Assembly (NCBI GenBank): GCA_049319825.1
Contig: JBMORT010000009.1
Location: forward strand, 67,349-131,348
Length of the DNA: 64,000 nt
Direction of reading: 5' to 3'
Origin: Patescibacteria group bacterium
GTDB lineage: Bacteria > Patescibacteriota > Patescibacteriia > UBA11705 > DATKZF01
In this document: one piece after another, positions 1 to 64,000 of the stretch
How positions within the stretch are numbered: position 1 is the stretch's first letter
Layout of the letters: each line of letters starts with the position of its first letter
Translations under genes and position numbers: made by a program
The notes under the pieces: model-generated
Database searches by the model: none
What the model was told of the DNA's origin: nothing
The model's input: the letters and a program-made list of their open reading frames with translations, nothing else

Positions 1-28
1 ATAATTTCGAAATACTAAACAAATTCCA

Positions 29-391
29 ATGATTCAAATTTCAAATAACAAACAATACGATCTTGAGGATAGAACCTTAAAATTTTCAAAGAGTGTTATT
101 GAATTTACGAAACATTTGCCACGAACAATAGAGAATATTGAAATAATTAAGCAATTGATCAGAGCAGTTTGTTCTGTCGGGGCAAATTATATTGAAGCTA
201 ATGAGGCACTTAGTAAAAAGGATTTTTTGATGAGGATAAAAATAAGCAAAAAGGAAGCGAAAGAAAGCATATATTGGCTTAATTTGATAATTGTGAATAA
301 TGACGCTGATAGAAATTTAAGAATAAAATTAATCAATGAAGCTACGGAATTGATGAAAATACTAGGATCAATTTTAGAAAAGTCAAAATAA
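29..391 (+). CDS. four-helix-bundle protein (former '23S rRNA intervening sequence protein' family)
   Basis: 120 aa; the motif ...RAVCSVGANYIEANE... resembles the RAxxSIxxNIAEG signature of 4HB proteins; a paralog sits at 56330-56710. Confidence 0.65.
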   Translation: MIQISNNKQYDLEDRTLKFSKSVIEFTKHLPRTIENIEIIKQLIRAVCSVGANYIEANEALSKKDFLMRIKISKKEAKESIYWLNLIIVNNDADRNLRIKLINEATELMKILGSILEKSK

Positions 392-468
392 AGCCTATAA
401 AATTGTGATTTCGATATTAGAATTTGTTTAGAGTATAATGCTTCTGATTTAGAGTTTCCAAATTTATT

Positions 469-1164
469 ATGGAAAAAATTCGTTTACAAAAATACTTGGC
501 AGACTGCGGCATAGCATCTCGGCGACAAGCCGAGGTGTTTATTGCGCAGGGAAAAGTCACAGTGAATGGTGAGGTGGTCAGAGCGCTCGGCACGAAAGTC
601 GGGCCCCGAGACAAAGTTGAATTCAAAGGCCATGTTGCCAAGCCTGAACGGAAAAAGGTGTACATCATGCTGAATAAGCCTGTCGGATATTTATCGACCG
701 TCAAAAAAGGAAAAGAAAAAGGAAAGACTGTTTTGGAATTGGTTAAAGGCTCGGCCAGAGTGTTCCCTGTCGGTCGATTGGATAAAGAATCAAGCGGGCT
801 GTTGATTTTAACCAATGATGGTGATCTCGCGCTGAAATTGACACATCCCAGGTATGAAAAAGAAAAAGAATATGAAGTGGCGATCACCAGACCGTTGACT
901 GATGAATTTCTTAAAAAAATGAGAAGCGGAGTAAAAATTGATGGAAAAAAGACTTCTCCGGCCAAAGTCATACCCAGGGGCGTTAAAAAATTTAATATTA
1001 TTTTAAAGGAAGGCCGCAAGCGCCAGATCAGGCGCATGTGCGAAGCGCTCGGCTGCGGCGTGATCAGCCTGCGGAGAATAAGGATAAACAAATTGACTTT
1101 GGGAGACCTGAAAATGGGTAATTGTCGAAATTTAACCGAAAAAGAAGTGAATTTATTAAAATAA
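469..1164 (+). CDS. rRNA pseudouridine synthase (RsuA/RluB family) with N-terminal S4 domain
   Basis: S4-like N-terminus (LQKYLADCGIASRRQAE) and catalytic motif VGRLDKESSGLLILTNDG. Confidence 0.85.
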   Translation: MEKIRLQKYLADCGIASRRQAEVFIAQGKVTVNGEVVRALGTKVGPRDKVEFKGHVAKPERKKVYIMLNKPVGYLSTVKKGKEKGKTVLELVKGSARVFPVGRLDKESSGLLILTNDGDLALKLTHPRYEKEKEYEVAITRPLTDEFLKKMRSGVKIDGKKTSPAKVIPRGVKKFNIILKEGRKRQIRRMCEALGCGVISLRRIRINKLTLGDLKMGNCRNLTEKEVNLLK

Positions 1165-1256
1165 GGGTTGCCCTCATGATTATACGTGATTTTTTAATGT
1201 TAATAAAAATTTTTCTTTTTGTGTTATAATGAGTGTAGAAATAAAAATAAAAATTC

Positions 1257-2645
1257 ATGTTGTACAAGTCATGCGGAGCGGCGCGTGAAGTGACCGGCTC
1301 ACGTCATTTATTTGAAATCGGCGGTAAAAAGATACTGTTTGATTGCGGTTTTTTCCAGGGAGGGAATACTCACGAGTCCGAGGAAAAGAATCGAAATTTT
1401 TTGTTTGATCCAAAGGAAGTGACCGCGCTGGTATTAAGCCACGCGCACATAGATCACGCCGGCAACATACCTCGTTTGGTCAAAAGAGGCTTTAGAGGCG
1501 CGATTCACTGCACGTCGATAACGAAAGAATTGATGGAGTTGTTGCTTTTGGATTCGGCGAAGATACAAAAGCAGGATGCCGATCATATTTACAGACATCA
1601 ACATCGAAAAGTCGAGCCGCTGTATGACGAATCCGACGTCCGTCAGGCGATGAAGCAGGTTGAAATTCATGAATATAACGAAAAATTTGAAATTTCCGGC
1701 GGGTGCCGGATCGAATTCATCGAAGCCGGACACGTGCTCGGATCCGCCATAACTTTGGCGGAATTCCGTGAACCCGGAAAGGAAATAAAATTAATTTACA
1801 CGGGAGATTTGGGCAGACGGGGCATGCCGATTTTAAATGATCCGGCTTTGCCCGGACCAGCCGACGTGCTGATCACGGAATCGACATACGGCAGTCATCT
1901 GCATGAATCCATCAATCAGGCGAAAGACGAGCTGAATTGGATCATCAATGATGTCATCGGTCGCGGAGGAAAAATAATCGTGCCCGGATTCTCACTGGAG
2001 CGGACGCAGGAATTGGTATACCTGCTCAATCAGCTTTATGAGGAGCGAAAAATTCCCAAAGTGCCGGTTTACGTCGATAGTCCTCTTTCCACCAAAATTT
2101 CTCAAATATTCATCAAACATCCGGAGGCCTATGACAAAGAAACCGCTCAGTTATTTTTAAATAAAAGAAAAAGCCCTTTTTATTTCGAGGGGTTGCATTA
2201 TATCGTGGATAAAGCCGAATCGATGGCCCTTAATTCATTGAAGCATTCGGCAATTATCATCTCGGCATCCGGCATGTGTCAGGCGGGTCGAATTCAGCAT
2301 CATTTAAAATTTAATGTCAGTGATTCGAAAAATCTGATTTTGGTGGTCGGCTACATGGCTCGGGGAACTTTGGGACGCGCGTTGGTGGAAAAAGAAAGAA
2401 CCGTCACCATTTTGGGAGAAAAATATCCGCTGCGCGCGGAGGTGGTGGTGCTGAACTCATTTTCCGCGCACGCGGACAAGCACGAATTGTTGGAATTTGC
2501 CAGAAACATCAAAGGCTTGAGGAAGATATTTTGTGTCCACGGTGAAGAAACCGAAAGCTTGGTGCTGCGCGATAATTTATACAATATCAACCGATTTGCC
2601 GGCAAAGTGGAAGTGCCCGTGCTGGGGCAGGAATTTTATTTATAA
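1257..2645 (+). CDS. MBL-fold beta-CASP RNA-metabolising nuclease
   Basis: HxHxDH motif (LSHAHIDHAGNIP); 462 aa; CPSF/RNase J-like architecture. Confidence 0.8.
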   Translation: MLYKSCGAAREVTGSRHLFEIGGKKILFDCGFFQGGNTHESEEKNRNFLFDPKEVTALVLSHAHIDHAGNIPRLVKRGFRGAIHCTSITKELMELLLLDSAKIQKQDADHIYRHQHRKVEPLYDESDVRQAMKQVEIHEYNEKFEISGGCRIEFIEAGHVLGSAITLAEFREPGKEIKLIYTGDLGRRGMPILNDPALPGPADVLITESTYGSHLHESINQAKDELNWIINDVIGRGGKIIVPGFSLERTQELVYLLNQLYEERKIPKVPVYVDSPLSTKISQIFIKHPEAYDKETAQLFLNKRKSPFYFEGLHYIVDKAESMALNSLKHSAIIISASGMCQAGRIQHHLKFNVSDSKNLILVVGYMARGTLGRALVEKERTVTILGEKYPLRAEVVVLNSFSAHADKHELLEFARNIKGLRKIFCVHGEETESLVLRDNLYNINRFAGKVEVPVLGQEFYL

Positions 2646-2689
2646 TCGAAAGAGATTACGGATAAATTAAAATTTTTAATCCAAATTTC

Positions 2690-3625
2690 ATGAATCACAT
2701 TGATAAGATGTATAAAAAAATAGTTAACATCGAAATTCAAGGCGCCACTAACGTATGTGAAGCGGTTTTAATGACATTGAAAAAGATCGCCGCTGACCGA
2801 AAAGCCAAAGACGCGCGCGCGTTGATTAAAAAGCTGCATCAGGCAGGCCATTATTTGATCCGTGCGCGCGCGACAGAGCCGATGGCGGTCAACGCCGTCA
2901 GATTCATCGACTTTCATCTCGATCGCCATAGGGATTTGTCTGTGGCGAAACTTCGAGTGTTAATCAGTCGCGCCATCGGCAGTTTTTTATTCGATCTTTC
3001 AAATAACCGAAAAATTATCGCCGATCAAGGCGACGGATTAATACGGCGGGGCGATAATATCTTTACTCATTGTCACTCTTCGACAGTCATTGATATATTA
3101 AAACACGCCCATAAGAGCAAAAAAAAGATTCGAGTTTTCAATACGGAAACCCGGCCGCTTTTTCAGGGCCGGACGACTTCCAAGGATTTGGTAAAAGCCG
3201 GAATATCCAATACGCAGGTTGTTGATTCCGCCGGTCCGTTTTTTGTCAGCAACTTCAGCACAGGATATAACATGGATATTTTGATTTTGGGTTGCGATGC
3301 CATATCGCGTAGCGGAGATGCGGTCAATAAAATCGGATCGTTTGGATTGGCATTGGCCGCTCGGCAGTCGAACATACCGCTTTATGTCGCCACTCAATCT
3401 CTTAAGCTGGATGTGGGAGCGGCGCATTTGGAAAATTTGGAATTGGAAAAAAGGATGGCTCGAGAGGTCTGGCCGACCGCGCCCGAAGGGCTGAAAATCG
3501 TCAATTATGCCTTTGACATCATCCCGGCCGCTTACATTTCCGGTTATATTACCGAGCTGGGAATCATCCGTCCCCGGTATTTGGCGAAAAGGGTTTTCAA
3601 GAAATATAAATTTTTAAAATTATGA
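2690..3625 (+). CDS. ribose-1,5-bisphosphate isomerase (eIF-2B alpha/beta/delta-like, e2b2)
   Basis: eIF-2B-like fold by sequence; placement next to RuBisCO and AMP phosphorylase. Confidence 0.7.
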   Translation: MNHIDKMYKKIVNIEIQGATNVCEAVLMTLKKIAADRKAKDARALIKKLHQAGHYLIRARATEPMAVNAVRFIDFHLDRHRDLSVAKLRVLISRAIGSFLFDLSNNRKIIADQGDGLIRRGDNIFTHCHSSTVIDILKHAHKSKKKIRVFNTETRPLFQGRTTSKDLVKAGISNTQVVDSAGPFFVSNFSTGYNMDILILGCDAISRSGDAVNKIGSFGLALAARQSNIPLYVATQSLKLDVGAAHLENLELEKRMAREVWPTAPEGLKIVNYAFDIIPAAYISGYITELGIIRPRYLAKRVFKKYKFLKL

Positions 3626-4050
3626 TCAAATTAATAATCTGGGATTTGATCGGGGTGGTTTATCAAAATGCTCACATCGATGAAAAAGCCAAGATCATAA
3701 CCAACGATGTTTCCAAAATGGGCATAAAAAATTGTACGATCAGCAACACCATTCCCGATTTGATAAAGGAAGTGTCAAAAGTGTTGGGCATGAATCCGGC
3801 GATATCCACCGTCGAAACGGGATTGAGCAAGCGTGACCGGGAAACTTATGAATATTTGCTCAAAGAAGCCGGAGTTTTAGCATCGGAAACATTAATGATT
3901 GATGATCATAAAAAAAATTTGCACGCGGCAAAAGAACTTGGAATTATCACGGTGTTTTTCGGCGAAGGCTGGCCACGGGAATTGGGAGTGGATTACGCGA
4001 TAAAAAAATTGGATGATTTGATCGATATTTTAAATAAATTAAATACATAA
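3622..4050 (+). CDS. HAD-superfamily hydrolase
   Basis: N-terminal IIWDLIGVV (DxD-like motif I) and C-terminal LMIDDHKKN (motif IV); overlaps the upstream stop (ATGA). Confidence 0.5.
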   Translation: MIKLIIWDLIGVVYQNAHIDEKAKIITNDVSKMGIKNCTISNTIPDLIKEVSKVLGMNPAISTVETGLSKRDRETYEYLLKEAGVLASETLMIDDHKKNLHAAKELGIITVFFGEGWPRELGVDYAIKKLDDLIDILNKLNT

Positions 4051-4072
4051 GAAAAATGAAAAAGTGCCATAA

Positions 4073-5374
4073 ATGTTTTTTTCTTCTTCATTATTTCTTT
4101 TAGATCACCTTATGCCATCAGTCAAATTCGTTGAAATCGGCTATAAACCTAAATATGACAGAGAATTAATCGCCACTTTTTATCTTGAGCCCAATAAAAT
4201 CAGGTTTCAGGAAGCGGCCGACGCTGTGGCCGGCGAAAGTTCCATCGGATCATGGACCGAATTGAAAACTCTAAACCCGAAGCTGGCCCAGCGGTTAAAA
4301 GCTCGAGTTTTTTTTATCAACGAAAAGAAGAAAATCATCAAAATCGCTTACCCGATGGATCTTTTTGAGCGAGGCAGCATACCGCAAATTTTGTCGAGCA
4401 TCGGTGGCAATATTTACGGCATGAAGGCCATAAAAAATTTGCGTTGGTTGGATATTGAATTTCCGAAAAAATACATTGATTCATTCCAGGGTCCGGCTTT
4501 AGGTATCGAGGGCATCAGAAAAATCACCAAAATTAAAAATCGCGTCATTTTGGGAAGTATCATCAAACCCAAAGTTGGGTTGACCGCTTTGCAGCAGGCA
4601 AAGTTGTCGGCGACAGTTTGGCTTAACGGCATTGATTTGATCAAGGACGACGAGAATTTGACCAGCATGTCGTTCAATCGTTTTGAAGATCGCGTTAAAA
4701 AAGTTTTCGAATGGAAAAAACGCGTGGAAAAGGAAACAGGCTGTCCCAAGATATACGCTTGCAACATCACCGCGACGCCCGATGAAATGATCAGGCGCGC
4801 CAAATTGGTTAAGAAATACGGCGGACGCTGCGTCATGGTTGATTTGGTCTCGGTCGGGCTGGACAATGTTCAATATTTGCGAAAGCAGAAGCTCGGTTTG
4901 ATTATCCACGGTCATCGAGCGGGCCATGCCATGTTCACCAGATATAAAAAGCATGGCATGAGCATGCTGGTTTTGGCGAAATTGTCACGATTGGCCGGCA
5001 TTGATCAGCTGCATACCGGGACGGTGGTCGGGAAAATGGTGGGCAGCGGCGAAGAGGTGGTGACCGTTAACAATTTGCTTAAAGAAGACTGGAGCATATA
5101 TAATGCCGTTCGAGAAGATTGGAGCAAGATGAAACCGGTGATGCCGATCGCTTCCGGCGGCCTTCATCCCGGATTAATGCCTAAGTTGGTGGAGATTTTG
5201 GGCAGTGATTTGATCGTGAATTTTGGCGCAGGCATTCACGGCCACCCCGACGGCTCAGCTGCCGGCGCCAGAGCCTGCCGCCAGGCGGCAGAGGCGATTT
5301 TTAAAGGCGTTGATTTACGGGAATATGCTAAAAATCATGAAGAATTGAATAGAGCGCTGCAATTCTGGGGATAA
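4073..5374 (+). CDS. rbcL: RuBisCO large subunit, form II/III-like
   Basis: KPKVGL (carbamylated Lys), GIDLIKDDEN, IHGHRAGHA and SGGLHPG motifs; the real start may be the Met at 4112. Confidence 0.9.
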   Translation: MFFSSSLFLLDHLMPSVKFVEIGYKPKYDRELIATFYLEPNKIRFQEAADAVAGESSIGSWTELKTLNPKLAQRLKARVFFINEKKKIIKIAYPMDLFERGSIPQILSSIGGNIYGMKAIKNLRWLDIEFPKKYIDSFQGPALGIEGIRKITKIKNRVILGSIIKPKVGLTALQQAKLSATVWLNGIDLIKDDENLTSMSFNRFEDRVKKVFEWKKRVEKETGCPKIYACNITATPDEMIRRAKLVKKYGGRCVMVDLVSVGLDNVQYLRKQKLGLIIHGHRAGHAMFTRYKKHGMSMLVLAKLSRLAGIDQLHTGTVVGKMVGSGEEVVTVNNLLKEDWSIYNAVREDWSKMKPVMPIASGGLHPGLMPKLVEILGSDLIVNFGAGIHGHPDGSAAGARACRQAAEAIFKGVDLREYAKNHEELNRALQFWG

Positions 5375-5495
5375 TGAGGACACGGATTACCACGAAGCGG
5401 TCACTTGATGCCCAGATCATCGTACAAGATGTGCAATGTAATTTTTGAGGAAGTAATTTATGCACGCGGTATCATGTAATCTGCTAACATAAAAT

Positions 5496-6995
5496 ATGGC
5501 TTTTTATTTAAAATGCAAAAAATTGGATTTTTCCACCGGTGATAAATTGGTTGTCGTCATCAACGAGGATGAAGCCGATTCTTACGGCATATATCCGGGC
5601 GATCGCCTGCAGCTGGTTTGGAGCAAAACCAAAAAAGTGATCGCCACCGCCGACACCTCCAATACCAAGGTCAAGCCGGGCGAAATCGGTTTGTTTCAGG
5701 AGGTTTGGAAAAAGCACGCGGTCGAGCAGGCGGACATTGTCGAAGTCAGCATCATGAGCCGCCCCCTGTCTATCGAGACGATCAGGAAGAAGTTATTGGG
5801 TCAACCGGCCACATACCAAGAAATTCACGCGGTAATCAAAGACATTGTTGACGGCACTTTGGGTTCGATCGAAACAACGTATTATGCCGCCTCGAGTTTC
5901 GTGAAAGATTATTCTTTGGACGAGCTTTATTACGTCACCAAAGCAATGGCGGATACGGGAGAGAAGATGAATCTCAATGTCGAAGTGGTTGATAAACATT
6001 CGGTCGGCGGCTTGGCCGGGAATCGGGTCACTCCACTGGTGGTTTCCATTATCGCTTCACTCGGACTTTATATACCCAAAACTTCATCCAGAGCGATTAC
6101 TTCGCCGGCGGGCACCGCCGATACCATGGAAGTGATTTGTCCGGTGTCTTTTTCCATGAATGAGATACGCAAAATTGTTAAAAAAACGAAAGCATGCTTG
6201 GTTTGGGGCGGGGGATTAAGTTTGGCGCCGGCTGATGATAAAATCGTCAATGTCTCTCGGCCGCTGGCTTTTGAACCTTATGATAAAATGATTGTCAGTA
6301 TTTTAGCCAAAAAAGTGGCGATGGGAGTCGATTATTTGGTCATCGACATACCCGTCGGTCCGAGTACGAAAGTACCCAGCATGGCCAAAGCCGACATGAT
6401 CGAAAAAAAGTTTGTCGCGCTGGGCAAGCGATTCGGCATGAAAATCAAAGCGGTAAAGACTAAAGCGATGGAACCTATCGGCCGGGGAATCGGTCCGGCA
6501 TTGGAAGCGCGGGACATTTTTCGAGTGCTACAGCGTCATGAACTGCGACCGCTTGATCTGGAGAGAAAAGCGGTTAAACTGGCTGGCGAGCTGCTGGAGT
6601 TGAAAAAATTCGCGCCCAAAGGTCAAGGCCGGATTTTGGCCATGCAGCAGCTAAAAAGCGGGGATGCTTGGGAAAAAATGAATGAAATAGTTGTCGCGCA
6701 AGGCGGCAACCCCAACCAACATTCCGAGGATTTTACCTCTGGAGCGATCCGCTACGAGATACACGCGAAAAAAACGGGCAAAATAATTGCCGTGGACAGT
6801 AAGGCGATCAATGAAATTTGCATGAACTTGGGTGCTCCCAGCGATAAATTGGCAGGGATTCACTTGCATGCCTTTTATGGACAAAAGATAAAAAAGGGAG
6901 ACAAATTGTTCACTCTATACGCCAGCTCGAACGATCGCCTTAAGCTTGGTTTGATGGCGACTAGCAAGGTGGAAATTTTTAAGATAGGTCGGTAG
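5496..6995 (+). CDS. AMP phosphorylase (thymidine phosphorylase family, DeoA-like)
   Basis: 499 aa; N-terminal AMP-phosphorylase-specific domain followed by the glycosyltransferase fold (SVGGLAGNRVTP, TSSRAITSPAGTADT). Confidence 0.8.
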   Translation: MAFYLKCKKLDFSTGDKLVVVINEDEADSYGIYPGDRLQLVWSKTKKVIATADTSNTKVKPGEIGLFQEVWKKHAVEQADIVEVSIMSRPLSIETIRKKLLGQPATYQEIHAVIKDIVDGTLGSIETTYYAASSFVKDYSLDELYYVTKAMADTGEKMNLNVEVVDKHSVGGLAGNRVTPLVVSIIASLGLYIPKTSSRAITSPAGTADTMEVICPVSFSMNEIRKIVKKTKACLVWGGGLSLAPADDKIVNVSRPLAFEPYDKMIVSILAKKVAMGVDYLVIDIPVGPSTKVPSMAKADMIEKKFVALGKRFGMKIKAVKTKAMEPIGRGIGPALEARDIFRVLQRHELRPLDLERKAVKLAGELLELKKFAPKGQGRILAMQQLKSGDAWEKMNEIVVAQGGNPNQHSEDFTSGAIRYEIHAKKTGKIIAVDSKAINEICMNLGAPSDKLAGIHLHAFYGQKIKKGDKLFTLYASSNDRLKLGLMATSKVEIFKIGR

Positions 6996-7102
6996 CTGAG
7001 TCGTATCGTACCGGATGCGGTTATAATTCCCATGTATCCACTGCTTGCTCTAAACAAAAATTTTTGTTAACATAAAGTCGTTGATAAATAACTCAAAATA
7101 TT

Positions 7103-7801
7103 ATGGAAAAAACAAAAAATAATTTTTGGCTGGGATTCTTCGTGGGATTGGCCGTGGTCAGCGTCGTTTGTTTCGCCGGGCTGCTGGTATTCGTGCTGAG
7201 TCAGGGAGAAGCTGTGAATTTAGCGGAAAAGGTGCAAGCCGCGCCGGAGACTGAACAACCAACGGAAGCGAGCGCCCAACCGGTGCCGGCAGTGACCGCG
7301 GATGATCATCTTAAAGGTTCAGCCGACGCCAAGGTTATTTTGATCGAATATTCCGATTTTGAATGCCCCTATTGCGCCGCGCACGCGCAGACCATCAGCC
7401 AGATCGCTAAAAACTATTCAAAAGACGTCGCCATTGTTTTCCGGCATTTCCCTTTGTCTTTTCATGCCAATGCGCAGAAAGCGGCCGAAGCATCCGAATG
7501 CGCCGCCCGGCAAGGCAAATTTTGGGAAATGCATGATAAGCTGTTTGATCTCAACCAAAAAGGGAACATGGGGATCGCGCAATTCAAGTCAGCCGCTAAA
7601 GAAATTGGTTTGGATACCGGCAAGTTCGATGATTGTCTAGATAGCGGTCAAACCGCCCGGGAAGTGTCGAGCGACATGGCCGGCGGCCAGCAGGCCGGAG
7701 TCAGCGGCACACCCGGCACGTTCGTCAATGGACAGTTGGTGAGCGGCGCCTTGCCCTACGATCAGTTTTCACAGTTTTTGGATCAGCTGTTGGTTAAATA
7801 A
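7103..7801 (+). CDS. DsbA-family thiol:disulfide oxidoreductase, membrane-anchored
   Basis: N-terminal TM helix; thioredoxin CPYC active site (FECPYCAAH). Confidence 0.8.
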   Translation: MEKTKNNFWLGFFVGLAVVSVVCFAGLLVFVLSQGEAVNLAEKVQAAPETEQPTEASAQPVPAVTADDHLKGSADAKVILIEYSDFECPYCAAHAQTISQIAKNYSKDVAIVFRHFPLSFHANAQKAAEASECAARQGKFWEMHDKLFDLNQKGNMGIAQFKSAAKEIGLDTGKFDDCLDSGQTAREVSSDMAGGQQAGVSGTPGTFVNGQLVSGALPYDQFSQFLDQLLVK

Positions 7802-7819
7802 AAAAAACAATATGGAAAG

Positions 7820-7842
7820 CTCGGCATAGCAGCCGAGTTTTT
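7820..7842 (+). terminator. rho-independent terminator
   Basis: ctcggc-atagca-gccgag hairpin followed by T5. Confidence 0.5.
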
Positions 7843-7909
7843 CGGTCTTATTGACTAATAATTTGGTTATGATAATTTTAAAATATGATTTATTCGTCAC
7901 ATTTAATTT

Positions 7910-9358
7910 ATGAGCAGAAAGATTAAAATCGGTGTTATCATTCTTTCCTTATTGTTTGCTTTGGGCTATGACCTGCTTTTCCCTTCGCCGGATTTGGGCA
8001 TTAATTTTGGCGTTTTTATCTTGGCATTTTTGGTCGCCGCCATCTTGCTGAAGTTCTCGATCGACAAAAAAACATCGAATTTATGGTCTTTGTTTTTTTG
8101 CGTGCCGATTTTATGGTACGCGGGATGCGTTGCCGTCTATCAGAGCCTTTTTGTCCATGTGGTGGCGCCGCTGGCCAGTATTTTTCTTTTGATTCTATTT
8201 TTGTTTTGGTTTGGCGTTGAGGATCTGCCGATGAAAAAAGTGAAGAGAATTTTACCGCTGTCGTTGATTTTGTTTGTCGGCAGATTTTTCTCAAAAATCA
8301 GCGCTCCATTTTCAGGAATTTTTAAGCTCGATGCTAAAAAATCCGGCAAGGTGATCGTCGCTTTGATCATATTAGTGCCGTTGCTTTTTATTTTTGGCGC
8401 GCTTTTTATCAGCGCTGATTTAATATTCAGAGAATGGATCAAGCAGCTTTTTGATGCTTCGATAGACGTTCATAACACTTGGCGAGTCGTCAGAACCATC
8501 GGTCTGTTTTTGTTCTTTGGCGGATTGATGTTCGCCTTTATCATGAAAAAAAGATTTCCGCAAAAAATCGAATCGGAAGCCGCGACCAATAAAGAGCCGG
8601 AGCAAATTAAAAGGGATTCGATCATTGCCAACATCATTTTGGGGGTGTTAAATTTATTTTTTCTGTTGTTTATCGTGATTCAGGTGATGTTTCTTTTCGG
8701 TGGCCATGACATCATTAAAAAATACGATATTACTTACGCGGATTACGTCCACCAGGGGTTTTACCAAATGTGCGCCATTGCCGTTTTGGTGTTGATCATC
8801 AGCTATATCATGTTTAGAATGAATCGATCAGAAAAATTCGACACCGTAAAATTATTAAACAGCGTTTTTATCATTCAATCGCTGATCATCGTCAGCTCGG
8901 CGTTAAAAAGATTGTTTTTGTATCAAGAAGCCTACGGTTTGACTCAGTTGAGATTTTTGGTCTGGCATTTCACTCTTTATATTGGATTAATTTTGCTGTC
9001 GTTAGCTTTGATAATTGTTTTCAAAAAGCATTATCGGCTGTTCGTGAAGGTCGGCTTGGTGATCTCGACAATTTATCTGATGTTCATGACCGGTATCAAT
9101 ATGCAAGCAAGAATCGCCAAAGTCAATATCGATCGGTATTTGTCCGGACAAGATAAAGAAATAGACATGTCTTATTTGTTAAATTTATCCGTGGATATTT
9201 CCGAACAAATGAAGCGTTTAAAGAACGACCAATCTGAATCTGTCAGAGATTATTATCAGCGCTGGCGAGATTCAAAAGACAGACGGGGAAACATCGACAC
9301 CCAATGGCAAAATTACACTTTGACAGAAATAAAATTTTGGCGGGATATCGACCAATAA
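7910..9358 (+). CDS. polytopic integral membrane protein, unknown function
   Basis: 482 aa; about 10 or more hydrophobic helices. Confidence 0.6.
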   Translation: MSRKIKIGVIILSLLFALGYDLLFPSPDLGINFGVFILAFLVAAILLKFSIDKKTSNLWSLFFCVPILWYAGCVAVYQSLFVHVVAPLASIFLLILFLFWFGVEDLPMKKVKRILPLSLILFVGRFFSKISAPFSGIFKLDAKKSGKVIVALIILVPLLFIFGALFISADLIFREWIKQLFDASIDVHNTWRVVRTIGLFLFFGGLMFAFIMKKRFPQKIESEAATNKEPEQIKRDSIIANIILGVLNLFFLLFIVIQVMFLFGGHDIIKKYDITYADYVHQGFYQMCAIAVLVLIISYIMFRMNRSEKFDTVKLLNSVFIIQSLIIVSSALKRLFLYQEAYGLTQLRFLVWHFTLYIGLILLSLALIIVFKKHYRLFVKVGLVISTIYLMFMTGINMQARIAKVNIDRYLSGQDKEIDMSYLLNLSVDISEQMKRLKNDQSESVRDYYQRWRDSKDRRGNIDTQWQNYTLTEIKFWRDIDQ

Positions 9359-9391
9359 CAAAAACCTCGGCATAGCCGGGGTTTTATATAA

Positions 9392-9640
9392 TCAGAAGAT
9401 AGCGAATTTTTTACCCGTGCCCCCGCATTCGAGGCAATCGGGATATGTTTCGACTTCTCCTTGGCCCAAACAGTGGGTACATATTGTTTTTATTTGTGTG
9501 TTACGGCTCGGTGATCCATGATGGAAAATTGATCGTGGGGTCATCTTCTCTCCCTGGCAAAAGGGGCAGATTACTGTTTCCACTATTTTCCCGGTTCCGT
9601 TGCATGTTGGGCAATTTCCGCATTCAACGAGTTGTGTCAC
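9392..9640 (-). CDS. stand-alone DnaJ-type (CR-domain) zinc-finger miniprotein
   Basis: four CxxCxGxG-like repeats (CGNCPTCNGTGK, CPFCQGE, CTHCLGQGE, CLECGGTGK); GTG start 8 nt after an AAGGAGGG RBS. Confidence 0.6.
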   Translation of the reverse strand: MTQLVECGNCPTCNGTGKIVETVICPFCQGEKMTPRSIFHHGSPSRNTQIKTICTHCLGQGEVETYPDCLECGGTGKKFAIF

Positions 9641-9839
9641 CTTCAGCTCCCTCCTTATAGCTGGAACCGTCTACTGCTTGGTCAAGGTAAGTATGATATC
9701 AAAAAAAATATTATTTGTCAAATGCTTGTATGAATTTTAGGCTAATTTTAGAAAAAAAGAAGCGGCTTTTTAAAAATCAATTTATTATTTTGATGGTTAA
9801 TTATTGAGTATATTTATTCATTATTAAATCAGATTCAGC

Positions 9840-9868
9840 TTGATTTTTCCAAGGAAATTTGGTAGAAT
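9840..9868 (+). promoter_or_regulatory. sigma-70-like promoter upstream of tRNA-Ser
   Basis: TTGATT-17 nt-TAGAAT about 60 nt upstream of the tRNA. Confidence 0.4.
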
Positions 9869-9929
9869 AGTTTTCGAATGGTCATTGATTATAAAAAATT
9901 ATTTTTAGAAATAATAGCAAACAAACCAT

Positions 9930-10017
9930 GGAGAGATGGCCGAGTGGTTTAAGGCGCACGCTTGGAGAGCGTGTATGGGGAAACTCATCCAGGGTTCGAA
10001 TCCCTGTCTCTCCGCCA
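9930..10017 (+). tRNA. tRNA-Ser (anticodon GGA)
   Basis: cloverleaf with long variable arm, G73 discriminator, encoded CCA; anticodon loop TTGGAGA. Confidence 0.8.
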
Positions 10018-10077
10018 TGTTCCTCACGACGACGTGGCTACGTTATACAACGAGTTTAAATCCTTCAAAATATCAAC

Positions 10078-10658
10078 ATGTCCAGCAAAATAGCTCAAAT
10101 CAAAAATTTAGTAAAAAATGAATGCGCCAGTCTCGGATTTATTGATGACTGGTTTTATAATGTGCATTTATTGGGAGTGGAAAAGTTCGCCAAAATATTA
10201 TTGAAAAAATGCCCAAGGCCGATAAAGAAATCGTTATGCTCGGAGTGTGGCTGCATGATCTGCAATATATTCATGGAATAAAGGGCGATCATGGCAAAGT
10301 CGGCGCGGCTGAAGCGGTGAAAGTAATGAAGCGATATAATTATCCTGCAAAAACCATTGAACAAGTAAAGGAGATAATTTTATCTCACAGCTGTGATACT
10401 GGCCCAATGCCGAAGACTTTGGAAGGTAAAATTTTGGCTTCAGCCGATGCCATGTCCCATTACATTAATGATTTTTATTTTGCCATTGCCGTTACCGGAG
10501 AGAGAGATTTGAAAACTTTCAAAAAGTGGGCGCTGAAAAAGCTTGATAAAGATTACAATAAAAAAATATTTTTCGGTTTTGCGAAAAAGATGATTGCCGG
10601 GCGGCATCAGACATTAATGGATGTTTTCAAAATGGGTAATTTTAAAAATCAACAATAA
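10078..10658 (+). pseudogene. HD-domain phosphohydrolase, interrupted by a frameshift
   Basis: ORF 10078-10281 (helix-1 His) and ORF 10209-10658 (LHDLQYIHG HD motif) lie in different frames; adding one A to the A6 run at 10204-10209 fuses them seamlessly. Confidence 0.55.
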
Positions 10659-10671
10659 ATTTAAAAAAATT

Positions 10672-11157
10672 ATGACCGATCAAACCGTGAAATCAACCGG
10701 CTGCTGCGAGCCATTTAATCCCCAGCCGTGGCAGGAAAAAGAAATTGTCTGGAAAGACAAAATTTTCGTAAAAGATCATGTGACCAATATTTTTCACATT
10801 CCGATCAACATGGGGAAGAAAGTCGTTAAAAACATGAAATTGATTGAGAAAGCGGGCGCAAAAACTTCATATCAGCTGATGCTGGTGGATGAGAAATCGT
10901 CTTGGGGGTCGGATATATATATTGATGTGGCCAAAGACGTTCCCGGCGCCGAGATGTCCAAGCTTTCCGGCACGTTTTTAACCAAAGTTTTCGAAGGGCC
11001 TTATCAGAATGCCGGCCAGTGGGCGAAAGAAATGGAAAGCTATGTAAAAAGCAAAGGCAAAGAGTTGAAGAAAATATATTTTTCATATACGACCTGTCCC
11101 AAATGCGCCAAAGCGTACGGCAAGAATTACGTGATATTGTTCGCTCAAATCAGTTAA
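10672..11157 (+). CDS. hypothetical protein
   Basis: ORF only; C-terminal CPKC pair; no recognisable family. Confidence 0.45.
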   Translation: MTDQTVKSTGCCEPFNPQPWQEKEIVWKDKIFVKDHVTNIFHIPINMGKKVVKNMKLIEKAGAKTSYQLMLVDEKSSWGSDIYIDVAKDVPGAEMSKLSGTFLTKVFEGPYQNAGQWAKEMESYVKSKGKELKKIYFSYTTCPKCAKAYGKNYVILFAQIS

Positions 11158-11415
11158 AGGATGCGTATGTATCACCTTTGTATCCTCGAACGCGCTGATC
11201 GGACATTAAATACGGGCATTTTCATTGATTTGGAAAAAAGAATCAAGAGCATAATTCAATCGACCTTTGCGTCGAATACACGCGCGAACGCCGGCCAGTG
11301 AAATTGATTTTTTAAAAAAATTCCATGATCGATCGAGTGAGAGCCTCTAAAGAAGAGGCGGGGGTGAAGAAGATGTCGCGAGCGGAGAAGTTTAAGATGA
11401 TTTGAAATAAAAACA

Positions 11416-12282
11416 ATGTTATTTGATAAAATAATTATGGATAATCAAGTCACTGCCACAAAAATCGCTTTATTCAAAGGTAAAGAGATAAGAAAGACGC
11501 TTTTCGAGAATGAATGGTGGTTTTCGGTTATAGATATCGTAGAAGCACTTACAGATAGCGTAAAACCACGTGTTTATTGGAATGCGATGAAAACAAGGGT
11601 AAAAAGCGATGATGGAATTGAGTTGTCTACAATTTGTAGACAACTGAAATTGGAATCCGCTGACGGAAAATGGTACGAAACCGACTGTGCCAATACTGAA
11701 GGCATTTTCCGCATAATTCAGTCGATTCCTTCCCCCAAAGCTGAACCGTTTAAGCGCTGGCTGGCAAAAGTCGGATATGAACGCGTTCAGGAAGTTGAAA
11801 ATCCGGAACTGGCCACCAAGCGCACCAGAATGCTCTATAAACTCAAAGGTTATTCCGATGACTGGATTGAAAAGAGAATGCGCGGCATCGCGATTAGAGA
11901 AGAGCTGACTGGCGAGTGGCGACAGCGAGGAGCGAGAGAGAAAAAAGATTATGAAATTCTTACCGCGGAAATTTCTCAAGCGACGTTTGGCATGACTCCA
12001 AATGAATATAAGAAGCTTAAAGGACTGGAAAGAGAAAATTTGCGGGATCACATGGATGATCTTGAGTTGATTTTCACGATGCTCGGAGAAAGGTCAACGA
12101 CGGAAATTCATCGCGCCAAAGATACGAAAGGAATAAAAAAATTAAAAGATGACGCCAAAGTCGGCGGGCAAATAGCGGGAAACGCGAGAAAAGAGCTGGA
12201 GAAAAAGATAAAAAGACCGATTTCCTCGAAAAACAATTATTTGGAAAAACCTGAAAATAAAAAATTATTATCGGACGCCTAA
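11416..12282 (+). CDS. Bro-N domain protein
   Basis: N-terminal FENEWWFSVIDIVEAL (Bro-N/KilA-N-like signature); charged C-terminal half. Confidence 0.65.
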   Translation: MLFDKIIMDNQVTATKIALFKGKEIRKTLFENEWWFSVIDIVEALTDSVKPRVYWNAMKTRVKSDDGIELSTICRQLKLESADGKWYETDCANTEGIFRIIQSIPSPKAEPFKRWLAKVGYERVQEVENPELATKRTRMLYKLKGYSDDWIEKRMRGIAIREELTGEWRQRGAREKKDYEILTAEISQATFGMTPNEYKKLKGLERENLRDHMDDLELIFTMLGERSTTEIHRAKDTKGIKKLKDDAKVGGQIAGNARKELEKKIKRPISSKNNYLEKPENKKLLSDA

Positions 12283-12292
12283 AATTTCAACT

Positions 12293-13912
12293 ATGCTGGA
12301 AAAGCAATTGGAAAAATATTTTAAATTTAATCAATTTCGTCCCGGCCAAAAAGAAATAATCGAAGCGATTTTAGCGGGCAAAGACGTAGTGGCCTTAATG
12401 CCCACGGGCGGCGGCAAATCCTTGTGCTATCAATTGCCCGCTATTTTACAGGATAAATTAACCATTATCATCTCGCCATTGATCGCGCTGATGAAAGATC
12501 AAGTGGACAGCCTGACCGTCAGAGGGATTCCCGCGGCGTTTATTAATAGTTCAATCTCTCAAGAGGAGATTCGCTCGCGAATGGAAAAAATTTTGGCTGG
12601 CGAGATAAAAATTTTATACGTGGCGCCGGAGCGACTTTCGCTCTTGCGATATAACGAATCTTTTTCAAAATTGAATATCAGTCTTTTGGCCGTGGACGAG
12701 GCGCACTGCGTTTCTTCGTGGGGGCATGATTTTCGCCCCGATTATTTACAAATTAAAGATTATATCAGCGACTTTGAATCGCGGCCGACGGTCGCGGCTT
12801 TTACAGCCACGGCCACGCCCGAGGTTCGGCAGGATATTATTGGCAGACTGGGTTTGATCGAGCCTGTCATTTTTACCAGAGGATTTGATCGGCCAAATCT
12901 GAAATTTTTCGTCCAGAAGGACATTAAGCCTGCGCAAAGAATGGACGAGGTTTTGAGATGGGTAAAATCAATTGAAGGCTCGGGCATCGTCTACGCGCTC
13001 ACCAGAAAAGAAACCGAAGCCATCGCCGACTATCTTGTTCGGCAAGGAATTGACGCTGTTGCTTATCACGCGGGCATGGGCAGTAACTGCCGGGAAGAAA
13101 TTCAAAATGAATTCATGGAAAATAAGCATAAAGTAATCGTGGCCACGATCGCCTTTGGCATGGGCGTGGACAAGGCCGATATTCGGTTTGTCATCCACGC
13201 GGGCATGCCGAGAAACATGGAAGGCTATTATCAAGAAGCCGGCCGAGCGGGCCGGGACGGCGAGATCGCTTATTGCGTGTTGCTGCACAGCAAAAAGGAC
13301 GTGTCCGTTCACAATCATTTCATTTTTTTGGACAGAAACGAAATGCTCAGTCAGGGAAAGAGCTGGGAAGAAATAAACAGATTGATTAACATTAAAAAAA
13401 ATAAATTGGAAAAAATGGCGGAGTACGCGACCGCGGATAAGTGCCGCCGGAAAATGATGCTTGAATATTTTGACGACCCGGCCGCCCGACAGTTGAATCA
13501 AAATTGCCAAGGCTGCGACGTTTGCCTTGATTGGAAAAGCGACAGTCAGCCGCTGGGGAGCGATAATTTTAAAAAGAATGAGGTTATTGGAACCTGTGGC
13601 GGACTAAGCGACACTGTGGCGCAAACAGTCAATTTGTACCGGCAAGATTATTCTATCGAGCAAATCGCCAAAGCTCGAACACTGGGCGAAAGCACCATTT
13701 TCGGCCACCTGATCAAATGGTATTTGGCCGGCGGAGACATTGACTTTGGCGAAATGATCTCGCGCGAAGAAGAAAAGCAAATCTTAACGGCCATGGCCGC
13801 GGCAGACGATTATCAGCGCTTGTCCGCGATCAAGCAGCATTTGCCCGAAGAGATTAGTTATGAAAAGATAAAATTGGTATTTGCTAAGATTAAACGGATT
13901 GATTTGCATTAA
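12293..13912 (+). CDS. recQ: ATP-dependent DNA helicase RecQ
   Basis: Walker A GGGKS; DEAH box (LLAVDEAHCVSSWGHDFRPDY); helicase C and RecQ zinc-binding region. Confidence 0.9.
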   Translation: MLEKQLEKYFKFNQFRPGQKEIIEAILAGKDVVALMPTGGGKSLCYQLPAILQDKLTIIISPLIALMKDQVDSLTVRGIPAAFINSSISQEEIRSRMEKILAGEIKILYVAPERLSLLRYNESFSKLNISLLAVDEAHCVSSWGHDFRPDYLQIKDYISDFESRPTVAAFTATATPEVRQDIIGRLGLIEPVIFTRGFDRPNLKFFVQKDIKPAQRMDEVLRWVKSIEGSGIVYALTRKETEAIADYLVRQGIDAVAYHAGMGSNCREEIQNEFMENKHKVIVATIAFGMGVDKADIRFVIHAGMPRNMEGYYQEAGRAGRDGEIAYCVLLHSKKDVSVHNHFIFLDRNEMLSQGKSWEEINRLINIKKNKLEKMAEYATADKCRRKMMLEYFDDPAARQLNQNCQGCDVCLDWKSDSQPLGSDNFKKNEVIGTCGGLSDTVAQTVNLYRQDYSIEQIAKARTLGESTIFGHLIKWYLAGGDIDFGEMISREEEKQILTAMAAADDYQRLSAIKQHLPEEISYEKIKLVFAKIKRIDLH

Positions 13913-13953
13913 TGAATGAGGTTCGATTTTTTGAAAACGAAAAAAAATTCAAA

Positions 13954-13976
13954 GAAGCGGCCTTAAGCCGCTTTTT
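13954..13976 (+). terminator. rho-independent terminator
   Basis: agcggc-cttaa-gccgct hairpin plus T-run after recQ. Confidence 0.5.
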
Positions 13977-14057
13977 GACATTTCAGGAGGGATATTATAA
14001 ATTATTTTGCTGAATAGCAAAACGCAATCAAGGAAACCAATCGAAAAGGAGAGGGAA

Positions 14058-14669
14058 ATGCCTGATATTTTCGCAATTGCCGGCAAGGCGGCAGGTATCA
14101 TTTCTTTCATCGCTTTCATCCCGTATATCGTGTCGATTTTGCGAAAAAAGACAGTGCCTAATCGCGCGTCCTGGTGGATTTGGGCGATTGTCGGATTTAT
14201 GCTGGCCGGCAGCTACTATTCATCCGGAGCCGAGCATACAATTTGGGTGCCGGTGAGCTATGCGGTCGGCCCGTTAATCACTGCCATTCTTTCAATCAAG
14301 TATGGCGAAGGGGGATGGACTGTATTTGACAGGTGGTGCGTAACAGGAGCGGTCGTGAGTTTGATACCATGGTTTTTGTTCAACTCGCCGCTGATTGCAC
14401 TGCTGATTAACTTGTTCATTGATTTTTTGGGCGCTCTGCCCACAATTCGCAAAGCTTACCGCAAACCGGAAGACGAAGACCGCCTCGCCTGGATTCTATT
14501 TTTCACTGGCAATACGATTAACATGCTGTCTGTGGGAAGATTGGATTTTGCCATTGTTGTTTACCCCGTTTATATGTTTCTCGCCAGCGGTTTGATAACT
14601 GCATTTTTATTTTTCCGGCCTCGGGAAAAAGAGCTCTCAAATGATGTTAAAAGTAACTCGATAACGTAA
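14058..14669 (+). CDS. integral membrane protein, unknown function
   Basis: about 6 TM helices; start taken at MPDIFAIAG. Confidence 0.5.
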   Translation: MPDIFAIAGKAAGIISFIAFIPYIVSILRKKTVPNRASWWIWAIVGFMLAGSYYSSGAEHTIWVPVSYAVGPLITAILSIKYGEGGWTVFDRWCVTGAVVSLIPWFLFNSPLIALLINLFIDFLGALPTIRKAYRKPEDEDRLAWILFFTGNTINMLSVGRLDFAIVVYPVYMFLASGLITAFLFFRPREKELSNDVKSNSIT

Positions 14670-14719
14670 AATTGAAACATTGATCCCTGAGCAATCTCAG
14701 GGATTTTTTAATAAAGTTA

Positions 14720-14748
14720 TTGACAAACTTTTTCAAATATCCTATAAT
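14720..14748 (+). promoter_or_regulatory. consensus sigma-70 promoter upstream of typA
   Basis: TTGACA-17 nt-TATAAT. Confidence 0.5.
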
Positions 14749-14836
14749 TTAACAATCGAATATTTTATTCGCCAATTTAAGCGAATTTTTTATTTCATTT
14801 TTAACTTTCCATTTACTTATAGCAATTCAATATTTT

Positions 14837-16657
14837 ATGAATAATATCCGAAATGTCGCCATCATCGCCCACGTTGACCATGGCAAAACCACTCTTGTTG
14901 ATGCCTTGCTGCGTCAGGCGAAAGTCAAGCTGAGCAAGGAAATTGCGGCGGCTGATTTGATAATGGACAGCAATGATTTGGAAAAAGAGCGCGGCATTAC
15001 CATCTTTTCAAAGAACGCTTCAGTGAATTGGAATGGCACGAAGATCAATATCATTGACACGCCCGGACACGCGGACTTTGGCGGGGAAGTCGAACGCGTG
15101 CTCAATATGGCCGACGGCTGTTTGCTGTTGGTTGATGCTAAAGAAGGACCAATGCCGCAAACGCGTTTTGTGCTGAAAAAAGCTTTGGCCATGAAGCATA
15201 AAATAATTGTGGTTATAAATAAAATCGATAAACCGGATGCTCGGCCGGCTTATGTGCTGGATAAAACAATGGATTTGTTCATCGAGTTGGGAGCCGATGA
15301 TCAGGCGCTGGATTTCCCGGTCGTTTACGCTGCAGCGAAAAAAGGTCTGGCCGGCGCCCAGCCTGATTTGAAGGCCATGAAGGACATCGTGCCAATTTTC
15401 GAGGCGATCTTGAAAAACATTTCCGCGCCTGAAGGCGATGTTCAAAAACCTCTTCAAATATTAGTTTCCAATATCATCGGCGATAATTTTAAAGGCCGCA
15501 TCGCTATCGGCCGCGTCCATAACGGAGTAGTGAAGGCCGGCCAAGACATCATGCATATAAATCGTCAAGGTGAAATGAAAAAAAACCGTCTGGTGTCATT
15601 AATGACTTTTGATGGTCTATCGAGAAAGGAAGTTGATCAAGTCAGCGCCGGCGATATTGTGGCCGTGGCCGGTATTCCGGAAATCACTATCGGCGAGACT
15701 TTGGCCGACACCGCCAACCCGATAGCGTTGCCGGTTTTAAGCATTGATCAGCCGACGGTTAAAATGACTTTTATGGTCAATGATTCTCCATTTGCCGGCC
15801 AAGAAGGGCAGTATACCACGTCGCGGCAAGTGCGTGAGCGATTATATAAAGAACTGGAAAACGACATGGCGCTGAAGGTCGAAGATACCGATGACGGTAA
15901 ATGGACGGTTTCGGGCCGGGGCGAGCTTCATTTGTCAATTTTGATTGAAAGAATGCGGCGCGAAGGTTATGAATTTCAAGTATCACGGCCCCAAGTGATC
16001 AATAAAAAAGCGGATGGGAAAACATTGACTCCATTTGACCGTTTGTTTATCGAAGTCCCGGAAGCGCATTACGGATTGGTCGTTCAGAAATTAAACAGTA
16101 GAAAGGGCGAGCTCAAAGACATGAAAGTGATTGACGGCGTCGCTCACATCGAATACATCATCCCAACCAGAAGCTTATTCGGCTATCGCACCGAATTTTT
16201 AACCGATACGCGAGGCTTGGGCATCATTAATACCTCTTTTTACGATTATTTGCCCGACCCGGGAAATTGGAAGGAGCGGGAGCAGGGATCACTAGTCGCA
16301 CACGAAACCGGCACCACCAATCTTTACGGATTGGTGAATGTTCAATCGCGCGGGGTTTTGTTTTTTGGCCCCGGCGTCCCTGTTTATATGGGGCAGGTCG
16401 TCGGCCAGAATTCTCGTGGCGACGATATCCGAGTGAATGTCTGTAAGACCAAGCAACTGACCAACATGCGCTCAAAAGGAGACGGTCCGATGGAGCATTT
16501 TAACGTGCCGAAGGAAATGAGTCTGGAAGCGGCGATTGAATACATCGGCGATGACGAATTGGTGGAAGTGACGCCTGAAAACATCAGAATCAGAAAAATT
16601 TATCTCGACGAGCTGACCGCTAAAAGAGCAAGGTTTGCGGAAAAAGCGGAAGCTTGA
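14837..16657 (+). CDS. typA: translational GTPase TypA/BipA
   Basis: AHVDHGKTTL G1 motif, DTPGHADF, NKIDK; 606 aa. Confidence 0.95.
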   Translation: MNNIRNVAIIAHVDHGKTTLVDALLRQAKVKLSKEIAAADLIMDSNDLEKERGITIFSKNASVNWNGTKINIIDTPGHADFGGEVERVLNMADGCLLLVDAKEGPMPQTRFVLKKALAMKHKIIVVINKIDKPDARPAYVLDKTMDLFIELGADDQALDFPVVYAAAKKGLAGAQPDLKAMKDIVPIFEAILKNISAPEGDVQKPLQILVSNIIGDNFKGRIAIGRVHNGVVKAGQDIMHINRQGEMKKNRLVSLMTFDGLSRKEVDQVSAGDIVAVAGIPEITIGETLADTANPIALPVLSIDQPTVKMTFMVNDSPFAGQEGQYTTSRQVRERLYKELENDMALKVEDTDDGKWTVSGRGELHLSILIERMRREGYEFQVSRPQVINKKADGKTLTPFDRLFIEVPEAHYGLVVQKLNSRKGELKDMKVIDGVAHIEYIIPTRSLFGYRTEFLTDTRGLGIINTSFYDYLPDPGNWKEREQGSLVAHETGTTNLYGLVNVQSRGVLFFGPGVPVYMGQVVGQNSRGDDIRVNVCKTKQLTNMRSKGDGPMEHFNVPKEMSLEAAIEYIGDDELVEVTPENIRIRKIYLDELTAKRARFAEKAEA

Positions 16658-16689
16658 AGTACGTAGCACATAGCATGGAACATGGAGCA

Positions 16690-16742
16690 AAAATAACGCT
16701 ATCATAACGCAGAATAACGCATATATAAAGCCATATAACGCC
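16690..16742 (+). repeat. array of four ATAACGC heptamers (~10-bp period)
   Basis: aaATAACGCtatcATAACGCagaATAACGCatatataaagccatATAACGCcc; the same heptamer flanks the 4HB cassette at 56276-56775. Confidence 0.5.
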
Positions 16743-16762
16743 CATTCCGGGCGTTTTATTTT
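16737..16762 (+). terminator. rho-independent terminator after typA
   Basis: aacgccc-attcc-gggcgtt hairpin plus TTATTTT. Confidence 0.5.
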
Positions 16763-16815
16763 AGACAAAAACCGTTGATTTTAGTATAATAATTTTATAA
16801 ATAGCCCCTAATATT

Positions 16816-17526
16816 ATGAGGAAAATTATTGGAATTTTCTTGGTTTTCTTTATCGGTTTTTATTTTGCAGCATCAGCCAGCGCTCATCAGCCGAGAATTG
16901 CTGAGGAGGAAGTAATATACGTAGAAAATCCGGAGGTTTCGCAGGCTTTTTACGGAGAGCTTAACGGCGCTCCGGAAATTTACATTATCGATTCAGATCG
17001 GAACTTTCGATTATACGTCGGCATACTTTCTCCTGATATACCCGGAGCGGATAAAGATTTTTCAGTGCGAGTAGCCGAACAGGATACGGATCAGCCGTTT
17101 GAATATCTTTTGGACGCGTCAAAATCGGATTGGGAACTGTTTCACGAGGAATTCGCCAAAGACGATTATTTCAACGGCCCTGAATTAAAAGACACTTCAT
17201 ACGAAGGCGAATTGCCCCGCGGCGTGGAAGTTGGCGCCGGCAAATATCAGCTGACTGTGTTCAGTCCTGATAATTCGGGCAAGTATGTTTTGGTTGTTGG
17301 CGAAAAAGAAGAGTTTCCGCCAAAGGAAATTTGGAACACATTTAAGGTATTACCAAAACTGAAAAAAGATTTTTGGGGTAAAAGCTATCTGAGCGCGTTT
17401 TGGAATCTGATCGGATTATTTTTCCTGATCGCGATTGTGATTGCCGTTGTTATCGTATTATTATTGATTTGGATAACAAAAAAAGTTGTTAAAAGATATG
17501 GCAAAAGTCGAGCCAGGCGTTTATAA
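16816..17526 (+). CDS. secreted/membrane-anchored hypothetical protein
   Basis: N-terminal signal/TM and C-terminal TM anchor followed by a basic tail. Confidence 0.5.
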   Translation: MRKIIGIFLVFFIGFYFAASASAHQPRIAEEEVIYVENPEVSQAFYGELNGAPEIYIIDSDRNFRLYVGILSPDIPGADKDFSVRVAEQDTDQPFEYLLDASKSDWELFHEEFAKDDYFNGPELKDTSYEGELPRGVEVGAGKYQLTVFSPDNSGKYVLVVGEKEEFPPKEIWNTFKVLPKLKKDFWGKSYLSAFWNLIGLFFLIAIVIAVVIVLLLIWITKKVVKRYGKSRARRL

Positions 17527-17740
17527 ACATTTCAAAGGCAAGGAATACGAAGTCATCGGCACTGCCCGCGACAGCGAAACGCTGGCTGAGTTAGTAGTTT
17601 ACCGCGCGCTTTACGATTCGCCGGAATTCGGCCCGAACGCGCTCTGGGTCAGGCCCGTGAAGGAGTTTTTTGATGAGGTGGAGGTGGACGGGGAAAAGAT
17701 CCGCCGTTTCGAAAAAATCAATATCACGAAAGTTTTATGA
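17486..17740 (+). CDS. DUF1653-like small protein
   Basis: YKHFKGKEYEV...VVYRALYD resembles DUF1653. Confidence 0.45.
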   Translation: MLKDMAKVEPGVYKHFKGKEYEVIGTARDSETLAELVVYRALYDSPEFGPNALWVRPVKEFFDEVEVDGEKIRRFEKINITKVL

Positions 17741-18468
17741 CTCGCCAGGAATTTTATAGGAAAAAATATAAGAAGATAAATCCGGAATGGCAGGATAGCC
17801 TGACGCTCTACAAAGAAATTATTGATAAGTATGTTAATCAGGAAACCAGAATTTTGGACATTGGCTGCGGTCATGGCGATTATTTAAAAGATGTTTATAG
17901 CAAAACGAGCTATACTTATGGCATTGATCCAGATCGCAGCGCTCTTTCTAAAAATTCAATAATAAAGAATAAATTTTGTTTCGAGGCCGAGACCTTGTCC
18001 TTTTGCGATAATTTCTTTGATTTAGTTGTCAATGCCTGGGTGATGGAACATCTTATAAATCCATATCCAGTGTTCAAGGAGATTTTTCGGGTATTAAAGC
18101 CTTCTGGCAAGCTGATTTTTTTGACGCCCAACAGTCTTAATTATAATATTTGGATCATCAGAGCCGTGCCTCAAAAATTTCATCATTTTTTCACGCACAA
18201 GCTCTACGATCGGCAGGAACATGACACTTTTTCCAAGTATTATAAGGTGAATTCAATGAAAAAAATTGATAAAATGTTGCTGCCGCTTGGTTTTAATAAG
18301 ATTCAATTTATTTGTAATGGCGATCCCACCTACATCAGTTTCAATAATTTATTTTTCAAGATTGCGGTTTGGATAGAAAATATTATAAATAATAAATTTC
18401 CAGATGCCAAAGTGCATTTAATCGGTATATATGAAAAATCTTCAAAAATTATTTCAAAACTCAGTTAA
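17737..18468 (+). CDS. class I SAM-dependent methyltransferase
   Basis: ILDIGCGHGDY motif I; 4-nt overlap with the upstream gene. Confidence 0.75.
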   Translation: MTRQEFYRKKYKKINPEWQDSLTLYKEIIDKYVNQETRILDIGCGHGDYLKDVYSKTSYTYGIDPDRSALSKNSIIKNKFCFEAETLSFCDNFFDLVVNAWVMEHLINPYPVFKEIFRVLKPSGKLIFLTPNSLNYNIWIIRAVPQKFHHFFTHKLYDRQEHDTFSKYYKVNSMKKIDKMLLPLGFNKIQFICNGDPTYISFNNLFFKIAVWIENIINNKFPDAKVHLIGIYEKSSKIISKLS

Positions 18469-19132
18469 TTTTTTGAAAACAAAAAACAAAATTTTATTTT
18501 TGACCACGTCCAATCGTTGGTTTGGAGAAAAAGGAGGCGAGCAGCCGAAGAGCACTCGTTTGGCGGAAAAAATTGCTGAGCATGTGGGCGGAGATAAAGT
18601 TGAAATCGTTGACGTTTCCAAATTGAAAATTTATCCCTGCGAAGGCAATGTTTCGACCAATGCCGGCAATAATTGCGGGCCCAAAGGCGCGGTACTGAAA
18701 GACCATGAGAAAAATCCCAGCGGCCACCATCGCTGCTGGGCGAGTATCAATAATCCTGACGATGAATTATGGAAAGTTTCCAAGCCGCTGCTCGAGAGCG
18801 ACTGCGTTGTATTTTTCGGATCAATTCGCTGGAGCCAGATGAATTCGATTTATCAGAGATTAATTGAGCGATTAACTTGGCTCGAGAACAGGCGGTCGAC
18901 TTTGGGTGAAGAAGATTTGCTCGGCAAAATTGATGCCGGAATCATTATCCTTGGCCACAATTGGAATGTTGATAAAGTCCTTAAAATTCAGAAGGACGTT
19001 ATATCATACTATGGATTCAAAGTTCAGCGAGACATTTGCTGGGGCTGGCAGTTCACCAAAGACGACCATGATGAGAGCGCTGACACTTACAAAAAAGCGG
19101 CTGATTATTTTAATGAATTTTTAAATCAATAA
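18431..19132 (+). CDS. flavodoxin-like fold protein (NAD(P)H-dependent FMN reductase-like)
   Basis: ILFLTTSNR...GG N-terminal flavodoxin-like signature; weak. Confidence 0.45.
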   Translation: MKNLQKLFQNSVNFLKTKNKILFLTTSNRWFGEKGGEQPKSTRLAEKIAEHVGGDKVEIVDVSKLKIYPCEGNVSTNAGNNCGPKGAVLKDHEKNPSGHHRCWASINNPDDELWKVSKPLLESDCVVFFGSIRWSQMNSIYQRLIERLTWLENRRSTLGEEDLLGKIDAGIIILGHNWNVDKVLKIQKDVISYYGFKVQRDICWGWQFTKDDHDESADTYKKAADYFNEFLNQ

Positions 19133-19134
19133 TT

Positions 19135-19539
19135 ATGCAGGAAGTTTTTTGTGCCATTACAGCTGTAATTAAAGACGATGACAAGTTTTTAATTATAAAA
19201 AAGAGTTGGACAAATTTGTGGAGTATTCCGGGAGGCAAGATTGAATATGGTGAAAATCCCTTTAACACGCTTCATCGAGAAATAAAAGAAGAAGTGGGTC
19301 TTGCGGTCAGGATTATTAAACCAATTGGCATTTGGTGGTTTTTCCGCGTCATTGATGATAAGCAAGTGGTTTGTTTTACCTATTTATGCGAGCCGGAAAA
19401 TGAAGATGTTGATATTTCAAAAAATCCGGGCAAAGATAATATTACTGAATTCAAATGGGTGACCAAAGATGAGTTTTTACAAAATAATGAATACACGCCG
19501 GATCATGAAAGTTTAAGGGAATTAATTAAAAATTTATAA
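19135..19539 (+). CDS. NUDIX hydrolase
   Basis: Nudix box GGKIEYGENPFNTLHREIKEEVGL. Confidence 0.8.
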   Translation: MQEVFCAITAVIKDDDKFLIIKKSWTNLWSIPGGKIEYGENPFNTLHREIKEEVGLAVRIIKPIGIWWFFRVIDDKQVVCFTYLCEPENEDVDISKNPGKDNITEFKWVTKDEFLQNNEYTPDHESLRELIKNL

Positions 19540-19573
19540 TGCTTGAAGCGCAAAATAAATTTTTGAATTATTT

Positions 19574-20074
19574 ATGAAGAATACTTGCTTGATAATCAGA
19601 GGTCCGGCAGGAGTGGGCAAAACTACTTTGGCCAAAAGCCTGCAGAAAGATTTTGATTTTGAATATATCAATTGCGATCAGCTTCGAAGAAAAATATTTG
19701 GAGACGACAAATGGCAAAAAGAATATAAAATTCAAGCGATGCAACACGCCGCTGAGCAGGCGAGTGATTTATTGAATCAAGGTAAGAATGTCATAATTGA
19801 CGATGTGTTTGAATACCCGCAGCAAATTGAAATAATAAAAAAACAATTGCCCATTGCGAAATGGGTAACATTGGAAGGGACAGAGGAGCTTTGCATTAAA
19901 AGAGATATTGGCCGAAAAGAAGGCGAAGACGAGCGCGGATATTGCGGCGAGGAAGCGATCAGATATTTGTATAAACATTATTTGAAAGAACCAATTGAAG
20001 GAGAAATCAAAGTCCAAACCGCGGAAAAAACTTCGAGAGAGGTATCTGAAGAAGTAAAGAAGAAACTGATATGA
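19574..20074 (+). CDS. P-loop NTPase (AAA/kinase-like)
   Basis: Walker A GPAGVGKTT; Walker B-like VIIDDV. Confidence 0.6.
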   Translation: MKNTCLIIRGPAGVGKTTLAKSLQKDFDFEYINCDQLRRKIFGDDKWQKEYKIQAMQHAAEQASDLLNQGKNVIIDDVFEYPQQIEIIKKQLPIAKWVTLEGTEELCIKRDIGRKEGEDERGYCGEEAIRYLYKHYLKEPIEGEIKVQTAEKTSREVSEEVKKKLI

Positions 20075-20077
20075 TCT

Positions 20078-20329
20078 ATGATAAATAATATTGAAGCTGT
20101 CACAAAAATAGCGATCTTCAAAGGTCAAGGGATTAGAAAAACTATTCATAATAATGAATGGTGGTTTTCTGTTGTTGATATAATTGCAGTTTTAACAGAC
20201 AGTGTGAATCCTCGTGATTATTGGTATAAAATGAAAGTTCGCGTAAAAAATGAAGACGGTGTTGAGTTGTCGACAAATTGTCGACAACTGAAACTTGAAT
20301 CATCAGATGGAAAAAGAAAGCGGCAATAA
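20078..20329 (+). CDS. Bro-N domain fragment (truncated paralog of 11416-12282)
   Basis: 83 aa, about 65% identical to the N-terminus of the 11416 protein (NNEWWFSVVDIIAVLTDSVNPRDYW...); the ORF stops where the paralog continues. Confidence 0.55.
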   Translation: MINNIEAVTKIAIFKGQGIRKTIHNNEWWFSVVDIIAVLTDSVNPRDYWYKMKVRVKNEDGVELSTNCRQLKLESSDGKRKRQ

Positions 20330-20395
20330 AGTTTCAACACAAAATAATTATCTCAATAAGCCCCAGGATAAGAAGTTATTAGGTAAAAATTAAAT

Positions 20396-20884
20396 ATGAA
20401 AAAGTTAGTGGTATTTTATTCCCTCGACGGCAGTACAAAATTTATTGCCAATATCATTGCGGAAAAGACCGGCGCTGAGCTCTTGGAATTAAAGCCGATC
20501 AAGCCGATCTCAAGCAAAGGATTTGGAAAAATGTTCTGGGGAGGAAAACAGGTGATGATGAAGCATAAGCCCGACTTGGAGCCGTTTGACAAAGATCCGC
20601 AAGATTATGATTTGATTTTTATCGGCACGCCGGTGTGGGCCTGGACTTTTACGCCGGCATTGCGAACATTTTTCAGCCAGGTTAAACTTCAAAATAAAAA
20701 GATCGCGCTTTTCGACTGCAATGGCGGCCAGCCGAAAGATACGCTTAATGATATGGCAAAAGAACTCGAAGGCAATGAAATTATTGGTCAATATGAATTC
20801 GAGGAGCCGATCAAGCGGCAAGAGGCTGCCAGAGAAATGGCGGAGAAGTGGGCGGGGGAAGTTTTAAATAAGTTAAATGAATAA
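20396..20884 (+). CDS. flavodoxin family protein
   Basis: MKKLVVFYSLDGSTKFIA flavodoxin N-terminal signature. Confidence 0.7.
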   Translation: MKKLVVFYSLDGSTKFIANIIAEKTGAELLELKPIKPISSKGFGKMFWGGKQVMMKHKPDLEPFDKDPQDYDLIFIGTPVWAWTFTPALRTFFSQVKLQNKKIALFDCNGGQPKDTLNDMAKELEGNEIIGQYEFEEPIKRQEAAREMAEKWAGEVLNKLNE

Positions 20885-20886
20885 TT

Positions 20887-21579
20887 ATGAATCAGAGCGA
20901 AAGACCTTATGTTTTCTTGGTTACCGGAATGTCTCTGGACGGTAAAATTTCCAATTATAAAAGGACATGCTCGCCGATTTCAAGCGATGACAATCGGGAC
21001 ATGCTTTATGACGGCAGAATCAGAGCTGATGCGGTGATGGTTGGCGGCAGGACATTGCTTTTAGATGATTCTGCATTGGATGTTAAAACAGAAGAGAGGC
21101 AAAATAAGCGTGTACAATTAGGTAAAACCAAGCAGCCAATGAAAGTGGCTGTCGTTTCAGATGCAAGTGATTTGAAGTTGGATTCTGACTTTTTAACAAG
21201 AGGCAATGGTGATAAAATAATATTTACTACTGAAAGAACTTCCAAAGAAAAAATCAGAGAGCTTGAAAAAGTATGCAAAATTTTTGTAATTGGAAATGAA
21301 AAAGTTGATTTGAAACAAGCTTTAGCAAAGCTTAAAAAGTTTGGAGTGAAAGAATTAATGGTCGAAGGCGGCGGAGAATTGATTTATTCCTTATTTAAAT
21401 ATGATTTGGTTGATGAAATAAATTTGAAGATCGGCGATATAATTTTAGGGGGAAGAAATGCTTCAACTTTATGCGATGGTGACGGATTTTTAGCTGATAC
21501 AGCTAAAAGAGTTGAATTAATTGATTTGAAGCGGATGGGAAGTGTTTTAGTTCTGAAATATAAAGTAATTCGTGAATAA
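20887..21579 (+). CDS. RibD C-terminal-domain / dihydrofolate reductase-family reductase
   Basis: PYVFLVTGMSLDGKIS start typical of the RibD_C/DHFR-like family. Confidence 0.7.
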   Translation: MNQSERPYVFLVTGMSLDGKISNYKRTCSPISSDDNRDMLYDGRIRADAVMVGGRTLLLDDSALDVKTEERQNKRVQLGKTKQPMKVAVVSDASDLKLDSDFLTRGNGDKIIFTTERTSKEKIRELEKVCKIFVIGNEKVDLKQALAKLKKFGVKELMVEGGGELIYSLFKYDLVDEINLKIGDIILGGRNASTLCDGDGFLADTAKRVELIDLKRMGSVLVLKYKVIRE

Positions 21580-21631
21580 ATTCCAGCGAATTTTTTATAC
21601 TATTGCACCAAAAATTCGCTGATAAAATGAT

Positions 21632-21892
21632 ATGAGAATCGAGAAAAAAGTCTGGCCGAAATATTTCCAAAAAATTTTGGACGGCGATAAAACTTTTGAA
21701 ATCCGCCTGGCTGATTTTGAGTGCGGCCCGGGTGACACTTTGGTTTTAAAGGAATGGGATCCGGAGACTGAAAAGTATACTGGACGTGAAATTGAAAAAG
21801 AGATTACTTATGTTTTAAAAACCAAAGAGTTGGAATTTTGGCCAGAGGAAGACGTTGAAAAATACGGCTTTCAGATAATTTCATTTAAATAA
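21632..21892 (+). CDS. ASCH-like (DUF3850) small protein
   Basis: similarity pattern KTFEIRLADF...GDTLVLKE; weak. Confidence 0.45.
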   Translation: MRIEKKVWPKYFQKILDGDKTFEIRLADFECGPGDTLVLKEWDPETEKYTGREIEKEITYVLKTKELEFWPEEDVEKYGFQIISFK

Positions 21893-21894
21893 AC

Positions 21895-23046
21895 ATGAAA
21901 ATATTATTTTTTACTGACACATTTTTACCGGAGATCAGCGGCGTGGTCACTTCAGTGGTTAATTTTTCGAAAAGATTGGCCGAGCGCGGCCATGAAATTT
22001 TTATTTTCACCACCCAAAAAAAATCAGCAGAAAAAATCGACCTCGGGCCGCGCATTCATCTGCGGTATTTCAAGCCGATGAATTTTTTAATTAAATATCC
22101 TGATTTTCATCTGGCGCAGCCGGAGATTATCAAAACATTCAAAGATATCAGAGAAATAAAGCCGGATATCATTCATCTTCACATTCCTTCGCCGCAAACC
22201 TGGATGGCGATCGTGCTGGCGCGGCATTATAATATTCCGGTCATTGCCACTTACCACACGCTGCTGCCTAAATTTCTGGGCCATACCTCGCTTCGGGTGC
22301 TGGGCAATGGCAAATCAATGGAAAAGCTGGCCTGGGCATACACGAAAACTTACTATAATCGCCTGAATTTGATCATCACTCCCAGCAAAGTGATGAAGCA
22401 GCAGCTGGCCAGACACGGAGTGAAAAAGAAAATCGAAGTGGTCAGTAATGGCGTCGACGAGACGGTTTTTTCGTATAATCCGATCGCCCATGATAAAATT
22501 CGTCTGCTTCATCTGGGCAGAATAAGCGATGAAAAAAATATTGATCAGGTCGTTCAGGCATTTAAATTGGCAAGGCAAAAAAATGATCAGCTGACATTAT
22601 CCATTTTAGGAGATGGCCCGGCGCTGGGCAGCATTAAAAAGCTGGTTGAAGATTTAAATCTTGGCGGCGACGTCACTTTCATTTCGCCTCAGCCGCTCAG
22701 CGAGCTGCCCAAATTTTATAATGCCCATGATATGTTCGTGACCGCATCGCCGATTGAAACCGAAGGCATAGTAATCTTGGAAGCCATGACTTGCGGCCTG
22801 CCAATAGTCGGCTGTCGCGAAATGGCTGTGCCGCATTTGGTGAGGCATAACAAAAATGGCTATTTATTTGAAAATGGCGATATTGATCGAATGGCTGAGT
22901 ATATGCAGACGCTTGCCATGAATGTAAAAAAACGAAAGCGATTTTCCAGAAATTCATTGGAAATGAGCAAAAGATACGCGCTGAAAAGAAGCATTGATAA
23001 AATTGAAGGAATTTACAAGAAATTAATCAAGAAGAATGTGAAATAG
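21895..23046 (+). CDS. glycosyltransferase family 4
   Basis: GT4 C-terminal EGIVILEAMTCGLPIVG motif. Confidence 0.85.
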   Translation: MKILFFTDTFLPEISGVVTSVVNFSKRLAERGHEIFIFTTQKKSAEKIDLGPRIHLRYFKPMNFLIKYPDFHLAQPEIIKTFKDIREIKPDIIHLHIPSPQTWMAIVLARHYNIPVIATYHTLLPKFLGHTSLRVLGNGKSMEKLAWAYTKTYYNRLNLIITPSKVMKQQLARHGVKKKIEVVSNGVDETVFSYNPIAHDKIRLLHLGRISDEKNIDQVVQAFKLARQKNDQLTLSILGDGPALGSIKKLVEDLNLGGDVTFISPQPLSELPKFYNAHDMFVTASPIETEGIVILEAMTCGLPIVGCREMAVPHLVRHNKNGYLFENGDIDRMAEYMQTLAMNVKKRKRFSRNSLEMSKRYALKRSIDKIEGIYKKLIKKNVK

Positions 23047-23098
23047 GCAGTAGGCAGAAGTATTTTAAGATATTCTTAAGTTCAAATAAAAACAAAAT

Positions 23099-23500
23099 AT
23101 GTCTATACGAATTCCGTTAAATGCTTTGATTTTAACTTTGATAAACTTGGGATCAGTACTTTTATCTTTAGAAATAGTGAATGTGTCCAGCATTAGGAAT
23201 AATGTCGCTTGGGTAGCGGCACTTCTAGCTGTCTTATTCAGTATGATCGGATATTGGGTATTTCGATTCATCGCCAGAAGTTTCAGGGAGCGATTTGTGA
23301 TTTTTCAGGGTATTGCCTTTGCGTATCTGTATATATTCTCTTTGATTTGGATGGCAGTTATTTATATCGCCGGATATTACATGATTCGCGGCAGCTGGCC
23401 AGAATTCGGAAATCTGGTAATGCTCTGGGCTTTTCAGCTGCCTACGAATTATTTGGCTCTATATATTGTGTATGAAATTCATCATAAACAAGTAAAATAA
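23099..23500 (+). CDS. small integral membrane protein
   Basis: 4 predicted TM helices. Confidence 0.45.
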   Translation: MSIRIPLNALILTLINLGSVLLSLEIVNVSSIRNNVAWVAALLAVLFSMIGYWVFRFIARSFRERFVIFQGIAFAYLYIFSLIWMAVIYIAGYYMIRGSWPEFGNLVMLWAFQLPTNYLALYIVYEIHHKQVK

Positions 23501-23504
23501 ATTT

Positions 23505-23918
23505 ATGTTTAAATTTTATTATCCAATCAGAATAAAATCTTTAATCATTCCGGTAATTTTTTGGGCAGGCTGGATGATCGCTTGGATCTGGGCGCCGTCG
23601 GAGATTTTGGTTTGGGGGCCGATCAAATATATCATCATCGCCATTTTCGCTCCCATCGGCGTAATAATTTTAGGCGCGCTGACTGGCTATCGAGTTGAAT
23701 TTGATCAGGTGACGCTCAAAGTCGGATTTTTTCCGTTTATCAGAAAAATTAAAGTTGAAAAAGTGTCAGCCATCAAAAAGGGCGGCATCTATCCGCGCAG
23801 TCTGTGGCAGACGTCAGATTTCGTGACGCTGGGATTCAAAGATAAAAAAGGTTTTTCTTTCCCCTGCAACGAGGCGGAGAAAATAATCGATATTTTAAAA
23901 AGATTCATCAAGCCATAA
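23505..23918 (+). CDS. membrane protein with bPH-like C-terminal domain
   Basis: 2 TM helices, then a PH-like beta segment; tentative. Confidence 0.4.
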   Translation: MFKFYYPIRIKSLIIPVIFWAGWMIAWIWAPSEILVWGPIKYIIIAIFAPIGVIILGALTGYRVEFDQVTLKVGFFPFIRKIKVEKVSAIKKGGIYPRSLWQTSDFVTLGFKDKKGFSFPCNEAEKIIDILKRFIKP

Positions 23919-23920
23919 TT

Positions 23921-24340
23921 ATGAGAAAATTACCCAAAGTCGGCGTCGGCGTCATTATCCGAAAAGACAATAAAGTTTTATTAGGCTTGCGCACCGGGCA
24001 TCATGGAATCGGGACGCACAGCCTGCCCGGCGGACATCTCGAATGGAACGAAAGCATTGAACAATGCGCCAAGCGTGAGACTTTAGAAGAAACCGGATTG
24101 AAGATAAAAAATTTGCGGCACTCAATTTATACCAATGACATTTTTAAAAAAGAAAAAAAGCACTATGTCACGGTTTTTATCGTCGCTGATTATGCGAGTG
24201 GCGAGCTGAAAATAAAAGAGCCGAATAGGGAAGTAAACTGGCGCTGGTACAGCTGGAATAAATTGCCAAAGCCGCTTTTTCTGCCGGTGAAGCATTTGGT
24301 CGAGGCGGGATTTAATCCGTTTAAAAATGTAAGGGATTGA
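23921..24340 (+). CDS. NUDIX hydrolase
   Basis: Nudix box GGHLEWNESIEQCAKRETLEETGL. Confidence 0.8.
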   Translation: MRKLPKVGVGVIIRKDNKVLLGLRTGHHGIGTHSLPGGHLEWNESIEQCAKRETLEETGLKIKNLRHSIYTNDIFKKEKKHYVTVFIVADYASGELKIKEPNREVNWRWYSWNKLPKPLFLPVKHLVEAGFNPFKNVRD

Positions 24341-24365
24341 AAAAAAATAAGTATTTTGCTATACT
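24337..24365 (+). promoter_or_regulatory. sigma-70-like promoter upstream of tRNA-Val
   Basis: TTGAAA-17 nt-TATACT about 40 nt upstream of the tRNA. Confidence 0.4.
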
Positions 24366-24406
24366 GCTTTAGTGAAATAAATATTTGAAAATTCGAAATT
24401 TTGTTC

Positions 24407-24483
24407 GGGCGTATGGCTCAGCTGGTTAGAGCGCTACCTTCACACGGTAGAGGTCTCTGGTTCGAATCCAGATACGCCCACCA
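24407..24483 (+). tRNA. tRNA-Val (anticodon CAC)
   Basis: GGGCGTA/TACGCCC acceptor stem, anticodon loop TTCACAC, A73, encoded CCA. Confidence 0.85.
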
Positions 24484-24800
24484 TTCTTCGCTCGCTAGAG
24501 CGAAGAATGTCCTCCGAAGCCGTCCTTCACTAAAAGCTCCGAACAGCGAAGGAGGACCAGTAAAATAAGTTCGTACTGCCCTTCTTGACGCGAGCTTCGA
24601 ATGGCGCAGCCATTTCAGGGCGAAGGATGTCGTTCGAAGCCTTGGCGAGGAACGCCCAAGTTACGTATAGGTACTGAAGCTCTCAATCGCTTCGGATGGC
24701 ATGGCCATCCTGAATTTTAAAGCAAACACCGATTTCGGCGTTTTTTTTATTGTTGCTATTGACTAATCTGGTTAAAATATCTACAATACCAAATCCTGTG
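24484..24800 (+). other. GC-rich structured region (possible ncRNA or long structured 5' leader)
   Basis: series of hairpins immediately 3' of tRNA-Val (ttcttcgctc...gagcgaagaa; gtcctcc...ggaggac; ggatggcatggccatcc); GC content well above local background. Confidence 0.3.
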
Positions 24801-24832
24801 AAAGGATGGAACCTTTACAAAGGAGGCACCCA

Positions 24833-26017
24833 ATGCCCGGCCGAAAGGAAATTGCCAAAAGAAGAATTACAGCCAAAGAGCTGTTTGAAATGGGCCATAA
24901 GATACCTGATATTGCTGACATGTTAAGAGTGGCAAAGGAAACAATCGATCGGGACTTATTCATTATCAGAGATGAAAAGGAAAATAAGCCGGCCCCAAAG
25001 CGTAGTCTGTTGGCTAGATCGATCGTCATCATTTTGGCTGAACGCGAAGAGGAACTTGATTTAAGAAAAGCGCTTGGCCGCTGGCGGCCGCTGGCGCAGT
25101 TGCCAGCTCAGGCGAAGACCATTGAACTGGTGCTTGGAGAACTTCGGGTCGGCACTGATTTGCCGAAAAAATATCAAAGAATCATCAATGACATTTTCGG
25201 CGACTATTACCGTCCAGCCGAGGACATGGTTATTTTACGAAAATTGCCTGAAATTCTTCACTATGTCTGCCAAGAAACAATTCCCGAAACCGAAAACGAG
25301 CTGATCGCGGCCTATGTCAGGCAATATAAAACAGCAATAAGGCGATTTACCGGCGATATCGCCTTGCCGTGGTGTCCGGCAGTAATTATTTATGAGATTG
25401 ATGAGGCCATCGCCTCGCTCAAGCCGCTGCAGCGGCACGCAATTAACTTGCGCTACGGCGAAAAAATGACTTTTAGAGCCATTGGCAAAGAAATGGGTTA
25501 TCGCAGTGGGCAAAGAGCCAGACAAATCATCGAAAGAGCGTTCATTACTCTCCGACATCGGATTAAAATCCGTGAAATTATGCCAGAAGTCGACACTCTG
25601 CGGTCCGAAATCAAGCGGCTGAATGATTTGCTGGGTAAGCAGGAAAGATTTAGTAAATTCCAAGCTCTGCAGCTAAAGTCTCTTAGAGACGGCCAGTGGC
25701 CATCGGAAGCTGAAATTGCTGAATATACGCCCCATTTCAAAGAGTTGTTTACCAGTCTTGATGAACTTGAATTATCGTGTCGATCGGCTAATTGCCTGCA
25801 AAACGCCAATCTCCGTTTGGTCGGGGAATTGGCGCAGACAACAGAGGAGGAATTGCTCAAAACCAAGAATTTTGGACGCAAATCGCTCAGAGAAATCAAA
25901 GAGATTTTAGCCGAGATGGGTCTTTCGCTTGGAATGAACGGACCCGAGATTGACGTTTTCAATGACCGGCTCAATCGGGAGTCGGCAAGTCAGCGCCACG
26001 GCAACGAAGTCAGATAG
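24833..26017 (+). CDS. chimeric sigma-70 region-4-like / RNA polymerase alpha-CTD-like protein
   Basis: start ATG 7 nt after AGGAGG; central [37 protein letters not shown] matches sigma-70 region 4.2 (compare rpoD in this window); C-terminal [57 protein letters not shown] matches the RpoA alpha-CTD. Confidence 0.7.
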
Positions 26018-26144
26018 CGCAACGGTTATCCGGCTATTTAATAAATAGCCGGTTTTATATTGGCAGAATTATGCACAGGGGAGTCTACATTTGGCATTAA
26101 AAATGGTATAATTTGTTTAACTTTTAAATAAAATAAAAAAAATT

Positions 26145-29100
26145 ATGAATTTTAGGCAAGAGTCAATTTTCAAGTATTTTTTAATCTGCGTTTCACTTTT
26201 TTGTCTGTTCTTCTACGTGGTGCAGATAATCAATGCTTATCCTTTTGAAACAGTGCGTCAAGACACTGTAAACGGCTCGGATGTCGCCGTATTGGTATCT
26301 GAGGATTTTAATACCGATGGCTGGCTCGATGTGGCGGCCACCAGCTGCAATGATAACACGCTTTCGGTGCATATGGGCAGGGGGGATGGCTCGTTTGAAG
26401 ACGCGGTTTCATATTCGACCGGAAATTGTCCATGGGCGGTTCGATCAGGCGATTTTAATTTGGATCGTAATGTCGATTTGATGGTGACCAATTCAGGGGA
26501 AGATACGATCACGGTTTTTTTAGGAAATCCTGACGGGTCATTTAATGCCGGAATTGACTATACGGTTGGAAATAATCCTTATGACGCGGTCGCTTCGGAT
26601 CTCGATGGAGACGGATTTTTGGATTTAATCGTCGGGAATTATAGCGATAGCACCGTGTCCGTTTTGTTAAATGACGGTACGGGTAATTTCAATTTTGACT
26701 CTGAGTATGACACGGGCGATAATAATTGGGGAGTTGTTGCCGGAGATTTTAATAACGACGGCTTTAATGATATTGCCACCGCAAATTATAATGACGATAG
26801 TGTGTCAGTGCTGCTGGGCAATGGAGACGGCACGCTTGGAATCCATACGGATTATCCTGCCGGAGACAATCCTGATGCGATCACTGCCGCCGATCTAAAT
26901 AGGGATAATCAATTGGATTTGATGACCTCAAATGAATTGAGTAATGATGTTACTGTTTTGATAGGAAACGGGGATGGCACGTTTCAGGCGGCAATCAGTT
27001 ACGGGGTCGGGGCGGCACCGTATTCCGTAGCTGCTAAAGATTTGAATAATGATCGCTATCCGGATTTGATAACGGCAAATTACAACGATAATACCGTTTC
27101 CGTGTTGATTAATAATGGCGGCCTAAACTTCAACGCGGCCACGAATTATTCATCAGGATATGGAACTTTTTGGGCGATCGTGGCGGATATCGATGACAAC
27201 GCCATTCCGGATATTGTCACGGCCGATTACGATTATGGAATTTTTTCCGTGCTTTTCGGAAATGGCAACGGTACATTCAAGGTTTTACCGGAATATTCGG
27301 TTGGGGATTCTCCCTACTTTGTTTATAGCGCCGATATCAATAAAGACAATAAGCCGGATTTAATATCGGCTAATTACGATTCTGATAATATTTCCGTACT
27401 AATCAATAATGGTAAGGGGACTTTTGCCAATGCTCAGAATTATAATGTCGGGAGTAATCCCGGTTCCCTGGTATCCTCGGATTTAAATAAAGACGGCGAT
27501 GAGGATTTGATTGTCGCCAACTATGGAAGCTCGACATTTTCCGTGCTTTTTGGCAATGGAAATGGAAGTTTTGGCGATCCCGTTGATTATTTGACAGGCT
27601 CCGGACCCAGGCAGGTAAAAACCGCGGATGTTGACAATGATGGTGATCAGGATATGGTGATCGTCGGGTCAAAAGTGGTTTGTCGCTTGCCGATTTTTCC
27701 CATATTATTCGTAATCAGACCTCGTCCGCCGTTTCCTCCGGACTGTCGATTAAGAAATTTCGGTTCAGTATATTATAATGACGGTACCGGATCTTTCACC
27801 GGCAGCGCCGCTTTAACGGTGGGAGGAAATCCGATGGATATTTCGACCGGAGATTTTAACGGTGATGATTATATCGATTTAGCGTATTCAGTCGCCGACG
27901 AAGGTAACTTGTATGTTGTTTTGAATGATGGAGCTGGTGTATTCGGATCACCGACGTCCTACGCCGCCGGCGGCGGCGCTCATGGCGTCAGCCTGGCCGA
28001 TTTTGATCAAGATGGAATACTTGATGCGGCAGTTTCAAATACCGATGATAATACCATATCATTGTTGATCGGCAATGGAGACGGATCATTCCAGCCGGCC
28101 GTTCAATACGATTCCATCGGCGGGCCGGCGATGATGATCGCTTATGATATTGATAAGGATTCAAAAATAGATCTGATCGCCACAAACACCGCGGCTGAAA
28201 ACTTCGCGATATTGATGGGAGCAGGCAGCTTTAGCGCCACCAAATATTTCGGAGCGGGAGATGCTCCCGTCGCTGTCGCTCATGGCGATTTTAATCATGA
28301 CGGTTATGATGATTTGGCCATTGCCAATTCCGGAGAAGATTCCATATCCGTCGCTTTTAATCGCGCTGCTCGTGCGGGCTCTGGCGGCGGTGGCGGGGGA
28401 GGATCAAATTTTTTGCCTCCCGAAGCATTCTTTCCTCCAAGTCCTCCTGAGGACGGTTTTTCAGTCGAGCTTTACGAAGACAACGATACTAATGACGCTT
28501 GTAAAATGTTTTTGGTGATGAATGGCGGTGTGGACGCCAATAGAATAACCATATCTAATAACCCGGAGTTCGAGCACGCCATTTTAGATTCATATTCGCC
28601 GGTGATGACTTGGAATTTTTGCGATAACCCGACCAACCATGGAATCGGTAACAAAGATGTTTCCGCGGTCGCTGAAAGTCAAATGATTTACGTCAAATTT
28701 TACACGAAATGGGGCAGATGCAGTGATCCGATCAGTATTTCACTGGACAGTATAAAAACCTATGCTGAATTTGAACAGATGATGGTATCCGATGGCAGCG
28801 TCATTGCCGCCAGTGGAGATTCGACTGTGTATTTGATTAAAGATAAAGCCAAATGGCCGTTTATGAGTCAACATGTTTTGGAATCATGGGGGTATCGAGA
28901 AGAGAATGTTATTTCCGTATCGAATTTAAATCTGTGGGCGACCGGGCATGAATTATGGTACCCGATCGATCACCACTATATCCAGGGAATGCTAGTCACC
29001 GGAAAAGATAAATTGTATATTATCTCCGACTCAACGCTAAGAGAATTTGACACAGATTCGATCGCCGAAAAATTGGGATATAAAATTGCTAATGCCGTGA

Positions 29101-29339
29101 CTTTGCCAGATTACATCTTAAACGATTTTCAGATCGGTTCAAAAATCGAGTCGGATTCAGCGCATCCTGACGGCACATTGATAAAATATGATAACAGTCC
29201 GAATGTCTATTTGCTTGATAATGGAGAGAAAAGATGGATCGTGACGATGAACGCTTTCGTTTCCGGCGGATATAATTGGGATTCAATCATAACCATTCCC
29301 GATGATCATCAATATCCTAACGGAGAATCAATAAAATAA
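26145..29339 (+). CDS. giant FG-GAP/VCBS-repeat (beta-propeller) surface protein with C-terminal domain of unknown function
   Basis: N-terminal signal/TM; more than 14 repeats of the DxDxDGxxD...SVLLGNGDGTF type; poly-Gly linker (GSGGGGGGGS) then a ~300-aa non-repeat domain. Confidence 0.8.
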   Translation: MNFRQESIFKYFLICVSLFCLFFYVVQIINAYPFETVRQDTVNGSDVAVLVSEDFNTDGWLDVAATSCNDNTLSVHMGRGDGSFEDAVSYSTGNCPWAVRSGDFNLDRNVDLMVTNSGEDTITVFLGNPDGSFNAGIDYTVGNNPYDAVASDLDGDGFLDLIVGNYSDSTVSVLLNDGTGNFNFDSEYDTGDNNWGVVAGDFNNDGFNDIATANYNDDSVSVLLGNGDGTLGIHTDYPAGDNPDAITAADLNRDNQLDLMTSNELSNDVTVLIGNGDGTFQAAISYGVGAAPYSVAAKDLNNDRYPDLITANYNDNTVSVLINNGGLNFNAATNYSSGYGTFWAIVADIDDNAIPDIVTADYDYGIFSVLFGNGNGTFKVLPEYSVGDSPYFVYSADINKDNKPDLISANYDSDNISVLINNGKGTFANAQNYNVGSNPGSLVSSDLNKDGDEDLIVANYGSSTFSVLFGNGNGSFGDPVDYLTGSGPRQVKTADVDNDGDQDMVIVGSKVVCRLPIFPILFVIRPRPPFPPDCRLRNFGSVYYNDGTGSFTGSAALTVGGNPMDISTGDFNGDDYIDLAYSVADEGNLYVVLNDGAGVFGSPTSYAAGGGAHGVSLADFDQDGILDAAVSNTDDNTISLLIGNGDGSFQPAVQYDSIGGPAMMIAYDIDKDSKIDLIATNTAAENFAILMGAGSFSATKYFGAGDAPVAVAHGDFNHDGYDDLAIANSGEDSISVAFNRAARAGSGGGGGGGSNFLPPEAFFPPSPPEDGFSVELYEDNDTNDACKMFLVMNGGVDANRITISNNPEFEHAILDSYSPVMTWNFCDNPTNHGIGNKDVSAVAESQMIYVKFYTKWGRCSDPISISLDSIKTYAEFEQMMVSDGSVIAASGDSTVYLIKDKAKWPFMSQHVLESWGYREENVISVSNLNLWATGHELWYPIDHHYIQGMLVTGKDKLYIISDSTLREFDTDSIAEKLGYKIANAVTLPDYILNDFQIGSKIESDSAHPDGTLIKYDNSPNVYLLDNGEKRWIVTMNAFVSGGYNWDSIITIPDDHQYPNGESIK

Positions 29340-29346
29340 GATGATT

Positions 29347-29371
29347 AAAACGGCGGTTTATCCGTCGTTTT
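29347..29371. terminator. bidirectional rho-independent terminator
   Basis: aaaacggcgg-tttat-ccgtcgtttt between convergent genes. Confidence 0.45.
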
Positions 29372-29396
29372 ATATTTTAAAAAAGACAGTCTTGGA

Positions 29397-30017
29397 CTAT
29401 CTTTTTATGATGTGTTTGGACAAACTGGAAACAGCCATCAGCAAGGCAAAGCCCAGCACCGCGTTCGCCACTCTGACCAGCACGTAAGTGTTGGCGATTT
29501 GCGACAGGAAAAGCAGCAGTATGCCGATGATTTCCAGATTGCATTTGAGCTTGCCGGAAATATTGGCCTTAAGATCAGCTTTTTCTCCGGTCGCCAATGA
29601 ATCGATCATTTTAAAAATTCTGGTAATCACCAGTGAGCCTTCGACTAGAATAAGAGCCCAGACGAAAAATTGATCGACTGTTCCTTCAAAGAAAATCGCC
29701 AGGGGAACCAGGAAAATCAGCTTATCGACCAGCGGATCGAGAAACGCGCCCAGCTCTGTTTCTTTTTTCGTGGCTCTGGCCAGTGCGCCGTCCAGCAGGT
29801 CAAGCGGCCAGGCTATCAGATAAACCAAAAAAGCCTGCGTCAGCTGTTGGTTTTGAAAGAGTACGATCACTGGTACGATTGAGGCGAGATGTAAAACAGT
29901 CACGAAATTGGGGGTGATTTTTTGAATCGAGCGATGCTCTTTTATGAAAGAAACCAGCTGTCGGTCAAGCTGGTAGTACATTGATTCAAAAATCATCAAA
30001 ACGGTGTTGACATTCAT
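29397..30017 (-). CDS. CDP-alcohol phosphatidyltransferase family protein
   Basis: PLDLLDGALARATKKETELGAFLDPLVDK matches the D-G-x2-A-R-x8-G-x3-D-x3-D motif. Confidence 0.8.
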   Translation of the reverse strand: MNVNTVLMIFESMYYQLDRQLVSFIKEHRSIQKITPNFVTVLHLASIVPVIVLFQNQQLTQAFLVYLIAWPLDLLDGALARATKKETELGAFLDPLVDKLIFLVPLAIFFEGTVDQFFVWALILVEGSLVITRIFKMIDSLATGEKADLKANISGKLKCNLEIIGILLLFLSQIANTYVLVRVANAVLGFALLMAVSSLSKHIIKR

Positions 30018-30194
30018 GTCGCCCCTTCCGATGAGCTCATGTCAGGTATGGTAAATAACCGCAAGATTGTTGTCAAACTTGAAGCTGTTAACGATCGGAT
30101 TCTCCAGATATTGTATCACATCGGGAGCATTATACACAGCTGCTGTTTACAGTATTATCTAGATTTAATATATTACATCCAGCAGGAGGCGAAC

Positions 30195-30455
30195 GTGAAA
30201 AAGACAAACGGCCATGTTGTTGGACTTCATGACACCATAACCAATGCCGCGGTCTTCGAAGCGAAGTTGCATCAATTTCCAGATCAAATCGATGTCGTGA
30301 GATTTGGCGTCCTCGATGATGAATATATTTACGCAGCAGCGTATTCGTCAAAAAACGGCAGTGGATACGGCGGCTTGCTCATGCCATTGATTAAGCTTAA
30401 TGAACTGATGAGAAAGTATAATGGTAGAATTGCATTTGTGAATGTCGCTGAATAA
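30195..30455 (+). CDS. hypothetical small protein
   Basis: GTG start 5 nt after AGGAGG; 86 aa. Confidence 0.4.
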   Translation: MKKTNGHVVGLHDTITNAAVFEAKLHQFPDQIDVVRFGVLDDEYIYAAAYSSKNGSGYGGLLMPLIKLNELMRKYNGRIAFVNVAE

Positions 30456-30495
30456 TCTTTTTTTAGACGATCAATAATATTGATCGTTTTTAATA

Positions 30496-30524
30496 TTGAC
30501 TTTTTTATTAATATATGATATAAT
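30496..30524 (+). promoter_or_regulatory. consensus sigma-70 promoter
   Basis: TTGACT-17 nt-TATAAT. Confidence 0.5.
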
Positions 30525-30549
30525 ATAAAATTAATAAATAATTTGAATT

Positions 30550-30681
30550 ATGGCAAAAAAGACTAAAAAGACGGCGATTTCTAATTTTCCGCACTATTAC
30601 AACATCACCGCGGTGGCGGTGGCCATATTGTCATGCTATGCGGTTTCGTTGATGGCCATTGACTCTTTATCTTCTAAATAA
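30550..30681 (+). CDS. 43-aa basic/hydrophobic miniprotein (MAKKTKKTAISNFPHYYNITAVAVAILSCYAVSLMAIDSLSSK)
   Basis: sits between a consensus promoter and a hairpin terminator; absent from the ORF track (<60 aa). Confidence 0.3.
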   Translation: MAKKTKKTAISNFPHYYNITAVAVAILSCYAVSLMAIDSLSSK

Positions 30682-30697
30682 AAAGAGTGCGCCAAAA

Positions 30698-30718
30698 ACA
30701 GCCTGTCGGCTGTTTTTT
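30698..30718 (+). terminator. rho-independent terminator
   Basis: acagcc-tgtc-ggctgt plus T5. Confidence 0.5.
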
Positions 30719-30805
30719 GGTTAAACGAAAAAAATCCGGGCCCCGATGTTATAAAAGAAACAAGCGTTGATAAACAATAAAAATCGATGGCCCGCATCCC
30801 GCAAA

Positions 30806-30840
30806 AAAGAAACCACCGGCGATGCCGGTGGTTTCTTTTC
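30806..30840. terminator. bidirectional rho-independent terminator
   Basis: gaaaccaccggc-gatg-ccggtggtttc with A-run 5' and T-run 3'. Confidence 0.6.
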
Positions 30841-30852
30841 AATTTAGATCTT

Positions 30853-31452
30853 TTATTTGTTCCACTCCATGAGTTTATCCAGTTTGACCCATTTGGATAA
30901 TCGGTCGCGCATCACTCGAACTCGGCCGGAGTTAACATCATATGTAACCACTTCCCAATTCGGCTCGATTCGGCCGAAAGTTCTTTTAACTTTCACTTTG
31001 TCTCCCATTGAAAAAGGGATTGCCGCCATTGCTTCGACGGTTTTTATCGAATCTTGATCAAGGGATCTCATTGCTCTTACCGGCTCTCCCTCATGTACTT
31101 CTTCCGTTTCATTCGTTATTTCTGACAGCTGTTGTTTTTCATTTATTGCGGCCAATCTGGGATCATTAACGTTTATTTTTATGAATTCCTCGTCTTTATA
31201 CACTTGGGCATCGCCATTTCTCGGATCAATGTCCAATATCTCCCAACCCGGAACGATTTTTTCATTTTTAAAAATTTTAATTTTATCTCCGACTTTAGCT
31301 TTCATTAAGTTCGACTCATCGAACGGTGTTTTTTCAGGGGTTGTATTTAATTCAGTCATCAGTCCGCTACCAATGTAAACATCGGCAGGCCGCTTCGGAT
31401 TATAGGGAACTTCCCCCTTTTTTCTTGGTGGAGGCGTTTCGAATTGTGGCAT
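30853..31452 (-). CDS. hypothetical protein with internal duplicated beta-module
   Basis: KIKIFKNEKIVPGWEILDIDPRNGDAQV and VKVKRTFGRIEPNWEVVTYDVNSGRVRV look like two copies of one small domain. Confidence 0.5.
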   Translation of the reverse strand: MPQFETPPPRKKGEVPYNPKRPADVYIGSGLMTELNTTPEKTPFDESNLMKAKVGDKIKIFKNEKIVPGWEILDIDPRNGDAQVYKDEEFIKINVNDPRLAAINEKQQLSEITNETEEVHEGEPVRAMRSLDQDSIKTVEAMAAIPFSMGDKVKVKRTFGRIEPNWEVVTYDVNSGRVRVMRDRLSKWVKLDKLMEWNK

Positions 31453-31530
31453 ATAATTAATTATGAGTAAATCTTGACATAAATATAGCAGCGTATTAAA
31501 TTATATCAATATCAGCTGAGGAGGTCGGGC

Positions 31531-31737
31531 ATGAACCCAGTGCCGCATTGTCAGCGCGTTCCCGGAAAGAATTCGGTTCGTGGACAGCATTGTCCATATT
31601 TGGTAAATGGCCGGCGGTGTTCCTTCTTTACCCACAACGGGGAGCCTGCTCTCTGCCTGACTAATTCAATCGCTCGTGATATTCAATGTTACAACAAATG
31701 GAAGGTCGCGGCAAAGGATGTTAGCGGTGAAGTCTAG
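31531..31737 (+). CDS. hypothetical Cys-rich small protein
   Basis: ATG 6 nt after GAGGAGG; TTGACA-like box upstream; 5 Cys. Confidence 0.3.
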   Translation: MNPVPHCQRVPGKNSVRGQHCPYLVNGRRCSFFTHNGEPALCLTNSIARDIQCYNKWKVAAKDVSGEV

Positions 31738-31960
31738 AGTGCTCGTTGTGCTCGGGGTGATTTTGCTGCTCGGCTCTATCTGTGCGTTTTTGACGGCCCT
31801 ATACTGGCATCGATCATTGAGCGCTGACGGTAATATAATGGACACGACTCTGACGGCGTTTCTTTCAATTTTAGCAATCAGTATTGGAGCTTTTCTATAC
31901 AATTATGGAAAAGTGCTGTCGGAAAGCTCGACACGCGACAATATCGATGATCTACATTAG
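31724..31960 (+). CDS. hypothetical small membrane protein (2 TM)
   Basis: hydrophobic; start uncertain (GTG 31724 or ATG 31676/31715). Confidence 0.3.
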   Translation, partial: AVKSRVLVVLGVILLLGSICAFLTALYWHRSLSADGNIMDTTLTAFLSILAISIGAFLYNYGKVLSESSTRDNIDDLH

Positions 31961-32060
31961 ATCATTTTTATTATATCAAAAATAACAAAATTTAGACAAT
32001 TTCCATTGATTTTGTTAAGATAACTGAGCGATAGACATCAAGCTTTGTTAAGAGATCAAA

Positions 32061-33842
32061 ATGGTTATGAGCGAAATAGACGAAATAAAACAAAGAATCG
32101 ACATCGTTCAATTGGTCGGTGAGTATGTTCAGGATTTGAGGCAATCCGGTACCAATTGGAAGGCGAAGTGCCCTTTTCACAATGAAAAGACTCCCAGTTT
32201 TTTGGTTTCTCAGGAAAAACAGATTTATAAATGCTTCGGCTGCGGCAGCGGCGGCGATATTTTCACTTTCATTCAGGAAATTGAAGGCATGGATTTTCCG
32301 GAAGCGCTGCGCCTTTTGGCGAAAAAAGCCGGAGTGTCGTTAAAACAGGAAGACCCCAGAATTCATAGTCAGAAAACGCGGCTACTCGACATTCAGCGCT
32401 GGGCCGCGGCGTATTGGTATAAAGTGCTGGAGGAGTCATCGCGAGCCGCCGCGGCCAGAGAATACATCATCCGGCGGGGAATATCAAAAGAAACGGCCAT
32501 TGATTTTAAGCTGGGTTACGCGCCGGACTCTTGGGATCGAACAATGAATTTTTTGAAATCAAAAGGATACACGGAAACGGAAATCAGCTTGGCCGGATTG
32601 ATTAAAAGAAAAGAACGGGGGAGCGGCTACTACGACCGTTTTCGAAACAGGATAATTTTCCCAATCGGCGATGTTCACGGCAGCATTATCGCTTTTGGCG
32701 GCCGCGCCATGGATGAGCAATCGGGAGCGAAATATCTAAATAGCCCGCAGACGCCGATTTATGATAAAAGCTTCACCGTATACGGATTGGATAAAGCCAG
32801 ACAAGAAATAAAATCGAAGGATTTGGCGATTTTTGTTGAAGGGTACATGGATGTGATTTCATCGCATCAAGCCGGTGTAAAAAATGTGGTAGCCACTTCG
32901 GGCACGGCGCTCACTACCGGACATTTGAAATTAATCAAACGCTATACCAATAATGTCGCTTTTTGTTTTGATCAAGATTTGGCCGGCCAGCTGGCCGCTC
33001 AACGCTCGATCGATATCGCCTTGGCCGAGGATATAAACATTAAAATTATTCAGGTGGCGCATGGAAAAGATCCGGATGAATGCGTTCGAAAAGATCCGAA
33101 CTTGTGGTTGCAGTCGATTGGCAACGCCAAGCCGTACATGGAATATTACCTGGAGGTGGTAATGAAAAAACATGACATCGCCGATATCAACCAAAAAAAG
33201 AAAGCGGCCAAAACGATACTGACCCAGTTGTCCAAAATTCCTTCAAAAATCGAGCAAGATTTTTGGATGAAAAAAATTTCCGAATCCTTTGCCGTCGGCG
33301 AAAGGATTCTATGGGAATCCATGCCGAAGCCCAAAAGTCCGCTAGTGACGGCGTCGCCGTCTGCGTCGCCGCCGGCCAAAAGCCAATTTACGATTTTCGA
33401 TCGATTGTTCGGATTGATTTTAGCTAATTCAGAAAACATGGCCTATTTCGTGGAAAATTTGGAAAAAGAAATGGTTAAGGACACCCGGTGGCGTGAGTTT
33501 TACAGTAATTTAATTTCGTTGTATAATGAAAATAATAATTTATCAGGGACAAATTTTGAGCAATGGCTAAAAAAACAAGAAACCGCCAGCTTTAGCGATG
33601 GGTTTTTTAACAACCTTATTTTAGTTATTCAAAGAGAATTCGACGGCTTTTCACACACTGATATCCAAAACGAATTGGTTTCATTAATCAAAAAAATAAA
33701 AAAAGATTATTTCCGCGGACGGGTCAATGAGCTGTCAACCGAAATGAAGCGCCTGGAAGCGTCCGGGCAATCCGACGAACGTATCGATCAATTGATGCAA
33801 GAGATTCAAGAAGTCTCCTGGCAATTGGCGCGGTTGGAATAA
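32061..33842 (+). CDS. dnaG: DNA primase DnaG
   Basis: CHC2 zinc finger (CPFHNEKTPSF...CFGCGSGGD); TOPRIM (EGYMDV); upstream of rpoD. Confidence 0.9.
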   Translation: MVMSEIDEIKQRIDIVQLVGEYVQDLRQSGTNWKAKCPFHNEKTPSFLVSQEKQIYKCFGCGSGGDIFTFIQEIEGMDFPEALRLLAKKAGVSLKQEDPRIHSQKTRLLDIQRWAAAYWYKVLEESSRAAAAREYIIRRGISKETAIDFKLGYAPDSWDRTMNFLKSKGYTETEISLAGLIKRKERGSGYYDRFRNRIIFPIGDVHGSIIAFGGRAMDEQSGAKYLNSPQTPIYDKSFTVYGLDKARQEIKSKDLAIFVEGYMDVISSHQAGVKNVVATSGTALTTGHLKLIKRYTNNVAFCFDQDLAGQLAAQRSIDIALAEDINIKIIQVAHGKDPDECVRKDPNLWLQSIGNAKPYMEYYLEVVMKKHDIADINQKKKAAKTILTQLSKIPSKIEQDFWMKKISESFAVGERILWESMPKPKSPLVTASPSASPPAKSQFTIFDRLFGLILANSENMAYFVENLEKEMVKDTRWREFYSNLISLYNENNNLSGTNFEQWLKKQETASFSDGFFNNLILVIQREFDGFSHTDIQNELVSLIKKIKKDYFRGRVNELSTEMKRLEASGQSDERIDQLMQEIQEVSWQLARLE

Positions 33843-33907
33843 TCATTGTTGTGATGGTTTCGTTTGGGTTCCATCGCTTCGTCATCAATTTTTAATCCAC
33901 ATCAAAT

Positions 33908-35170
33908 ATGCCTAAACAGGCAGACAGTAAAATCAAGCGAGTTCGGCCGCAAAAAAAACGTTCGGCCGCAAAAAAAACAGCCGCCAAGGCTGCTTTGAAG
34001 AAGTTAAAAAAGGGCCATAAAAAGCCCCATCAAAAAGTGAAGGTCGAAAGGCGCGGACGACCCAAAAAAATCGAGCCGCCATCAGAGCAATTTATCAGAC
34101 AATTAATCGATAAAGGCCGTAAGCGAGGTTTTATCACCGAGCGGGAAGTGCTTAAAGTGTTCCCGGAGCTGGAAGGCTACCTGGATTCATTTTATGGTTT
34201 TCAGGAAGAGATGGAAGCCAACGGCATCCAAATCGTTGAACTGCGAGGCGGGGTGCTGGGTGCCGATGATGAACGCGATCAAATATTATCCGGCGTGGGG
34301 CAAGGATCCAATGGCAGTCCCGTAGCTAAATACGACATCCCCGAGCTAACTGCGGATTCAATACAAATGTATCTTCGAGAGATCGGAAAGATAAAATTAT
34401 TGACGCAGGAAGAAGAACTGGCTTTAGCCAAGCGCAAGGAAAAAAGCGATCGCGAGGCGGAAAAAAGATTGATCGAGGCGAATTTGCGATTGGTTGTTTC
34501 GATCGCCAAAAAATTCGTCGGCAAAAGCTTGTCACTTTTGGATTTGATTCAGGAAGGAAACATCGGTTTGTTTCGCGCGGTGGAAAAATTTGAGTATCGC
34601 AAGGGATATAAATTTTCCACCTACGCCACCTGGTGGATCCGGCAGGCGATCACTCGCGCGCTGGCCGATCAGTCGCGAACAATTAGAATTCCGGTGCACA
34701 TGGTCGAAACCATCAATAAATTCCAGCAGATAGAAAGACGGTTGATACAAGATCTGGGCCGTGAACCACTGCCGGAAGAAATCGCCGCGGAAATGAATGA
34801 AGATCTGGACAAAATCAAATACATCATGAAAATTTCACAAGAAACGATTTCGCTGGAAACGACAGTGGGCGATGACGATGAAGATAGCACGCTTGAAGAT
34901 TTTATCGAAGATGTTAAAAATGTGTCGCCGGATCATTCGGCCGCGCTGCGTTTGCTGCGCGACTACGTGCGTGAAGTGATCAGGGAGCTGTCGCCGCGCG
35001 AACAGAAAATATTGGAAATGAGATTCGGTTTGGTTGACGGCGTATCGCACACGCTGGAAGAAGTGGGCCAGGAATTCGACGTGACTCGCGAGCGCATCAG
35101 GCAAATTGAAGCGAAAGCCTTGGAAAAAATTCAAAATATGAAAGGGATTGAAAAATTGAGAGACTATTAG
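33908..35170 (+). CDS. rpoD: RNA polymerase sigma factor RpoD (sigma-70)
   Basis: region 2 [40 protein letters not shown]; region 4 [26 protein letters not shown]. Confidence 0.95.
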
Positions 35171-35313
35171 AGGTAAAAAGAGAATAATAGGCAACTAATT
35201 TTTGAACAATAAAAAGCCGTCTGTTTGGGCGGCTTTTAGATTCGGCAAATCAACTCTTCAGTAAATATCCCGCTTGTGTTATAATTACTGTTGTTTTAAT
35301 GGGAGTGCTTACC

Positions 35314-35577
35314 ATGCCCGAACCTTGGCTGGAAAGATTGAGAAAAGCGCATGAAATTTTAGATCAGCTTGTGTCCTCACGAAATATATCGATTTTAAAT
35401 GTCCGGACATTTATCAGGCAGCTGCACCGAGCCGGTTCGCTGTTATCGGATTATGAATCAAAAAGCACGATCAGCGTTTGGCTGGTTTATTGGAACAAAA
35501 TTTTAAAAAACCTGGAATTGACCGACAACGCTGAAGCCGGGTCGAATTCACCAGTAAAACGCCATCCATTTAAATAA
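35314..35577 (+). CDS. hypothetical protein
   Basis: ORF with a GGGAG RBS-like sequence; followed by a hairpin. Confidence 0.3.
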   Translation: MPEPWLERLRKAHEILDQLVSSRNISILNVRTFIRQLHRAGSLLSDYESKSTISVWLVYWNKILKNLELTDNAEAGSNSPVKRHPFK

Positions 35578-35743
35578 TTGGATGGCTTATTGATTTTAAA
35601 AACCGTCAGCGCCGGACATTTAATTGATCAAGACATTAATTGATCTAACAAAAAACAACCCGAAATCAATCGGATTATTTTCCCAGGTACTGTACTGTAT
35701 TCCGGCGAAGCGTTCTTGGCTCCGTCGGGTACCGTACGATGCC

Positions 35744-35820
35744 TGGCTCCGCGGGTGGGACTTGAACCCACGACCCACTGATTAACAGTCAGTTGCTCTA
35801 ACCAACTGAGCTACCGCGGA
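35744..35820 (-). tRNA. tRNA-Asn (anticodon GUU)
   Basis: reverse complement TCCGCGGTAGCTCAGTTGGTTAGAGC...CTGTTAA...GGTTCAAGTCC...CCGCGGAGCCA. Confidence 0.85.
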
Positions 35821-35998
35821 ATGATAACCAAATGATATCAAATTATCGCTCGATTGTCAAGCGGAGACCACCTGATTTTATGGATTTTATGGGCATTAAG
35901 TAGCCGGCTGTTTAATTTGGCCGGCTTTTATAAATTGACAGAATCAATGCTTTGTCTATAATATTAACTCGGAACAACCATGGACATGGAGGTGTCTC

Positions 35999-36310
35999 AT
36001 GCTGCGCCTGATTGAAGATTTGTTCCTCCTCATCATGGTGCCCGTATTTATCATGATTTTGACTGCCAGCGTGGCAATTGGCATATATGTCGCGGTCATC
36101 GCCATTCCGGCCAGCCTCCTTTTAATGTGGTATGATCGATCCAGTAATCGCTTTTGCCAGGCCGTTTTGTTCGTTTTTTCCCTGCCGATTTTTATTGTCG
36201 GCGCGTTGGCGCTTTTGATCAGCGGTCTTTACCTGTTGGCCATGCTGCCGCTGTTTGCTCCCATGATGTATGGATATAAAAAAGTGGAAGCAGCATCGCT
36301 ATCCGCTTAA
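35999..36310 (+). CDS. small integral membrane protein
   Basis: GGAGGTG RBS; 3 TM helices. Confidence 0.5.
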   Translation: MLRLIEDLFLLIMVPVFIMILTASVAIGIYVAVIAIPASLLLMWYDRSSNRFCQAVLFVFSLPIFIVGALALLISGLYLLAMLPLFAPMMYGYKKVEAASLSA

Positions 36311-36411
36311 GTCTGCGTACGATTACGCAGATTTTTCTTTGATAAATCGATCTTTCCAAAAACATATAAATATAATAAGATGAATGTAGAGTAATTAAAT
36401 CAAACAATTTT

Positions 36412-37362
36412 ATGGAAAATGAACAACAACAAAAAAAACGCAGAGGTTGGCTGTTAATTTTAATAATTCTGGCGCTGCTGTTGGCGGCGGCGGCATCAAT
36501 CATTTTAATAATGCGCGGTCGTGAAGACACTTGGTTGTGTCAGGATGGTCGCTGGGTCAAGCATGGCAATCCCAGCCGTCCCATGCCGACAGAGCAGTGC
36601 ATTCTGGAGAAATTCCCCATTGAGGTAGAAGTCAGGGTTTTTACGCCCGAGCTGGATGCGGAAATTTCCAGTCCGGTGGCAGTGACCGGTGAAGCGCTCG
36701 GCAATTGGTACTTTGAGGGCAGTTTTCCCATCGAATTGGTTGATCAGGACAATAACACGCTGGCCAGCGGCATCGCGCAGGCTCAGTCCGATTGGATGAC
36801 GTCAGAGTTCGTGCCATTCAAGGCTTCTTTGACCTTTGCCGCCGGGCAGGCGACCAAGGGGCGACTGATATTTCGAAATGATAATCCTTCCGGATTGCCG
36901 GAGAATCAGAAACAATACATCTGGCCGATAAAATTCGCGCCAAAGCAGACGGATAAATCACAGCCGACAGCGGAAAAAATGACGGTGAAAGTTTACTTTT
37001 CCAATACCAATTTGGATCCTGAAGTCACTTGCGAAAAAGTTTTTCCGGTCGAGCGGACAATTGAAAAAACATTGGCTGTCGGACAGGCGGCGATCGAAGA
37101 ATTGCTCAAAGGACCGAATGATGTCGAGAAAGCCGATCGATACCAAACCAGCATCAATTCAGGCGTGAAATTGAATTCTATCCGAATCGTAAACGGCACG
37201 GCTTACGTTGATTTCAGCTCTCAAATCGAAAACCAAGTTGGCGGTTCGTGCCGGGTTTCATTGATCAGAAAACAGATCGAACAAACACTGAAGCAATTTT
37301 CATCGGTAAAAGATGTGGTAATATCGGTCGATGGCAGAACCGAAGACATTTTACAACCATAG
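36412..37362 (+). CDS. GerMN-domain protein, membrane-anchored
   Basis: N-terminal TM; the segment VKVYFSN...VFPVERTIEKTLAVGQAAIEELLKGPN...NGTAYVDFS resembles GerMN. Confidence 0.6.
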   Translation: MENEQQQKKRRGWLLILIILALLLAAAASIILIMRGREDTWLCQDGRWVKHGNPSRPMPTEQCILEKFPIEVEVRVFTPELDAEISSPVAVTGEALGNWYFEGSFPIELVDQDNNTLASGIAQAQSDWMTSEFVPFKASLTFAAGQATKGRLIFRNDNPSGLPENQKQYIWPIKFAPKQTDKSQPTAEKMTVKVYFSNTNLDPEVTCEKVFPVERTIEKTLAVGQAAIEELLKGPNDVEKADRYQTSINSGVKLNSIRIVNGTAYVDFSSQIENQVGGSCRVSLIRKQIEQTLKQFSSVKDVVISVDGRTEDILQP

Positions 37363-37370
37363 ATAAAACT

Positions 37371-38147
37371 ATGAAATTGTTAACATGGGCGATTTTTTTC
37401 GCGCTAATGCTTGGCGGTTGCCAAATTTCCTATCAAAATAACATTAGTGACGATTCGGACATTTTATTGGCGCCGGATTTTCCAGCGACGTCAGATTCAT
37501 CGTCAGCCGCAGACAATTTGCCCATCGCGCCGGCCTCCGCCGAAGCGCTCAGCGATCAGGCGATTTTAGCGGATACTCAAACGATCAGTGAAGAGACCGA
37601 TAACATTGCCATTGACGCGCAATATCCCAAGACTAATATCGGTTTTGTCGATCAAACAATAGATTATTTCGTTCAAACGCAAATTGATGATTTTAAAAAT
37701 CAGTATCAGGATGTTGAGAAAATAAACGCTCAGCCGTATTCGATGTGGATCGATTATCAAATATTTTCCGCCAACCGCAATTTTTTTAGCGTGCTTTTTA
37801 TGAATTCTTATGAAACCGGCGGCGCGCATCCGAATCATCTCGTGTTTACTTATAATTTTGACATTAAAAATGAACGCCGGCTGTCACTGGCCGACATATT
37901 TCCCGAACATCAATCGGATATTCTGAATTACGTGAAAAATGAATTAAAACAAAATCCTGATTATTTCAGTGAAAACATTGATGAGCTGACTGGGCAAGAC
38001 ATTCAAAAGTTCACCTTGACCGATCGCTCGATAATTTTTCATTTTTCACCGTACGAAGTGGCCGCTTACGCTTTCGGTCCGATTGAGGTTTCGGTGGAAT
38101 ATGAAAAAATCACTCATTGGATAATGCTTGAACGACTCGAAACTTAG
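37371..38147 (+). CDS. lipoprotein with DUF3298/DUF4163 (RsiV/PdaC-like) domain
   Basis: lipobox LMLGGC; C-terminal MNSYETGGAHPNHL motif. Confidence 0.55.
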   Translation: MKLLTWAIFFALMLGGCQISYQNNISDDSDILLAPDFPATSDSSSAADNLPIAPASAEALSDQAILADTQTISEETDNIAIDAQYPKTNIGFVDQTIDYFVQTQIDDFKNQYQDVEKINAQPYSMWIDYQIFSANRNFFSVLFMNSYETGGAHPNHLVFTYNFDIKNERRLSLADIFPEHQSDILNYVKNELKQNPDYFSENIDELTGQDIQKFTLTDRSIIFHFSPYEVAAYAFGPIEVSVEYEKITHWIMLERLET

Positions 38148-38349
38148 GATAATCTTCAAATATTTGAACAAATTGATGTTTTTGGGCTAAAGCCGGTCAG
38201 GATGAGGCTGTATTGTTGATTTATCAACAGCTTATATTGAATATCTAGAAATATTTCTTGAAAATGTTATAATGTAGTCATTCATCAAATAGATGTGGAT
38301 AACTAATTTGGTGGCGGTAAACTACTCGCCAGCCTGATTAATTAATCAC

Positions 38350-39810
38350 ATGGACTATCATCGGTTCATCCGAAAAAAATACAATTTAACAGACCAACTA
38401 AATGACTATCTCACGGTGCGAGACGGTTTTTTGTTTTACAAGGACATCAATTTGTATCAGCTGGCCCAACAATACGGCACGCCGCTGGAAGTGGCTTACA
38501 CCGACATGATCAATGAGCGCGTCGATCAATTGAAAAGCTTATTCAAGCAAGCGATAACCGCCAGCAGCTATCCCGGGAAATTCATTTATGCCTACGCCAC
38601 CAAAGCCAATTATTACAGCGAGGTTATCGCCACCGCCCTGAATAATTGCGATGCCATTGAAACCAGCTCTCCCTATGACCTCTATATAATCGAAAAGCTG
38701 GTTAAAGAAAACATGCTCGGCAGTAAGAAGTTGGTCATTTGCAATGGTTTTAAGACTGATAAATATTTCAATAAAATTTTAGATTTGAAAAAATTAGGAG
38801 TCAATATAATCCCGGTGCTGGAAAATAAAAAAGAGGTGGATTTATTCATCAATAAAACCAAGCTGCAGTTTGAAGTCGGTTTGCGGGTCAACATCGAAAA
38901 GAAGGCCATTAAATTGTTTAACGCCAATGATCGTTTGAGCTCGAACGTGGAAAGCCGCTTCGGCTTATACGCCGACGACCTGGAACCCGCCGCCGAACAG
39001 CTGGTGCGATCCGGGCATTTGAAATTAAAATTGTTTCATTTCCACATCGGCGGTATGATCGAAAACATTTCCCGTTATTTGGAGTTTATCGACGACATAT
39101 TCGAACATGAATACTGTCCGCTGGCGAAAAAATTCGATATAAAATATTTTGACATCGGTGGCGGACTGCCGGTGCAGTATGATTTAAAATTCAATTTTGA
39201 TTACAAAAAGCTGGTTTACGGCTTGGTCGAAACGATCGCTCGACAGGCCGGCAGGCAAAATATCACTCCCCCAAGCATCATTGGTGAATTTGGCCGATAT
39301 ACGGTCAATGACCATGGTTTTTCCATTTTTAGAATAAATTTCGTGAAACCGACTCAAACCGAAGATACATACTGGTACATTATCAACAGCAGTCTGATGA
39401 ATTTTCTTCCCGATTCATGGGCGCTGGGGCAGGATTTCGTCATCTTGCCGCTTAACAGATGGCATCAGGATTACTGCCGCGTCAGACTGGGCGGCATGAC
39501 TTGCGATCCGGACGACACTTATTATAAAAACGAGAAAGAAAACATTCTGTATTTGCCGAAAATCGGCGATGCCGGCCGGGAAGAATTGCTGGTTGGAGTT
39601 TTTGGCGTCGGCGCATATCAGGAAATGATATCCGGCGTCGGCGGCGTGCACCACTGCTTGTTGCCCGAAGGAACCGAATTGATTGTTTATAAAAAATCAG
39701 GAAAACTTCATTTTGATCGAATCACTCCGCTGCAAACTCCAAGGAAAGTGATGAGGATATTGGATTATCACGGACACCATGATTTAAGCCGATATTTCAA
39801 CACCAAATGA
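38350..39810 (+). CDS. PLP-dependent Orn/DAP/Arg decarboxylase family protein (SpeA-like)
   Basis: YAYATKANY (PLP Lys), FDIGGGLPVQY (Gly-rich loop), GGMTCDPDDTY (catalytic Cys). Confidence 0.75.
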   Translation: MDYHRFIRKKYNLTDQLNDYLTVRDGFLFYKDINLYQLAQQYGTPLEVAYTDMINERVDQLKSLFKQAITASSYPGKFIYAYATKANYYSEVIATALNNCDAIETSSPYDLYIIEKLVKENMLGSKKLVICNGFKTDKYFNKILDLKKLGVNIIPVLENKKEVDLFINKTKLQFEVGLRVNIEKKAIKLFNANDRLSSNVESRFGLYADDLEPAAEQLVRSGHLKLKLFHFHIGGMIENISRYLEFIDDIFEHEYCPLAKKFDIKYFDIGGGLPVQYDLKFNFDYKKLVYGLVETIARQAGRQNITPPSIIGEFGRYTVNDHGFSIFRINFVKPTQTEDTYWYIINSSLMNFLPDSWALGQDFVILPLNRWHQDYCRVRLGGMTCDPDDTYYKNEKENILYLPKIGDAGREELLVGVFGVGAYQEMISGVGGVHHCLLPEGTELIVYKKSGKLHFDRITPLQTPRKVMRILDYHGHHDLSRYFNTK

Positions 39811-39889
39811 TATTTGCCGGTCGCGGATAAATCAAGCGCGCAGCGCAATTGTTGTTTGCCCTTGCCAGTAATGATATACTTAAATCGAT

Positions 39890-40765
39890 ATGAAACATCG
39901 ACTTTTCATCATGCCGTTTGATCATCGGACGTCTCTGGTTCGGGATATAATCGGCCATGATAAAATAAATTCCAGGCAGCGTCGGCAAATAGAGAAATTG
40001 AAATTTTTAATTTACCAAGCTTTCTTAAAAGTTTATAATGCTTATTCCAATAAAAGCGAGCTGTCGGTTTTGGTTGACGAACAATTCGGCGCGCGCATCC
40101 TGCGAGACGCGAAAAAAAGAGGCATACAAATCTGTGTGCCCGTGGAAGCCAGCGGTGAAAAAGAATTAAAATTCGAATACGGCAATGCATTTGGTCGGCA
40201 CATAAATAAATTTGCGCCGGATTACGTCAAGGTGCTGGTAAATTACAATCCGTTAAATAGAAAAATAAATCAGCGCCAGAGAAATAAGCTTAACAGGCTA
40301 TCGGATTTTTGTCGAAAAAATAATTATCACCTGCTATTGGAATTGTTGGTGCCGCCGACGGCGAAAGATCTTGAAATTTCCGGAACATTGGCCGGTTATG
40401 AGTCCAAATTAAAGATCAAGAGAACCGTTGACGCGATAAATGAAATTAAAAAAGCGGCCAAACCGGCTATATGGAAAATGGAAGGATTTTCCCGCGCCGG
40501 CTGGCAGAAAGTATTGAAAGCGTTACCGAAAAATCAGGCGGTAATTGTTCTGGGACGCGGAGAAGATGAGCCCAAAGTAAAAAAATGGTTGATTGCCGCC
40601 AGCGGGTTTGCGCGGATCATCGGATTCGCCGTCGGCCGAACAATATTTTTAAAATCACTAAAAAAATATTATTCGGGCAAAATGACAGAAGAGAGCTTCA
40701 TCAATAGGTTGAGCTTAAAATTCGGATCTTTCATAAGATTATGGAAGAAAAATGATAATAATTAA
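39890..40765 (+). CDS. hypothetical protein (possible aldolase-like/DUF2090-like fold)
   Basis: ORF only; assignment weak. Confidence 0.45.
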   Translation: MKHRLFIMPFDHRTSLVRDIIGHDKINSRQRRQIEKLKFLIYQAFLKVYNAYSNKSELSVLVDEQFGARILRDAKKRGIQICVPVEASGEKELKFEYGNAFGRHINKFAPDYVKVLVNYNPLNRKINQRQRNKLNRLSDFCRKNNYHLLLELLVPPTAKDLEISGTLAGYESKLKIKRTVDAINEIKKAAKPAIWKMEGFSRAGWQKVLKALPKNQAVIVLGRGEDEPKVKKWLIAASGFARIIGFAVGRTIFLKSLKKYYSGKMTEESFINRLSLKFGSFIRLWKKNDNN

Positions 40766-40777
40766 CTTACATAAATT

Positions 40778-41188
40778 ATGACAAAAAAAATTGTATCGCT
40801 GGCGATTGCCGTATCATGCGTCTTTCTTCTGGCCGCGTCATGTGAAGTGAGCACGGCCAATCTCTCCGACATCAAAATGTGCGACAACGCTCAGAGTTTG
40901 CAATGCGCGCAAGATGTAACCGAATTTACCACCACCACGCCGGTCATCTATTGCACCGCTGTCTTAAACAACGCGCCGGCAGGCACCACGGTTACCGCCA
41001 GTTGGTATTATTTGGACGAAGAGCTGGGTGGATTCATTGATTCAACGACGGTTGAATCGGAGGAAATGACTTCTGATTTACAGTTTTCTTTAACCAAACC
41101 GACCAATGATTGGCCAACCGGTCCGTATAAAGTCGAATTGCAAATCAACGGGCAGGGATTGGATATTAAAGAATTTTCCGTGAAATAA
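40778..41188 (+). CDS. small secreted protein/lipoprotein
   Basis: signal peptide with LLAASC lipobox-like end. Confidence 0.5.
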   Translation: MTKKIVSLAIAVSCVFLLAASCEVSTANLSDIKMCDNAQSLQCAQDVTEFTTTTPVIYCTAVLNNAPAGTTVTASWYYLDEELGGFIDSTTVESEEMTSDLQFSLTKPTNDWPTGPYKVELQINGQGLDIKEFSVK

Positions 41189-41404
41189 AGACTGATTGCG
41201 ATAGCCGCCATTTAAAGATTTTCGTCATTTGGACGAAAATCTTTTTATCAAGCGAACAGCGAGCGCCGACAGCAATGTTATTTGGGTAATCAACCATTAT
41301 GACTGTCGCGCTGCATTTTTATTCCAGATGATGCAAAGCTAGGTTAAAAAATTGCATAATGTTTACTTTTTCGCTAAATTCGACTAATATTATTATGTCA
41401 TGCA

Positions 41405-42991
41405 TTGTCATCAAATATGAAAAAAATCCTATTTATATTAATAATCGTCGCGGTTTTAATACTCGGCGGGTTCAGCCTGTTGACCGCCTTCGCCCAACCG
41501 ATCGAGCTGGAAAATCCCGTGGTTTTATTGACCGCGCCCTTGGGCGAGGTTTTTTATAGGATATCCGGTTTGTCGTATATTCCGGTCAGCGGTGAAATGA
41601 GGCTGGAAGCCGGGGATTGGGTTAAAACCAACCGCAATTCGAACGTTAAGATTGTTTTTTTCGACAGTCAGGAATTGGAGCTGGATCAAAACACCGAAAT
41701 TCAGATAACCGAAGCGCTGATCGATCAGCACTCGCCGTTTCTCACCAAAGTAAAAGTCAAGCTGACCGAGGGCCAAGTTTGGTCAAGAGTGCTTGAGCTG
41801 CTTCATCCGGACAGTTCATATCAAGTGGAAGCGGAAAACGTGGTGGCCACGGTGCGCGGCACATCGTTTAATATGAAAAACAGCGGCGGCGCGGTTAATG
41901 TTGATGTCTTTGAGAATGCCGTTTATCTTGGGGACGGTGAGCAACAGGTTACAGTGAATGAAAATCAAACAGCGTCGTATGATGATGTCAAAATTAGCGA
42001 TGAGCCAGCGGCGAAAGCAGCGCGCCGGCAACGCCAGCTTATCATTAAGCAAATCGATCCGAATCAAAGAGAAAATTATTGGGTAAAAAATAATTTAGAG
42101 AAAAATGCGTTGTTTAGGCAAAATTTAATTGATAAAAGAAAGAAAATACTCAGTCAAGTCCGACTGCCCGGTGATAAATTTTATAACATTAAACTGCTGG
42201 GCGAAAAACTTTCTTTGTTAACCGCCATGAATCCGGCCAAAAGGCAGGATATTAAGAATCGCATCTCGCTCGAGCGAATGCTGGAGGCGGAAAAGCTGCT
42301 TGATCAAAATAAAAAAACGGAAGCGCTTCGAATTTTAGATAATCTGGGCCCGGCTGCCGCGGCTTATCAAATTCAGCGTCTGCGCGCCATTGATCCCGAT
42401 TTTTTGACTAAATTTTCATCGGACGCGGAACTGCAGGATATTTATCGCGCCCACGTTTTTGGCGAGGGCGCGGTGCAATCATTGCTCGATCGCTGGCAAA
42501 GCATCAATCAGCGCTTATTGACCGCCGTTAGCTCCCAGCCGCTGTCCGACGAGGCGTCGGCATTGATAAACAAGGAATCGAATCAGCTCAAACAAGAGAT
42601 AAACGGCTTAACTCAGCGAGCCAAGGACGCGCTGATAGATTTGAATAGTTTTGATATCGGCGCCACCTTTCCCAGCCAGGATCAAACCGATAAATTTTTG
42701 GCTGATAATCAGCAAAGCAGAAAGCGAATTTTTAAAATTTTGGAAGATCTTGATGCGTTGGAGATTGAAAGAGAATACATTCAGCGACAAGCACTGGCAA
42801 TGGTCGGCTCGCCATCGGAGTCGTTCGCGAAAGAATTATTGGAACGCTGGGCATTGCTGCAGGCCGGTTTTTCAGCGGTACAAAAAGAATTATCTGCGGT
42901 TGAGGCCAAAATTTCCGATATTTCGGTGAATTTGATTGTTCCGGCCACGCCCGATAGCGAAATCAATTTATTAAACATAACTCCGGATTAA
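41405..42991 (+). CDS. membrane-anchored FecR-like domain protein with long coiled-coil region
   Basis: N-terminal TM; VATVRGTSFNM FecR-like strand; helical C-terminus. Confidence 0.5.
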   Translation: MSSNMKKILFILIIVAVLILGGFSLLTAFAQPIELENPVVLLTAPLGEVFYRISGLSYIPVSGEMRLEAGDWVKTNRNSNVKIVFFDSQELELDQNTEIQITEALIDQHSPFLTKVKVKLTEGQVWSRVLELLHPDSSYQVEAENVVATVRGTSFNMKNSGGAVNVDVFENAVYLGDGEQQVTVNENQTASYDDVKISDEPAAKAARRQRQLIIKQIDPNQRENYWVKNNLEKNALFRQNLIDKRKKILSQVRLPGDKFYNIKLLGEKLSLLTAMNPAKRQDIKNRISLERMLEAEKLLDQNKKTEALRILDNLGPAAAAYQIQRLRAIDPDFLTKFSSDAELQDIYRAHVFGEGAVQSLLDRWQSINQRLLTAVSSQPLSDEASALINKESNQLKQEINGLTQRAKDALIDLNSFDIGATFPSQDQTDKFLADNQQSRKRIFKILEDLDALEIEREYIQRQALAMVGSPSESFAKELLERWALLQAGFSAVQKELSAVEAKISDISVNLIVPATPDSEINLLNITPD

Positions 42992-44976
42992 TGGGTAAAA
43001 ACATGGCAAAAATTTCGGCGATATTTTTGGCAATACTGGGAGGTATTGCTTTTGTTTATTTTTTATTTCATTTTCGGTTTTTCTGGCTCTTTGACCGCCA
43101 GCTGACGGATAAGCTGTTTATTTCGGAAAAAATTTCCAATCAAGTGGTGATTATCGGCATTGATGATCACAGCATCGAGGAATTAGGCCAATGGCCTTTC
43201 AGCCGGCGGCAGCACGCTCGGCTAATTGAAAAATTGGAGCGCGGCGGCGCCCTGGCCATTGGCTATGATGTCACGTTCAGCGAACGCAGCGCCGATGATC
43301 AGCTTTTGTTTTCGACAATTTTTAATTATGATAATTTGGTGTTTCCGATGGAAGGAACAATCAGAGTCCGCGAGGGTGATGTCCCGGTGTTTAAGAAAAC
43401 GCTATGGCCGATCGCGGAAATTAAAGATAAATTCAGGATCGGCCATACGGTGCTGGTGCCGGATTTGGATGGCATTGTGCGCCAAGCGCCTTTTTATATT
43501 GCCGAAAACGGCAGCAAAGTCCCGCCGTTTTTTATTCAGGTAATCAAGCAGGCCGGACAATGGTCGGGGATCGAAGGCGTTAATCCTTATCAATATCAAT
43601 ACAGCGATTTGGGGTTGTTCCGAATATTTTTTTTCGGACCCAAACAAACTTTCCGCACGTACTCGTTTGCTAGCGTGCTTGAAAATGATTTTAATCTTGA
43701 TCTGGTTAAGGACAAAATTGTGCTGGTCGGCGCGACCGCCAAAAATCTTCATGACGAGTATTTTGTCCCGCCGTCAAACGGCACGGCCATGCCGGGCGTG
43801 GAAATTCAGGCGAATTTGATCGAGGGATATCGTCAAAATCGATTTTTAAAAAATATTGGAAATGAAGCCGATTATTTTTTGCATCTGCTGATGCTCGGTT
43901 TGATTTTCGGCATCCTGCTGAATTTATCGCGGCCGCGCTATATCGCTTTGTGGCTGTCCGGCGCAATGCTTGTCTATTTGCTGATGGTGGCCTGGCTGTT
44001 TTCCATCGGCTATATCGTGCCGGTTTTTTATCCGCTGCTATTAATGATAATAATAGCGGTTTTTAATCTGATTGTTCGTTATTTTTTTGAGATCCGCGAA
44101 AAGAATAAAATTCGGCAGGGATTTTCGCAATACGTGGCCAAAGAGGTGGTCGATCAGCTGATTAAAAATCCGGAAAAGCTAAACCTTGGCGGTGAACGAA
44201 AAAAGCTGACTGTTTTATTTTCTGACATCAGATCATTTACCTCACTTGCCGAATCGATGCCGCCGGAAAGGTTGGTGGACTTGCTAAATGACTATTTGTC
44301 GGCGATGGGCGAAGCGGTGATTGAAAATAACGGAGTTATTGACAAATTCATTGGAGACGCTATCATGGCTTTCTGGGGAGCGCCGCTTGATAATCCTCGG
44401 CAAGAAACAGACGCGCTCAGAACAGCCCTTTACATGGCCGAGCGGCTGAAGGTTTTTAACGAAAAAAACGCCGGTCTTGGCCGGCCGGAATTAAAGATCG
44501 GTATTGGCATAAACACCGGCGATGTGATTGTCGGCAATATCGGCTCTAAAAAAAGATTTGATTACACGGCTATCGGCGATGAAGTGAATTTGGCGTCGCG
44601 GCTGGAAAGCCTGACTAAATTTTACGGTGTTCAAATTATTGCCTCGGCCAAGACCAAACAGATGGTTGACGCCGAATTTCTATGGCGATATTTGGATACG
44701 GTGGCGGTGGCCGGGAAAAGTGAAGGCGTAAAAATTTATCAATTAATGGGGGTTAATAGGCAGAATGATCGGCGCGTCCAATTTATTAGAACTTTTGAAC
44801 GGGCGGCCAATATTTATCTGGGAGGCCGATTTTTAGAGGCCAGCTATGTTTTTGAAGGAATAATTAAAGAGTATCCCGATGATCAGCCGACCGCAATTTA
44901 TCTGGAGCGCATCGACCAATATTTAAAAAATCCGCCTAATGATTTTGACGGCGTATTCAGGGCAGGATTTAAATAA
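42991..44976 (+). CDS. adenylate/guanylate cyclase with CHASE2 sensor domain
   Basis: N-terminal TM plus periplasmic CHASE2-like region plus TM cluster; class III cyclase core (KLTVLFSDIRSFTSLAE, KFIGDAIMAFWGAP, GINTGDVIVGNIGS). Confidence 0.85.
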   Translation: MGKNMAKISAIFLAILGGIAFVYFLFHFRFFWLFDRQLTDKLFISEKISNQVVIIGIDDHSIEELGQWPFSRRQHARLIEKLERGGALAIGYDVTFSERSADDQLLFSTIFNYDNLVFPMEGTIRVREGDVPVFKKTLWPIAEIKDKFRIGHTVLVPDLDGIVRQAPFYIAENGSKVPPFFIQVIKQAGQWSGIEGVNPYQYQYSDLGLFRIFFFGPKQTFRTYSFASVLENDFNLDLVKDKIVLVGATAKNLHDEYFVPPSNGTAMPGVEIQANLIEGYRQNRFLKNIGNEADYFLHLLMLGLIFGILLNLSRPRYIALWLSGAMLVYLLMVAWLFSIGYIVPVFYPLLLMIIIAVFNLIVRYFFEIREKNKIRQGFSQYVAKEVVDQLIKNPEKLNLGGERKKLTVLFSDIRSFTSLAESMPPERLVDLLNDYLSAMGEAVIENNGVIDKFIGDAIMAFWGAPLDNPRQETDALRTALYMAERLKVFNEKNAGLGRPELKIGIGINTGDVIVGNIGSKKRFDYTAIGDEVNLASRLESLTKFYGVQIIASAKTKQMVDAEFLWRYLDTVAVAGKSEGVKIYQLMGVNRQNDRRVQFIRTFERAANIYLGGRFLEASYVFEGIIKEYPDDQPTAIYLERIDQYLKNPPNDFDGVFRAGFK

Positions 44977-45054
44977 CACAGGCTAGACATGGTGTTTAAA
45001 TCGAGTGTATAATTATTTTTATATAGGCGACCGTTGACAAAAGGAGGCTGCCCA

Positions 45055-45798
45055 ATGGGGGATCGCGGATCAAATGGCGTTTTTCCCAGTGAAAAATGGA
45101 GAATCGTGCGGGATATTTGGACCAGCGCGCAGGTGAAGCTGCCCAAGGTGATGCGCTGGAAGAAATATTTTGACCATTTCGGCGATATTCGACGGCAGGA
45201 TTGCCTTCAGCATTCCTATGCCATCGGTTTTATCGCCGACGCGGCTATTTTAATGCTGGCGCCGTTCATCAGGCTTGATTCGCATTTGCTTTTGACCGCG
45301 TTTCAGGTGCATGACATCGGCGAAGGAGAGCTGGGTCGAGACGTGGTGCTGAGCCTTAAAAACAAATATGCCGACGATGATTTGAACGAATACTTGGCTT
45401 TCATCGAACGCTATCGATCGTTACCGACAGCTGTTTTTGATCATTATAATCGGGCTTTTTTGCTGCAGTATTGTTTAGAGCTGGATAAGCATCAAGGTTT
45501 CCCCATCGAGGCGCAGTGCGTGATGGCGGAATTGGCGGAAACGAAAAGATACGAAGCCTTGGCCTTTCACGCCATTGAAATTTGGGATTATTTGCTTTAC
45601 GCGTTGGAGCAATATCAAACAGTGGAAAATGGGTACATTTTGCATATCGTTATTTCCGGCCATTTCGATCAATACGAAAAGTTGTGTTTGGAATTGCCCG
45701 GGTTCGAACATGTTTTTTGGACCGCGGATGTCAGGGCTTGGTGCCTGCGTTTTCTGCGCGAACACCCCCCGTGTCCTTGCGGCGGTTATCTGAGCTGA
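45055..45798 (+). CDS. HD-domain hydrolase (YfbR-like)
   Basis: ATG after AAGGAGG; LQHSYAIGF and FQVHDIGEGELGRD metal-binding motifs. Confidence 0.55.
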   Translation: MGDRGSNGVFPSEKWRIVRDIWTSAQVKLPKVMRWKKYFDHFGDIRRQDCLQHSYAIGFIADAAILMLAPFIRLDSHLLLTAFQVHDIGEGELGRDVVLSLKNKYADDDLNEYLAFIERYRSLPTAVFDHYNRAFLLQYCLELDKHQGFPIEAQCVMAELAETKRYEALAFHAIEIWDYLLYALEQYQTVENGYILHIVISGHFDQYEKLCLELPGFEHVFWTADVRAWCLRFLREHPPCPCGGYLS

Positions 45799-45819
45799 AT
45801 TCATAGATTCAGCTTTTTT
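45794..45819 (+). terminator. rho-independent terminator
   Basis: gctgaa-tcatagat-ttcagc plus T6 overlapping the stop. Confidence 0.5.
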
Positions 45820-45902
45820 ATTAAAAAAAATATCGAGAGACTCTGGGTAATTTCCGGCGTGGCCGCAGTAAAAGAAAACCGGTAGCGTGCGCCGGTTTAT
45901 GT

Positions 45903-46154
45903 TTAAATGATTGTCTGCCCCAAGTACCATTGAATTTTTTGGCTGAATTTCATTCGAAAATCTGTGTATAAAAGATTCATCTCTGAAAAATTTTCGCAGA
46001 TGAAAAGTGTTTCCCCAAGGCCGAAATCCACGCCGCAAACCACGCTGTCGCCATTGGAAAGATGTGGAAAATAAAGCGGTTTGTTTTCCGGAAATGTCAG
46101 CGGTGTTAATGTCAGCACGGCAATTAAATCTTTTTTCAGCCCAGCCTTTTTCAT
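45903..46154 (-). CDS. hypothetical small protein
   Basis: GGAGGTG immediately upstream of the ATG; 83 aa. Confidence 0.3.
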   Translation of the reverse strand: MKKAGLKKDLIAVLTLTPLTFPENKPLYFPHLSNGDSVVCGVDFGLGETLFICENFSEMNLLYTDFRMKFSQKIQWYLGQTII

Positions 46155-46292
46155 GCCACCTCCAGCAGAATCACATTATCAATTTTACAAAAAATATTTG
46201 CGTTTGTCGACGGAAATATTAATTGTTTAGTGATAATTCGCTTTTTAAGGCTAAATTATGTTATGATGAAATAAGTTGATTAATTCTATCAT

Positions 46293-47069
46293 ATGCAAAA
46301 AATTCACATTTCCGGTTCGGAAAATGACCGGATAAAACAATTAAAAAAATTAAATCAAAAAAAATTTCGTCAGAAATCCGGGATGTTTTTTATAGAAAAT
46401 TTAAAAACAGCGCATGACGCGGCCAAATCCGGCATTTTACCGATCCAAATTTTTGTGACCGAGGAATTTGAAGAAAGAAATAAAAAAGAAGTTGATTTTA
46501 TTTTAAAAAAATCTGGGGTCAAAGAAATATACGCGATGTCCCCAAAGGTGAACCGTAAATTTTCCAATTTGGACACGCCGGCCGGATTCGCGGCCGTTTA
46601 TAAAAATTTGAATGCGGTTATCAATTTATCAAAACCGGTAATTTATCTGAACGCCATCAGTGATCCGGGCAATTTGGGCACAATGCTGCGGTCGGCTTTG
46701 GCGTTCGGCATCGACAACGTGGTTTTGGATGAAGAATGCGCTGATTTGTATAATTTTAAGACATTGAGCGCGGCCAAAGACTCTTTTTTCAAATTGCGAA
46801 TTGAATATGATCATGGCGCCAAATTGCTGAAAGTCATCAAAAAGCAAATGCCTGTTTACGCCACAAAAAAATCAGGCGGCCAAAGCCCGGATTTCCTTCG
46901 AAAGCAAAAAAAAATCGCGATTATTTTAGGAAATGAATCGCTCGGAGTCGATAAAAATTTATTGAAAATGGCCGATGGCTTCATTACCATAAAAACCAGC
47001 GGACGAGTGGAGTCGCTTAACGTCGCCGCGGCGGCAGCCATTATTTTTTATGAGATTTTCCAATCATAG
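46293..47069 (+). CDS. TrmH/SpoU-family RNA 2'-O-methyltransferase
   Basis: GNLGTMLRSALAFG, ILGNESLGV, ESLNVAAAAAI motifs. Confidence 0.85.
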   Translation: MQKIHISGSENDRIKQLKKLNQKKFRQKSGMFFIENLKTAHDAAKSGILPIQIFVTEEFEERNKKEVDFILKKSGVKEIYAMSPKVNRKFSNLDTPAGFAAVYKNLNAVINLSKPVIYLNAISDPGNLGTMLRSALAFGIDNVVLDEECADLYNFKTLSAAKDSFFKLRIEYDHGAKLLKVIKKQMPVYATKKSGGQSPDFLRKQKKIAIILGNESLGVDKNLLKMADGFITIKTSGRVESLNVAAAAAIIFYEIFQS

Positions 47070-48012
47070 CGTGTTAATCGATTTTTGGCGTTACATTAAA
47101 AAACCGGCATATCAGTGTCGGCCAGTCGCCAAAGGCGCCAGGCGCGCGATTTGGGATGTTTTACGGTTATGGTCTTTATTGTTAGTGATATCCATGCTGG
47201 TTGGGGCGATTGTCACTGTTTTATTAATGGCGGCCGGATATAGTGAAGAAAATCACGCGGTAGTGGATTTAATGATCAATCAGCCGATTTATGTTTTAGT
47301 GCTATTGGCGATAATCTGGGCGCCACTGGCCGAGGAATTGACTTTTCGACTGCCGCTGAAATATTCGCCGTTTCGATTCGGTTTTGGGCTGGCATTTATT
47401 GTCGTACTGGTTATCAATCTACTGGCGATAATTTGGCCGCCGGTTACGGATTTGATCCCTTGGCTTTATCCCGATTCAAGAATAGTCGATTTGCTGATCG
47501 GCGTTGGCATAATCGCCGTGATCGGCTGCACCGTCGGCTGGATACTCAAGAAAAAAACGTCAATGAACGCCTTTAACGACTTCTATTCGAACAAATTCAT
47601 TTGGTTGTTTTATGGCAGCGCCTTGATATTTGGCGTGCTGCATCTGGCTAACTACGCCCGACTGGACCAAATCTGGTATCTGACGCCGCTGCTGATATTT
47701 CCGCAAGTGATGCTGGGATTGGTGCTGGGATACGTGCGCATGAGATATGGCTTGGGGTGGGCAATGCTGAATCATCTCATCCATAATGCTTTATTGGTCA
47801 TTCCGGCTGTTTTGTTCAGCATGTTATCGGCGGATTTGGTTAAAAGCCTTGAATACGGTGAGACCGTTGATTTGGGAAATATCGCGGGCCATGATCTGGC
47901 GATATTATCGCTGATTGGCTGGGGGGCGATGGTTTCTGGAATTATCGTATTGATTCTATTGATAAATTTGATTTGGGAGGCAAGCAGGGAAGCCAGGAAA
48001 ATTAAAAGTTAA
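47050..48012 (+). CDS. CPBP-family (CAAX) intramembrane metalloprotease
   Basis: EELTFR motif (LAEELTFRLP), FGVLH, HxxxN-like (HLIHN) motifs; multiple TM helices. Confidence 0.75.
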   Translation: MRFSNHSVLIDFWRYIKKPAYQCRPVAKGARRAIWDVLRLWSLLLVISMLVGAIVTVLLMAAGYSEENHAVVDLMINQPIYVLVLLAIIWAPLAEELTFRLPLKYSPFRFGFGLAFIVVLVINLLAIIWPPVTDLIPWLYPDSRIVDLLIGVGIIAVIGCTVGWILKKKTSMNAFNDFYSNKFIWLFYGSALIFGVLHLANYARLDQIWYLTPLLIFPQVMLGLVLGYVRMRYGLGWAMLNHLIHNALLVIPAVLFSMLSADLVKSLEYGETVDLGNIAGHDLAILSLIGWGAMVSGIIVLILLINLIWEASREARKIKS

Positions 48013-48037
48013 TCAAGTTTTTATTTAATGGTGTATT

Positions 48038-48063
48038 AAAAAATCCCCATTAGGGGATTTTTT
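48038..48063. terminator. bidirectional rho-independent terminator
   Basis: aaatcccc-atta-ggggattt with flanking A/T runs. Confidence 0.6.
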
Positions 48064-48068
48064 ATATC

Positions 48069-48230
48069 TTAGAATCTTTTCGGTTTGCTTTTTTTGTAGC
48101 ACTCTTTGCAAAAAAGCGGACGAGTGCCATCTGGCTGAAACGGAAGCTCGGTAATTTTTGCTCCGCATTCCGAGCACTCCCAGTCTCCCTGGTACATTTG
48201 ACGTGAACCAAAATCATTTTGGTCTGCCAT
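48069..48230 (-). CDS. 53-aa zinc-ribbon miniprotein (MADQNDFGSRQMYQGDWECSECGAKITELPFQPDGTRPLFCKECYKKSKPKRF)
   Basis: CxxC...17 aa...CxxC pair; terminator directly downstream; not in ORF track (<60 aa). Confidence 0.45.
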   Translation of the reverse strand: MADQNDFGSRQMYQGDWECSECGAKITELPFQPDGTRPLFCKECYKKSKPKRF

Positions 48231-48419
48231 GTGGTTGTTGTTTTGATAAACTTAGCGATAAATACGACTTAATGAAAGTTAATTTGATTGTAAGTTCTAC
48301 AAAACTTTTAATTGTTATGAATTCATTTTAGCGCATTAAAGCGATTTTGTCAATATGTTGACTATTTTTAGCATCTTTGATATGATTTGTTAAGTCTAAT
48401 GGCGAAAAATGGAGGAAGC

Positions 48420-48740
48420 ATGAACTTTAGCGCGGAAGAGACCGGGTTTATAAGAGCCAGCGGATTGGCGTGCGATGGCACGGCACAGTCACTTATTGCC
48501 AATTATGGCAGAACAATAGTGTTTGTCGCTCGACCCGGTGATGCGTTTATTATCATTGGCATAATCACCGGAGTGGAAGTTCGCATTGGACACGGTTTGC
48601 CGAAAATTCGTCTGGAGATCAGCAATAAAGAGCTTGCGGGAAATCAGATCAAATGTCTGGAGTATCAAAGCGGCCCAAATTGGCTGCTGGTCGGTGAATA
48701 CACGTATTACATCCCCGGAATGCTATCGATATCTTTTTAA
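48420..48740 (+). CDS. hypothetical protein
   Basis: ATG directly after GGAGGA. Confidence 0.45.
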   Translation: MNFSAEETGFIRASGLACDGTAQSLIANYGRTIVFVARPGDAFIIIGIITGVEVRIGHGLPKIRLEISNKELAGNQIKCLEYQSGPNWLLVGEYTYYIPGMLSISF

Positions 48741-48865
48741 ACCAAAGCAATGCTTTGGTTTTTTGTCGGCAGATTGTTGATGATAATTTTATATAAATTT
48801 TATATATTTTTTATAAAATATGTTATAATATAAATCATATAAATATCGTTACAAAGGAGGGTGTA

Positions 48866-49675
48866 ATGACTGGGGCCAGGAAAGTGCCGTTTGCGCACCA
48901 AGACACCCAGCCTCCGGAAGAAATTTCAGCAGCGGCAGTGGAGGCTGGTGTGCGACACCGATCATCGAGACTTCTTGTTTTGGGACAAATCGCCTTTGAA
49001 GTGGCACATCAGCTCAATAATTGTCTCACCGGAATTTGTGGCGGCTTATATTGTTTGGAATCGGAAGCGGCAGATCCGCTTCTCAGGCAAGAATTGCGAT
49101 TTCTCAAGGAATCGGCTGAGAGAGCAATCAATTTGACTCAGGGAATCAATGAATTTGGACGGAAAAAAACGCAAACGTCAAAGCTGATTGACGTAAATGC
49201 GGTGATTTCCGATGTGATCAGATTTTTCCGGCAAATTTTCGCTGAATCAATAATGCTGAGCTATACGGTTGATGGCCAATTCACCATTTGGGCTGATCAA
49301 TGCCAGATCTTTGAAATGATGCTGAATATTTTGATCAACGCCTATGACGCTGTCCGGAATAATCAGGAAAAAAACAGGCAAATTTCGATTCATGTCAGCG
49401 CTTTGAGGCTGGAAAGAGGTTTGATTAATTCTCCCCGCAGTCGCGAAGGCAATTTTGTGAAAATTGCCATCTCGGATAATGGTTGCGGAATTTCAAAGGA
49501 AGATTTGCCTAAAATATTCGACGCATATTTTACCACCAAGGGAGATTTTGGTAGCGGGCTTGGCCTCAAAATCGTCAAAGAAATTATCGAGACTCATCAT
49601 GGCTGGATTGATGCGGAGAGCGATCCTGATGAGGGAACCACTTTTTCCGTGTTTTTCCCTGCGGAAATTCGATGA
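48866..49675 (+). CDS. cytoplasmic sensor histidine kinase (HisKA + HATPase_c, no sensor domain)
   Basis: H-box EVAHQLNNCLTGI; N, G1, G2 boxes (DNGCGI, GSGLGL); AAGGAGGG RBS. Confidence 0.85.
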   Translation: MTGARKVPFAHQDTQPPEEISAAAVEAGVRHRSSRLLVLGQIAFEVAHQLNNCLTGICGGLYCLESEAADPLLRQELRFLKESAERAINLTQGINEFGRKKTQTSKLIDVNAVISDVIRFFRQIFAESIMLSYTVDGQFTIWADQCQIFEMMLNILINAYDAVRNNQEKNRQISIHVSALRLERGLINSPRSREGNFVKIAISDNGCGISKEDLPKIFDAYFTTKGDFGSGLGLKIVKEIIETHHGWIDAESDPDEGTTFSVFFPAEIR

Positions 49676-49677
49676 AA

Positions 49678-49704
49678 GGTGTTTATTCAATAAACACCTT
49701 TTAT
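49678..49704 (+). terminator. hairpin/terminator between histidine kinase and HypF-like gene
   Basis: ggtgtttat-tca-ataaacacc 9-bp stem plus TTTTAT. Confidence 0.45.
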
Positions 49705-49716
49705 ATTTGGGTCAAT

Positions 49717-50886
49717 ATGCTAATATTTAAAGATATGAGGGAATATTCGCTAAATTTACCTCGGCAGTCGCGAGTTTTATGTTTGGGAGCGGAATCTGCC
49801 GGAAATTTTACCGTATATGAGAATGGTCAAGCTTATTTTTTTTCTGATTTTGGTGATTTGCTCGATGATAAAAATTTCAATGCATATCAAGAGGCATTGT
49901 TTGGATTTTTTGGAAAAAGAAATTTTGTGCCAGATGTTATTACTGTAGATTTGCACCCTGATTTTAAAACGTCAAAATTAGGCATGGAATTGGCTCAAAA
50001 ATTTGGTTGCAGACTTGAAAAAGTGCAGCACCATGCGGCGCATATCTATTCGGTGTTGTTTGACCATATTCGGGCTTCTCAAACTCAAACTCTGCCTCGA
50101 AATTTTGTTGGAATTGCAGGCGATGGTACAGGGTATGGTCTTGATGGGAAAATCTGGGGTGGAGAAGTGTTTTTATATAGGCAGGAGGCAATAGGTCAGC
50201 CTTCGCCTCATGGGCTTCGGCTGACAGGCAGTAGGCCAGAGGTGCGGATAGGACATTTGGAGAATCAATTGCTTTGTGGGGGAGATTTGGCCATTAAAGA
50301 ACCGGCCCGAATGCTTCTTTCCATACTTTTAGGTATAAAAAAGCCGGCAGAGCTCTGGCCCTTTTTTAGCGCATTTTATGCTGAACAACAGTTTAATGTT
50401 CTTGCAAAAATGCGTGAACAAAAATTTAATTCAGTCGAAACTTCGAGCACAGGCAGGGTACTTGATGCGGCTTCACTGCTGCTCGGATTTTGCGGCAATA
50501 AAAGAGCGTATAAACATGAGCCCATTGATTTATTGGAGAAAAATTCGACAGAACCATTCATTTTGAAACCTCAAATAGAAAAGCAAGATGAATACGTATT
50601 GAACACAACATGGCTGTTTCAATGGATGTTGGATAACTTGGATAAAGATAAGGGCAGATTGGCTGCTACAGTTCAGAAATATATTATTGAGGGTTTAATT
50701 GAAATTGCCGGAAAAGTGAATCCTGATTTGCCGATTTATTTTGGCGGCGGAATGGCTAATAATAAAATAATGAGCCAAATTGCCGAAGAAAATGGGGTAA
50801 TTATGGCTAAAAATATTGAAAGAGGGGATAATTCATTGAGTTTGGGGCAATTGATGTATTGCTTATGGTGTGACAAGCTTTCTTAG
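49717..50886 (+). CDS. stand-alone HypF C-terminal (Kae1/TsaD-like carbamoyltransferase) domain protein
   Basis: VLCLGAESAGNF (start of HypF Kae1-like domain), VQHHAAHI, GIAGDGTGYGLDGKIWGGEVF; lacks acylphosphatase, Zn-finger and YrdC domains. Confidence 0.65.
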   Translation: MLIFKDMREYSLNLPRQSRVLCLGAESAGNFTVYENGQAYFFSDFGDLLDDKNFNAYQEALFGFFGKRNFVPDVITVDLHPDFKTSKLGMELAQKFGCRLEKVQHHAAHIYSVLFDHIRASQTQTLPRNFVGIAGDGTGYGLDGKIWGGEVFLYRQEAIGQPSPHGLRLTGSRPEVRIGHLENQLLCGGDLAIKEPARMLLSILLGIKKPAELWPFFSAFYAEQQFNVLAKMREQKFNSVETSSTGRVLDAASLLLGFCGNKRAYKHEPIDLLEKNSTEPFILKPQIEKQDEYVLNTTWLFQWMLDNLDKDKGRLAATVQKYIIEGLIEIAGKVNPDLPIYFGGGMANNKIMSQIAEENGVIMAKNIERGDNSLSLGQLMYCLWCDKLS

Positions 50887-50999
50887 CACCGCGTCGAGCG
50901 CTACTCCGGTTTGTGGAGATAGTTACCAAAACCTCGGTAAAATCGCGCTATATGCGATTTTTTTATTATAAAAGCCGAAGAGCGATCTTCGGCTATGGA

Positions 51000-51480
51000 A
51001 GTGAGAGACACGCGGGTCCGCGTTTCAAACATCCCGATCTTCGTCTCCCAAACTTGATTCAAAGGATGCGGCGGACAACGACCGGATCATTAAAGACAGC
51101 ATTTTCATCGTCCGCCGCCAGGGGTGAGGGAAAACACGCTGGCAATCGTTTGCGACACCTCGTACTTCGTTTCCCCTCTTCACGGTTTACGATCGCGGAT
51201 CGTGTAGGAACACAAAATTTTGTGTTCCTACATGCCCGGCAAAGCCGGGCCAAACCGTGAAGAGGGGCCGAAGCGAGGTGCGCTTCGGCCGGAGGCAGAC
51301 AAAGGGTCGTACGTTAAATACAACTCCCCGTCCGTCTGCCTAAAGGAATTGGGAGACACATGAACACGCGTCGTCAAACAACCCACCCCTCGTCTCCCAA
51401 ACTTCATTCAAAGGATGCGGCGGACATCTACATCTTCGTGTTGAAACAGATCAAGATTCGTCCGCCGCCTCATTTTTATA
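51000..51480. repeat. GC-rich palindrome-dense element with two direct motif-plus-hairpin copies (possible IS200/IS605-derived non-autonomous element or structured ncRNA)
   Basis: tcgtctcccaaactt[g/c]attcaaaggatgcggcggaca at about 51040 and 51396, each followed by a GCGGCGGAC...GTCCGCCGC hairpin; central 15-bp stem (cccctcttcacggttt/aaaccgtgaagagggg) encloses three perfect hairpins. Confidence 0.4.
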
Positions 51481-51547
51481 TCATAAAATAAAAAACATGT
51501 CAAGGCGGCATGCTCTTTGTATATTTAATTTTAGCGAAAATTTCGAT

Positions 51548-52273
51548 TTATTTATGCTTTTTTCCTAAAAATTTCTTTATTAAGCCATCAATACACTCAT
51601 TTTTTTTCCATTCTTTAGCCATGGCTTGATATAATTTCTCACAGCCCGCGTACGGCTTGATATTATTTTTGGCTTTAAAAATCGCTTTATACGGCTGCCA
51701 GTTTTCGATTACTGTATTAAAAGTCTCAGCCACTTGCCATAAATATTTTGGACTTTTGCCTTTGAATTTATCGCGCTCTTTAATGCCGTAATTTTTTTCA
51801 ATAAAATCGTAGAAAATAAAATGCAGCATTTCATGGCCCACTGTTGACAGCGGATCAAATTTTTTTCGCGAATAGGGGAAATAAAATATTTTGTCCTTAA
51901 TATCTCGCGGGAACATATTGAAAATCGAGGCATAGCCTATATATTTGCCTTTGGGCCAAGGGTGATTTCCAAATATTTTATTCACCAAATTAAAAAATTT
52001 ATTTTCTATTTTTCCCCAGCGCTGCTTGGTCTGCTCGACTCCACGCGCAATGGCTTGCGCATTTGCCTGATAAAAATTTTTGGCGTATTTTGAAATTATA
52101 AGATGTTTTTCTTTTAATGAAAATTTCTTGTCATTTATAAATAAAATTTCCTTGGGCAAAAACAAATCAACAAATTCACCGTTTTTAATGAACCATTTGG
52201 CGTTTTCAATGTCAGACCGAGCGCTTATTTGAAATTTTATTTTGGGTTTGGCTGATTTTTTCATATTAAACAA
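51548..52273 (-). CDS. hypothetical protein with HExxH motif (putative zincin-like)
   Basis: STVGHEMLHFIF; no other family signal. Confidence 0.5.
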   Translation of the reverse strand: MFNMKKSAKPKIKFQISARSDIENAKWFIKNGEFVDLFLPKEILFINDKKFSLKEKHLIISKYAKNFYQANAQAIARGVEQTKQRWGKIENKFFNLVNKIFGNHPWPKGKYIGYASIFNMFPRDIKDKIFYFPYSRKKFDPLSTVGHEMLHFIFYDFIEKNYGIKERDKFKGKSPKYLWQVAETFNTVIENWQPYKAIFKAKNNIKPYAGCEKLYQAMAKEWKKNECIDGLIKKFLGKKHK

Positions 52274-52363
52274 AGTTCTATACTACGGATTGCTCCAAAT
52301 ACTACGACATGCTGAATATAAATTTGTTTTCGTAGTATTCGTAGATTTTTTGTAGATTCGTAG

Positions 52364-52579
52364 TTAACAAATCCTCGGAATCAATTTGCCTTTCGGCTCC
52401 TCAATCCTTCTTTCCGAACCAAGCATTGTCTTCAAAAAGACACCTTCGCCTTCAACGCATTTTCCAATAACTTTGGCTTCAGGATTAAATTCTTGAAGTT
52501 TTTTTAACGCTTCATCAGTGTTTTCCGGACTGACCGCGGCGATAATGATTGCTAAAATGACGATGATTGGGATTAACAA
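52364..52579 (-). pseudogene. duplicated 3' fragment of hypE
   Basis: encodes ...AVSPENTDEALKKLQEFNPEAKVIGKC..GEGVFLKTMLGSERRIEEPKGKLIPRIC, near-identical to the C-terminus of hypE at 54219-55187. Confidence 0.6.
52371..52545. repeat. ~175-bp direct repeat, copy 1 (hypE 3' end)
   Basis: near-identical to 54226-54400 apart from a 9-nt divergent patch. Confidence 0.8.
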
Positions 52580-52595
52580 TTTGTTTTTCTTAGTA

Positions 52596-53303
52596 TTATT
52601 TAATTATATAGATGACATGTCGCATACTTATAATGCATTTGTTGCCGCCGCATTTGGTTGTCAGATCATTAATTATTTTTTGTTTATTTTCTTGATAGAA
52701 TTTTCTTTGTCCTGGGTGCTGAAAAAAGAATTTCAAAATTTCATACATTTCCAGCTCGTCTTTGGCGAAAATTTGCGAAATAAATTTCTTTTCTTTGTGA
52801 TTAAATTTGTTTCTTGATAAATAATCAAACATTTCAGGATACCCGCTGTATTTTTTTACTTTGGTATTGAAATTAAAAAACGGATTATCATGCTTATTTT
52901 TTGAATATTCATCAATGATAACTATCATTCCGTCGGGATTGAGAAAAGATTTCGCTTTTTTAAAAAATGAATCCCATTTTTCATAAGGAATTTCCCATAA
53001 AACATATGCGGCTAAAATAATATCGAATTTTTCCTTAGCTTCAAATTTCAGAAAGTCATTTTTGATGAATTTTACTTTTGAATTCTTTTTAATTTCATCC
53101 TTTAATCTGTCTTCGATGTCAAGCAAGAGGATTCTTTTGAAATTAGAAATTATTGGCTGAATTATTTCTCCGGTACCGCAACCAATGTCCAAAATAGAAT
53201 CAAATTTTTGATTATTAAATAACCTTATTAGTTCGGATTTTATCATTTCTTTCTCGTTCGTGTGGGCAAGAAATTGGTTAAATAGGTCAGTATAATTTCG
53301 CAT
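52596..53303 (-). CDS. class I SAM-dependent methyltransferase
   Basis: ILDIGCGTGEI motif I. Confidence 0.75.
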   Translation of the reverse strand: MRNYTDLFNQFLAHTNEKEMIKSELIRLFNNQKFDSILDIGCGTGEIIQPIISNFKRILLLDIEDRLKDEIKKNSKVKFIKNDFLKFEAKEKFDIILAAYVLWEIPYEKWDSFFKKAKSFLNPDGMIVIIDEYSKNKHDNPFFNFNTKVKKYSGYPEMFDYLSRNKFNHKEKKFISQIFAKDELEMYEILKFFFQHPGQRKFYQENKQKIINDLTTKCGGNKCIISMRHVIYIIK

Positions 53304-53347
53304 AAAATTTCTAGCAAATACTAGGAATCAATTTTCCCTTCGGCTCT

Positions 53348-54178
53348 TTACTGTGTCGGTTGAGAAACGCGCTCAGGAATTTTACTTGTATATGCTGACG
53401 GCTCTTTATTAATGCATTGTTCTTTCATTGACTCACCGGCTGTGTCCGGCTCGTCAACCATGTCATCACAAAGCCATCTGGATGTCTTGCCTGTTTGTTT
53501 ATCATACATGGCATTCCAAATACATACATTTCTTTCTCTCTCCCAGCCATCGCCGTAATCAGCGCTGTTGATTTTAAGGCATGAAGTCTGGTTCTTAGTC
53601 CTTAAGACAATATCGCTGATGCAAAATTTAACCGATCTTGAATACTTTGAATGATCAGATTCGTCAGTTTGTATTTGGTAGCATTTCGTGACATCTAAAT
53701 TTGCCAACGCTTCGCATTTTATGTTTAAACTATTATATGGAATTTTGGCGCAGAAATTTGTGTCGGAATAAACTTCTGCCATATAGGTGCTACAATATGT
53801 CCCATCAATATCCGAAATTTTATATAAAGATTCGCATGCCACTTTGTCATTTGTGTTTTGATAGTACTTGATCAAGCAATCCGTCCTGGGATATATATTT
53901 GTAATGCTATCATCTTCCCATATGATTTTCGGGTGATACTCGCATTTTTCATCTTCGCAAAAATAATAGGTTGTTTCAATTGGTAATTCTTCGCAGATAC
54001 TTACGTCATGAGCCGCTATCGCTTGCGCGGCAGTTGAGTCCATTAAATTAGTAATTTCTTCACTGGAGTATTCAGGCCGAGTTTTTACGGAGTCTCTCAC
54101 ATTGGGCATGGGAGAAGAACAACTGGATAAAAAAAATGTGATTAAAATTAAAAATATTAATGTTGAAAAAAATTTCAT
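53348..54178 (-). CDS. Cys-rich secreted lipoprotein
   Basis: lipobox LSSC; about 18 Cys in the mature part. Confidence 0.6.
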   Translation of the reverse strand: MKFFSTLIFLILITFFLSSCSSPMPNVRDSVKTRPEYSSEEITNLMDSTAAQAIAAHDVSICEELPIETTYYFCEDEKCEYHPKIIWEDDSITNIYPRTDCLIKYYQNTNDKVACESLYKISDIDGTYCSTYMAEVYSDTNFCAKIPYNSLNIKCEALANLDVTKCYQIQTDESDHSKYSRSVKFCISDIVLRTKNQTSCLKINSADYGDGWERERNVCIWNAMYDKQTGKTSRWLCDDMVDEPDTAGESMKEQCINKEPSAYTSKIPERVSQPTQ

Positions 54179-54218
54179 AGGTTTTTTGATAATGATTTAT
54201 CTAAAAATTTCGACTCAA

Positions 54219-55187
54219 TCAACATATCCTCGGAATCAATTTGCCTTTCGGCTCCTCAATCCTTCTTTCCGAACCAAGCATTGTCTTCAAAAAGACACCT
54301 TCGCCCGGAGTGCATTTTCCAATAACTTTGGCTTCAGGATTAAATTCTTGAAGTTTTTTTAACGCTTCATCAGTGTTTTCCGGACTGACCGCGGCGATAA
54401 ATCGGCCTTCGGACGGTAGGGTAAATAAATCAATTCCCAAAAGCTCGGTTAAGGCGACGACTTCTTTTTTATAAGGCAACGTTTCTTCATCCAAAATAAT
54501 TTTCACTTTTGATTTGTCGGCGATTTCATTCATGTTCGCGGCCACGCCTCCGCGCGTGGGATCCTTGGCCGCGTTCAGCAGGTGCCCGACTGCCTGGAAT
54601 TCTGCCAGAAGCGGCTGGCAGTCGCTTTTTAAATCAGTTTGATAATCAAAGCGATAGGCGAGAAGCGTTAAACCATGTTCGCCCAAATCTCCTGATGTAA
54701 TGATATTATCGCCGACTTTGGCGCCGCCATTGTCTATAACTTTTTCAACCAATCCGATGCCGGCCGTGGTTATTTCTATTTTATCAAGTTTGCCTTTTTC
54801 CGTCACTTTGGTGTCGCCGGTAACGATAGGAATATTGGTGTGTTTTGAAACTTTATCAATTGATTCTGCGATTTTGAAAAGGTCTTTTTTGGCAAAGCCT
54901 TCTTCAATGACAATGCTTAAAGACAGGCCAAGCGGCTTGGCGCCCATGACGACTAAATCATTGATCGTGCCGCAAGTGGCGATTTTCCCAATATCGCCGC
55001 CCGGAAAAAATATCGGATCAACTATAAAAGCATCAGTGGTGAAAACGAGCTTTTGATTTCCCAGATCATAAATCGCGCCATCATCTTCTGTGTTGGTCCA
55101 ATTTGATTTGAGATTAATTATTTGGCGAAGCTGGCGGATAAGTTCGTTATTTTTGAATCCGCCGCCGCCGTGGTCGAGTTCGATCAT
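54219..55187 (-). CDS. hypE: hydrogenase maturation protein HypE (carbamoyl dehydratase)
   Basis: AIR-synthase-like fold; N-terminal MIELDHGGGG; C-terminal ...KGKLIPRIC with the terminal Cys. Confidence 0.9.
   Translation of the reverse strand: MIELDHGGGGFKNNELIRQLRQIINLKSNWTNTEDDGAIYDLGNQKLVFTTDAFIVDPIFFPGGDIGKIATCGTINDLVVMGAKPLGLSLSIVIEEGFAKKDLFKIAESIDKVSKHTNIPIVTGDTKVTEKGKLDKIEITTAGIGLVEKVIDNGGAKVGDNIITSGDLGEHGLTLLAYRFDYQTDLKSDCQPLLAEFQAVGHLLNAAKDPTRGGVAANMNEIADKSKVKIILDEETLPYKKEVVALTELLGIDLFTLPSEGRFIAAVSPENTDEALKKLQEFNPEAKVIGKCTPGEGVFLKTMLGSERRIEEPKGKLIPRIC
54226..54400. repeat. ~175-bp direct repeat, copy 2 (authentic hypE 3' end)
   Basis: see copy 1. Confidence 0.8.
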
Positions 55188-55198
55188 ATGAATGATTT

Positions 55199-56275
55199 CT
55201 ACCCCACTTCAGTGGGCATTTTTTTGAAGCCGACTGGAAGTCGGGCAGAATTGCGATATTTATATTCTATTTGGCAATTCCCCTCGACCGACACCATACA
55301 CGCGCCTTGAGGATTTTCCGGCGAGCAGGCCTGGGCAAAAAGGGGACAATCCTGCGGTTTTTTTAGACCTTGTAGAATTTGGCCGCAGATGCAGCCGCTT
55401 GGTTTTAACTTGATTTCTTGTTTGATTTTAGCAATTAAATCGGAATAAGTAAACTCCGCATCCTGATTTTGGAATTCAGCCTTTATTTTTAGACCGGAAG
55501 ACGGGATCAATCCCAAACCACGCCATTTGGCATCCGCGGATTCAAACACTTCATTGATAATTTTTTTCGCTTCGATATTACCTTCGGGTTTAACGACTCT
55601 TGTATATTGATTTTTAACTTGATTTTCATGGTTTAAAATCATTTCGAGCAGCCACTCGATTGAAATCAAAACATCTTCCGGCTCGAATCCGGAAATAACT
55701 TGCGGAATCTCGAACTGCTCATAAGGTTTTGATCCAATTATGGCTGATACATGGCCGGGATTGATAAAGCCATCGATTTGAATATCAGGATTTGATAGCA
55801 AAGCAGCCATGGCCGGAGGAAATAATTTATGAGCTGAATAAACCCTTAAACCCTGCTTGGCTGCCCACGCGGTCATCGGCGTAGTGGTTTCAAAACCGAT
55901 GCCAAAAAAGACTAAATCATTTATTTGTTCAGCCAATTTTAGTGCGTCCAGTGTTGAGTAGACAATCTCAATTTTCTTGCCTTGCTGCTTTAATTTTTCC
56001 AAGCTCGAATTGGTCCCCGGCAAGGATAAAGCATCGCCGTAAGCCGCGATCGGAACATCATTTTCCGCCAGACCGATTACAATGTCAATGTCAGCTTGAT
56101 CAGTGACGCAGATCGGACAGCCCGGCCCGGAAATCAGCTCGATGTTTGAGGGAAGCAAGCTTTTCAAATTATATTTCGCCACAGTCTGCGAATGCGTGCC
56201 GCAGAGTTCCATGAGTTTGACGGAGCGCGAGATTTGATTTGCCAGGGCTTTGATTGTTGTTAATATTTTTTTCAT
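55199..56275 (-). CDS. hypD: hydrogenase maturation protein HypD
   Basis: CGTH, GPGCPICV and C-terminal cysteine motifs. Confidence 0.9.
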   Translation of the reverse strand: MKKILTTIKALANQISRSVKLMELCGTHSQTVAKYNLKSLLPSNIELISGPGCPICVTDQADIDIVIGLAENDVPIAAYGDALSLPGTNSSLEKLKQQGKKIEIVYSTLDALKLAEQINDLVFFGIGFETTTPMTAWAAKQGLRVYSAHKLFPPAMAALLSNPDIQIDGFINPGHVSAIIGSKPYEQFEIPQVISGFEPEDVLISIEWLLEMILNHENQVKNQYTRVVKPEGNIEAKKIINEVFESADAKWRGLGLIPSSGLKIKAEFQNQDAEFTYSDLIAKIKQEIKLKPSGCICGQILQGLKKPQDCPLFAQACSPENPQGACMVSVEGNCQIEYKYRNSARLPVGFKKMPTEVG

Positions 56276-56775
56276 GCGTTAATTTGCGTTATACGAGTGT
56301 TATATGGCGTTATAAAGCGTTGATTTGTATTATTTGGTGGCATTTTTAAGTCTGTTTAATACAACGTTTATTAATCCATTTAAAATTGACTGGACCTTAT
56401 TTGCTTGAAACATGTAATCATCAAATGTATCTTTGTCAATATAACTGACTCTGTAACCAATATGCAGGTCATTTATAACTTCATTCAAACAACCTTTGGC
56501 GATTCCATAAAATCTTAAATTTTCTTTATAGAAATACCTGCCGAATCCTTCCGCAATGTTCGCGCCAACTCCACGCGCGCTTTCGCGCAGATGCTTTACC
56601 AAATTGTATTTTTCCGATTCGGGAAGGGTATTTGTCAATTTGTAAATCATTTCGCAAAAAACCATTGATTCTCTCCACGCATCCAGATCTTCTATATTTT
56701 GTATTTTCATAAAATTAATAACTCGTTCCAACGCAATATAACATTTAAATAACGCCAAATAACGTCAAATAACGC
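56276..56775. mobile_element. 4HB-gene cassette flanked by inverted arrays of GCGTTAT/ATAACGC heptamers, inserted between hypD and hypC
   Basis: left flank gcgttaatttGCGTTATacgagtGTTATatgGCGTTATaaaGCGTTgattt; right flank aATAACAtttaaATAACGCcaaATAACGtcaaATAACGC (reverse-complement orientation). Confidence 0.35.
56330..56710 (-). CDS. four-helix-bundle protein
   Basis: MKIQNIEDLDAWRES...LRESARGVGANIAEGFGR signature; the ORF-track N-terminal extension reads through the flank repeat. Confidence 0.7.
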   Translation of the reverse strand: MKIQNIEDLDAWRESMVFCEMIYKLTNTLPESEKYNLVKHLRESARGVGANIAEGFGRYFYKENLRFYGIAKGCLNEVINDLHIGYRVSYIDKDTFDDYMFQANKVQSILNGLINVVLNRLKNATK

Positions 56776-56985
56776 TTACATAGCATTCAACGCTTTTGTT
56801 ATTTCTTCAGCCTCATTTTTATCAATAATCTCAATCGCAAACCCCGCATGGACAATCACAAAATCACCGTTTTTTGGTTTTACTAGGCTGATATTCACCT
56901 TTTTTTTCAGGCCGTTAAAATCAACCAGCGCGGTTTGGCTGTTTTCTTCGATTGATTGGATTTTTCCGGGAATGGCTAAGCACAT
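56776..56985 (-). CDS. hypC: hydrogenase maturation chaperone HypC
   Basis: starts MCLAIPGKI (the MCLAIP HypC signature); 69 aa. Confidence 0.85.
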   Translation of the reverse strand: MCLAIPGKIQSIEENSQTALVDFNGLKKKVNISLVKPKNGDFVIVHAGFAIEIIDKNEAEEITKALNAM

Positions 56986-57172
56986 AGTAATTTAGAAGGC
57001 TTAAGGGGGTTGAGAGGCAAATGGGTAAAAAGCGGAAAGATAAAGTGGCATTTTCATTAACTGCCCTTCTTAGGCCTTTTTAGCTCTCTACCACGGGTTT
57101 GTTGATAAATATTCGTGTGTTTTTATTAAACATGCTAGAATTTTAACAGATATATTATTAACTTCAAATTTT

Positions 57173-57496
57173 ATGGATGGAGAACAAAAACCAATGTCAT
57201 CTCCGGAATCTCCCAAAATGCAGTTAAAAGTGGAGGTTCCATGGAGAGAAAAAATTTCTCGTTTATTCATTTTCAGAGGGTTGTGGGTCTTTGTCTTCGT
57301 TTGGGTGCTGTATGTGTGGATGATTTGGATCGGATTAATTAATTTTGTGCATTTTTGGTACATGTTAATATTGGGAAAAAGACAAGAGACTCTGTGGAAG
57401 AAAAATGTTCGATTTTTTAGAACGATAACCCAGTGGAATTCGTATCTGCAAAACTTAACTGATGAAAGACCAAAGTTTATCGGAGACAAAGTTTAA
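57173..57496 (+). CDS. hypothetical small membrane protein
   Basis: 2 TM helices; ORF only. Confidence 0.35.
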   Translation: MDGEQKPMSSPESPKMQLKVEVPWREKISRLFIFRGLWVFVFVWVLYVWMIWIGLINFVHFWYMLILGKRQETLWKKNVRFFRTITQWNSYLQNLTDERPKFIGDKV

Positions 57497-57552
57497 TTGC
57501 TTAATAAAAAAATCAGCGATTTTTTCCCCGCTGATTTTTGTTTATAAGAATT

Positions 57553-59130
57553 TTATAAAAGGCTGGCGCCGGTCATTTCTTTGGCTGTGGGCATTCCAAT
57601 TTCAGTTAAAATAGTGGGCGCGACATCGCTTAAAATTCCCAGCGGGGACATTAATGAAAGATCTCGGTTATCGGTCGTGATCGCTTGCCCTTGCCTTTGT
57701 TTGTTGATGATGATGAATGGAACGGGATAGACGCTATGTTCTTTGTCGGTCTTGCCTGTTTGTAAATTAACCAATTCTTCAGCGTTGCCGTGATCGCCGA
57801 CCAAAAACGCGCTGCCTCCTTTCTTAAGTATTTCCGGAATCAATCGGCCTAAATTATAATCCATGACTTCGACCGCCTTGATTGTCGCTTCCAGATTCCC
57901 GGTGTGGCCGACCATGTCCGGATTGGCGTAATTGACAATGATAAAATCATGTTTCTCCGCTTTTAGGTCATTGATTATTTCATCGGTCACTTTATCGGCG
58001 GACATGCCCGGAGTTTTATCATAGCTGTCTGTCAACGGAGAGGGGATAAGTATTCTGTCTTCGCCGGGGAATTTTTCTTCTCGCTGTCCGTTCAAAAAAT
58101 AAGTGACGTGCGCGTATTTTTCCGTTTCCGCGATATGCAGCTGAGACAAGCCAGCGTCGCTGATTATTTTCGCCAGTGGATTGCTTACGATTTGTCGAGG
58201 AAAGGCAACATGGACCGGCAGTCCTTTTTTATATTCGGTCATGGTTATGAAGGTCAAACCGTCTATCAAGTCCCTGCCAAACTTGTCAAAATTTGGTTCC
58301 ACAAATGCTTCGGTCAATTGCGCCGCCCGATCCGCTCGAAAATTGAAAAAAATTACCGCGTCTTGCCGGTCAATCGGCGCCAGTGGCTGGTTTTTTTTAT
58401 CAACCATGACCATTGGCGGGAATTGCTCATCGAAAATTTGTTGGGAATAAGCTGATTCAATGTCTTTGACGGCGTCATGAGATGATTTTTCCGATCGGCC
58501 CAGCGCGATCGCCTCATATGCTTTTTGAGTGCGCTCCCAGTATTGATTCCTATCCATGGCAAAAAATCTGCCGCAAACGCTGGCCAGCTGACCGCACCGC
58601 AATTTTTTCATTGTTTTTAGAGTGTCTTTTAAAAATTGCGCGCCCGAATCTTTGGTCGCGTCTCGTCCATCTAAAAATAAATGTAAAAAAGTTTGTTTTT
58701 TAAGCTTATTTTTTTTACACAAGTTCAGCAGCGCTTCAAGATGACGCTGATGAGCGTGAACACCACCATTGCCGATCAACCCCAGCAAATGAAGTTTGGA
58801 TTTGGATTTTATCACTTTTTCAATGGCCGATATCAAGGCCGGATTGGAAAAAAAAGATTGATCCTCGATTGATTTGTCGATTCTAGGCAAACTTTGATAA
58901 TGCAGAACGCCTGATCCAATGTTGACGTGCCCGACTTCGGAATTTCCAACCTCTCCCCAAGGCAATCCCACGTTCATGCCCGAAGCTTCGAGCAGCATTG
59001 TTGGGAAATCTCCGGTAATTTTGTCCAGGTAAGGTTTATGGCTAAGAGAAATGGCGTTTGAATCATTGGGAGTGGTTATACCGAAGCCGTCGAGGATAAT
59101 CAGGACGGCGGGTTTGAGTTTTAGTGCCAT
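57553..59130 (-). CDS. gpmI: 2,3-bisphosphoglycerate-independent phosphoglycerate mutase
   Basis: start at MALKLKPAVLIILDGFG; GNSEVGH motif; binuclear-metal C-terminal domain. Confidence 0.9.
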   Translation of the reverse strand: MALKLKPAVLIILDGFGITTPNDSNAISLSHKPYLDKITGDFPTMLLEASGMNVGLPWGEVGNSEVGHVNIGSGVLHYQSLPRIDKSIEDQSFFSNPALISAIEKVIKSKSKLHLLGLIGNGGVHAHQRHLEALLNLCKKNKLKKQTFLHLFLDGRDATKDSGAQFLKDTLKTMKKLRCGQLASVCGRFFAMDRNQYWERTQKAYEAIALGRSEKSSHDAVKDIESAYSQQIFDEQFPPMVMVDKKNQPLAPIDRQDAVIFFNFRADRAAQLTEAFVEPNFDKFGRDLIDGLTFITMTEYKKGLPVHVAFPRQIVSNPLAKIISDAGLSQLHIAETEKYAHVTYFLNGQREEKFPGEDRILIPSPLTDSYDKTPGMSADKVTDEIINDLKAEKHDFIIVNYANPDMVGHTGNLEATIKAVEVMDYNLGRLIPEILKKGGSAFLVGDHGNAEELVNLQTGKTDKEHSVYPVPFIIINKQRQGQAITTDNRDLSLMSPLGILSDVAPTILTEIGMPTAKEMTGASLL

Positions 59131-59134
59131 ATTA

Positions 59135-59371
59135 TCATTTTTTGGTGGAATCCTTAATAATCTGTTCGATTCTTTTATCCATTTCTTCCGCATCTTTGGT
59201 GATTTGCTCTTTTTTAAATTGGTCATCTTCTTTTTCCGCCTTAACCACGTAGATGTTTCGGTCATAAATCAATTGAGTGATCTGCGGCAGCAGCTGAGCT
59301 TTGGCGTCCGGATCAACGACGCCATGATCGGCGAAATATTGTTCGATTGATTTTTGTTTAATTTGATTCAT
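59135..59371 (-). CDS. hypothetical small acidic protein, apparently translationally coupled to gpmI
   Basis: its stop lies 4 nt upstream of the gpmI ATG. Confidence 0.4.
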   Translation of the reverse strand: MNQIKQKSIEQYFADHGVVDPDAKAQLLPQITQLIYDRNIYVVKAEKEDDQFKKEQITKDAEEMDKRIEQIIKDSTKK

Positions 59372-59461
59372 ATTTTTTTAGTTATTATCTAAATTATACA
59401 GCATCGGTCTGAAATCTCAAAATTTTTTGATATAATAAAAATAATCTTATAATAAAAAAAT

Positions 59462-59734
59462 ATGAAAAAAATTTTTGAGCAACCAGAGTCTCTCAAGCTT
59501 GAAGTCTTGGAAAAATTATCAGCGCTCATTACCGCCGGGTTCGGATTGGTGGCGGCGCTGGCCTGGAATGACGCCATCAAGGCGATGTTTAATAAATTTT
59601 TTCCGGCGCCGACCGGCAATTTGGTGGCCAGCATTGTGTACGCGTCATTTATTACGATTGTGGTGGTGGCGGTGACCATGCAATTCGGTCGGGCGGTCAG
59701 TAAGGCTAGAAAGCATATTAACAAAACAAATTGA
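59462..59734 (+). CDS. DUF5654-like small membrane protein
   Basis: LITAGFGLVAALAWNDAIKAMF pattern; tentative. Confidence 0.45.
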   Translation: MKKIFEQPESLKLEVLEKLSALITAGFGLVAALAWNDAIKAMFNKFFPAPTGNLVASIVYASFITIVVVAVTMQFGRAVSKARKHINKTN

Positions 59735-59827
59735 CCGATCCGTCGCTTGAGTTTAAAACATTTATCCCCATGCGGAAATTGTTAAAAAATGGTATAATTT
59801 TCATAGTCAAGACTTTAAGCCAAGAAA

Positions 59828-61759
59828 ATGATTAGCAGAACAATCAAAAGAATTTTTATAATATTCGTGATGATCGTCATGGCGCCGTTTTTTTGTGTTA
59901 ATAAAGACGCGCATGCCGCCATTTTAATAAATGTTTCCGATGCCATGTCCGTTGTGACCATAAACGATGACTCGGATCACGTGATCAAAATGCAAACACC
60001 GTCGGGCGTGCACGCGCCGGCGGCAACCATTACCATTGCTTTTGACAATAATTTTATTGTTTCCGGAGTTTCTTACGCGGATATTGATTTATCCCATGGA
60101 CCGGCGACCGGTTATGAAACCGAAGAGTCTTTGGCCGCCGCCGCGGGAGTGAATGTTTGGGGGGCGGCTTTTTCCGGCAACATGTTAACTTTGGTGCCGC
60201 CGACCAATGCCGGCGCCAATGAGATTGGCGCAGGCGATATAATCGTGATTGAGATCGGCACTATCGCCGCCGGCGGCATAAACATGATAAATAACCCCGC
60301 GGCGGAAGGGACATACCCGATAGCCATTGCCGGCGGCTTTGGCGATTATAAAACTATCAGCGTGCTGGTGAAAAACACCATTGTCGGTATTACCGCCGTG
60401 GTATCGTCGCCTCCGGGCGGAGGCGATGCCACGCCGCCGATAATTTCCAATGTTCAAGTAATTAATATCACGCCGTATAGCGCCACGGTAACCTGGCAAA
60501 CCAATGAGAATGCCAATTCATTTGTTGATTACGGGCTAACACTGGCCTATGAAATCGGTACGGTTTTTGATTCTTCCTATGTGACCGCTCATTCACTTGA
60601 TTTAACGGGATTAATACCTGACACTTTGTATCACTTCCAGGTGATTTCCCGAGATATTTCCGGCAATATGGCCGTCGCCGGAGACTTCACTTTTACCACA
60701 TTGCCATTGATCAGCGAATTGATCATCTTTAACGTGCGCGCGGAAAATATTACCGCCCACTCGGCCGACATAGTCTGGGAAACTAATTTGGCCGCGGATT
60801 CACGCGCGGATTTCGGATTAACCGAAGGGTATGAAATCGGCTATAGCGAAAATGGAAATTTGGTGTTCGTACACACGATACCTCTGTTCGGGTTGCTGGC
60901 GGATACGACTTATTATTTTTCCGTCACTTCAAAAGACGGCGATGGGCATGAAGTCACCAGTATCGGTCATTCATTTACCACATTAGCCGAGGAATTTTTT
61001 GTCCCCAATGTCAATAATTTTCAAGCGGAAGCCGATATTGACAATGCCAGAGTGATCCTGACCTGGGTTAATCCTGATTTCCCCGAATTCGCCGGCGTAT
61101 TGATCAAGCGCAGCACCATCGGCTATCCGGCCACGCCACTGGAAGGGAATTTTGTGTATGATGGAATTGCTCAGCTCGCATACGACACCAATGTCGAATT
61201 CGGTATAATTTATTACTATTCGGCGTTTGCCTACGATATCAACGGAAATTTTTCCTCGGGTGCGTTCGCCTGGACTGTTTTGATTCCGGAATATTCAGTG
61301 CACATTAAAGCGTGGCCGGAAAAACGCGTTCCGCGCGAGGGCAATTGGGAGACAAACGGCGTGCTGGCCTTCCTGACTCCGGGTACGCCGGTTATCACCA
61401 ATCTTTACTCCGTCACTACTGATAATCTGGGCGAGGCCGATGTTTTGGTCGATGATTTGCTGCCGGGCGCCTATGATACGACTTTCAAGGGTTTATCCCA
61501 CCTCAAAAAAAAGGTAACCGACATCGACATTGATCCGGTGTCCCACACATTTATAGACTTTACTTTTGGAGAATCATTCAGCGTATTAGCCGGCGATGTT
61601 CATGTGTCCAAGGACAACTATGTCAATGGATTGGATATTTCGGCCATGGTGCCTTATCTGTATTCGGGTAATGTCGATGCCGATTTGAATTTGGATTCTC
61701 AGGTCAATGGACTGGATCTGAGCATTTTGGTATATAATCTTTACAAATGGGGCGATTGA
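59828..61759 (+). CDS. secreted protein with FN3-like domains and C-terminal dockerin-like module
   Basis: signal peptide; YSATVTWQTNE...FVDYG FN3-like segments; two DxNxDxxVNGLDxS calcium-loop repeats at the C-terminus. Confidence 0.6.
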   Translation: MISRTIKRIFIIFVMIVMAPFFCVNKDAHAAILINVSDAMSVVTINDDSDHVIKMQTPSGVHAPAATITIAFDNNFIVSGVSYADIDLSHGPATGYETEESLAAAAGVNVWGAAFSGNMLTLVPPTNAGANEIGAGDIIVIEIGTIAAGGINMINNPAAEGTYPIAIAGGFGDYKTISVLVKNTIVGITAVVSSPPGGGDATPPIISNVQVINITPYSATVTWQTNENANSFVDYGLTLAYEIGTVFDSSYVTAHSLDLTGLIPDTLYHFQVISRDISGNMAVAGDFTFTTLPLISELIIFNVRAENITAHSADIVWETNLAADSRADFGLTEGYEIGYSENGNLVFVHTIPLFGLLADTTYYFSVTSKDGDGHEVTSIGHSFTTLAEEFFVPNVNNFQAEADIDNARVILTWVNPDFPEFAGVLIKRSTIGYPATPLEGNFVYDGIAQLAYDTNVEFGIIYYYSAFAYDINGNFSSGAFAWTVLIPEYSVHIKAWPEKRVPREGNWETNGVLAFLTPGTPVITNLYSVTTDNLGEADVLVDDLLPGAYDTTFKGLSHLKKKVTDIDIDPVSHTFIDFTFGESFSVLAGDVHVSKDNYVNGLDISAMVPYLYSGNVDADLNLDSQVNGLDLSILVYNLYKWGD

Positions 61760-61792
61760 TTTGAATCAAAGAATTATTAGCTTATTAATATT

Positions 61793-64000
61793 ATGACAAA
61801 AATAAAAAAAGCACTGTTTGGGTTGACGATGGTTTTGGCGTGCTTAATCGGGTTGGCTTCGATGGCCGCCGCCGCCGAATTTCATCTGTCACCGGCGTCC
61901 GACACGTTAAGACAAGGCTGTGAATACTCCGCCAACATCATGATTAATACCGAAGGAGTCGAAACAAACGCCGCCGATGCCGTGATAGTTTTTAATCCCA
62001 ATGACGTGGAAATTCTGGATCAAGTGACCAATATGCCCGGCGTGCAGGTTAAACCCGGAACCGTTTATCAAATGTATCCGGGAAACGTGGTCGATGAGGC
62101 GCAGCAGCGGATATTGCTTACGGGCTTCAATGTCATCGGCGGATATACCGGCACGGGGGTATTTGGATCAATTGTTTTTCGAAGCAAACCGGGTGTCACC
62201 AATACCAATTTTAATTTTTATTTTGTGCCGGGATTGACGACCGACAGCAATATCGCCGACATGCTCAGCAATGACGTGTTAACCCGCGTCGCCAACGCGT
62301 CCTATACTTTCGTCCCTGGACCATGCGTCGATGATACCACACCGCCGTGGGTACAGAATCCATCTCCCAGCCCGGGACAGCAAGGAGTGCCGCTCAGTGC
62401 CAATGTCGCCTTCAATATACTTGATAACGCCGCTGGTGTTGATTTGAATGCTGTGACTGTCAAAATTGAGGGGATTGAATATAAATTGGCCGGCCCGAAT
62501 ACATTCACTTACACCGGCGATCCGCTAAATTATAGAATCACCGTGGATACTATCCAAGATTTTACACCGGATACGCCTGTTCAGGTGGAAATTCGCGGCC
62601 AGGATTTATCCGGCAATACGATGAATCCCTATATTTACACTTTTAATGAGCCGATCCCGGATACGGCTCCGCCATACGTGCAGAATCCTGATCCGAGGCC
62701 GGGGCAAAGAGACGTGCCGCTTAATCAAAATGTCGCTTTTAACGTGCTGGATAATGATTCCGGCGTGGATATTAACACCGTCAGAATCGTGGTTGATGGC
62801 GTTACCTATCAATTGTCCGGGCCAAATACTTTCAGTTATACGGGTGACAGCGGTAATTTTAGAGTGACAGTCGATCCGATAAATAATTTTCCCGCCGGCA
62901 CTGGCGTGAGCGTCGAGATTCGAGCGAGCGACTTGGCCGGCAATGCCATGGCGCCATATCGATATCGATTTAACGAACCCATTCCCGATAACACGCCACC
63001 ATGGGTGCAGAATCCGTCGCCTCAGCCTAATCAACGAGATGTGCCGCTCGACGCCAACGTGTCTTTTGAAATACTCGATGATGTTTCCGGGGTTGATATC
63101 GACTCGGTCGCCGTTTCCATTGACGGCATCTTATACACTCTCGCCGGCGCCAATTCATTCAGCCGAACCGGCGATCCGTTAAGGTATTTTATTGAAGTCA
63201 ATCCGATTCAGGACTTTCCGGATCAGCAGGCGGTGATAGTTGAAATAAACGCCCGCGACTTGCGAGGCAATGTCATGGCTCCATATCGTTATCGCTTTAA
63301 TGAGCCGATTCCGCCGCCGCCAACTTGCGAAGAGCTGGGCTGCACCTGCGAATCAATGAGTTGCGTCACCCAGTGCGCGCCATGCGAATATCAAATCCCA
63401 GAACCGACAGTGCCGCCCGATCTGCGTTTGGGTTTGGAAAATGTCGAATTTTGGGCGGCCGGACACACGATTCAGCTGATCCCGAATGCCGATCATTATG
63501 TAACGGTGTTACCCAGCCAAGTGTACGAAGTGGAGCTGGATGCCGAGGCATTGCCCAAAGCAGCGGCCAGTGTCGAATGGTTGGTCGCGGCGTCCGCTTA
63601 TCGATTGGCCCGAACTCAGGATGGCTTGCTTTATAAAACCAGCGTTCAAAGCGATTTTATCCCGGGAAATTATTTAGCCAGCCTGATTGTCAATTACTTG
63701 GACGGTTCGATCGACGTGCTCAAATTCGGGGTGACTGTCGCGCCCTTTGGGTTGATTTATGAGGAAAGCGACGGACAGCAGTCGGTGGTTTCCGGCGCGT
63801 TAATCACATTAAACAGAGCTGATGGCAGCACCTGGCCGGGCAGCGCTTATGCGCAGACAAACCCAATGTATTCCAACAGTTATGGCAACTTCGGTTATAT
63901 GGTATTGCCCGGCAATTATCGAATTTTGATTCAAAAAGAAGGTTATCGTGATAAGGAGGTGGCCATATCATCCAGCTTGATAATCAATCCTCAAATCGAG
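61793..64000 (+). CDS. large secreted surface protein, 3'-partial (runs off the window), with three tandem ~109-aa domains
   Basis: frame stays open from ATG 61793 to the window end; signal peptide; tandem repeats; Cys-rich linker; C-terminal PGNYRILIQKEGY carboxypeptidase-regulatory-like motif. Confidence 0.6.
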   Translation, partial: MTKIKKALFGLTMVLACLIGLASMAAAAEFHLSPASDTLRQGCEYSANIMINTEGVETNAADAVIVFNPNDVEILDQVTNMPGVQVKPGTVYQMYPGNVVDEAQQRILLTGFNVIGGYTGTGVFGSIVFRSKPGVTNTNFNFYFVPGLTTDSNIADMLSNDVLTRVANASYTFVPGPCVDDTTPPWVQNPSPSPGQQGVPLSANVAFNILDNAAGVDLNAVTVKIEGIEYKLAGPNTFTYTGDPLNYRITVDTIQDFTPDTPVQVEIRGQDLSGNTMNPYIYTFNEPIPDTAPPYVQNPDPRPGQRDVPLNQNVAFNVLDNDSGVDINTVRIVVDGVTYQLSGPNTFSYTGDSGNFRVTVDPINNFPAGTGVSVEIRASDLAGNAMAPYRYRFNEPIPDNTPPWVQNPSPQPNQRDVPLDANVSFEILDDVSGVDIDSVAVSIDGILYTLAGANSFSRTGDPLRYFIEVNPIQDFPDQQAVIVEINARDLRGNVMAPYRYRFNEPIPPPPTCEELGCTCESMSCVTQCAPCEYQIPEPTVPPDLRLGLENVEFWAAGHTIQLIPNADHYVTVLPSQVYEVELDAEALPKAAASVEWLVAASAYRLARTQDGLLYKTSVQSDFIPGNYLASLIVNYLDGSIDVLKFGVTVAPFGLIYEESDGQQSVVSGALITLNRADGSTWPGSAYAQTNPMYSNSYGNFGYMVLPGNYRILIQKEGYRDKEVAISSSLIINPQIE
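62333..63322 (+). repeat. three in-frame tandem repeats of ~327 bp (coding)
   Basis: each starts D[TN]xPPxVQNP.P.PxQ and ends APYRYRFNEPIPD. Confidence 0.8.

Follow-up and report, generated by a model that had tools for sequence, protein, structure and literature searches.

What is the palindrome-dense, GC-rich element near position 51,000 of the window (the whole 64-kb stretch of Patescibacteria DNA that was analysed), between a HypF_C-like gene on the plus strand and a convergent HExxH gene on the minus strand? An earlier note on this sequence proposed that it might be a non-autonomous derivative of an IS200/IS605-family transposon, or else a structured non-coding RNA (ncRNA). We favor the second proposal: the best reading is that the element is a new and narrowly distributed ncRNA candidate, which carries a REP hairpin and has two known representatives. 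We put at roughly 55% the probability that the minus strand carries here a single-copy, separately transcribed ncRNA gene, ~500 nt long; for this gene, we infer both transcription and a function at the RNA level.

All of the sequence features listed in the earlier note are present where it placed them, including a palindrome-rich core between two direct copies of a motif plus hairpin, with conserved stems and unrelated loops. Two features are slightly longer than stated there: the closing stem of the core, given as 15 bp, is perfect over 16 bp (51173-51188 / 51252-51267), and the palindrome inside it, given as 28 nt, extends to 30 nt. The core also includes the hairpins GCCCGGC-AAA-GCCGGGC and CGATC-GCG-GATCG. 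The element is richer in GC (53.8%) than the flanking kilobases (41.8% and 33.3%) or the window (42.8%), as had been claimed, but GC contents of this order are found in many of the window's coding stretches. Compared to dinucleotide shuffles, the folding z-score is -10.0 for the minus strand and -9.4 for the plus strand; the minus-strand fold has 170 pairs (16 of them G.U) and -225.9 kcal/mol, and the plus-strand fold has 157 pairs (2 of them G.U) and -199.9 kcal/mol. An independent Logan assembly (L001) is 100% identical over 521 nt, which speaks against mis-assembly, but L001 may derive from the same reads. Gene orientation and GC skew both change near 51 kb.

The element does not appear to encode a protein. 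The predicted 115-aa ORF was already suspected to be spurious, and the results support this: searches of 5.8 billion and 1.84 billion proteins gave no true homologue (the two matches among the 1.84 billion representatives are repetitive proteins that are unrelated to the element), and no reading frame is common to the element and to its relative in another Patescibacteria lineage (L141). We also considered a TTG-initiated frame that is common to both copies of the direct repeat, with mostly conservative differences. It lacks a Shine-Dalgarno sequence, and its matches in L141 contain stops and shift frame, so we rejected it.

If the element is an RNA gene, then its transcript would run from a sigma-70-type promoter (51503-51475) to an intrinsic terminator (50994-50960), and there is no minus-strand gene between the two (Table 1). 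Transcription is predicted to start where the first hairpin begins, at its foot (~51467-51469). Just 7 sites in 128 kb (both strands) combine a perfect TTGACA with at least 5/6 of the -10 hexamer; the element's promoter-like site is one of these and the promoter of tRNA-Asn is another. The RNA would be built from serial hairpin units of ~57 nt, with the four-way junction and another hairpin (H5) between two paralogous modules (H1, linker, H2). In Table 1, R1 is a model built from the window's two modules only and R2 is a model of H2; the H2 model also matches the H5 region weakly (20 bits).

Table 1. Features of the element, in the direction of the minus strand (positions in the window).
Feature	Position	Strand	Details
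Promoter-like site	51475-51503	-	-35 TTGACA 51503-51498; 17-nt spacer; extended TG 51483-51482; -10 TATAAA 51480-51475
Module A (5' copy of direct repeat)	51343-51472	-	R1 157 bits; R2 65.5 bits
H1a	51417-51468	-	stem GCGGCGGAC/GUCCGCCGC; in module A
Linker of module A	51399-51416	-	18 nt
H2a	~51349-51400	-	stem GGGAGAC/GUCUCCC; in module A
Hairpin H6	51293-51341	-	AGGCAGACGGA../..UUUGUCUGCCU
Hairpin Hx	51266-51290	-	GGCCGAAGCG-CACCU-CGCUUCGGCC; 10-bp; without U tract
Four-way junction ("cloverleaf")	51173-51267	-	16-bp closing stem 51252-51267 / 51173-51188
c1	51234-51250	-	junction hairpin inside closing stem
c2 (REP arm)	51203-51232	-	30-nt perfect palindrome
"Double-foot" REP	51204-51231		GTAG-GAACAC-AAAATTTT-GTGTTC-CTAC
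c3	51190-51202	-	junction hairpin inside closing stem
Hairpin H5 and conserved single-stranded segment	51119-51176	-	GGGAA..UUCCC; CCCUCACCC at 51122-51130
Module B (3' copy of direct repeat)	50995-51122	-	R1 147 bits; R2 64.5 bits
H1b	51068-51118	-	in module B
Linker of module B	51050-51067	-
H2b	~50997-51053	-	stem GGGAGAC/GUCUCUC, one G.U pair; in module B
Putative intrinsic terminator of minus-strand transcript	50960-50994	-	AGCCGAAGA-UCGC-UCUUCGGCU then UUUUAUAAUAAAAA
Terminator-like hairpin and T run of HypF_C-like gene	50939-50971	+	outside element; its left boundary

The direct repeats were the main reason to suspect a transposon. They include a 58-nt pair (51025-51082 and 51374-51431) that is 86% identical and 349 nt apart, and in register the similarity reaches ~125-130 nt (50995-51122 and 51343-51472). 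The 29-nt repeat core occurs twice in the window, with none expected from 100 shuffles. Each copy has a hairpin with stem GCGGCGGAC/GTCCGCCGC, with unrelated loops in the two copies, and a second hairpin (GGGAGAC/GTCTCYC) that the earlier note did not mention. Identity between the copies is confined to the stems and the adjoining sequence: there is 1 difference in 49 core columns compared to 38 in the other 81 (P = 4e-9).

In a non-autonomous IS200/IS605-family element (a PATE or MITE), the direct subterminal hairpins would be left and right ends that are recognised by a Y1 transposase. The hairpins H1a and H1b do lie near both edges, in direct orientation and with identical 9-bp stems; identity that is limited to stems and adjoining sequence is what would be expected for two sites read by one protein; and a REP, which is related to Y1 transposases and ties the element to the Y1 HUH superfamily, lies inside. 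We nevertheless consider this explanation very improbable. Known IS200/IS605 ends are unlike 125-nt repeats that contain two hairpins and have loops of 33-34 nt, as found here. Furthermore, the 5' half of the window's element is collinear with the 3' half of the L141 element, relic terminator hairpin included, which implies that the direct repeats are an internal segmental duplication. The 5' repeat runs on into copies of H6 and of the terminator hairpin: H6 is homologous to a CAGAC..GUCUG hairpin that follows the 3' module of L141, and Hx aligns to the L141 terminator (GGCCAAAGCG-CACAA-CGCUUUGG). On this reading, the 5' half (module A, H6, and Hx) was copied as a segment from an ancestral 3' half, and it is this duplication that gave rise to the two apparent ends.

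The element also does not appear to be dispersed, as a transposon derivative might be. With R1 and R2, we found no copy of the module outside of the two elements in the 64-kb window or in the loci that were searched (~1.3 Mb fetched), and hairpins H1, H2, H5, H6, c1, and c3 were found nowhere else in the 64 kb or in related loci. The exact pattern of the module core (CCTTTGAATNAAGTTTGGGAG) had no matches in viral, genome, and metagenome collections, and a relaxed version had none in viral contigs. Another pattern (GTCCGCCGCATCCTTTG) had 5 viral matches, which is about the number estimated by chance, and the model gave no confirmation of these. A blastn search of the element against phages and plasmids gave no match. 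Neither the window, nor the loci, nor the pattern scans of the three collections yielded a TnpA or TnpB relative with these ends. The counterpart in L141 occupies the corresponding locus, its divergence is as great as that of the flanking gene, and its two modules are unlike each other. Finally, the AT-rich 15-mers that flank the element coincide with the -10 region and the U tract of the terminator, and we rejected them as target-site duplications.

Several other systems were considered and rejected. There is no adjacent reverse transcriptase or toxin gene to suggest a retron, a diversity-generating retroelement (DGR), another RT-associated RNA, or a type III antitoxin, nor do the two repeats differ specifically at adenines. 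By eye, no RYYYAAC ... GTTRRRY core pair of an integron attC site is present at the feet of the hairpins, on either strand of either module.

The counterpart in L141 lies directly behind a HypF_C-like gene and is convergent to it, as in the window. The two HypF proteins are 63% identical (70% at the nucleotide level). The R1 model matches L141:2415-2540 (45 bits, E = 3.5e-12), which corresponds to module B, and the 3' two-thirds of the elements align with a mean column identity of 77%, so their divergence resembles that of the neighbouring HypF gene. Hairpins c1 and c3 and the closing stem are conserved, with three compensatory pair changes, and GTTCCCTCACCC in the H5 region is invariant. All four copies of H2 have the same core (GGGAGACRA..UGUUY..AAC..GUGUCUC). 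Upstream of the L141 element is TTGACA-17-TGaTAAAAA, so that the two elements have in common a promoter-like site (TTGACA-17-TGnTAWAAA, minus strand), and there is an equivalent intrinsic terminator on the minus strand. The conservation of the promoter and the terminator, even though the sequence of the promoter spacer differs, argues for an ncRNA gene.

The structure is conserved as well, by RNAalifold and by counts of pairs. Four helices contain 38 pairs, each of which forms in both elements, with 5 pairs changed on both sides and 2 on one side. When the 3' partners were slid by 1-3 columns, just 43-50% of cells paired, with 0-1 double changes. Counting by hand across 9 helices (74 pairs), we found 62 identical pairs, 4 one-sided changes, 6 compensatory changes, and 2 broken pairs. 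The L141 element also folds with z of about -10. A location at the same locus with conserved structure and compensatory changes, together with the apparent lack of dispersed repeats, favors the ncRNA interpretation. The earlier note had held that a single-copy, syntenic occurrence with covariation would favor an ncRNA over a mobile element, and this is the pattern that we see in the two sequences, with the single-copy state judged from the sequence available. Both sequences combine a promoter and terminator, compensatory structure, and no conserved ORF, which are generic features of ncRNA genes. Because just two representatives are known, the covariation is without statistical power, and DNA palindromes, including REPs, likewise keep their arms complementary (PMC3733652).

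The element is not found at every related site. It is absent from the site in 6 other members of the same HypF clade, which have other cargo instead, so either loss or mobility must be assumed. We rejected a link to the HExxH gene: its homologues (up to 58% identity) are in other contexts and without a large spacer.

Could the element instead serve the convergent genes in cis, as a long 3' UTR, a bidirectional terminator, or an insulator that blocks read-through between the HypF_C and minus-strand genes and has no RNA function of its own? It is positioned exactly between the convergent genes; its left edge has two terminators back to back, one on the plus strand (50939-50971) and one on the minus strand (50960-50994); and the only hairpin that the upstream HExxH gene has ahead of the element is a weak one. 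We think that this is improbable. In both genomes, a perfect -35 and an extended -10 separate the upstream gene from the element, and that gene is not the same (HExxH in the window but HypE in L141). In more distant relatives (L144), HypF and HypE abut without any spacer, and a conserved multi-helix structure of ~450-500 nt far exceeds what is needed for termination.

The central palindrome belongs to a known family of repeats. It reads GTAG-GAACACAAAATTTTGTGTTC-CTAC, with a fully paired stem between the 5' GTAG and the 3' CTAC, which is the defining form of a "double-foot" REP (PMC6006769). Such REPs belong to subclass 2.4 of the RAYT/TnpA_REP family (Quentin et al. 2018, PMC6006769; RAYT group 4 of Bertels et al.), and the 28-nt palindrome is a REP of this kind. 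Its outer sequence (GTAGGAACAC..GTGTTCCTAC) is present in multiple copies in many genomes from many phyla: our scan found more than 116 stretches among the matches listed, with unrelated flanks, including at least 8 contigs of Marinilabiliaceae GMC4.concoct.52 and at least 7 contigs of FCB M_MetaBat.192. Because the 11+6+11 palindrome is a multi-copy REP, we rejected a dif/Xer site or replication terminus. (A literature lookup with the string of the palindrome returned primer sequences only.)

At 10 or more of these loci, a Y1 gene either encloses the REP or comes within 0-20 nt of it. These genes score 29 bits on PF01797 (the cut-off is 23) and match NF047646 with E = 1e-15, which is under that model's 80-bit equivalog cut-off. 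The Y1 gene of L086 has REPs to its left and to its right; VGTQ(N/D)FVFL is the in-frame translation of the REP in L045, L095, and L108; and the motifs of the L108 gene (NHIH, WQ, and YIINNP) match subclass 2.4. So the earlier note's link to the IS200/IS605 superfamily holds by way of a REP of the RAYT/TnpA_REP Y1 kind, and not by way of the ends.

The element differs from typical double-foot REPs in that the REP makes up just 28 of its ~510 nt and is an arm of a larger conserved structure, while in most other genomes the REP stands alone in an AT-rich spacer. Also, there is a single REP in the 64-kb window, and tblastn found no Y1 or RAYT gene there. The RAYT-bearing loci that we found carry the REP and not the modules, and a metagenome scan for the Patescibacteria variant of the REP found three loci, none of them with modules. 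In L141, the junction arm that matches c2 is a different hairpin of similar size (UGUCCGCCCA..UGGGCGGACA) that is unrelated to the REP, and there is no REP in the L141 element. This implies that the arm tolerates replacement and that the REP came in secondarily, by acquisition or by replacement.

The presence of a REP raises the question of whether the entire element might be a cluster of palindromes at the DNA level, of the REP or BIME kind, in which hairpin units accumulated in a permissive gap between convergent genes. A RAYT-type Y1 enzyme that acts on single-stranded DNA would use the units as substrates or leave them as by-products, and any transcript would be incidental, or at most a terminator or a stabiliser of mRNA. 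The middle hairpin is indeed a REP, found in multiple copies across phyla and beside or inside genes that resemble Y1_Tnp or REP_Tyr_transpos (PMC6006769). REPs are found preferentially where two convergent genes meet, and a cluster of them can hold tandemly reiterated units along with flanking DNA, habits that fit the element, which is likewise a dense and GC-rich array of hairpins (Di Nocera et al. 2013, PMC3733652). H2 has parts (GAGAC..GTTTCAAAC..GTCTC) that are the same as in a double-foot REP of L011 (GTAGAGACAG-GTTTCAAAC-CTGTCTCTAC), and nested clusters of closing stem, REP, and hairpins are also found at unrelated intergenic sites of L011, L009, and L130 (those of L011 and L009 have no obvious promoter of their own). 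Furthermore, the stems of the central junction are perfect and strand-symmetric (1 G.U in ~62 bp), and in this they look more like young DNA palindromes than like old RNA. The strands of the L141 element fold equally well (-190.8 versus -193.3 kcal/mol), and one position in the closing stem is C.A on the minus strand and U.G on the plus strand; these observations count against an ncRNA, as do the REP arm, the resemblance of H2 to the L011 REP, and the similar clusters elsewhere.

On the other hand, all of the units except for one REP were found nowhere else in the 64 kb or in related loci; just 1 of ~10 hairpins comes from a dispersed family, and we rejected for the element as a whole a BIME-like mosaic, whose dispersed REP units typically alternate in orientation. 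Unlike in BIMEs, the element has its own promoter-like site and terminator. The whole array, along with the promoter and the terminator, is kept in order and position in L141, which lacks the REP. This clade also has few double-foot REPs, about one every 20-60 kb, and the window is without a RAYT gene. Finally, the outer parts of the element have many G.U pairs that are valid on one strand only (for instance, H6 has two, which are valid on the minus strand only). Overall, we consider a palindrome cluster to be unlikely.

We return to the ncRNA gene as our preferred interpretation. Scanning the window with Rfam 15 (4227 families) at the gathering thresholds gave 3 tRNAs only, so the Rfam search that the earlier note had proposed did not place the element in a family, and it does not match Rfam's omega-RNA/HEARO. 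In permissive scans of both elements, all matches were sub-threshold, mostly to miRNA or snoRNA families and far below the gathering score, and we take these to be chance. The ncRNA family thus appears to be small and outside of Rfam, with one other representative (L141/L140). OLE, GOLLD, ROOL, raiA, and HEARO are large structured ncRNAs from bacteria. The element resembles them in its length of several hundred nucleotides, its multiple helices, its high GC content relative to its surroundings, its lack of an ORF, its repeated internal modules, and, as a candidate, its status as a stand-alone unit. It matches none of them, however, and its two known representatives are from one narrow clade of Patescibacteria. 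The RNA itself would be the active form, and would probably serve as a scaffold or decoy; the two copies of the H2 hairpin may be presented to a partner, possibly a dimeric one. More tentatively, and rather against the odds, the two elements might represent an undescribed class of large structured RNAs, ~450-510 nt long and restricted to a Patescibacteria clade, whose arms are interchangeable with the REPs of RAYT systems and perhaps derived from them.

Whatever the function of the element, our results suggest that direct repeats of a motif plus hairpin need not be the ends of a transposon, as the internal duplication of an RNA gene can yield them. Also, a short palindrome within a larger structure may come from an unrelated and widespread family of repeats and is best analysed on its own. 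If the rival view of a palindrome cluster is correct, then this is an ordinary cluster of the REP type. If the element is an RNA gene, then it would add a candidate large structured ncRNA from the candidate phyla radiation (Patescibacteria), whose genomes are tiny and from which, as far as we know, few ncRNAs have been described. It would also show a REP in the role of one helical arm within a conserved RNA structure, and so would link the activity of REP/RAYT systems to how RNA genes evolve. And if the class with interchangeable arms is real, then it would be an RNA gene that was built from, or is continually remodelled by, a domesticated transposase system that acts on single-stranded DNA.

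The element between the HypF_C-like gene and the HExxH gene has a GC content of 53.8% (flanking kilobases, 41.8% and 33.3%) and a folding z-score of about -10 on each strand. Its sequence was described accurately in the earlier note: a repeat finder recovered the direct repeats and the listed perfect inverted repeats, namely a 58-nt direct repeat (86% identity, spacing of 349 nt), a 16-bp closing stem, a 30-nt palindrome, and a 10-bp hairpin. The 29-nt core of the direct repeat occurs twice in the window and not once in 100 shuffles. Aligning the two copies in register extends the repeat to about 125-130 nt, which we call modules A and B. Each module has two hairpins, H1 and H2, joined by an 18-nt linker, and the stems are shared by both (GCGGCGGAC/GTCCGCCGC for H1 and GGGAGAC/GTCTCYC for H2). 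A separate Logan assembly contains 521 nt that are identical to the element.

Features in and around the element (window positions; features of the minus strand run 5' to 3' from high to low positions)
Feature	Positions	Strand	Sequence or content
25-bp perfect palindrome	11621-11645		AGTTGTCTACAATTTGTAGACAACT
25-bp perfect palindrome	20265-20289		AGTTGTCGACAAATTGTCGACAACT
HypF_C-like gene	49672-50886	+	404 aa; PF17788 + PF22521
Intrinsic terminator	50994-50973	-	hairpin and U tract, downstream of element
Module B	50995-51122	-	H1-linker-H2, 3' copy
58-nt direct repeat, copy in B	51025-51082		
Hairpin Hx	51266-51290	-	GGCCGAAGCG-CACCU-CGCUUCGGCC
Module A	51343-51472	-	H1-linker-H2, 5' copy
58-nt direct repeat, copy in A	51374-51431		
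Promoter-like site	51503-51475	-	TTGACA, 17-nt spacer, TGaTATAAA, upstream of element
Low-GC block	~51500-54200		27-34% GC (window mean 43%)
HExxH gene	51548-52273	-	241 aa
Putative PF05635-type gene	56330-56758		

The flanking genes are convergent. A role for the element as a terminator or insulator fits the data less well than a gene of its own, and we consider it improbable. On the minus strand, the element runs from a promoter-like site to an intrinsic terminator, and no minus-strand gene lies between them. The automated promoter scan omits this site solely because it requires a T at the last -10 position. A perfect TTGACA with at least 5/6 of the -10 hexamer occurs at just 7 sites in 128 kb (both strands); the element's site is one of these and the tRNA-Asn promoter is another. 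The minus-strand fold is predicted to comprise 170 pairs (16 G.U) with an energy of -225.9 kcal/mol, versus 157 pairs (2 G.U) and -199.9 kcal/mol for the plus strand, so the window element is predicted to fold better on the minus strand. In the minus-strand fold, G.U pairs are located in the modules and in another hairpin, H6, and the ~62 pairs of the central rod include one.

The source genome is a Patescibacteria MAG. Homologues of the HExxH protein (at most 58% identity) lie in different genomic contexts. Proteins homologous to the HypF_C-like one (59-64% identity) retain their neighbourhood: a histidine kinase, HypF_C, a variable stretch, and then HypE, HypD, and HypC on the opposite strand. 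At one such locus (L141; L140, from a second sample, is identical; 63% HypF identity), HypF_C and HypE are 545 bp apart, and this gap contains a related element. R1, a covariance model built from both modules, matches L141:2415-2540 on the minus strand (45 bits, E = 3.5e-12). This strand also carries TTGACA-17-TGaTAAAAA, with a spacer sequence unlike the window's, and a 10-bp terminator with a U tract; the folding z-score is -10.7. The 3' two-thirds of the two elements have 77% mean column identity and the adjacent HypF genes have 70% nucleotide identity; element and neighbour have thus diverged to a similar degree, as expected under vertical descent. The two elements share no conserved reading frame, as tblastx matches have stop codons and frame changes, and the 115-aa ORF over the window element, already suspected to be spurious, gave no real homologue in protein searches. 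Six other clade members (L009, L011, L013, L138, L142, and L143) have other cargo at this site, and in a more distant relative (L144) HypF and HypE abut.

From 5' to 3' on the minus strand, both elements have a promoter, a 5' [H1][H2] module, a four-way junction (a closing stem enclosing hairpins c1, c2, and c3), the hairpin H5 followed by an invariant CCCUCACCC, a 3' [H1-linker-H2] module, and a terminator. H6 (a CAGAC..GUCUG hairpin) follows the 3' module in L141 and the 5' module in the window. In a MAFFT alignment, four helices with a total of 38 pairs form in both elements; both sides changed in 5 of these (one in the closing stem, U-A/C-G; two in c1, both C-G/G-C; and two in H1, both G-C/A-U) and one side in 2. 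When the 3' partners were shifted by 1-3 columns, only 43-50% of cells paired, with 0-1 double changes. Of 74 pairs counted manually across nine helices, 62 are identical, 4 changed on one side, 6 changed in a compensatory way, and 2 are broken; this covariation, from just two representatives, is suggestive and not statistically secure. Complementarity is also preserved in DNA palindromes. The folding energy of L141 has no strand asymmetry, and one of its pairs favours the plus strand.

All four H2 copies fit the consensus GGGAGAC(R)A .. UGUU(Y) .. AAC .. GUGUCUC. R2, a covariance model of H2, scores these copies at 51-66 bits and weakly matches H1, H5, and H6 of the same two elements (15-24 bits) and nothing elsewhere, so the RNA appears to be built of consecutive hairpin units, each ~57 nt long. 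The linker (CAUCC) could make a 4-5-bp contact with the H2 loop (GGAUG), with one compensatory change in L141 (CAUU:AGUG); because the register is ambiguous in module A, we treat this as a lead only.

In L141 the modules are unlike each other, and the 5' one is GCCCCGC..GCGGGGC with H2 directly after. The 5' half of the window element (module A, H6, and Hx) is collinear with the 3' half of L141 (module, H6, and terminator), and Hx matches the L141 terminator hairpin, GGCCAAAGCG-CACAA-CGCUUUGG. Thus, the near-identical "ends" represent a lineage-specific segmental duplication of the gene's 3' half, including the terminator hairpin, and not the ends of a transposon. The earlier note had read these direct hairpins as IS200/IS605-type ends and suggested a non-autonomous derivative (PATE or MITE), which we consider very unlikely. 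Modules A and B differ in 39 of 130 aligned columns, and the 49 columns that cover both H1 arms, the linker, and the H2 5' arm contain just 1 of these differences (P = 4e-9, hypergeometric test). The core of stems and linker is 98% identical, against ~50% divergence in the loops and hairpin interiors, but conservation of this linker in L141 is only ~60%. Possible explanations are that two binding sites evolve in concert or that gene conversion acts over short tracts.

The 28-nt palindrome, which forms c2 in the window, is a REP. GTAGGAACACAAAATTTTGTGTTCCTAC is also found in L011/L012, at an unrelated intergenic site. Scanning one genome per species for GTAGGAACAC-N(4-12)-GTGTTCCTAC gave at least 116 stretches. 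Among the matches listed, these came from Bacteroidota, Chlorobiota, Patescibacteria, Saccharibacteria, Actinomycetota, Cyanobacteria, Chloroflexota, and others, and were frequently on many contigs of a single MAG. Their flanks are unrelated, and the inner stem and loop vary between genomes yet remain self-complementary. At a minimum of 10 loci, a Y1 HUH gene lies 0-20 nt from the palindrome or surrounds it, and in L086 the Y1 gene has a palindrome on either side. These genes match PF01797 (29 bits, cut-off 23) and NCBIfam REP_Tyr_transpos (E = 1e-15, under that model's equivalog cut-off). TnpA_REP subclass 2.4 has "double foot" REPs (5' GT[AG]G, 3' C[TC]AC) and the protein motifs NH[IFV]H, WQ, and YIxNNP (Quentin et al. 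2018, PMC6006769). The match to this description makes the palindrome a member of a known REP class. At L045:2730-2757, L095:4500-4527, L108:960-987, and L132:298-325 the REP lies within Y1-transposase-like genes and leaves the frame intact; in the first three it reads VGTQ(N/D)FVFL. REP insertion within the tnpA_REP gene is a known peculiarity of this subclass (PMC6006769), and we found it in Patescibacteria/Paceibacterota MAGs too. A candidate dif site near 51 kb was rejected because its palindrome is the REP.

Double-foot REPs are rare in this clade, and we found no Y1 gene in the 64-kb window. L011 has two abutting REPs (GTAGGAAC.. and GTAGAGAC..). Compact clusters of a closing stem, a double-foot REP, and 1-2 more hairpins occur at L011:6815-6915 (the same element is in L012, L074, and L131), L009:5490-5580, and L130 ~2833-2905; the sites are unrelated, and those in L011 and L009 are intergenic. 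Their closing sequences differ from that of the window junction; the likeness is one of design.

The main rival explanation is that the element is a REP/BIME-like cluster of palindromes that acts as DNA. The central stems are perfect and strand-symmetric, a REP is present, H2 resembles an L011 REP (GTAGAGACAG-GTTTCAAAC-CTGTCTCTAC), and similar nested clusters lie at other sites in L011, L009, and L130. However, the non-REP units are not dispersed in the sequence searched, and the entire array with its signals is kept at one locus in L141, where c2 is a different hairpin (UGUCCGCCCA..UGGGCGGACA) and there is no REP. We therefore regard a palindrome cluster as unlikely.

Known families did not account for the element. 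Rfam 15 at gathering thresholds identified 3 tRNAs and nothing else in the window, and its permissive mode gave sub-threshold matches only, which we attribute to chance. Pattern scans of viral, genome, and metagenome collections did not find the module core, and blastn against phages and plasmids did not find the element. Within the window R1 matches modules A and B only, and it had no match in ~0.85 Mb of loci that had been retrieved for different purposes.

Several other features of the region deserve mention. The "HypF" gene encodes the C-terminal Kae1-like half alone; no N-terminal HypF domain was matched, and the same is true across the clade. The low-GC block (HExxH protein, SAM methyltransferase, and Cys-rich lipoprotein) stands between the element and HypE; it is missing from that place in L141, and the HExxH and methyltransferase genes are present in L011. 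The block probably represents cargo that was inserted or is variable. Up to 50.9 kb, nearly all genes are on the plus strand with a GC skew of about +0.1; past 51 kb the strand switches and the skew is about 0, which could mark a replication-related boundary. PF05635 genes (23S rRNA-intervening-sequence-type proteins) are recurrently interspersed among the clade's hyp genes (L011, L138, L140, L143, L144, and, putatively, the window). The two near-identical 25-bp palindromes look, by sequence, like operator sites of one regulator. In a different lineage, directly behind HypF_C, L009:11540-11740 (+) is a candidate small RNA whose sequence is not related to that of the window element: TTGACA-17-TAAGTT, then ~150 nt that contain a long stem, rich in GC (GACGGGTGACGCGCG..CGCGCGTCACCCGTC), and a run of T.

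Overall, we favor, with a probability of roughly 55%, a stand-alone, minus-strand gene for a structured RNA, from a small family outside Rfam, that is partly duplicated here and has a REP in one arm; its transcription and function we infer. Such an RNA might act as a scaffold or decoy that would offer two H2 hairpins to a putative partner.

Follow-up and report, generated by a model that had tools for sequence, protein, structure and literature searches.

How did two accessory genes come to be enclosed by copies of the end of a core gene? The question is raised by a 64,000-nt stretch of contig JBMORT010000009.1 from an uncultured Patescibacteria group bacterium (GCA_049319825.1), referred to in the following as the window. 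Here, genes for a methyltransferase and a cysteine-rich lipoprotein, both on the minus strand, lie between two nearly identical copies of the 3′ end of hypE, which like hypF on the far side belongs to the conserved genes of hydrogenase maturation.

Two copies of the hypE 3′ end

The intact hypE gene (54219–55187, minus strand) encodes a protein of 322 aa with the conserved C-terminal motif PRIC, the Pfam domains AIRS and AIRS_C and a TIGR02124 score of 340 bits (cut-off 251.6). It shares 84–90% amino acid identity with HypE of the related hyp loci L001, L034–L039 and L051. Exact-protein look-up found hypE not on record. No conspecific genome was found either, the best hypE matches reaching 89% among 5.8 billion proteins and 89.8% in L051.

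The last ~59 codons of this functional gene (right copy, 54221–54400, minus strand) recur on the same strand at 52366–52545 (left copy). A repeat search returned the pair as a 180-nt direct repeat of 97% identity, and a scripted count gave 174/180 identical positions. A chance match is ruled out by E=1e-82 in a blastn comparison of the window with the 3′ end of hypE. A preliminary description of this DNA had reported near-identical direct repeats of ~175 bp, of which only the right-hand one continues into a full hypE, and both observations are borne out. Between 52371–52545 and 54226–54400, 170/175 positions are identical, with exact identity throughout two blocks, one of 80 and the other of 89 nt, and the homology reaches 5 nt further than described, through the stop codon. 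The variable patch, previously given as 9 nt, measures 6 nt with five substitutions in the blastn alignment (52451–52456 in the left and 54306–54311 in the right copy).

At this patch, the minus strand of the left copy reads GTTGAA, encoding Val-Glu, and that of the right copy ACTCCG, encoding Thr-Pro. Two further, silent differences affect the last Ile codon (ATT left, ATA right) and the stop codon (TAA left, TGA right). Where the patch lies, every close relative encodes VE, FE or VQ, and their last Ile codon is ATT or ATC wherever the DNA was read. At all three variant sites, the displaced left copy carries the state common to the close relatives, corresponding to the clade consensus, and the functional copy carries a derived state unique to it. 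Taken at face value, the differences between the copies look allelic, which is the opposite of what decay after an internal duplication would leave behind. The identity of the repeats stops within a few nucleotides past the stop codon; beyond it, the lipoprotein gene comes after the right copy, whereas behind the left copy lies a TACGAA-type flank resembling that of L034. A simple tandem (segmental) duplication was rejected because the downstream sequences of the two copies differ.

Cargo, relic and junctions

The first cargo gene (53348–54178, minus strand) encodes a predicted cysteine-rich lipoprotein of 276 aa with the lipobox FLSS↓C and 15 Cys, fewer than the ~18 originally counted. It is an ORFan: its only database match was the protein itself (NCBI ACOZBH_04965, in this MAG only), no Pfam, NCBIfam or PADLOC family was detected, and exact-protein look-up (P0121) found it not on record. 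The second cargo gene (52596–53303, minus strand, GC 0.29) encodes a class I SAM-dependent methyltransferase of 235 aa that matches Pfam Methyltransf_25/23/31/11/12 and no NCBIfam model above the cut-off. Searches of the cargo for defence systems and specific families (PADLOC, NCBIfam) returned generic methyltransferase matches only, and a metagenome scan with the methyltransferase as query found no relative. The GC content of the cargo (0.29–0.37) is lower than that of the hyp genes (0.44). In L001 (12005–12718), a methyltransferase with 66% amino acid identity is present among different neighbours. The preliminary description had considered the occurrence of the same two genes without repeats in orthologous genomes to speak against its interpretation; L001 shows this in part, having the methyltransferase without the lipoprotein and without the 175-nt repeat.

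Between the two cargo genes we detected a third copy of the hypE terminus that is absent from the preliminary description. This 36-nt relic (53311–53346, minus strand) encodes EPKGKLIPSIC followed by a stop codon. All six sense-codon differences from hypE are located at third positions and the stop codon is retained, suggesting that the relic diverged as a working hypE end elsewhere before it was displaced. Together with its flank, it matches the hypE ends of L035 (84.6% over 52 nt) and L034 (86% over 37 nt). Judged from its sequence, the relic is what remains of an older and more strongly diverged hypE end from another lineage. As it separates the lipoprotein gene from the methyltransferase gene, these two do not represent one unit.

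At the inner junction of the left copy, the 50 nt directly after the methyltransferase stop (52546–52595, minus strand) are the remnant of the 5′ end of a membrane-protein gene, comprising ~19 codons with the start codon changed from ATG to AAG. The ortholog in L001 (12720–13445, 241 aa) likewise follows the methyltransferase, and a blastn HSP (window 53305–52539, L001 12003–12772) crosses the methyltransferase stop into this next gene. The remnant is identical to L001 at 30/40 nt; an equal score was reached in 0/5000 shuffles and in 0/2966 real L001 windows. Its fusion with hypE codon ~264 falls within the microhomology TTAT(C/T)GC, which is common to both parents and whose length of 4–9 nt refers to the L001 ortholog (adjacent methyltransferase 66% identical), not to the true parent. 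The gene is thus truncated at an arbitrary position by a junction with a few bp of microhomology, as in homology-facilitated illegitimate recombination (HFIR). The 71-aa chimeric ORF previously reported for the left copy is present at 52364–52579 (minus strand) and joins the remnant of a transmembrane helix to the HypE C-terminus. It shows a weak AIRS_C match restricted to residues 13–49, is probably a pseudo-ORF and is best treated as such in annotation.

On its far side, the left copy is followed by a native hypE-downstream flank (52274–52363, minus strand) that contains one TACGAA-type 46-nt unit, its single occurrence in the window, and leads into the start of a gene for an HExxH-motif protein. 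The flank matches three tandem units of L034 (11058–11234) at 94–98%, and the last of these units plus flank at 90% over 87 nt. When the left copy is included (52545–52320), the match to the hypE end and TACGAA-repeat flank of L034 amounts to 89% over 227 nt. The left copy therewith sits in a native hypE context. The HExxH gene (51548–52273, minus strand) appears in the ORF list with a product of 241 aa and has no family assignment in Pfam or NCBIfam. Its homologues (≤58% identity) are found in unrelated housekeeping neighbourhoods of other Patescibacteria, near glycolysis/pentose-phosphate genes or murJ, and it was rejected as a regular neighbour of hypE.

Further downstream lies a GC-rich structured RNA candidate with a terminator (50973–51480, minus strand). 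This element of ~450 nt between hypE and hypF, unannotated so far, is a by-product of the analysis; an Rfam search assigned no family to it, and a covariance model of its 3′ domain (R1) found no further copies in 41 other loci. The conserved far flank is formed by the convergent gene for the C-terminal, Kae1-like part of HypF (hypF_C; 49672–50886, plus strand), which was recognised by the Pfam domains HypF_C and HypF_C_2 and by synteny.

The hypE/hypF_C boundary in related genomes

The loci L001, L034, L035, L036–38 and L039 (hypE 84–89% amino acid identity) have pgm, hypC, hypD, hypE and, beyond the cargo, hypF_C in common, and in four of these arrangements hypF_C is followed by a histidine kinase gene. 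While the flanks are conserved, the cargo differs in each of the five arrangements. It includes a PD-(D/E)XK gene, a UMPH-1 hydrolase, HicA with a DUF7387 gene, small membrane proteins and, as a further type, TPR, methyltransferase and the 241-aa gene. L051 is the closest relative and was found by a metagenome DNA-pattern scan for the hypE terminus; here, the RNA is the sole content of the gap between hypE and hypF_C. Altogether, the window and six distinct relatives (eight loci), whose hypE identities are 84–90%, show seven different gene contents at this place. In more distant relatives, hypE and hypF_C abut or overlap by 21 nt with nothing between them. The boundary therefore combines conserved flanks and differing gene content in close relatives with an empty site in the outgroups, as is typical of a hotspot. 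Conservation of hypD, hypE and hypF_C on both sides in all relatives also provides the homologous anchor known from HFIR. The abutting genes of the distant relatives and the flank match to L034 uphold the part of the preliminary interpretation that assumed an insertion next to hypE and a displaced hypE terminus in the left copy.

A self-blast of the hypE 3′ ends of L001–L039, in which short weak matches (19–40 nt, E ≥ 2.7e-5) were set aside, detected extra pieces only in the window, L001 and L036/L037. Among about 45 hyp loci, extra hypE fragments are restricted to the window and the L001/L036 lineage, so that duplication cannot be called a common trait of these loci. Of the four loci that the DNA-pattern scan of metagenomes returned for the genus-specific end of hypE, none has a further copy of the pattern.

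The pieces downstream of hypE in L001 and in L036/L037 (36–41 nt) are homologous to a terminator-like hairpin followed by T7 (54330–54355, plus strand), which is antisense to hypE within the codons for LKKLQEFNPEA and has a second copy inside the left repeat copy (52475–52500). In L001, the 36-nt piece is located 17 nt past the stop of the 241-aa gene. It is orthologous to the piece in L036, a locus without the methyltransferase and without the 241-aa gene. These pieces directly follow the stop of a convergent small gene (97/125 aa), and they were probably retained because a terminator-like hairpin sits right behind that gene. An att core was considered for the L001/L036 piece and rejected, as it consists of the antisense terminator-like hairpin and an A/T run.

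Origin of the duplicated hypE end

We consider it fairly probable (about 0.6) that the repeat is the scar of a recombinational exchange of cargo at the hypE/hypF_C hotspot, produced by one homologous crossover and one illegitimate microhomology joint and nested twice. Two closely related haplotypes with different accessory genes after hypE would have taken part. Haplotype A would have carried hypE, the lipoprotein gene, the old hypE relic, the methyltransferase gene and the 241-aa membrane-protein gene, and haplotype B hypE, the TACGAA flank, the HExxH gene, the structured RNA and hypF_C. A homologous crossover in a conserved flank, either hypE or hypF_C, together with an illegitimate joint at TTAT(C/T)GC between codon ~19 of the membrane-protein gene and codon ~264 of the hypE of haplotype B, would yield the complete hypE and cargo of A, followed by the last 180 nt of the hypE of B and its native downstream DNA. 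Such an outcome would be expected of HFIR of linear DNA that was taken up. The same structure would result from a circle that was closed at the microhomology and then inserted through one Campbell-type crossover, and the integration of a circular molecule within the hypE 3′ region, as originally suggested, is retained as this possible variant. A dedicated recombinase would not be needed. Neither the Pfam scans of the insert and of ORFs ~10 kb to either side nor the annotation of L040 revealed an integrase, a transposase or a relaxase.

The 36-nt relic would go back to a previous exchange of this type, in which a more diverged allele of hypE took part. Among the available genomes, neither of the parental haplotypes was seen directly. 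From the scar we infer the direction of transfer, the route of DNA uptake and the linear or circular nature of the substrate; whether resident sequence was duplicated or a donor hypE end was carried in would depend on the polarity of the event. Displaced hypE fragments recur, with two in the window and one common to L001 and L036. As a point against a cargo exchange, a targeted mechanism could bring this about, too.

The independent Logan contigs (k=31) from run SRR32167788 agree with the window at 100% identity. Two of them, L041 (window 54255–52516) and L040 (window 52400–41548), each end 30 nt into an exact repeat block; the former spans the two inner junctions, and the latter the junction on the outer side of the left copy. 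Such breaks on every side seen imply that the graph branches there; it fits a linear path as well as a circle plus an empty site, although it shows no circle. A chromosome with hypE followed by the HExxH gene and a separate lipoprotein–methyltransferase molecule or strain might thus have been threaded together via the shared 180 nt. We see only a slim chance of such an assembly or population artefact. The reads contain the passage from the hypE stop into the lipoprotein gene as well as the one from the methyltransferase through the remnant to hypE codon 264, and no assembler uses k-mers nearly as short as the junction microhomology. Moreover, the 6-nt patch is 80–89 nt away from the repeat ends, so that ordinary reads or k of ~100+ can phase the copies, the MAG assembly did phase each copy to its own flanks, and a free 1.9-kb circle would have no replication function. 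A two-step origin inside a single genome is likewise unlikely, if somewhat easier to imagine. Behind the methyltransferase and 241-aa genes, a previous event would already have left a longer stretch of the hypE 3′ end; most of the 241-aa gene would then have been lost by a microhomology-mediated deletion, and gene conversion from the resident hypE would have held the copy at 97% identity. The junction suits a deletion as well as a join, gene conversion is possible between direct repeats 1.7 kb apart, and the hypE-like piece behind the 241-aa gene of L001 could mark the older copy. However, the orthologous piece in L036 occurs where the methyltransferase and the 241-aa gene are absent and is tied to the convergent 97/125-aa gene. 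The sequence downstream of the left copy is the native L034-type hypE flank instead of the L001 context, the derived differences reside in the functional and not in the displaced copy, and two or three events plus homogenisation are required.

Very unlikely, in our view, is a site-specific cassette or decayed integrative element accreted in the manner of CIMEs, in which small elements would bear a mimic of the hypE 3′ end as attP for a tyrosine or serine recombinase acting in trans. The att copies left by tandem stacking would be the hypE end and the two copies of 36 and 180 nt. Three co-oriented hypE termini, all ending at the stop codon and with cargo between them, do resemble tandem accretion at gene 3′ ends (PMC7563491); hypE is intact after insertion, and another hypE fragment is found downstream of hypE in L001 and L036/37. 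Yet the insert and the scanned ORFs ~10 kb either side encode no recombinase, no inverted repeats beyond chance bound the insert, and the copies of 36 and 180 nt begin at unrelated positions of hypE (codons ~312 and ~264), sharing the gene terminus only. Besides, the longer copy begins at a microhomology inside a truncated neighbouring gene, the extra fragment is confined to the window and one lineage, and its L001/L036 version is the terminator-like hairpin right after a convergent gene. The same element did not recur at the same site in other genomes: the lipoprotein gene was found nowhere else, and the methyltransferase in L001 has other neighbours. The cassette with an attachment site in hypE that the preliminary description had offered is not supported by these data, as the hypE fragments are of unequal length (complete gene, 36 and 180 nt) and accordingly have no common att core. 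We would regard it as highly improbable that in this genus the hypE terminus is a true attachment site at which integrase-less single-gene micro-cassettes of ~0.8–1 kb are stacked by a recombinase encoded elsewhere. If true, the three hypE termini and the hairpin piece of L001/L036 would be att remnants of a new cassette-accretion system. Integron gene cassettes and transposons were rejected as well. The former are recognised by an attC hairpin after each ORF along with intI and attI, and here bounding inverted repeats and intI are lacking and the repeats are coding hypE sequence. The latter, including IS elements, feature a transposase, terminal inverted repeats and a short target-site duplication of 2–14 bp, whereas the duplication in the window measures 180 nt and comes with neither terminal inverted repeats nor a transposase.

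The proposed cargo exchange shares features with several known processes. As in HFIR, a conserved homologous gene anchors one end and the other lies at a few bases of microhomology at an arbitrary point within a gene, mobile-element enzymes are not involved and foreign genes are trapped beside the anchor. Experiments on HFIR mostly report insertion with deletion. The case in the window differs in being reconstructed from its scar rather than observed and in the 180-nt duplicate of the end of the anchor gene. HFIR with joints of 3–10 bp is documented in three naturally transformable species, Acinetobacter baylyi, Streptococcus pneumoniae and Pseudomonas stutzeri (PMC6382021). Natural competence is established for Saccharibacteria, and com genes are found conserved throughout the CPR phyla, with transformation demonstrated for Saccharibacteria only, i.e. 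for one class of Patescibacteria and not for the lineage of the window (PMC10633639). With Campbell-type insertion-duplication, the locus has in common direct repeats that would represent the homology of the circle, one complete and one 5′-truncated copy, and the option of a pop-out by homologous recombination. In contrast to this process, neither a circle nor a replicon was seen, and a circle would first need the illegitimate joint between hypE and the 241-aa gene.

Hotspots of horizontal gene transfer without mobile-element genes (Oliveira et al. 2017, PMC5635113) similarly show conserved core flanks, a cargo that differs per genome and is strain-specific or of unknown function, and no integrase or transposase. 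Double homologous recombination alone, however, leaves no duplication, whereas one joint in the window would be illegitimate, so that fossils of the flanking gene survive; furthermore, this hotspot is situated between two convergent genes that overlap in outgroups. Tandem accretion of ICEs, IMEs and CIMEs, e.g. at fda in streptococci (PMC7563491), also results in co-oriented copies of the target 3′ end with cargo between them and an intact target. In the window, by contrast, integrase, relaxase and a conserved att core are missing, the copies are unequal in length, one boundary falls into a truncated unrelated gene and the cargo units comprise ~0.8 kb each.

The mechanism itself is well known, and our finding adds an example to it but no new principle. 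The scar shows, down to a single junction, how a streamlined Patescibacteria genome can acquire and shed accessory genes with no enzymes of mobile elements, and it suggests a core gene as the homologous anchor, combined with a microhomology joint. The nested fossils of 36 and 180 nt appear to record successive events at the hypE/hypF boundary, a hotspot in this genus at a site where the convergent genes overlap in outgroups. The 180-nt direct repeats predict that populations of this organism would be heterogeneous owing to pop-out of the cargo.

Duplicated hypE terminus and its cargo

In the Patescibacteria MAG analyzed here (NCBI locus tags ACOZBH_04950 to ACOZBH_04965 over the region), the minus strand carries hypC (56985-56776), a four-helix-bundle gene of the 23S rRNA intervening-sequence protein (IVP) family (56758-56330), hypD (56275-55199) and hypE (55187-54219), followed by genes for a Cys-rich lipoprotein (54178-53348) and a class I SAM methyltransferase (53303-52596), a 71-aa ORF (52579-52364) and an HExxH-motif gene (52273-51548). 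The hypF C-terminal gene (hypF_C, 49672-50886) lies convergently on the plus strand. A repeat search of the window confirmed the direct repeat of the hypE 3' end (52366-52545 and 54221-54400; 180 nt, 97%), with 174/180 identical positions by scripted count over the full span and 170/175 within the coordinates of the preliminary description, the latter span comprising two exact blocks of 80 and 89 nt. The variable patch, previously put at 9 nt, consists of five substitutions within six bases, reading GTTGAA (Val-Glu) in the left copy and ACTCCG (Thr-Pro) in the right. The copies also differ at an isoleucine codon (ATT/ATA) and at the stop codon (TAA/TGA). Both hypE termini seen earlier stand, but a third one of 36 nt (53311-53346), located exactly between both cargo genes, had been missed.

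The lipoprotein contains 15 cysteines rather than about 18, and no homologue besides itself was found among 5.8 billion proteins at the sensitivity of the search tool. For the methyltransferase, the assignment goes no further than a generic class I SAM enzyme without a specific family, and the HExxH protein is a member of a Patescibacteria family that is uncharacterised and has housekeeping neighbourhoods elsewhere. The GC content of the cargo is 0.29-0.37, compared with 0.44 for the hyp genes.

Variable content between hypE and hypF_C

Scanning genomes with HypE yielded 33 loci from Patescibacteria as well as DPANN and methanogen archaea. In most Patescibacteria relatives, hypC, hypD and hypE are followed by a convergent hypF_C, and in many of them the ends of hypE and hypF_C are 0-15 nt apart; at two loci of the next-closest clade (L048 and L049, 75% identity), the annotated genes overlap by 21 nt. 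Within the genus-level ingroup, defined by HypE identities of 84-90%, the flanks are kept (pgm, a 107-aa gene, hypC, hypD, hypE ... hypF_C); of the five arrangements whose annotation extends past hypF_C, four have a histidine kinase there. The content of the gap, however, differs in every ingroup genome: a TPR protein, a methyltransferase, a 241-aa membrane protein and four small genes (L001); five tandem 46-nt TACGAA units, a PD-(D/E)XK gene and a 57-aa gene (L034); a split UMPH-1 hydrolase and two small genes (L035); five small genes (L036-L038); a DUF7387 gene and a HicA toxin gene (L039); and, in the closest relative (L051, 89.8%), a structured RNA-like element without any protein gene.

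This GC-rich element of about 450-500 nt (window 50973-51480, L051 4906-5350; same strand as hypE) is the sole content of the L051 gap and represents a candidate new structured RNA. Its GC content is 0.53 (genome, 0.43), and it folds far more stably than shuffled sequences (MFE z = -11.1 in the window and -10.5 in L051). Homology between the two copies is supported by nhmmer (E = 1e-14), and of the 57 pairs in their RNAalifold consensus, 11 show compensatory double changes. The element ends in an intrinsic terminator and is preceded in L051 by a promoter-like site, TTGACA-17-TGTGATAAA. The Rfam search returned no matching family, and a search of 41 other loci with R1, a covariance model of the 3' domain, gave no additional copies; in the window, this domain of about 135 nt is duplicated internally (51345-51477 and 50997-51130). 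A perfect palindrome of 28-32 nt, GTAGGAACACAAAAT(T/A)TTGTGTTCCTAC, occurs within the window element (51203-51235) and at an unrelated intergenic site in L001 (19385-19416). In each case, a long closing stem surrounds three hairpins, of which the palindrome forms one; this arrangement hints at a family of dispersed, structured repeats.

Further small repeats were observed around these genes. The 46-nt TACGAA-rich unit (TACGAATCTACAAAAAATCTACGAATACTACGAAAACAAATTTTAA), present five times in tandem directly after hypE in L034 (10970-11190) and once in the window (52320-52367), could represent an operator array or a minisatellite; similar repeats lie in frame inside hypF_C of L035 (13476-13559). 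On the plus strand, antisense to the hypE codons LKKLQEFNPEA, both repeat copies carry a terminator-like hairpin of 10 pairs followed by T7 (54330-54355 and 52475-52500), which may act to terminate transcripts running in from the convergent side. Homologous hairpin pieces of 36-41 nt (88-89%) are found downstream of hypE in L001 (13462-13496), L036 (11348-11387) and L037, where each lies directly behind the stop codon of a convergent gene (97/125 aa), as though it had been kept for use as that gene's terminator.

Of HypF, the window locus encodes just the C-terminal, Kae1-like half (404 aa). The start of this gene overlaps the stop of a histidine-kinase gene (48866-49675), and no N-terminal HypF domains were found at this locus among the loci inspected in detail. 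Inside hypF_C of L001 (15331-15426), an 8-nt periodic repeat (TGTTTCTC-like) encodes the low-complexity insertion ETEEQKNTKTEKQRNREIEKQ; in several genomes, the linker joining the two Kae1-like subdomains of HypF seems able to accommodate expanded repeats. IVP-family genes (window 56330-56758; L001 7969-8324 and 9451-9861; L036 9521-9934; L039 6298-6759 and 9913-10323) occupy variable positions in the hyp clusters, namely the hypC/hypD gap, the hypD/hypE gap or after hypF_C. They behave like small nomadic genes; the L001 copy is frameshifted.

Junctions and alleles of the displaced hypE ends

Downstream of the left copy, the sequence matches that following hypE in L034: the copy together with 45 nt past its stop (52545-52320) is 89% identical over 227 nt, and the next 80 nt match the TACGAA units at 90-98%. 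This flank identifies the left copy as a hypE terminus that lies in its native downstream surroundings.

Its inner boundary has a different character. The methyltransferase region aligns to L001 (blastn, 72.9% over 770 nt), and this alignment passes the methyltransferase stop by 54 nt into the start of the L001 241-aa gene, ending at 52539, a few bases past the repeat boundary. Within the 50 nt at 52546-52595, 30/40 nt are identical to the start of that gene, a score reached in 0/5000 shuffles and 0/2966 real 60-nt windows of L001; the encoded peptides are alike (KKNKLLIPIIVILAIIIA and MRNKIFILIIIILLIIIAGG), and the start codon of the remnant has changed from ATG to AAG. The switch from remnant to hypE falls in the microhomology TTAT(C/T)GC(C/A)G, where the L001 gene reads ...AATTATTGCAGG and hypE reads ...GATTTATCGCCGCGG. 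The switch inside this shared stretch points to an illegitimate, microhomology-mediated fusion of a truncated neighbouring gene to hypE at about codon 264. On these grounds, the attachment site within hypE proposed in the preliminary description is not supported; its reading as an insertion with duplication is.

The 36-nt relic encodes EPKGKLIPSIC* and differs from the resident hypE terminus at eight positions. Six lie in sense codons, all at third positions (chance probability approximately (1/3)^6 = 0.0014), five being silent and one changing Arg to Ser; the other two lie inside the stop codon, which stays a stop. Including about 15 nt of flank, the relic is 84.6% identical over 52 nt to the hypE end and flank of L035, and it matches the L034 hypE end at 86% over 37 nt. 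The relic thus derives from the end of another, more diverged allele of hypE, which evolved as coding sequence before its displacement. Since it separates the cargo genes, the lipoprotein and methyltransferase do not form one unit, and at least two nested events took place.

The differences between the repeat copies are also informative. Relatives show VE (L034, L036, L039), FE (L035) or VQ (L001) at the patch, ATT (L001, L034, L035, L036, L051) or ATC (L039) at the last isoleucine codon, and TAA (L001, L035, L039, L051) or TAG (L034, L036) as hypE stop. Thus, the displaced left copy has a state shared with close relatives at all three sites, whereas TP, ATA and TGA in the functional right copy are unique among the relatives compared; decay of a redundant copy after duplication predicts the opposite. 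Based on these three mutational events, the pattern is suggestive, but not conclusive, of a repeat uniting two alleles from closely related strains.

Probable recombination between two haplotypes

The most economical reading is a recombination between two haplotypes with one homologous and one illegitimate joint. Haplotype A would have carried hypE, the lipoprotein gene, the relic, the methyltransferase gene and the 241-aa gene, and haplotype B hypE, the TACGAA flank, the HExxH gene, the RNA and hypF_C; a single joint of each type would then have combined them, the homologous crossover lying in a conserved flank. In one polarity, hypD/hypE would have served as the anchor for a fragment of A, whose free end was joined into hypE of B; in the other, a fragment of B would have been anchored in hypF_C, and the joining of its hypE-side end to the 241-aa gene of A would have deleted the remainder of A's cargo. 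Both polarities yield the observed structure. A circular molecule whose ends met at the microhomology, and which then entered through a single crossover within the 180-nt homology, would be formally equivalent. Homology-facilitated illegitimate recombination (HFIR) canonically results in an insertion plus a deletion, an outcome to which the second polarity presumably corresponds. Its joints tend to be GC-rich, and we take CGCCGCGG to be one of the GC-richest stretches in the 3' part of hypE.

An assembly or population artefact is unlikely, because two k=31 Logan contigs of SRR32167788, independent of the MAG assembly, match the window at 100% identity (L041, 54255-52516; L040, 52400-41548). 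Each stops 30 nt inside an exact repeat block. Both inner junctions are contained in L041 and the outer junction of the left copy in L040, so all three exist as real sequences at the level of the reads. The MAG assembler is responsible only for the path through the repeat, where the patch allows phasing of the copies by ordinary reads.

An alternative in which an older duplication was later altered by a microhomology deletion and by gene conversion would agree with the 36-nt hypE-like piece after the 241-aa gene of L001. We nevertheless consider it doubtful, since this piece is orthologous to one in L036/L037, which both lack the methyltransferase block, and consists of a hairpin and an A/T run, terminator-like, on the strand of the adjacent convergent gene. 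The tandem geometry would also fit a site-specific cassette or accretion resembling a decayed integrative element (CIME; PMC7563491). This is improbable, given that scans of the insert and of ORFs about 10 kb to either side revealed no recombinase, integrase or transposase, that a common core is lacking, that no recurrence of the element was found and that the junction sits in a truncated gene.

Two-haplotype recombination is in line with the extensive HGT reported for Patescibacteria (PMC12455944) and with natural competence, demonstrated in Saccharibacteria, the com genes being conserved across CPR phyla (PMC10633639). The gap between hypE and hypF_C is an HGT hotspot bounded by core genes. 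Where the convergent genes overlap, only insertions regenerating a gene end would spare both, and selection of this kind may contribute to how often hypE fossils recur. The structure is a well-preserved example of a known process and no new kind of element.

Follow-up and report, generated by a model that had tools for sequence, protein, structure and literature searches.

The origin of rRNA intervening sequences (IVSs) has been a question since the early 1990s. In Coxiella, RNase III cuts the 28-bp terminal inverted-repeat stem of the IVS, and heptameric repeats, variable in number, lie just upstream of the S23p start (PMC4990558). The PF05635-type family of four-helix-bundle (4HB) proteins to which S23p belongs forms pentamers (2GSC; PMC4990558), and the homologous DGR accessory protein Avd binds RNA (PMC10053308; 10.1101/2023.10.23.563531). 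Genes annotated as 23S_rRNA_IVP have also been recorded between cmr3 and cmr2 in cas operons (PMC3936711). Short tandem arrays form a second body of literature. Xanthomonas carries 186 GGGAATC arrays, and 70 to 75 convergent pairs of them occupy operon junctions (PMC4692102). ORF-less convergent pairs of four units per arm, 36 to 67 nt apart, are found at groES-groEL, atpA-atpG, atpD-atpC, gltB-gltD, and holC-pepA, and every listed junction pair has its G-rich arm on the 5' side of the mRNA (PMC4692102). These arrays were treated as G-quadruplex motifs of unknown role, with the PF05635 family unmentioned (PMC4692102). Other heptamer arrays include GGGGAYT in Nostoc (PMC4692102) and the TAACTGA arrays that MacGregor described in Beggiatoaceae and cyanobacteria (PMC4679880).

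Here, we scrutinized a 4HB gene in a 64-kb stretch of DNA from a Patescibacteria group bacterium (the whole stretch is termed the window). On the minus strand, the genes run hypC, a 126-aa ORF, hypD, and hypE (Table 1), with full-length Pfam matches for all three hyp genes, and this order together with the Pfam and TIGR matches agrees with the original prediction that a 4HB gene is wedged into a 500-bp gap between hypC and hypD. The gap is fully taken up by the 4HB ORF and two arms. As anticipated, inverted arrays bound the gene, each arm being ~48 nt long and consisting of five units with a 7-nt GCGTTAT-type core spaced at 10 to 11 nt, with the two arms in opposite orientation. The TAA stop of hypC (56778-56776) abuts the first repeat unit of the 5' arm, while the hypD ATG directly follows the last C of the 3' arm; HypD of the window aligns with HypD of a relative (L002) starting at residue 1. 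The 4HB ORF is co-oriented with hypC, hypD, and hypE and has five tandem units ahead of its ATG. Units of the 5' arm are G-rich (14 G vs 5 C, manual count). The longest inverted repeat of the cassette is 45 nt at 76% complementarity, and the repeat search reported no long direct repeat within 56200-56850. Three clusters of at least four TAACRY hits occur in the window, where first-order Markov simulations gave a chance expectation of 0.02 for clusters of three or more hits; the repeat clusters are not due to chance.

Table 1. Coordinates of the features discussed in the 64-kb window (arm units in coding-strand reading unless marked plus)
Feature	Position	Strand	Details
Second, divergent 4HB cassette (ORF 29-391)	1..470	+	PF05635 E 5.8e-17, TIGR02436
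Solo ATAACGC x4 array, typA 3' UTR	16693..16767	+	Units 16693-16747, then terminator-like hairpin
hypE	54219..55187	-	Full-length Pfam match; hypD-hypE junction empty (11 nt)
hypD (358 aa)	55199..56275	-	PF01924, E 2.3e-127; downstream host gene
3' arm	56276..56323	-	TCAACGC, ATAACGC, ATAACAC, ATAACGC, TTAACGC; plus: GCGTTAA 56276, GCGTTAT 56286, GTGTTAT 56297, GCGTTAT 56307, GCGTTGA 56317
4HB gene (126 aa)	56330..56710	-	ATG 56710, stop 56330; PF05635/TIGR02436
5' arm	56728..56775	-	GCGTTAT, ACGTTAT, GCGTTAT, ATGTTAT, GCGTTGG; plus: CCAACGC 56728, ATAACAT 56738, ATAACGC 56749, ATAACGT 56759, ATAACGC 56769
hypC (69 aa)	56776..56985	-	PF01455, E 1.6e-25; upstream host gene
Promoter-like site (TTGAAG-16-TAAAAT with TG)	57140..57167	-	Consensus scan only; upstream of hypC

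The 126-aa ORF matched PF05635 (23S_rRNA_IVP) at E 4.7e-29 and 101.2 bits against a cutoff of 33.8, covering the profile in full (positions 1-106 of 106), and TIGR02436 at 94 bits against a cutoff of 24. Its best solved relative is XCC0516 (PDB 2GSC; E 3.4e-18 over residues 7-118). An NCBI entry named "four helix bundle protein", from a Patescibacteria MAG, matches the ORF product at 100%, and the nearest non-self homolog among 5.8 billion proteins searched is 67% identical and located at the orthologous junction in L002. To our knowledge, the PF05635 family, although very large, has no assigned function outside DGRs, and we know of no catalytic motif in the 4HB protein. Membership of the family in the HEPN superfamily was considered and dropped, as Avd, IVS, and S23 are all absent from the HEPN survey (PMC3710099).

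The link to rRNA intervening sequences drawn in the original prediction was apt. Like the S23p/PF05635 IVSs of Leptospira and Coxiella (PMC4990558), the hyp cassette combines the same protein family with a sense ORF in the loop of a predicted terminal-repeat hairpin, short tandem repeats of variable number upstream of the ORF, and reliance on host transcription. Looping out of the structure is what makes an IVS-type element tolerable to its host. Unlike these IVSs, the cassette is hosted by a protein-coding operon junction rather than an rRNA helix (23S helix 9, 25, or 45, or 16S), and its arms are ~48 nt with 10- to 11-nt units in place of the 28-bp Coxiella stem. RNase III cleavage has been shown in Coxiella, whereas for the hyp cassette we infer it by analogy. 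With the heptamer arrays of Xanthomonas, Nostoc, and Beggiatoaceae, the cassette shares short tandem units, typically four in those arrays, placed a few nucleotides from gene ends. The Xanthomonas pairs also match the cassette arms, and the ORF-less hairpins of hyp relatives, in architecture and polarity; the cassette is itself a convergent array pair in an operon junction with its G-rich arm 5' in the mRNA sense, although its period is 10 to 11 nt and not 7. In contrast, the described heptamer arrays are mostly ORF-less, and the two papers, which read them as G-quadruplex or translational signals, draw no link to 4HB genes (PMC4692102, PMC4679880); the hyp-cassette unit (GCGTTAT plus spacer) cannot form a G-quadruplex. 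TAACTGA arrays may belong to the same phenomenon as the arrays that flank 4HB genes.

Three further systems bear comparison. RAYT genes are vertically inherited single genes between inverted repeat copies, and the flanking repeat is also dispersed as ORF-less intergenic hairpin doublets (PMC3116915, PMC3337134), a likeness that for the 4HB cassettes is drawn from the sampled loci only. RAYT, however, is a tyrosine transposase of the HUH class for which DNA cleavage is known, whereas no catalytic motif is known for the 4HB protein, and REPs are imperfect palindromes rather than tandem short-unit arrays. Avd (PDB 4DWL) resembles the cassette protein as a homologous pentameric, positively charged four-helix bundle, but the hyp 4HB gene lacks the adjoining reverse transcriptase and template/variable repeat of a DGR; its neighbors are hypC, hypD, hypE, DUF4389, and iPGM. 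The cas-operon genes likewise represent PF05635 genes wedged between adjacent operon genes, an arrangement that we reproduced, with inverted arrays, in Picosynechococcus. PMC3936711 proposed a possible Cas-associated function for them, and flanking arrays are undescribed there.

To place the cassette in its family, species-representative genomes were scanned, yielding 80 further 4HB loci from CPR, Bacteroidota, Elusimicrobia, Anaerolineae, Nitrospira, and other groups, of which ~5 kb each was examined. Nearly all had a short tandem array just upstream of the 4HB gene and its reverse complement just downstream. The unit varied by locus (AAGATTT/AAATCTT, GGGATTA/TAATCCC, GAGGTTAAGGTT, GGAATAT, GTAGTAA, and others), so that ATAACGC does not mark 4HB cassettes as a class. 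The median inverted complementarity of the flanks was 30 for 81 4HB loci, versus 14 for 202 control ORFs from the same loci and 14.5 for shuffles, and 70% of the 4HB loci scored above the 95th percentile of controls. Among 50 loci with clear arrays, for which unit counts depend on simple detectors, the period was equal in both arms in 47 and was 7 nt in 36. The modal arm had four units and was ~30 nt long, arm length staying at ~30 nt regardless of period, and unit number ranged from 2 to 15. Polarity was pronounced, with G exceeding C upstream and C exceeding G downstream at 41 of these 50 loci and the reverse at two; as a result each arm, being C-poor or G-poor, is poor in self-pairing, and the upstream arm is often SD-like. 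Long-range flank-flank pairs (24 to 73) were predicted in 12/12 cassettes folded. The upstream neighbor was co-oriented at 68/74 loci and the downstream neighbor at 67/76 (135/150 combined), against a background of 170/216, and the median gaps between 4HB genes and these neighbors, 41 and 32 nt, were filled by arrays. A gene between inverted short-tandem arrays is thus shown to be the norm for the 4HB family in CPR, cyanobacteria, Bacteroidota, and other phyla, and what is conserved across elements is architecture and polarity, not unit sequence.

The pattern extended to cultured organisms, namely Calothrix (GGGTGTA/TACACCC), Nostoc punctiforme, Riemerella, and Picosynechococcus, where the 4HB gene between cmr2 and cmr3 has arms of GAGGAGATAA/ATCTCCT. 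Other family members lie in integrase and Fe-S contexts. Homologs between ackA and murJ (L003, L102) are 57 to 59% identical to the window 4HB protein, the closest after that of L002, and have arms of five GTTAY and five RTAAC units at 8-nt spacing (CGTTA-type). By eye, all five CGTTA-type cassettes have five units per arm. A general correspondence between five units and the pentamer was nevertheless dropped given the range of 2 to 15 and mode of four over the 50 loci. G-quadruplex formation was also rejected as a general array property because most units, such as AAGATTT and GCGTTAT, lack G-tracts.

We then compared hyp operons, gathered by protein search and contig look-ups, with gene calls in the relatives' loci resting partly on ORF heuristics (Table 2). 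HypD of the compared relatives was 74 to 87% identical to that of the window, while a metagenome scan with HypD returned one distant locus at 42% identity. The synteny iPGM-DUF4389-hypC-hypD-hypE is shared between the window and its relatives. In L002, the arms are likewise GCGTTAT-type and ATAACGC-type and hypD, whose product is 82% identical to that of the window, comes directly after the 4HB gene. Across the orthologous cassettes of L002 and L091, the 7-nt cores of the arm units are conserved and the spacers vary. The expectation that hypC and hypD are normally adjacent or overlapping is borne out by the two outgroups, and comparison of junctions showed the insert to be absent from these and from L092.

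Table 2. Occupancy of the two hyp junctions in the window and its relatives
Locus	hypC-hypD	hypD-hypE
Window	ATAACGC-type cassette	11 nt, empty
L002	ATAACGC-type cassette	ORF-less array hairpin, 106 nt
L091	ATAACGC-type cassette, decaying (L091a, 102 aa)	Unrelated 4HB cassette, GGAAGCT/AGCTTCC arms
L092	Clean 13 nt (TAA-aaagtaataaaat-ATG)	Unrelated 4HB cassette, L091 type
L090	81 nt, no ORF	ORF-less array hairpin, 135 nt
L089	Unrelated GC-rich ~380-nt segment	45-nt hairpin
L093 (outgroup)	4-nt overlap	Unrelated 4HB cassette, L091 type
L094 (outgroup)	8-nt overlap	1-nt gap, empty

The three 4HB proteins at hypD-hypE (L091, L092, L093) are 84 to 85% identical to one another but only 21 to 27% identical to those at hypC-hypD (window, L002, L091a), which have themselves diverged to 66 to 67% across three genomes while keeping the invariant residues of the family. 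In the HypD tree, genomes with the ATAACGC-type cassette lie on both sides of the clade's root, and the simplest history therefore has a single gain once L093 had split off and no fewer than three later losses. This places the gain in the common ancestor of a small clade of Patescibacteria, with vertical inheritance ever since. Because the closest copy shares just 67% identity and occupies the orthologous junction, we read the insert as old and vertically transmitted, with no sign of recent mobility. No target-site duplication was visible when occupied junctions (window, L002, L091) were compared with the empty one of L092, no transposase was found in or beside any cassette examined, and no second near-identical copy was found among the 5.8 billion proteins. 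The suggestion that the locus would reveal how 4HB genes spread consequently gained nothing. The idea of a discrete mobile cassette held in part: the same subfamily with CGTTA-type arms at ackA-murJ speaks for a discrete unit, while the 67% ortholog and the old gain speak against recent mobility.

The second 4HB protein of the window is 24% identical to the first. Its gene had been described as lacking such flanks, and it indeed has no ATAACGC units, but it possesses inverted flanks of its own at 1-28 (clipped by the window edge) and 392-470, in which the stretches 8-26 (TCGAAATACTAAACAAATTC) and 419-437 (GAATTTGTTTAGAGTAT) pair in the MFE fold. Its 3' flank is 77% identical to the ORF-less hairpin at the hypD-hypE junction of L090, and the 5' arms match by eye; on this evidence, the hairpin in L090 shares homology with the flanks of the second 4HB gene, which lies at a different locus. 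The reading of the hyp insert as a discrete selfish cassette was largely right, with the corrections that ATAACGC is not general, that the second 4HB gene is flanked, and that the insertion is old.

ORF-less hairpins built from similar arrays occupy other operon junctions too. Clean examples lie between co-oriented genes in L063 (4397-4476; predicted -43.8 kcal/mol) and L080, and in both the ORF-less pair shares its unit with a nearby 4HB cassette. Further arrays of a cassette's own unit were found within the same ~5-kb locus in 11 of 54 cases, against 0 to 4 in permuted controls. As for dispersed ORF-less copies of the hyp unit, the 64 kb contain one solo array, the third TAACRY cluster of the window, which lies downstream of typA with no 4HB gene adjoining, has the same unit as the 3' arm of the cassette, and ends in a terminator-like AACGCCC-attcc-GGGCGTT-TTATTTT. 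A relative whose TypA is 85% identical (L095) keeps this array, with two units instead of four. The array was rejected as a collapsed cassette because its orientation (ATAACGC then GCGTT) is reversed and no hairpin beyond the terminator was predicted (z -1.0).

Pairing between the arms of the hyp cassette was predicted. The arms-only duplex comprised 37 pairs at -36.8 kcal/mol, compared with -19.2 +/- 3.3 for shuffles (z -5.4), and its outermost predicted pair joins the first nucleotide past the hypC stop with the last one ahead of the hypD ATG. The MFE fold of the whole cassette also paired both arrays, with a modest z of -2.36. Across folds, 37 to 46 arm-arm pairs were predicted, in a stem that encloses the 4HB ORF. 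Mismatches between arms comprised 67 G.U, 59 A.C, and 212 others; there being no excess of G.U over A.C, they carry no RNA-specific signature beyond plain complementarity, and a wobble signature was dropped. A consensus scan found a promoter-like site upstream of hypC, which is likely the operon promoter, but none in the 5' arm, and the possibility that the cassette has its own promoter was rejected accordingly. The same type of scan found no coding-strand terminator-like site inside the cassette. Rfam gave no match inside the cassette at E<=1 and no rRNA match in the window, and PADLOC gave no defense-system match, so membership of a known RNA family or defense system was likewise rejected. 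No RNase III gene (rnc signature) was found within the 64-kb window, to which that search was confined.

The local feature is best read as an IVS-type 4HB element, of a known kind, here in a protein-coding operon junction. We consider it fairly probable that its arms pair in the transcript, with RNase III processing suggested by the rRNA precedent. The PF05635 gene would be carried in the loop of a long hairpin whose stem is made of the two ~48-nt five-unit arms. In the hyp transcript, the arms would pair from the first base past the UAA to the last base ahead of the AUG, looping out the 4HB ORF, and their duplex would be a probable RNase III substrate by analogy with 23S rRNA IVSs. Such processing could make the insertion harmless to the host operon. 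Going by geometry alone, the hairpin would set the hypC stop beside the hypD start and may preserve translational coupling, thereby standing in for the coupling of the ancestral hypC/hypD overlap. A hairpin that loops out the ORF is favored because the anatomy of the cassette is that of the Coxiella IVS placed in an mRNA. The arms being flush with the stop and start codons of the host genes, the ~30-nt arms across periods, the strand-specific polarity, and the strong preference for sense orientation inside operons also favor it. Against it, wobble pairs are not enriched among arm mismatches, and the conserved cores with drifting spacers, together with the conserved solo typA array, fit sequence-specific recognition by a protein. 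The hairpin and protein-recognition readings are not mutually exclusive.

Protein recognition can also be framed as an explanation in its own right, in which the pentameric 4HB protein, or a host factor, would bind repeatedly along the arrays, either as DNA or as single-stranded RNA. The gene would then be flanked by its own operators, permitting autoregulation or looping, solo arrays would form a small regulon, and arm complementarity would be a by-product of one site placed in two orientations. We regard this as rather doubtful as the main explanation, yet several observations suit it: conserved cores and variable spacers across orthologs with ~80% HypD identity, the 10- to 11-nt spacing of the window subfamily, which approximates one DNA helical turn, and the lack of wobble enrichment. 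The solo typA array conserved in a relative with a differing copy number, the own-unit arrays elsewhere in 11/54 loci, the five units per arm in the CGTTA-type cassettes of a pentameric family (2GSC, PMC4990558), and RNA binding by the homolog Avd (10.1101/2023.10.23.563531) point the same way. A period of 7 nt without spacer, as in most elements, misfits binding on one face of DNA, however, and five units are not general. The strict G-rich-upstream, C-rich-downstream polarity over unrelated units instead argues for a constraint at the single-strand level.

A DNA transposon-like element, with the arrays as terminal inverted repeats and the 4HB gene as cargo or cofactor, would account for presence and absence at two junctions of one operon and for differing elements at one junction in close relatives. 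A transposase or recombinase would be encoded elsewhere, and the ORF-less hairpins would be MITE-like derivatives, which is compatible with the homology between the L090 hairpin and the flanks of the second 4HB gene at another locus, with the shared units in L063 and L080, and with the resemblance to RAYT genes bearing inverted REPs and dispersed REPINs (PMC3116915, PMC3337134). This explanation is improbable. It faces the lack of a target-site duplication between occupied and empty junctions, of a transposase in or beside any cassette, and of a near-identical second copy (best non-self 67%), as well as arms that are only ~76 to 84% complementary with variable units; a strong sense preference in operons would be unexpected for ordinary DNA transposons. 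Still harder to credit is that the gene is no insert at all but a lineage-specific accessory of the hyp operon with repeat-rich regulatory spacers. Its occurrence at the same junction in three genomes, at 66 to 67% identity and with invariant residues kept, would suit such a role. The same subfamily and arm type nevertheless recur between ackA and murJ, other members lie at cmr2-cmr3 and in integrase and Fe-S contexts, with XCC0516 just downstream of bccP, and at hypC-hypD the gene is absent from both outgroups and the sister lineage L092 and decaying in one carrier (L091a, 102 aa). We retain the RNA hairpin of IVS type as the preferred reading of the locus.

More tentatively, PF05635 4HB proteins could be the protein partner of short tandem arrays, the two jointly forming phylum-spanning hairpin elements that colonize rRNA helices and operon junctions; we hold this possible rather than probable. 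If true, it would cover Xanthomonas GGGAATC, Nostoc GGGGAYT, STRR-like repeats, Beggiatoa TAACTGA, and the CPR arrays, as sense-oriented elements with ORF-carrying ("autonomous") and far more numerous ORF-less forms, and would amount to an analog of RAYT/REPIN acting at the RNA or single-strand level. Should the pattern be general, the role of PF05635, the origin of rRNA IVSs, and heptamer arrays would merge into one testable system, consisting of a gene in polar inverted short-tandem arrays, nearby ORF-less versions built on an identical unit, and turnover at operon junctions. In practical terms, such arrays can mislead repeat and CRISPR finders, and 4HB cassette genes should not be taken as operon members by annotators. 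The inserts also break translationally coupled gene pairs, for which the hairpin may compensate.

Searches of the literature, which exclude subscription journals, found no work linking 4HB genes to flanking inverted arrays outside rRNA, and against this open literature the shared architecture and polarity of the family, its ORF-less relatives, and the link to XCC0516 appear new. Tractable hosts would be Xanthomonas, with XCC0516, and Picosynechococcus, with its cmr2-4HB-cmr3 locus. In Supplementary Table A of Rehm et al., a GGGAATC x4 array lies 6 nt past bccP (XCC0517) and extends over the XCC0516 start codon (PMC4692102). XCC0516 is the PF05635 protein of 2GSC, and the overlap went unremarked by the authors of that table.

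The hypC–hypD and hypD–hypE junctions of related hyp operons differ in what they carry. The operon at L091 holds two unrelated four-helix-bundle (4HB) cassettes, one at each junction. With a deletion inside it and a premature stop codon, the ORF of the first is down to 102 amino acids and is therefore decaying. In L089, the closest relative of the window in the HypD tree, hypC and hypD are separated by a GC-rich segment of ~380 nt that has no relation to 4HB, and the 60-aa ORF within it has no Pfam match. A single ATAACA lies immediately 5' of the hypD ATG in this operon and may be a vestige of the 3' arm of a lost cassette.

Flanks of the second 4HB gene of the window are homologous to a 135-nt hairpin, devoid of an ORF, located in another genome (L090). 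The polarity of this second element is reversed, its C-containing arm being the upstream one, and its 5' flank is incomplete where the window edge cuts through. Complex arrangements were found at two other 4HB loci: in the 3' flank at L009 the 5'-arm unit (period 9) recurs first in direct and then in inverted orientation, and L074 is bordered on either side by very long arrays of CCCAATAAC and has an additional GGTTATTAAGTTAA array. A 13-kb contig from the same sample as the window (L102; Logan SRR32167788), with identical GC content (42.9%), contains a 4HB cassette between ackA and murJ; the encoded protein shares 59% identity with the hypC–hypD 4HB of the window. This contig may be part of the window's own genome, in which case that genome would hold two paralogous CGTTA-type cassettes.

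Locations of repeat, hairpin, and cassette features
Feature	Locus	Positions	Strand	Context
Second 4HB element	window	1-470	+	
Heptamer-like run	window	16655-16692	+	across typA stop, directly 5' of ATAACGC array
Solo ATAACGC x4 array, terminator-like hairpin at its end	window	16693-16767	+	typA 3' UTR
Tandem 19-nt unit	window	33941-33978	+	
12-nt-period repeats	window	34007-34108		
GC-rich stretch, ~600 nt	window	50900-51540		between long ORFs
115-aa GTG ORF	window	50913-51260		overlaps GC-rich stretch
Nested inverted repeats	window	51173-51267		inside GC-rich stretch
GC-rich segment	L089	1619-2000		hypC–hypD
Small hairpin CCCCACTTTAGTGGG...CCCACTAAAGTGGGG	L089	3030-3075		hypD–hypE
ORF-less hairpin	L090	3028-3162		hypD–hypE
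4HB cassettes	L091	1599-1907; 3081-3491		hypC–hypD; hypD–hypE
Heptamer-like run	L095	3318-3350		across typA stop, directly 5' of ATAACGC array
ATAACGC array	L095	3332-3385		counterpart of window typA array
Small hairpin-family member CCCACTTTTTGACGCCAAAAAGTGGG	L095	3400-3650		within ~200-nt insert
Complex 4HB locus	L009	2420-3000		
Complex 4HB locus	L074	2400-3000		

The array in the typA 3' UTR has only two ATAACGC units at the typA locus of a relative (L095) versus four in the window; copy number is therefore variable while the sequence is kept (TypA 85% identity). In the window, the heptamer-like run at the typA stop has the sequence AGCACAT AGCATGG AACATGG AGCAAAA; in L095 it is ATCATGA ATCATGA AGCATGG AACATGG. 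Another small hairpin family occurs in one genome, at L089 and L095, and the insert holding its L095 member duplicates the typA terminator.

Within the GC-rich stretch of the window, perfect inverted repeats are nested, with 16-nt arms (CCCCTCTTCACGGTTT/AAACCGTGAAGAGGGG) enclosing an 18-nt perfect palindrome. Rfam gave no significant match to this stretch, which may be an unannotated structured RNA. Elsewhere in the window, the unit GTTCGGCCGCAAAAAAAAC is in perfect tandem duplication, and further repeats lie beyond it.
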